From Candidatus Wukongarchaeum yapensis (GTDB lineage Archaea; Asgardarchaeota; Wukongarchaeia; Wukongarchaeales; Wukongarchaeaceae), in assembly GCA_016840425.1 (NCBI GenBank), contig JAEOSI010000074.1, positions 1-9,463 on the forward strand: a stretch of DNA of 9,463 nt. Reading direction: 5' to 3'. Both the position numbers and the translations under genes were made by a program. Within the stretch, counting starts at the first letter, position 1. Each line of letters begins with the position of its first letter. Positions 1-9,463 of this stretch are shown here, piece by piece. A model generated the notes under the pieces. That model was not told where the DNA came from. It searched no databases and saw nothing but the letters and a program-made list of their open reading frames with translations.

Positions 1-31
1 TCAGAATCTGAAAATAACTGGTGTGGTTATT

Positions 32-781
32 ATGGTTAAAATAGCTGTGGTTCTATTAAGTGGCGGTTTAGATTCAACGACTACTTCTGCCTTTGCTAAA
101 AGTTTAGGTTATGAGGTTCATGCAATTACAGTTCATTACTGTCAAAAATTAAGCAAGGAAGTTTTAAGCGCTCAAAAGGTGACTGAAAAACTCGGCATAA
201 TTCATAAAATAATAGATATTTCACCGTTTAAGGAGGTTGCTTGGTATAGTGCGCTTACCAGCCCGGAATTGTTTGAAACTCCTAAAGGAAGAGCTGTAGA
301 GGATATGAAGGATGTCCCAATAACTTACGTTCCTATGAGAAACACTTTTCTCATAGTTTTAGCAGCCTCTTATTTAGAATCCCTGCTTTTGGATAATATT
401 GAAAGAAAGAACATAAAGCCTCGAGATATAGATGCAAAAATTTTCATAGCTGCTAATTATTTGGACTATTCTGGTTATCCTGATTGTAGGCCAGAGTATT
501 ATGAAAAATTTAACGAGTTAATGAATGTAGCAAGCAAGATTGGAGCGGAATACGGCGTAGAAATGGGAATAGAAACTCCTTTGCTTTATAAGGGGAAAAG
601 GGAAATAGTTGAATTGGGAATCGAATTGAATGCGCCTTTAGAATGGTCTTGGAGTTGTTATGAAGGCGGGGAAGTTCCTTGTGGTAAATGTGATTCTTGT
701 ATCTTAAGAGCTAAGGGATTTAGGGAAGCAGGGATAAAAGACCCGCTTATCGAGCGATTAAAACAAGAGGGCAGGCTTTGA
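32..781 (+). CDS. queC: 7-cyano-7-deazaguanine (preQ0) synthase QueC
   Basis: PP-loop SGGLDS, TYVPMRN, DYSGYPDCRPE and C-terminal Zn motif WSCYEGGEVPCGKCDSC. ATG32 is preferred over GTG23 because GGTGTGG (SD-like) lies at 20-26 and MVKIAVVLLSGG is a typical QueC N-terminus. The frame is open to the window edge. Confidence 0.95.
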   Translation: MVKIAVVLLSGGLDSTTTSAFAKSLGYEVHAITVHYCQKLSKEVLSAQKVTEKLGIIHKIIDISPFKEVAWYSALTSPELFETPKGRAVEDMKDVPITYVPMRNTFLIVLAASYLESLLLDNIERKNIKPRDIDAKIFIAANYLDYSGYPDCRPEYYEKFNELMNVASKIGAEYGVEMGIETPLLYKGKREIVELGIELNAPLEWSWSCYEGGEVPCGKCDSCILRAKGFREAGIKDPLIERLKQEGRL

Positions 782-809
782 AAGTTGCCTTATTGATCTC
801 TAAAACCCC

Positions 810-1277
810 TTATTCCTCAATGGGATATGTAGCTAAGTATCCCTCTGATTCTTGGATCGTAATCCGTAATCCGACGTTTTTCATTATCTTTGAAAGTTTT
901 TCATAGAAATACTTAGCTAATAGTTCGGTGGTAGTTGCTTCTATCGGTAAAATAACCACGTCATCTTTCGGGAAGTTATAGAGTTTTGCTCCATTCTTTT
1001 TGTAGATTAAAATGTTTTCTCCCTCGTTTTTTATGTCGATTTTTGGCGAGTTTCCTGGGATGAGTATCATATGGTCGATTTCTTTGCTTACTTTTCTTAT
1101 GGTTTCTCTTAGTTTAGCGTAATCGATAACCATGTAATCTGGGTCGATATCTCCTAAAACATCTATTTTAACCCTGTAGTTGTGTCCGTGAAGAGAGCCG
1201 CAGGTTTCATGGCCTGTAAGAAAGTGGGCGCAGCTGAAATCCAGTCTTCTATCATCGATATTTAATCCGAACTTCAT
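810..1277 (-). CDS. queD: 6-carboxy-5,6,7,8-tetrahydropterin synthase QueD (PTPS-I type, long form)
   Basis: FSCAH, CGSLHGHNY (CX3HGH signature of PTPS-I/QueD), IDH, TTTELLA and ESEG motifs. Strong SD AAGGAGG at 1287-1293. Start is ATG1277 or GTG1280. Confidence 0.92.
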   Translation of the reverse strand: MKFGLNIDDRRLDFSCAHFLTGHETCGSLHGHNYRVKIDVLGDIDPDYMVIDYAKLRETIRKVSKEIDHMILIPGNSPKIDIKNEGENILIYKKNGAKLYNFPKDDVVILPIEATTTELLAKYFYEKLSKIMKNVGLRITIQESEGYLATYPIEE

Positions 1278-1286
1278 CACTATTTT

Positions 1287-1293
1287 CCTCCTT
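1287..1293 (-). promoter_or_regulatory. Shine-Dalgarno site of queD
   Basis: Minus strand AAGGAGG, 6 nt before GTG1280 and 9 nt before ATG1277. Confidence 0.75.
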
Positions 1294-1365
1294 AGGGTGT
1301 TTTCCTACTTTGTTTTTAAAGTGTTCTAGTTTTTTGAACATCTTGACTTTTCTCTCTCTTTATGT

Positions 1366-2346
1366 TTAAACTTCATCTAATCTCGTGTTGTTTTCGCTTT
1401 TTTCTAAATCTTTTTTAAGTTCTCCTAGCGTAGTTATTGTTTCTGCGAAGGCGTTGTGTAGATGAATGCTTTCAAAATTTACCTGTCTTGCAAGAATCAC
1501 CGTGTCATCTGGAAGCTTGTCGCCATATCGATTGTAAAATCCTTTAAGAATTAGTCTGACGACATCTTCTACGAATTGAGGGTTGCTATGGGCTTTTATA
1601 ACTAGAGTTTGTTCGTCAGGTCTTTTAAGAAGTTCATAGATTGGAGCACTCATCGAATTTTCAACAATATCGATAAGCACATCAGCTTCTACTCGAAACT
1701 CTTCATCTGTTTCTACACAAAGGGTGCCCTTTCCTCTTTGGTTGTGAGAAGCAAAGGGAACCACTTTTAAAACTTTATTTATAACCTCTTCAGATACTCC
1801 TTCCTCACTCAGTTTTTCCGTGGCATATTGTTTAACTAGTTGTTGTGCACAAGGACAAATCGTTATGCCGAAAACTTCTACCCCTATTGTTTTCCTTAAA
1901 GAAACCTCGTTACCATTTTTAGTGGCAACTGCTTTTGCAAACAGCTCATAAAGAGATTGAATATCGATGTCCGTAGTAGGCGTTTTTCTTGGTAAATAAT
2001 AGTCTGCCCTGAGATTTATCTCAGCTCTTGTAGCTGCTTCTTGTCTTTCAAGAAGTCTTCTTGCTAACGAAGCACAAAGTCCCTCTGTATCAACGATTTT
2101 TTTCTGACCCGCGCTTTGTATCACTTCATCTATAACTTCCAAACACCGACTCATATGAATGCCCCTGCTCAAGGCCCCTAAGTCAACATATGCATCGATA
2201 ACGGTGTTTAACTCTCGGTATTGTCCTTCTCTCTCCCTTAAAATATGCCTCTTAACACCTTTTACTCCAACTCTTTTAATCGATAAATTAACTAGTGATT
2301 TACTTGATTGAACGTCTGGCAGCTCATAAACTACTTTTTTCAACAT
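1366..2346 (-). CDS. mptA: GTP cyclohydrolase, MptA/FolE2 (GCH-IB/IV) family
   Basis: LPDVQ, RGIHMSR, CPCAQ, SHNQRG, LLKRPDE, NPQFVEDVVR and NFESIHLHNAFAE motifs. Start moved from 2442 to ATG2346 (326 aa): AGGGG precedes it, and the 32 extra codons are low-complexity and overlap a TATA-like element. Confidence 0.92.
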   Translation of the reverse strand: MLKKVVYELPDVQSSKSLVNLSIKRVGVKGVKRHILREREGQYRELNTVIDAYVDLGALSRGIHMSRCLEVIDEVIQSAGQKKIVDTEGLCASLARRLLERQEAATRAEINLRADYYLPRKTPTTDIDIQSLYELFAKAVATKNGNEVSLRKTIGVEVFGITICPCAQQLVKQYATEKLSEEGVSEEVINKVLKVVPFASHNQRGKGTLCVETDEEFRVEADVLIDIVENSMSAPIYELLKRPDEQTLVIKAHSNPQFVEDVVRLILKGFYNRYGDKLPDDTVILARQVNFESIHLHNAFAETITTLGELKKDLEKSENNTRLDEV

Positions 2347-2431
2347 TTTTCCCCTTTTTAGAAAAAATTTTCTTAAATCAAAAACAACAAAAAATAAGTA
2401 GGTCAGTCGGGTAATAAAGCAACGCGTATAA

Positions 2432-2451
2432 TACTTAAACATTTTTTTTTC
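2432..2451 (-). promoter_or_regulatory. Putative archaeal BRE+TATA promoter for mptA-queD
   Basis: Minus strand GAAAAAAAAATG-TTTAAGTA: a purine tract followed by a TTTAWRTA-like box in the queE-mptA spacer, about 85 nt upstream of ATG2346. Confidence 0.4.
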
Positions 2452-2457
2452 TTGAAC

Positions 2458-3279
2458 TTAGAGGATGCCTATTGCTTTGTGCATTTGGGTGCTTATGGCG
2501 ATATTTTTTGGGGATAAATATTCTGCAGCTTTTTCTGTTAGTTTAAAAACGTGTTGGATGTTTGGCGCTTTTTTAATCGCCCCGTAAGGTGTCACTATTT
2601 GAAGGCATAAAGGAACGTCTATTTCTTCTAGTTTTTTAGCTATCCAAGAAACCTCTTCTTCGGTCGTGTTTTGTGTCACGACAACCTTTGCAAAAACCTC
2701 TTTCCCTGTGTCCTTGAAAATTTCCATTGTTTCAATTTCTTTATTTATTAAATTTTCCCAGTTCTTTTCATCCGATGCTCCCGAACTTCGATCTTTTACA
2801 TCACAGCAACAGTAATCAAAAAGATGAACTACCTCCCTTGCAACTTCGGGAAGACTTCCATTGGTTTCAAGATAGAGAATGTATCCTTCTTTTACAAGGA
2901 ATTCAGCCAAGTTTTTACAGTAATCATTTTGAAAAAGAGGTTCTCCGCCTGTAAACGAGATTGAATGCAAATCAGGGGATTCTAGCCTTTTGACCTGCTC
3001 TAAAACAAATTTTGCAGAACAAGGATTTGCATATCTTTGGAAATCTATGGTTCCAGGCGTACTTTGAACATTTACTTCTTCCACTTCTTTTTCCTTAGAA
3101 TTAGGAGAATCACACCATATACATCCCGAATGCTGTGATCCAAAATCGCCAAGGGCAATATTGCAACCTGTAAATCTTATAAAAATCTGTCTTTTACCAT
3201 AACAGGATCCTTTCAAAGCACTGCCTTCACCTTGAAATGATGAAAAAATTTCGTAAATAAACCCCTTTTCACCGCGCAT
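2458..3279 (-). CDS. queE: 7-carboxy-7-deazaguanine synthase QueE (radical SAM) with CX13CX2C motif
   Basis: EIFSSFQGEG, QIFIRFTGCN, CIWCDS, SFTGGEPLFQ, LETNGSL and QMHK C-terminal motifs. Adjacent to mptA, queD and queC. Confidence 0.93.
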   Translation of the reverse strand: MRGEKGFIYEIFSSFQGEGSALKGSCYGKRQIFIRFTGCNIALGDFGSQHSGCIWCDSPNSKEKEVEEVNVQSTPGTIDFQRYANPCSAKFVLEQVKRLESPDLHSISFTGGEPLFQNDYCKNLAEFLVKEGYILYLETNGSLPEVAREVVHLFDYCCCDVKDRSSGASDEKNWENLINKEIETMEIFKDTGKEVFAKVVVTQNTTEEEVSWIAKKLEEIDVPLCLQIVTPYGAIKKAPNIQHVFKLTEKAAEYLSPKNIAISTQMHKAIGIL

Positions 3280-3308
3280 TTTTACAAACCTTTCTCTTTA
3301 AAAACTTT

Positions 3309-3380
3309 AAAAAACGGAGATAGGGGATTTTTTTTGTTAATTTTAGCAGTAAAATAAGGGTCGTAGGTTCCCCTACCTTG
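3309..3380 (-). other. Intergenic inverted-repeat element (terminator-like or cis-regulatory RNA candidate)
   Basis: Minus strand GUAGG-GGAA-CCUAC hairpin (3363-3376). Alternative 10-bp helix 3369-3378 with 3318-3327. AUUUUA/UAAAAU hairpin at 3340-3355. U6 tract at 3309-3314. Confidence 0.4.
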
Positions 3381-3437
3381 TTCAAATAATGAATACCTTG
3401 CCTAATTATTAAGTTTTTGATTAAGATCGTATGATTA

Positions 3438-3875
3438 TTAGACCATAGCTTCGTTGCTGAGTATGGATCTTCTCGCCCGTTGTTTTGCAAAGTATGTGGT
3501 AGATATTGACAAAACCACGTTTCTGTGAGTTATTATGCCGACGATTTTTCCATCATCGTCTGTGATGAGTAGTCTTCGTATGTAGTGTTTTCTAAAAATT
3601 TTTAAAGCCTCTGGTAGAGATGTGTCTTTATGTGTAGTTATTAGAGGTGAACTCATAACCTCATATATTGACGTTGTTCTAGGGTCTTTACCTTTTGCTA
3701 CGACTTTTCGCAAAATATCGCGTTCTGTGAGCATTCCTACCGGCTCCCCGTCTTTAACGGCTAAAACGCTTCCAATAAGTTTTCTGTTCATTATTTTTGC
3801 GGCTTCTGTTATGCTGCTTTCCATAGGGACTGGTGTTACGCCGTGCATTATATCCTTATACACGGATTTTTTCAA
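3438..3875 (-). CDS. Stand-alone CBS-domain pair (Bateman module) protein
   Basis: Two CBS repeats: KDIM...SITEAAKIM..IGSVLAV...GMLTERDI and EVMSSPLIT...EALKIF..IRRLLI...VGIITHRN. Start uncertain: TTG3875 in frame, or TTG3882 with a 1-nt frameshift (see findings). Confidence 0.88.
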   Translation of the reverse strand: MKKSVYKDIMHGVTPVPMESSITEAAKIMNRKLIGSVLAVKDGEPVGMLTERDILRKVVAKGKDPRTTSIYEVMSSPLITTHKDTSLPEALKIFRKHYIRRLLITDDDGKIVGIITHRNVVLSISTTYFAKQRARRSILSNEAMV

Positions 3876-4015
3876 GACGCAACTTTTTCCCCACTTATCT
3901 TTTTGTTTTTTAATGGTTTGGTTTATTTATAAGTATAACGCTGCTATGAATTGATGTATGCCAACGTTCAGATTCCCTAAAACCTCTCAAAAAGAAAGAT
4001 AGCCAACACTCGATT

Positions 4016-4027
4016 AAAAAAGAAGAG
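4016..4027 (-). terminator. Possible archaeal U-tract terminator after the GTPase operon
   Basis: Minus strand CTCTTCTTTTTT begins about 16 nt after the stop at 4044. Confidence 0.3.
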
Positions 4028-4043
4028 TAAGCAAATGGTCGGA

Positions 4044-4709
4044 TTAGTAGCTTACCATGTTTCTAAGAAGCGAAAGTTGGCCATGTTTTGGCGCGCGCAA
4101 AATGCAAGAATCCAAATAACTTAAAGAGGCGCCCAACATATCTGTCCTGTATCCTCCCCCTAGAATTTCTGCGAATTCTAAAAACCACAAAATACTTTCC
4201 TTACGAAGCTCTTCTTTAAGAAAAACTACTAAATGCATCCTGTTACTTCCAGTCACTAACAACTGCTCCCCTAACATATTCAAACGAATAAATTTTTCTC
4301 CACTATCGGAAGCGTTCTCAAACCTTAATTCCAGAGTAGATACGTTTTGAGGCATGACTTCTAAAGGCGCAAAAGCATCATTATACTTTTTTTCCAAATT
4401 GTCTATTATAAGAACTCCTTTGAAATGGTTAAATCTAACATCTTTCACAAGCTCAGAATTCTCCCTAATCCACCTTTCCTCAACCTCTACCCTTCCCGGT
4501 TCAACCGACGTGATTCCCGCCGTATCTATTCCTCTTACAAAAAGATTCTTGTCCAAATAAAACGTTAGGGCGTGGGGCGGATCACCATGAACAAAAGTGA
4601 TACTCGTAGGGTCCACGGGAGAATTTTTAATCTCATCTTCATCAACTTCCACTAAAATTTTCTTATCACAAATTTTACAAAAAACTTCAACAGACTTTAA
4701 AGAAACCAC
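4044..4709 (-). CDS. Hypothetical protein: N-terminal CxxC-x26-HGxxxH putative Zn domain plus C-terminal alpha/beta domain (possibly longin/profilin-like)
   Basis: 221-aa ORF with GTG start and SD GAGGAGG at 4720-4726, 25 nt downstream of the GTPase stop. C11/C14/H41/H46 followed by LDKNLFVRG, a pattern I associate with Asgard proteins. The CDS is well supported, the fold is only inferred. Confidence 0.8.
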   Translation of the reverse strand: MVSLKSVEVFCKICDKKILVEVDEDEIKNSPVDPTSITFVHGDPPHALTFYLDKNLFVRGIDTAGITSVEPGRVEVEERWIRENSELVKDVRFNHFKGVLIIDNLEKKYNDAFAPLEVMPQNVSTLELRFENASDSGEKFIRLNMLGEQLLVTGSNRMHLVVFLKEELRKESILWFLEFAEILGGGYRTDMLGASLSYLDSCILRAPKHGQLSLLRNMVSY

Positions 4710-4719
4710 GGGAACTGAG

Positions 4720-4726
4720 CCTCCTC
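4720..4726 (-). promoter_or_regulatory. Shine-Dalgarno site of the GTPase-partner gene
   Basis: Minus strand GAGGAGG 10 nt before GTG4709, which supports polycistronic translation with the GTPase. Confidence 0.7.
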
Positions 4727-4734
4727 AAAAACTC

Positions 4735-5262
4735 CTATCGAAACTGAAACTGTTTCTGTCTTTTTTTAAGCATCCTCTCACTAATTTCCCTAAAAGCTTC
4801 ATAAACATTGAGATTCTCTTTAGAAGAAGTCTGAATAAACCCGCTTAAACTCCTTTTCTGTACGTATTCTCTTGCCACCTCTAACGAAACCACGCGGTCA
4901 CTCCTTAAATCCGCTTTAGTACCAATCAAAATAATAGGTATGTTATCCGTGCTTCCCCTTAAAATATCAAACCAGTCCTCCAGCTGTAAAAACGTTGAAT
5001 ATCTTGTCATATCAAAACACATTAACGCCCCTGCAGCCCCCCTGGCAAAATTAGGCAAAAGAACACGAAACTGTTTTTCTCCGCCGAAATCCCATATCTG
5101 AAGCTTTAATTTTTGATTATCTATATCGATAACTTTTGCACCAAATCCTGTTCCTATTGTCGCTCGTTGGTCAGAATATCTTCCATAACAGAAACGTTCC
5201 ACTAGACAAGTCTTTCCAACGCCGCCTTCCCCTGCCACAACAAGTTTTAAAACTAGAACCAT
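4735..5262 (-). CDS. Rab-like small GTPase (Ras superfamily)
   Basis: G1 GEGGVGKT, G2 ATIG, G3 WDFGGE, G4 TKAD, G5 TSSK. RabF-like motifs IGTGF, KLQIW, FARGA and CFDMT. No C-terminal Cys prenylation site. SD GAGGT at 5270-5274. Confidence 0.93.
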   Translation of the reverse strand: MVLVLKLVVAGEGGVGKTCLVERFCYGRYSDQRATIGTGFGAKVIDIDNQKLKLQIWDFGGEKQFRVLLPNFARGAAGALMCFDMTRYSTFLQLEDWFDILRGSTDNIPIILIGTKADLRSDRVVSLEVAREYVQKRSLSGFIQTSSKENLNVYEAFREISERMLKKRQKQFQFR

Positions 5263-5334
5263 TGATTAGACCTCAAATAGCCGCCCAAGTTATTTTAAAC
5301 CCTGAATTTTTTTGACAGATTTTATTTTATCCTT

Positions 5335-5402
5335 AGAAAAGTTATAATTTTAAACATATTTATTTTTCTGTAAGGTTAGTTTTACTGAGAAAGGTTATAA
5401 AA
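5335..5402 (+). promoter_or_regulatory. Tandem BRE/TATA-like direct repeat AGAAARGTTATAA
   Basis: AGAAAAGTTATAA at 5335-5347 and AGAAAGGTTATAA at 5388-5400 (one mismatch, 53 nt apart) in the 379-bp divergent intergenic region. Confidence 0.4.
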
Positions 5403-5628
5403 AAATTTTCATATTGTCAATTATCAAGTTCTAAAATAGAATCTCAAATAAGATGATAGCATAATATTCTAAAAATATTTTCAAATATTTCTCCGAAAAT
5501 AAGGTATAGTGTTTTTTTTAAAATAGTTTTATAACCAAAATATTTTAATTTTAACTGATCAATACCTTCTGTTATAGTTTTTTAAATTGTTAGAAAGTTG
5601 TTGATAATATGCAAATTTTCTTTTAATC

Positions 5629-5636
5629 TGAGGTCT
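5629..5636 (+). promoter_or_regulatory. Shine-Dalgarno site of the TRAP-beta-like gene
   Basis: TGAGGTCT before GTG5642. The same octamer precedes the divergent GTPase (minus strand 5268-5275). Confidence 0.65.
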
Positions 5637-5641
5637 CAGTA

Positions 5642-6253
5642 GTGAATCGGATGATCATGGCCTTGTTCATATGCTTTCTCGTGACAGGAAACATTTTTTT
5701 ACAAAATAGTAGCACTTCTAACTTTCAAGCAGTTAGTACAAGACAAACATTAGACATCCCCTTTCTGTCTTTAATGAAAACTTCTAATTCAACCTCGCCT
5801 GTTATGGGAGACATCGTAGTGATCCGGGTCAGTATCACTAATCATGGAAACTTTTCTGCAAGAAACGTTAACTGTACGGATCCGCCTTACCCTTCTTGGT
5901 TGTTTAAGGTCACTGGGAATCTCTGGCATTTCTACAAAGAGATCGCGGTAAATCAGACAGTTAATTATACGGTCGTCTTAGAAGCGATTAACGCTGGAAA
6001 TTATACCCTTCTGCCTTCGGAAGCCACATATTATAACGCTTCAGGGTCCACGATCTATAACGCTTTTTCCAACAGTCTCAAAATAAGAGTGTTGCTGGAA
6101 GAACCTGAGCCTCCTAAAGATTTCACCGAAGAATGGTATACTGTAGGCATTATTATGACGATCACAATTATGATATCGATAGTCCTACTATTTTTCTTTG
6201 AATTTCAAGCCTCAGGTTTGAAAATAAAAATCAGGAAAAAAAAGAAGAGATAG
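5642..6253 (+). CDS. TRAP-beta (SSR2)-like / BatD-DUF11-type Ig-fold type I membrane protein
   Basis: N-terminal hydrophobic signal segment, a beta-rich ectodomain with 8 N-X-S/T sequons, one C-terminal TM helix (WYTVGIIMTITIMISIVLLFFF) and a basic tail. By-eye match to human SSR2 as recalled: ITNHGNFSARNV vs IYNVGSSAALDV, IAVNQTVNYTVVL vs IAPASNVSHTVVL, WYTVGIIMT vs WAAFGVMT. Confidence 0.7.
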   Translation: MNRMIMALFICFLVTGNIFLQNSSTSNFQAVSTRQTLDIPFLSLMKTSNSTSPVMGDIVVIRVSITNHGNFSARNVNCTDPPYPSWLFKVTGNLWHFYKEIAVNQTVNYTVVLEAINAGNYTLLPSEATYYNASGSTIYNAFSNSLKIRVLLEEPEPPKDFTEEWYTVGIIMTITIMISIVLLFFFEFQASGLKIKIRKKKKR

Positions 6254-6414
6254 CAAATTAATACGACGAAACTAATTAATAACATATCATTTTTTATACA
6301 TTTAACTTCAATATTCACCATATTTGATTGATTCAATTTTTAGGTAATTTCTAAACCTTTTTCAATAATAAACCTAGGAAATCTTAAGGTTTTAAAGGAG
6401 ACGTAGATGATCTT

Positions 6415-7368
6415 ATGACACTTCGAGACATATTTGAAAAGAAGAAAAAGCCGAAATTTCTTTTTTTCGGCGGTAAAGGTGGCGTGGGTAAAACTTCCTG
6501 TTCAGCCGCAGCAGCACTTTACGCAGCTGAACAAGGTATTAGCACACTAATCCTTTCAACAGATCCCGCCCACTCATTAGGCGACTCTTTTCAGCAAAAA
6601 CTTAGCGGCAATCCTACCCCCATTGAAGGAGTGCCTAATCTAGAGGCTATAGAGTTTGATGTAAAGCAGAGTATGAAGGAGGCTGAAGATAAGTTAAGGA
6701 GCAGCGAGGAAACTTCTGAGGTCATGGCTCAGGCTGAAATGCTTGGTGTTACTGAAATGTTTGATACGACACCCCCCGGAGCTGACGAAGCTTTAGCTTT
6801 TAGCAAAATACTTGACTACATCGATGAACCAACCCATGAACTCATAATCTTCGACACGGCTCCCACGGGGCACACCTTAAGATTTCTTTCGCTTCCTGAC
6901 GTTTTTGATTCTTGGATAGGTAAGCTTATAATGCTTAGAATGCGCCTTTCAAGCTTTATAGGCACCATAAAAAAATTTTTTGGCCGTGGTGATGAAAAAG
7001 ACACTAGTCTCGAACAGTTAAAGCTCTTTAAAAAGCGTATCGAGGCTGCAAGACCTGAACTTAGTGATCCTAACAAAACCGAGTTCATACCTGTGCTTAT
7101 ACCCGCCCAGATGGCGATTTTTGAAACTGAGAGGCTATTACAAGCGTTATATGAATACGAAATACCTGTAAAACACGTAGTGGTCAACATGATAGCTCCC
7201 GATTCCCAAGATTGTGCTTTTTGTATGGCTCGGAAAAAAGTGCAGTCAGAATCCATACAAACTATAAAAGAGTATTATGAGGATTTTATACTCACGGAAG
7301 TTCCGCTTTTTGATACAGAAGTACAAGGTTTAGAAATGCTCCGTAAAGTAGCAAAAATCCTTTTTTGA
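6415..7368 (+). CDS. get3: Get3/TRC40-like (single-domain ArsA family) ATPase
   Basis: Deviant Walker A GKGGVGKT, STDPAHS, PGADEALAF, DTAPTGHTLRFL, FETERLLQAL and a CAFC (CxxC) motif followed by YEDF...PL...EVQG as in Get3/TRC40. Single ATPase domain, not the duplicated ArsA architecture. Confidence 0.88.
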   Translation: MTLRDIFEKKKKPKFLFFGGKGGVGKTSCSAAAALYAAEQGISTLILSTDPAHSLGDSFQQKLSGNPTPIEGVPNLEAIEFDVKQSMKEAEDKLRSSEETSEVMAQAEMLGVTEMFDTTPPGADEALAFSKILDYIDEPTHELIIFDTAPTGHTLRFLSLPDVFDSWIGKLIMLRMRLSSFIGTIKKFFGRGDEKDTSLEQLKLFKKRIEAARPELSDPNKTEFIPVLIPAQMAIFETERLLQALYEYEIPVKHVVVNMIAPDSQDCAFCMARKKVQSESIQTIKEYYEDFILTEVPLFDTEVQGLEMLRKVAKILF

Positions 7369-7460
7369 TGAAATAAAATTAAAAATTATTACACATTATT
7401 TTTTGTTAGGAAATATTATAGAACTCTTTTAACAATGATCATGGTGAGGCTGGCATTAGG

Positions 7461-7787
7461 ATGTCCGTTCCAGAGCAAATGCCATTATTACGTGTAGAAA
7501 AAGCTTTAGGCAAAATTTTGAAATCATTACTTTTCTCTAACAAGGAAATGAATAAAGAAGGGTTTGATGAACTCCAAAAAGAAATAGGTGAAATGATACT
7601 CAAAAAAGACATTTCCTATTTAGGACAGGTAAAAGAAAAGATTTCAAGAACAGAAGAAGAGATAAAAGAAGAAAGTCTATCTCAAGATGTTTATCAAGAG
7701 ATTTTAGCATCAATAAGCATCTCAATGATTGAAAGTATTGAACACCTTATATCCTGTGCTATGAACTATCTAACACGAGCTCAATAA
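7461..7787 (+). CDS. Hypothetical 108-aa, predicted all-helical soluble protein
   Basis: Fills the gap between the Get3-like and beta-CASP genes on the same strand. SD GGTGAGG at 7443-7449. E/K/I/L-rich amphipathic pattern with no recognisable motif. Confidence 0.75.
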   Translation: MSVPEQMPLLRVEKALGKILKSLLFSNKEMNKEGFDELQKEIGEMILKKDISYLGQVKEKISRTEEEIKEESLSQDVYQEILASISISMIESIEHLISCAMNYLTRAQ

Positions 7788-7858
7788 TCTTAGATTTTTC
7801 ATCAAGTTAAGATATTTTTGAATAGAATATTGTAATTCTATTACGGGGCTGAGAAGAA

Positions 7859-9256
7859 GTGATTTTAAGGTTTTTAGGCGGCGCCCAAGAAGTAGGAAGA
7901 TCCTGCATCTATGTAGAAACTAAAAACACTCGTTTTCTTTTTGACGCTGGCATAATGGTTGGCCAAACCGAAGGAAAAGAGGGAGGAATAGAGAAGAAGG
8001 GAGATATTTATCCTAGAGTAGAAAGTATTGATGAACTTGAAGCTCTGATACTTAGCCACGCCCATTTAGATCATAGTGGGTATGTTCCCCGCTTAGTTAA
8101 AGATTTAAAGGTTCCCTTTTATGCTACGCCTCCGACTCAAGACATCTCTGAAAAGTTATGGATCGACCATATCAGATTAAGTAAAAACGAAAGCAAAGCT
8201 ACTAACGGTAGTGATGATGAATCTACGCTTTATGAGTTAAATGATGTGCATTTTGTGCGAAAATATGCCCAAGATATTCGATATCGTGTAAAGACTAAGA
8301 TAGGTAGAGGCGAAGAAAAGGACGAATTTTGGCTGTACAGAGCTGGTCACATACTTGGTTCATCGATGATAGGGTTAAGGGTAGGGGGTCCTGGGGGGAA
8401 AATACTCCTTTATACTAGTGACATAAACACACGCCACACTCGGACATTACACCAATTAGATCTTAATTTGCCTCCGATAAATTATCTCATCGTTGAAAGT
8501 ACTTATGGCGCGCCTTGGGATCAGCATCCAAGTTTAAAAAAGATGGAAAAAGAGTTTTTAAAAGCTATAAAAACGACTATCGATGAGGGAGGAAAAGTCA
8601 TTATACCGGTTTTTGCTGTGGGACGTGCTCAAGAAGTTATGCTAACCATCGAAGCTTACATAAGTAGCAAATATCTCCAAGAAGTCCCGGTATTTATTGA
8701 CGGTATGATTCGCAAAATCAACAAGATTTATACACTCTATTGGGAATGGTTACGCCCAGAAATCCAAAAATCTATAAGATATACAGGGAAAAATCCGTTT
8801 AAGTCAAACATCTTTAGAACAGTCACTGATCGTGATGAACCTTTAAAAGAAGGAGAGCCTTGTATCATAACAACAACAAGCGGCATGCTTGAAGGAGGTC
8901 CTGTTATCCACTATCTCGAACATTTAGCCTCTGATCCCAAAAATTTAATCGCGCTTACAGGCTATCAAGTACAAGGTTCGCGCGGCCGCTCGCTTATGGA
9001 TGGAAAAAAAACTATTCAGTTGCCTAGCGGAGAAACAGTTAAGATTGAGAGCGAAGTAAAATTTTTTGATTTTAGCGCCCACGCTGACCAAGGTGGGCTT
9101 TTAAGATTTATATCCTCCTTAAAAAATTTAGAGCAGGTTTACATCGTTCATGGTGAAGGAAACAAACCCAAGCTTCTTGCTGAAAAAATAGAAGAAATAA
9201 GTGGCGCTGAAGTTTTTGTGCCTGGAATATGCGATCAATTTGATACAAAACGATAA
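7859..9256 (+). CDS. Metallo-beta-lactamase beta-CASP ribonuclease (CPSF73/aCPSF family, no N-terminal KH domains)
   Basis: GGAQEVGRSC, FDAG, HAHLDHSG, AGHILGS, YTSD, ESTYG, PVFAVGRAQE, SGMLEGG, FSAHAD and VHGE motifs. The protein starts directly at the MBL domain. GTG start. Confidence 0.92.
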   Translation: MILRFLGGAQEVGRSCIYVETKNTRFLFDAGIMVGQTEGKEGGIEKKGDIYPRVESIDELEALILSHAHLDHSGYVPRLVKDLKVPFYATPPTQDISEKLWIDHIRLSKNESKATNGSDDESTLYELNDVHFVRKYAQDIRYRVKTKIGRGEEKDEFWLYRAGHILGSSMIGLRVGGPGGKILLYTSDINTRHTRTLHQLDLNLPPINYLIVESTYGAPWDQHPSLKKMEKEFLKAIKTTIDEGGKVIIPVFAVGRAQEVMLTIEAYISSKYLQEVPVFIDGMIRKINKIYTLYWEWLRPEIQKSIRYTGKNPFKSNIFRTVTDRDEPLKEGEPCIITTTSGMLEGGPVIHYLEHLASDPKNLIALTGYQVQGSRGRSLMDGKKTIQLPSGETVKIESEVKFFDFSAHADQGGLLRFISSLKNLEQVYIVHGEGNKPKLLAEKIEEISGAEVFVPGICDQFDTKR

Positions 9257-9363
9257 AAATAACAAAAGATTTTACTTTCTCTTACCTATCCATAATTCAT
9301 ATCGTTCTTTTAAAAGCTCTAGTAAGCCCAAAACTTAAAAAAAAGAATGAAGGTAGACAAATA

Positions 9364-9463
9364 ATGGTTTTGGAAAAAAGACTTCGTTTATTATTTACAG
9401 AAAAAGCCCCAGAAGAAACTGCTTTAATAAACCCTGAAACAATTGAAGAGCTAAGGATAGAGG
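9364..9463 (+). CDS. Truncated ORF (MVLEKRLRLLFTEKAPEETALINPETIEELRIE...), possibly double-psi beta-barrel / Cdc48-N-like
   Basis: ATG9364 with GAAGGT about 9 nt upstream, open to the window end. The A-L-I-N-P-E-x-x-x-E-L-x-I pattern resembles DPBB domains. Only 33 codons are visible. Confidence 0.5.
   Translation, partial: MVLEKRLRLLFTEKAPEETALINPETIEELRIE

Follow-up and report, generated by a model that had tools for sequence, protein, structure and literature searches.

The genes for a TRAP-beta (SSR2) homologue and a CxxC-type Get3 ATPase are the only conserved unit among five neighbouring genes of an Asgard archaeon. The window, i.e. the whole 9.5-kb stretch of DNA that was analysed, is one complete contig. 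In GTDB the source organism is placed in its own class of three species, lying outside GTDB Heimdallarchaeia, while in NCBI its relatives carry the labels Heimdall- or Hodarchaeota. The five ORFs and the lengths of the two intergenic spacers were as given in the original prediction:

4044..4709, minus strand: orphan 'partner' protein, 221 aa, 25 bp downstream of the GTPase
4735..5262, minus strand: Ras-superfamily small GTPase, 175 aa, most like Rabs (PF00071, 1.3e-40)
5263..5641, no strand: AT-rich divergent intergenic region, 379 bp, separating the GTPase operon from the TRAP-beta gene
5268..5275, minus strand: TGAGGTCT, Shine-Dalgarno-like site before the GTPase start
5629..5636, plus strand: TGAGGTCT, Shine-Dalgarno-like site before the TRAP-beta start
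5642..6253, plus strand: TRAP-beta (SSR2) homologue, 203 aa (Pfam PF05753)
6254..6414, no strand: TRAP-beta to Get3 spacer, 161 bp
6415..7368, plus strand: Get3/TRC40-type ATPase, 317 aa, single domain, CxxC at C267 and C270 (TIGR00345)
7461..7787, plus strand: orphan protein, 108 aa, downstream of Get3, only in the source genus
7859..9256, plus strand: Beta-CASP metallo-beta-lactamase RNase, a context gene (Pfam Beta-Casp, RMMBL, Lactamase_B)

Purifying selection acts on all five genes (dN/dS 0.09 to 0.43 against a same-genus genome). The RNase gene is found downstream of Get3 in three families (f1, f2 and f10).

The TRAP-beta and Get3 homologues

The product of 5642-6253 was shown to be a TRAP-beta homologue, by sequence as well as by fold. 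The Pfam TRAP_beta model PF05753 matched it at 8.6e-14 (51.8 bits for a cut-off of 22.4, covering profile positions 18-166 of 178), whereas DUF11 reached only 3e-6. The N-terminus is signal-peptide-like, and one Ig-like beta-sandwich with 8 N-x-S/T sequons comes next. The protein ends in a C-terminal transmembrane helix and a polybasic tail of 17 aa (8 K/R of 17). Its topology was shown to comprise a glycoprotein-like ectodomain, a single membrane helix at the C-terminus and, after this, a short basic tail. When the AlphaFold model (mean pLDDT 81.7) was compared with the PDB using Foldseek, TRAP-beta chains from structures of Sec61-TRAP took the first five places (E 4e-11 to 4e-10); the first match after these was at 1.6e-6. 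Likewise, a profile built from the orthologues matched human and canine TRAP-beta at ~3e-12, with the following PDB match at 0.07, and the archaeal membrane helix aligned with that of human TRAP-beta, including the LPSIGIP motif.

Eukaryotic TRAP-beta (PDB 8B6L chain F and 8B5L chain v) thus shares with the archaeal protein the signal peptide, the single Ig-like domain, the sequons, the one C-terminal membrane helix with its proline-containing motif and the short basic tail, at a profile E-value of 3e-12, a fold E-value of ~1e-10 and a target TM-score of 0.65-0.69, although identity is ~20%. The two differ in location, as the archaeal homologue would sit in the cell membrane and eukaryotic TRAP-beta sits in the ER. 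Furthermore, unlike in eukaryotic TRAP, alpha and gamma partner subunits were undetected: the Pfam models for TRAP-alpha and TRAP-gamma matched nothing in the source genome, and a TRAP complex is therefore not demonstrated there.

From its deduced sequence, the product of 6415-7368 was shown to be a Get3/TRC40 homologue. NCBIfam TIGR00345 (GET3_arsA_TRC40) and Pfam ArsA_ATPase matched it at 7.9e-92 and 1.2e-91, respectively, the archaeal Get3 structures of M. jannaschii (3UG6) and M. thermautotrophicus (3ZQ6) aligned over the full length at ~1e-82, and eukaryotic Get3/TRC40 structures followed at 1e-59 to 1e-50. Like all of these, the protein is a single-domain ATPase with a deviant Walker A motif and a CxxC zinc motif; the P-loop, the DTAPTGHT motif and the CxxC are invariant across 15 Get3 orthologues. 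It is the sole full-length Get3 of the source genome. E. coli ArsA (1F48) shares its P-loop ATPase fold and its DTAPTGHT signature, but ArsA is duplicated, measures ~590 aa and is encoded in an ars operon; the match covers only residues 12-169 (1.5e-35) of the window protein.

Both assignments of the original prediction are thereby borne out. The idea that they are an annotation artefact, and that the genes encode a generic DUF11/CARDB-type surface protein and an arsenite-pump ArsA, is scarcely credible. It could draw on the Pfam DUF11 and BatD models, whose scores likewise exceed or approach their cut-offs, on public records, which label the orthologues 'hypothetical' or 'BatD family protein', and on Methanosarcina acetivorans, where PF05753 also passes its cut-off, so that this family model reaches beyond Asgard archaea and eukaryotes. 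However, TRAP-beta is the best match by at least 5 orders of magnitude in both fold and sequence profile, with the membrane helix included, the ATPase has one domain, carries the Get3 CxxC motif and matches ArsA only in part, and no ars genes were found nearby with Pfam in the window. The artefact explanation is refuted by the fold, sequence-profile and Get3 structure matches.

Conservation of the TRAP-beta/Get3 gene pair

A TRAP-beta-like gene lies less than 1 kb from Get3 in 82 genomes belonging to three Asgard classes; the adjacency is not unique to the source genome, and the idea that it is no accident is supported. In GTDB class Heimdallarchaeia (the class of genome G111, NCBI 'Ca. Heimdallarchaeota') this holds for 74 of the 77 Get3-bearing genomes, with coordinates confirmed on fetched loci. 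The genes are also paired in all three genomes of the source organism's own small class and in 5/6 genomes of a third class (that of genome G040). Among 80 Get3/ArsA loci drawn from all prokaryotes, only the four that are labelled Heimdall or Hod had a TRAP-beta-like ORF within 4 kb, and no such neighbour was found in the Thor-type and other Asgard-type loci or in the non-Asgard loci. The methanogen Get3 loci fetched, unlike the window, likewise had no TRAP-beta-like gene adjoining Get3.

Three relative orientations of the pair were seen. The genes are co-directional in families f4 (29/29), f14 (11/11) and f22 (3/3), divergent in f23 (20/20; Ca. Hodarchaeum mangrovi, locus L088, is an example) and convergent in f24 (1 testable) and f25 (10/11). 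Single-gene inversions occurred within the pair and the two genes remained adjacent. In f14, f22 and f2 they are separated by -4 to 20 bp, and in f14 and f22 the reading frames overlap or nearly overlap. Co-transcription is impossible for the convergent pairs of f24 and f25, which counts against coupling, as do the TRAP-beta-like genes unlinked to Get3 in f17, f19 and f32 (Get3 on other contigs).

The flanking genes, on the other hand, change completely between families. In a control sample of 25 loci plus the window, representing 10 families, the ORFs within ~7 kb of the pair were clustered, and no cluster but those of Get3 and TRAP-beta spanned more than four families. Identities between families are only ~40-50% for Get3 and ~20-30% for TRAP-beta.

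The pair could conceivably be a neutral relic, i.e. an ancestral neighbourhood not yet broken up and devoid of functional coupling, an explanation that we regard as possible if doubtful. The convergent families, in which the arrangement has no obvious regulatory benefit, and the several Asgard lineages where both genes are present but unlinked would fit a relic. Yet the pair has outlived the complete turnover of its flanks at these low levels of identity, it is still adjacent after single-gene inversions, and its frames overlap or nearly do so in f14 and f22, all of which speaks against neutrality.

The GTPase, the two orphans and the intergenic regions

The GTPase was correctly predicted to be Rab-like. 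Among the best 60 listed PDB matches all are Rab-named save two with generic titles, and the leading ones are Rab14, Rab43, Rab2 and Rab11; the best solved relatives (Rab14, PDB 1Z0F; Rab11; Rab1/Ypt1) match across the entire G domain (1e-36 to 1e-30). It departs from Rabs in having no C-terminal cysteine for prenylation, in its G3 motif (DFGGE), where Glu replaces the catalytic Gln, and in its G4 motif (TKAD, not NKxD).

The 221-aa orphan has an N-terminal zinc-ribbon-like domain of ~65 aa (CxxC ... HGxPxH ... YLDKNLxVRG), whereas its C-terminal part is lineage-specific; neither Pfam nor NCBIfam gave a family match. Its only close relatives are four proteins, 86-95% identical; of 54 more distant matches that have the N-terminal domain, 53 match that domain only. 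C11, C14, H41, D53 and R59 are invariant in the domain, which is modelled at pLDDT >90, the remainder being below 50. The 108-aa orphan was matched by nothing in NCBIfam or the Atlas, and in Pfam by a single line below the threshold; its sister-species orthologue is 82% identical (dN/dS 0.43), and no counterpart follows Get3 in other families.

The original prediction had joined all five genes into a proto-ER module acting together in membrane-protein targeting. Its proposed synteny check across Asgard archaea upheld the TRAP-beta/Get3 linkage; the GTPase and the orphans were found with the pair in the same genus only. Physical adjacency across one divergent region, the same octamer at both first genes and the preserved arrangement in the sister species could be taken in favour of such a module. 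However, just 1 of 40 context loci, the same-genus one, has the partner domain or a Ras-like GTPase near the pair, and the other 39 loci (at least 14 families) have neither of these nor the small orphan. Moreover, with 16 Ras-like ORFs in the source genome, that of the window included, a GTPase beside any given gene is unremarkable, and of four genes carrying the partner's domain only one adjoins a GTPase. The five-gene module is therefore highly improbable and largely refuted by synteny: the GTPase with its zinc-ribbon orphan, and the 108-aa orphan, are separate genus-specific neighbours outside the conserved pair.

As predicted, the octamer TGAGGTCT is common to both first genes. It occurs exactly twice (0.24 copies expected; 3 of 200 shuffles reached two), each time a few bases 5' of a start codon. 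Since the sister species retains only the 6-nt core TGAGGT, it is an ordinary Shine-Dalgarno-like core and not a shared regulatory octamer. The 379-bp divergent region is 84% identical to the sister species, ~5455-5610 being nearly invariant, and no Rfam family or tRNA was found in it. The 161-bp spacer (134/161 identical in the sister species) has a T-run directly after the TRAP-beta stop and AAGGAGA ~12 nt before the Get3 ATG, so that Get3 may have its own promoter in the window; co-regulation there is unproven, as the original prediction had cautioned. The corresponding spacer measures -4 to ~150 bp in other families.

Possible role of the pair

TRAP-beta and Get3 homologues in Asgard archaea were both already known. 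TRAP alpha, beta and gamma candidates are encoded by Heimdall-type and Loki-type archaea (Eme et al. 2023, PMC10307638; Lewis and Hegde 2024, PMC11186639; Carilo et al. 2024, PMC11417166), and the window protein shares its family and lineage group with the reported TRAP-beta homologues. Get3 is unmentioned in these three papers, as is any gene neighbourhood of TRAP-beta, and the linkage itself was not found in the searchable literature.

The membrane proteins expected to receive Get3 are Get1/Get2 (WRB/CAML) and, in archaea, DUF106/Ylp1 and an EMC6-like protein. The DUF106 homologue of the source genome is on another contig, next to secY and not beside Get3, and Get3's steady neighbour is instead a single-pass TRAP-beta homologue unrelated to Get1/Get2 and DUF106. 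To our knowledge, no Get3 receptor has been demonstrated experimentally in archaea, nor do we know of any eukaryotic counterpart of the gene link. The TRAP-beta homologue might itself be a receptor or tether whose basic cytosolic tail recruits Get3, filling the role of Get2/CAML in archaea without those proteins. The conserved pairing would fit this idea, as would the tail, which is strongly basic in the window and reaches a length of 36-38 aa (17-21 K/R) in f4. A tail-based receptor nevertheless looks unlikely: tails of Get3-linked orthologues in f22, f14, f2 and f24 are only 4-9 aa, too short for conserved docking, the positive-inside rule predicts basic residues after a membrane helix, and unlinked paralogues have similar tails. 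Moreover, archaea possess Get2/EMC6-like proteins (PMC8675477), which, with the Get1-like DUF106 proteins, could act as receptor.

Our best guess is that co-regulation at a shared membrane-insertion site explains the coupling. The TRAP-beta homologue would work with SecYEG, on the outer face of this translocon, much like TRAP-beta with Sec61, and tail-anchored proteins would be carried by Get3 to the membrane. In families with a gap of -4 to 20 bp the pair may be co-transcribed or translationally coupled, and in the Hod-type family the two genes may use a common bidirectional promoter region. We consider it reasonably probable (roughly 0.6) that evolution keeps the two-gene unit together because both proteins would be required in matched amounts at one site of membrane-protein insertion.

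Genes of the locus

The conserved unit of this locus is a two-gene pair of known components, a TRAP-beta homologue and the targeting ATPase Get3. The window spans contig C48 of a metagenome-assembled genome (2.16 Mb in 277 contigs, 92% complete) from end to end, and ORF calling placed its genes exactly where the original prediction had put them. That is, the observed arrangement is real and comprises the following features:

4044-4709, minus strand: family-less protein of 221 aa, encoded 25 bp downstream of the GTPase gene
4735-5262, minus strand: Ras-family GTPase, 175 aa (Pfam)
Between the GTPase and TRAP_beta-family genes: AT-rich divergent region, 379 bp
5642-6253, plus strand: TRAP_beta-family protein, 203 aa (Pfam)
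6415-7368, plus strand: Get3/ArsA-family ATPase, 317 aa, 161 bp after the TRAP-beta gene
7461-7787, plus strand: orphan of 108 aa, 92 bp after Get3
7859-9256, plus strand: beta-CASP/RMMBL RNase (Pfam)

Compared with the sister species, the other genome of the genus, all five genes between 4044 and 7787 show purifying selection (dN/dS 0.09-0.43). The octamer TGAGGTCT occurs twice in the window, both times immediately 5' of a start codon; since the sister species retains only TGAGGT out of it, it is taken to be an ordinary ribosome-binding core. The 161-bp spacer between the TRAP-beta and Get3 genes contains a T-run and a separate SD-like site. In one metatranscriptome run, short contigs covered parts of the GTPase (4640-5074) and Get3 (6490-6930) genes, where DNA carry-over is possible, and none of these short contigs spanned two genes. 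Scans of the window returned no Rfam families and no tRNAs. In the middle of the divergent region, a stretch at about 5455-5610 is near-invariant between this species and its sister and better conserved than synonymous sites in the genes on either side (pS 0.17-0.42); it has no Rfam match and may contain promoter elements or a small RNA that is not annotated. In the left half of the contig, the minus-strand genes at 810-3875 encode a PTPS-family protein, the GTP cyclohydrolase FolE2, a radical SAM protein and a tandem-CBS protein, in the same order in the sister species, and resemble a gene set for biosynthesis of the pterin or 7-deazaguanine type.

Assignment of the ATPase and the membrane protein

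Get3/TRC40 proteins, which target tail-anchored proteins, are about 320-350 aa long, and a CxxC motif at their dimer interface binds zinc. Get3 has been known from archaea for more than 10 years. Judged from its sequence, the window ATPase is Get3, as had been proposed. It is a single-domain protein of 317 aa in which the deviant Walker A motif (GKGGVGKT) and the switch II signature DTAPTGHT are invariant among 15 orthologues, as is the CxxC motif (C267, C270), which aligns to the CDFC of Methanocaldococcus jannaschii Get3 (PDB 3UG6). A structure-database search recovered the solved archaeal Get3 structures 3UG6 and 3ZQ6 in full-length alignments (about 1e-82) that include the helical client-binding subdomain, and eukaryotic Get3/TRC40 proteins matched end to end at 1e-59 to 1e-50. 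Identity as the arsenite-pump subunit ArsA was ruled out. The ArsA pump ATPase has two domains that arose by duplication, and its gene accompanies arsB/ACR3, arsD and arsR, whereas the window ATPase has one domain; the match to E. coli ArsA (1F48, 1.5e-35) covers residues 12-169 alone, and the TIGR04291 (ArsA) score reaches 144 bits versus a cut-off of 650. Moreover, there are no ars genes near Get3, its neighbours being TRAP-beta, the orphan and the beta-CASP RNase. The genome contains one full-length member of the Get3 family.

The membrane protein is a TRAP-beta homologue, which likewise bears out the first assignment. It matches PF05753 with 51.8 bits (cut-off 22.4) over profile positions 18-166 of 178, membrane helix included, and all nine orthologues tested, Get3-linked and unlinked, passed this cut-off. 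An AlphaFold model built from 13 orthologues (mean pLDDT 81.7) shows a hydrophobic N-terminal helix (2-20), a single beta-sandwich (42-151) and a C-terminal membrane helix (164-191). In a Foldseek comparison with the PDB, TRAP-beta chains from structures of the ribosome-Sec61-TRAP complex took the first five places (E 4e-11 to 4e-10); the hit after them was about five orders of magnitude weaker (1.6e-6), and CARDB followed at 3e-5. Furthermore, the orthologue profile retrieved human and canine TRAP-beta at about 3e-12, with the next match at 0.07, in an alignment extending through the membrane helix and including its proline motif. The type I topology is also matched, with a signal-peptide-like start, one ectodomain (eight N-x-S/T sequons), one C-terminal membrane helix and a 17-aa tail. 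A generic DUF11 surface protein was rejected, since DUF11 scores only 28 bits versus 51.8 for PF05753 and TRAP-beta is closest by both fold and profile.

Eukaryotic TRAP-beta assembles with TRAP-alpha and TRAP-gamma at the Sec61 channel. The Pfam TRAP_alpha and TRAP-gamma models match nothing in this 92%-complete genome; Asgard candidates for alpha, beta and gamma are already published (PMC10307638, PMC11186639, PMC11417166), and remote-homology methods were required to detect such candidates (PMC10307638, PMC11186639). In public annotation the orthologues are named 'hypothetical' or 'BatD family protein'. PF05753 also scores above cut-off in Methanosarcina acetivorans, among the control genomes.

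Distribution of the pair

Relatives were searched with the TRAP-beta protein and then with its profile, and 40 context loci were fetched and screened for the other proteins of the window. The only gene clusters recurring across families near the pair were Get3 and the TRAP-beta homologue themselves. In the class that includes the NCBI 'Ca. Heimdallarchaeota' chromosome CP070665 (83 species genomes, 77 with a strong Get3 match), comparison of coordinates placed a TRAP-beta gene less than 1 kb from Get3 in 74 of the 77 Get3-bearing genomes. The orientation of the pair is constant within each family and variable between families, as listed here.

Orientation of the TRAP-beta/Get3 pair by family (f numbers are handles for families)
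f4: co-directional, TRAP-beta then Get3; 29/29 genomes
f14: co-directional; 11/11 genomes
f22: co-directional; 3/3 genomes
f23, as in Ca. Hodarchaeum mangrovi: divergent; 20/20 genomes
f24: convergent; 1 testable genome
f25, TRAP-beta-like protein with two Ig-like domains: convergent; 10/11 genomes

In f14, f22 and a further family, f2, the intergenic gap is -4 to 20 bp. The co-directional pair is present in all three genomes of the window's own class, and a third small class, for which genome G040 stands, has it in five of six, the sixth being cut at a contig end. Thus, the co-localisation extends beyond this genome, to three Asgard classes. In families f17, f19 and f32 the TRAP-beta-like genes are unlinked to Get3, which is on other contigs. 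When the Get3 alignment served as query across all prokaryotes, a TRAP-beta-like ORF was found within 4 kb of Get3/ArsA at only 4 of 80 loci, all four labelled Heimdall or Hod, and was absent from that distance at the Thor-type, DPANN, methanogen, haloarchaeal and bacterial loci of this set. Inspection by eye of the Thor-type, DPANN and methanogen loci revealed no consistent alternative single-pass membrane gene beside Get3. The pair is kept at Get3 identities of 38-53% and TRAP-beta identities of about 20-30%; its survival through single-gene inversions and full flank turnover at such low identity argues for selection on proximity.

Two variations were seen among the TRAP-beta-like proteins. 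The Get3-linked protein of f25 (loci L059-L061) is about 500 aa long, with two Ig-like domains and 17 sequons, and its gene is convergent with Get3. The G040 class encodes two paralogues per genome (loci L036, L037, L038 and L040 versus L044-L047), of which the one away from Get3 outscores the Get3-linked one on PF05753 (2.7e-14 versus 5.2e-5).

The original prediction had proposed a coordinated five-gene module for membrane-protein biogenesis. Its TRAP-beta/Get3 core is conserved, and the module as a whole is unsupported, because a Ras-like GTPase, the zinc-ribbon domain of the 221-aa protein and the small orphan occur near the pair in the same-genus genome only (40 context loci), the genome has 16 Ras-like ORFs, and among its four zinc-ribbon-domain genes a single one adjoins a GTPase gene. 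The GTPase is indeed closest to Rabs by similarity (PF00071, 1.3e-40; all but two of the best 60 PDB matches listed are Rab-named, those two having generic titles). However, Rab GTPases have C-terminal prenylation cysteines and the G3 motif DTAGQE, whereas here the tail after the G domain lacks cysteine, and thus a prenylation motif, and G3 reads DFGGEK, with Glu replacing the catalytic Gln.

By its 25-bp spacing only, the 221-aa protein is a putative partner of the GTPase. Its N-terminal domain of about 65 aa (residues 1-66) is zinc-ribbon-like, beta-rich and confidently folded (CxxC ... HGxPxH ... YLDKNLxVRG), has no Pfam family and recurs in metagenomic proteins of differing length that are otherwise unrelated (at least 54 clusters); in an exhaustive HMMER search this domain was the sole shared part. 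The remaining C-terminal two-thirds are modelled with pLDDT below 50. Pfam and NCBIfam gave no match to the protein, Atlas leads were all below 0.9, and a fold search returned nothing above Z 5.2, the best match of the N-terminal domain being sarcosine oxidase delta (Z 3.9). Ten carriers of the domain had no informative Pfam domains, and three carrier contigs, on which most neighbour genes had no Pfam look-up, showed no annotated GTPase neighbour. The small orphan had no NCBIfam or Atlas match and only a sub-threshold Pfam line.

Other genes accompany the pair in part of its range. In family f10 and the window's class, the beta-CASP/RMMBL RNase gene comes after Get3, either next to it or no more than about 2 kb away; in Heimdallarchaeia families it does not follow Get3. 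A conserved gene of about 85 aa (motif GI.DNSIATIR, no Pfam match) follows the beta-CASP gene in families f1, f2 and f10 and lies between TRAP-beta and Get3 in f25; this genome also has it on contig C190.

Copies of the ~85-aa gene in the window and in fetched loci (L numbers)
Window, 9364-9463, plus strand: cut by the contig end
L030, 2945-3211: full copy
L031, 12445-12702: full copy
L042, 10035-10307: full copy
L060, 7769-8026: full copy

Coupling of TRAP-beta and Get3

In eukaryotes, TRAP and Get3 stand for two routes of insertion at the ER that are regarded as distinct. Co-regulation of the TRAP-beta homologue and Get3, putative in the window, is the most economical reading: the first would act as an accessory subunit at the outer face of the translocon and the second as a cytosolic targeting ATPase, both serving membrane-protein biogenesis at one site.

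A more direct coupling would make the basic tail of the TRAP-beta homologue the Get3 receptor. As a general mechanism this is disfavoured, in that the tails of Get3-linked orthologues range from 4 to 38 residues, and Get1-like DUF106 and Get2/EMC6-like proteins exist in archaea (DUF106 in this genome; Get2/EMC6-like, PMC8675477). A complex prediction for the Get3 dimer with the TRAP-beta membrane helix and tail scored 0.00, which speaks neither for nor against binding.

Both secY (4224-5363, plus strand) and a DUF106/EMC3-like gene (Oxa1 superfamily, Get1/EMC3-like; 6411-6869, plus strand), which the original prediction had named as genes to locate, are on contig C78 of the same genome, about 1 kb apart. 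The pair locus and the C78 locus each join a Sec-side with a GET-side component, a parallel that is suggestive and carries no evidence of interaction. Going beyond co-regulation, the TRAP-beta homologue of the archaea nearest to eukaryotes could take an active part in the Get3 pathway, perhaps in a combined SecYEG/Oxa1-type site where Get3 unloads tail-anchored proteins; we consider this unlikely. If true, the ER routes for co-translational (Sec61/TRAP) and post-translational (GET) insertion would go back to a single machine in which they were physically coupled, and TRAP-beta would originally have worked in that Sec/GET coupling.

The components are known, and the arrangement was found in no searchable paper: no mention of a TRAP-beta/Get3 gene neighbourhood turned up in the searchable literature. 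The larger five-gene claim is corrected here, in that the conserved unit excludes the Rab-like GTPase, and the locus therefore gives no evidence for membrane traffic regulators coupled to protein insertion. Heimdall-, Hod- and allied Asgard lineages are the closest archaea to eukaryotes, and the retention of the pair among them provides a concrete, testable lead.
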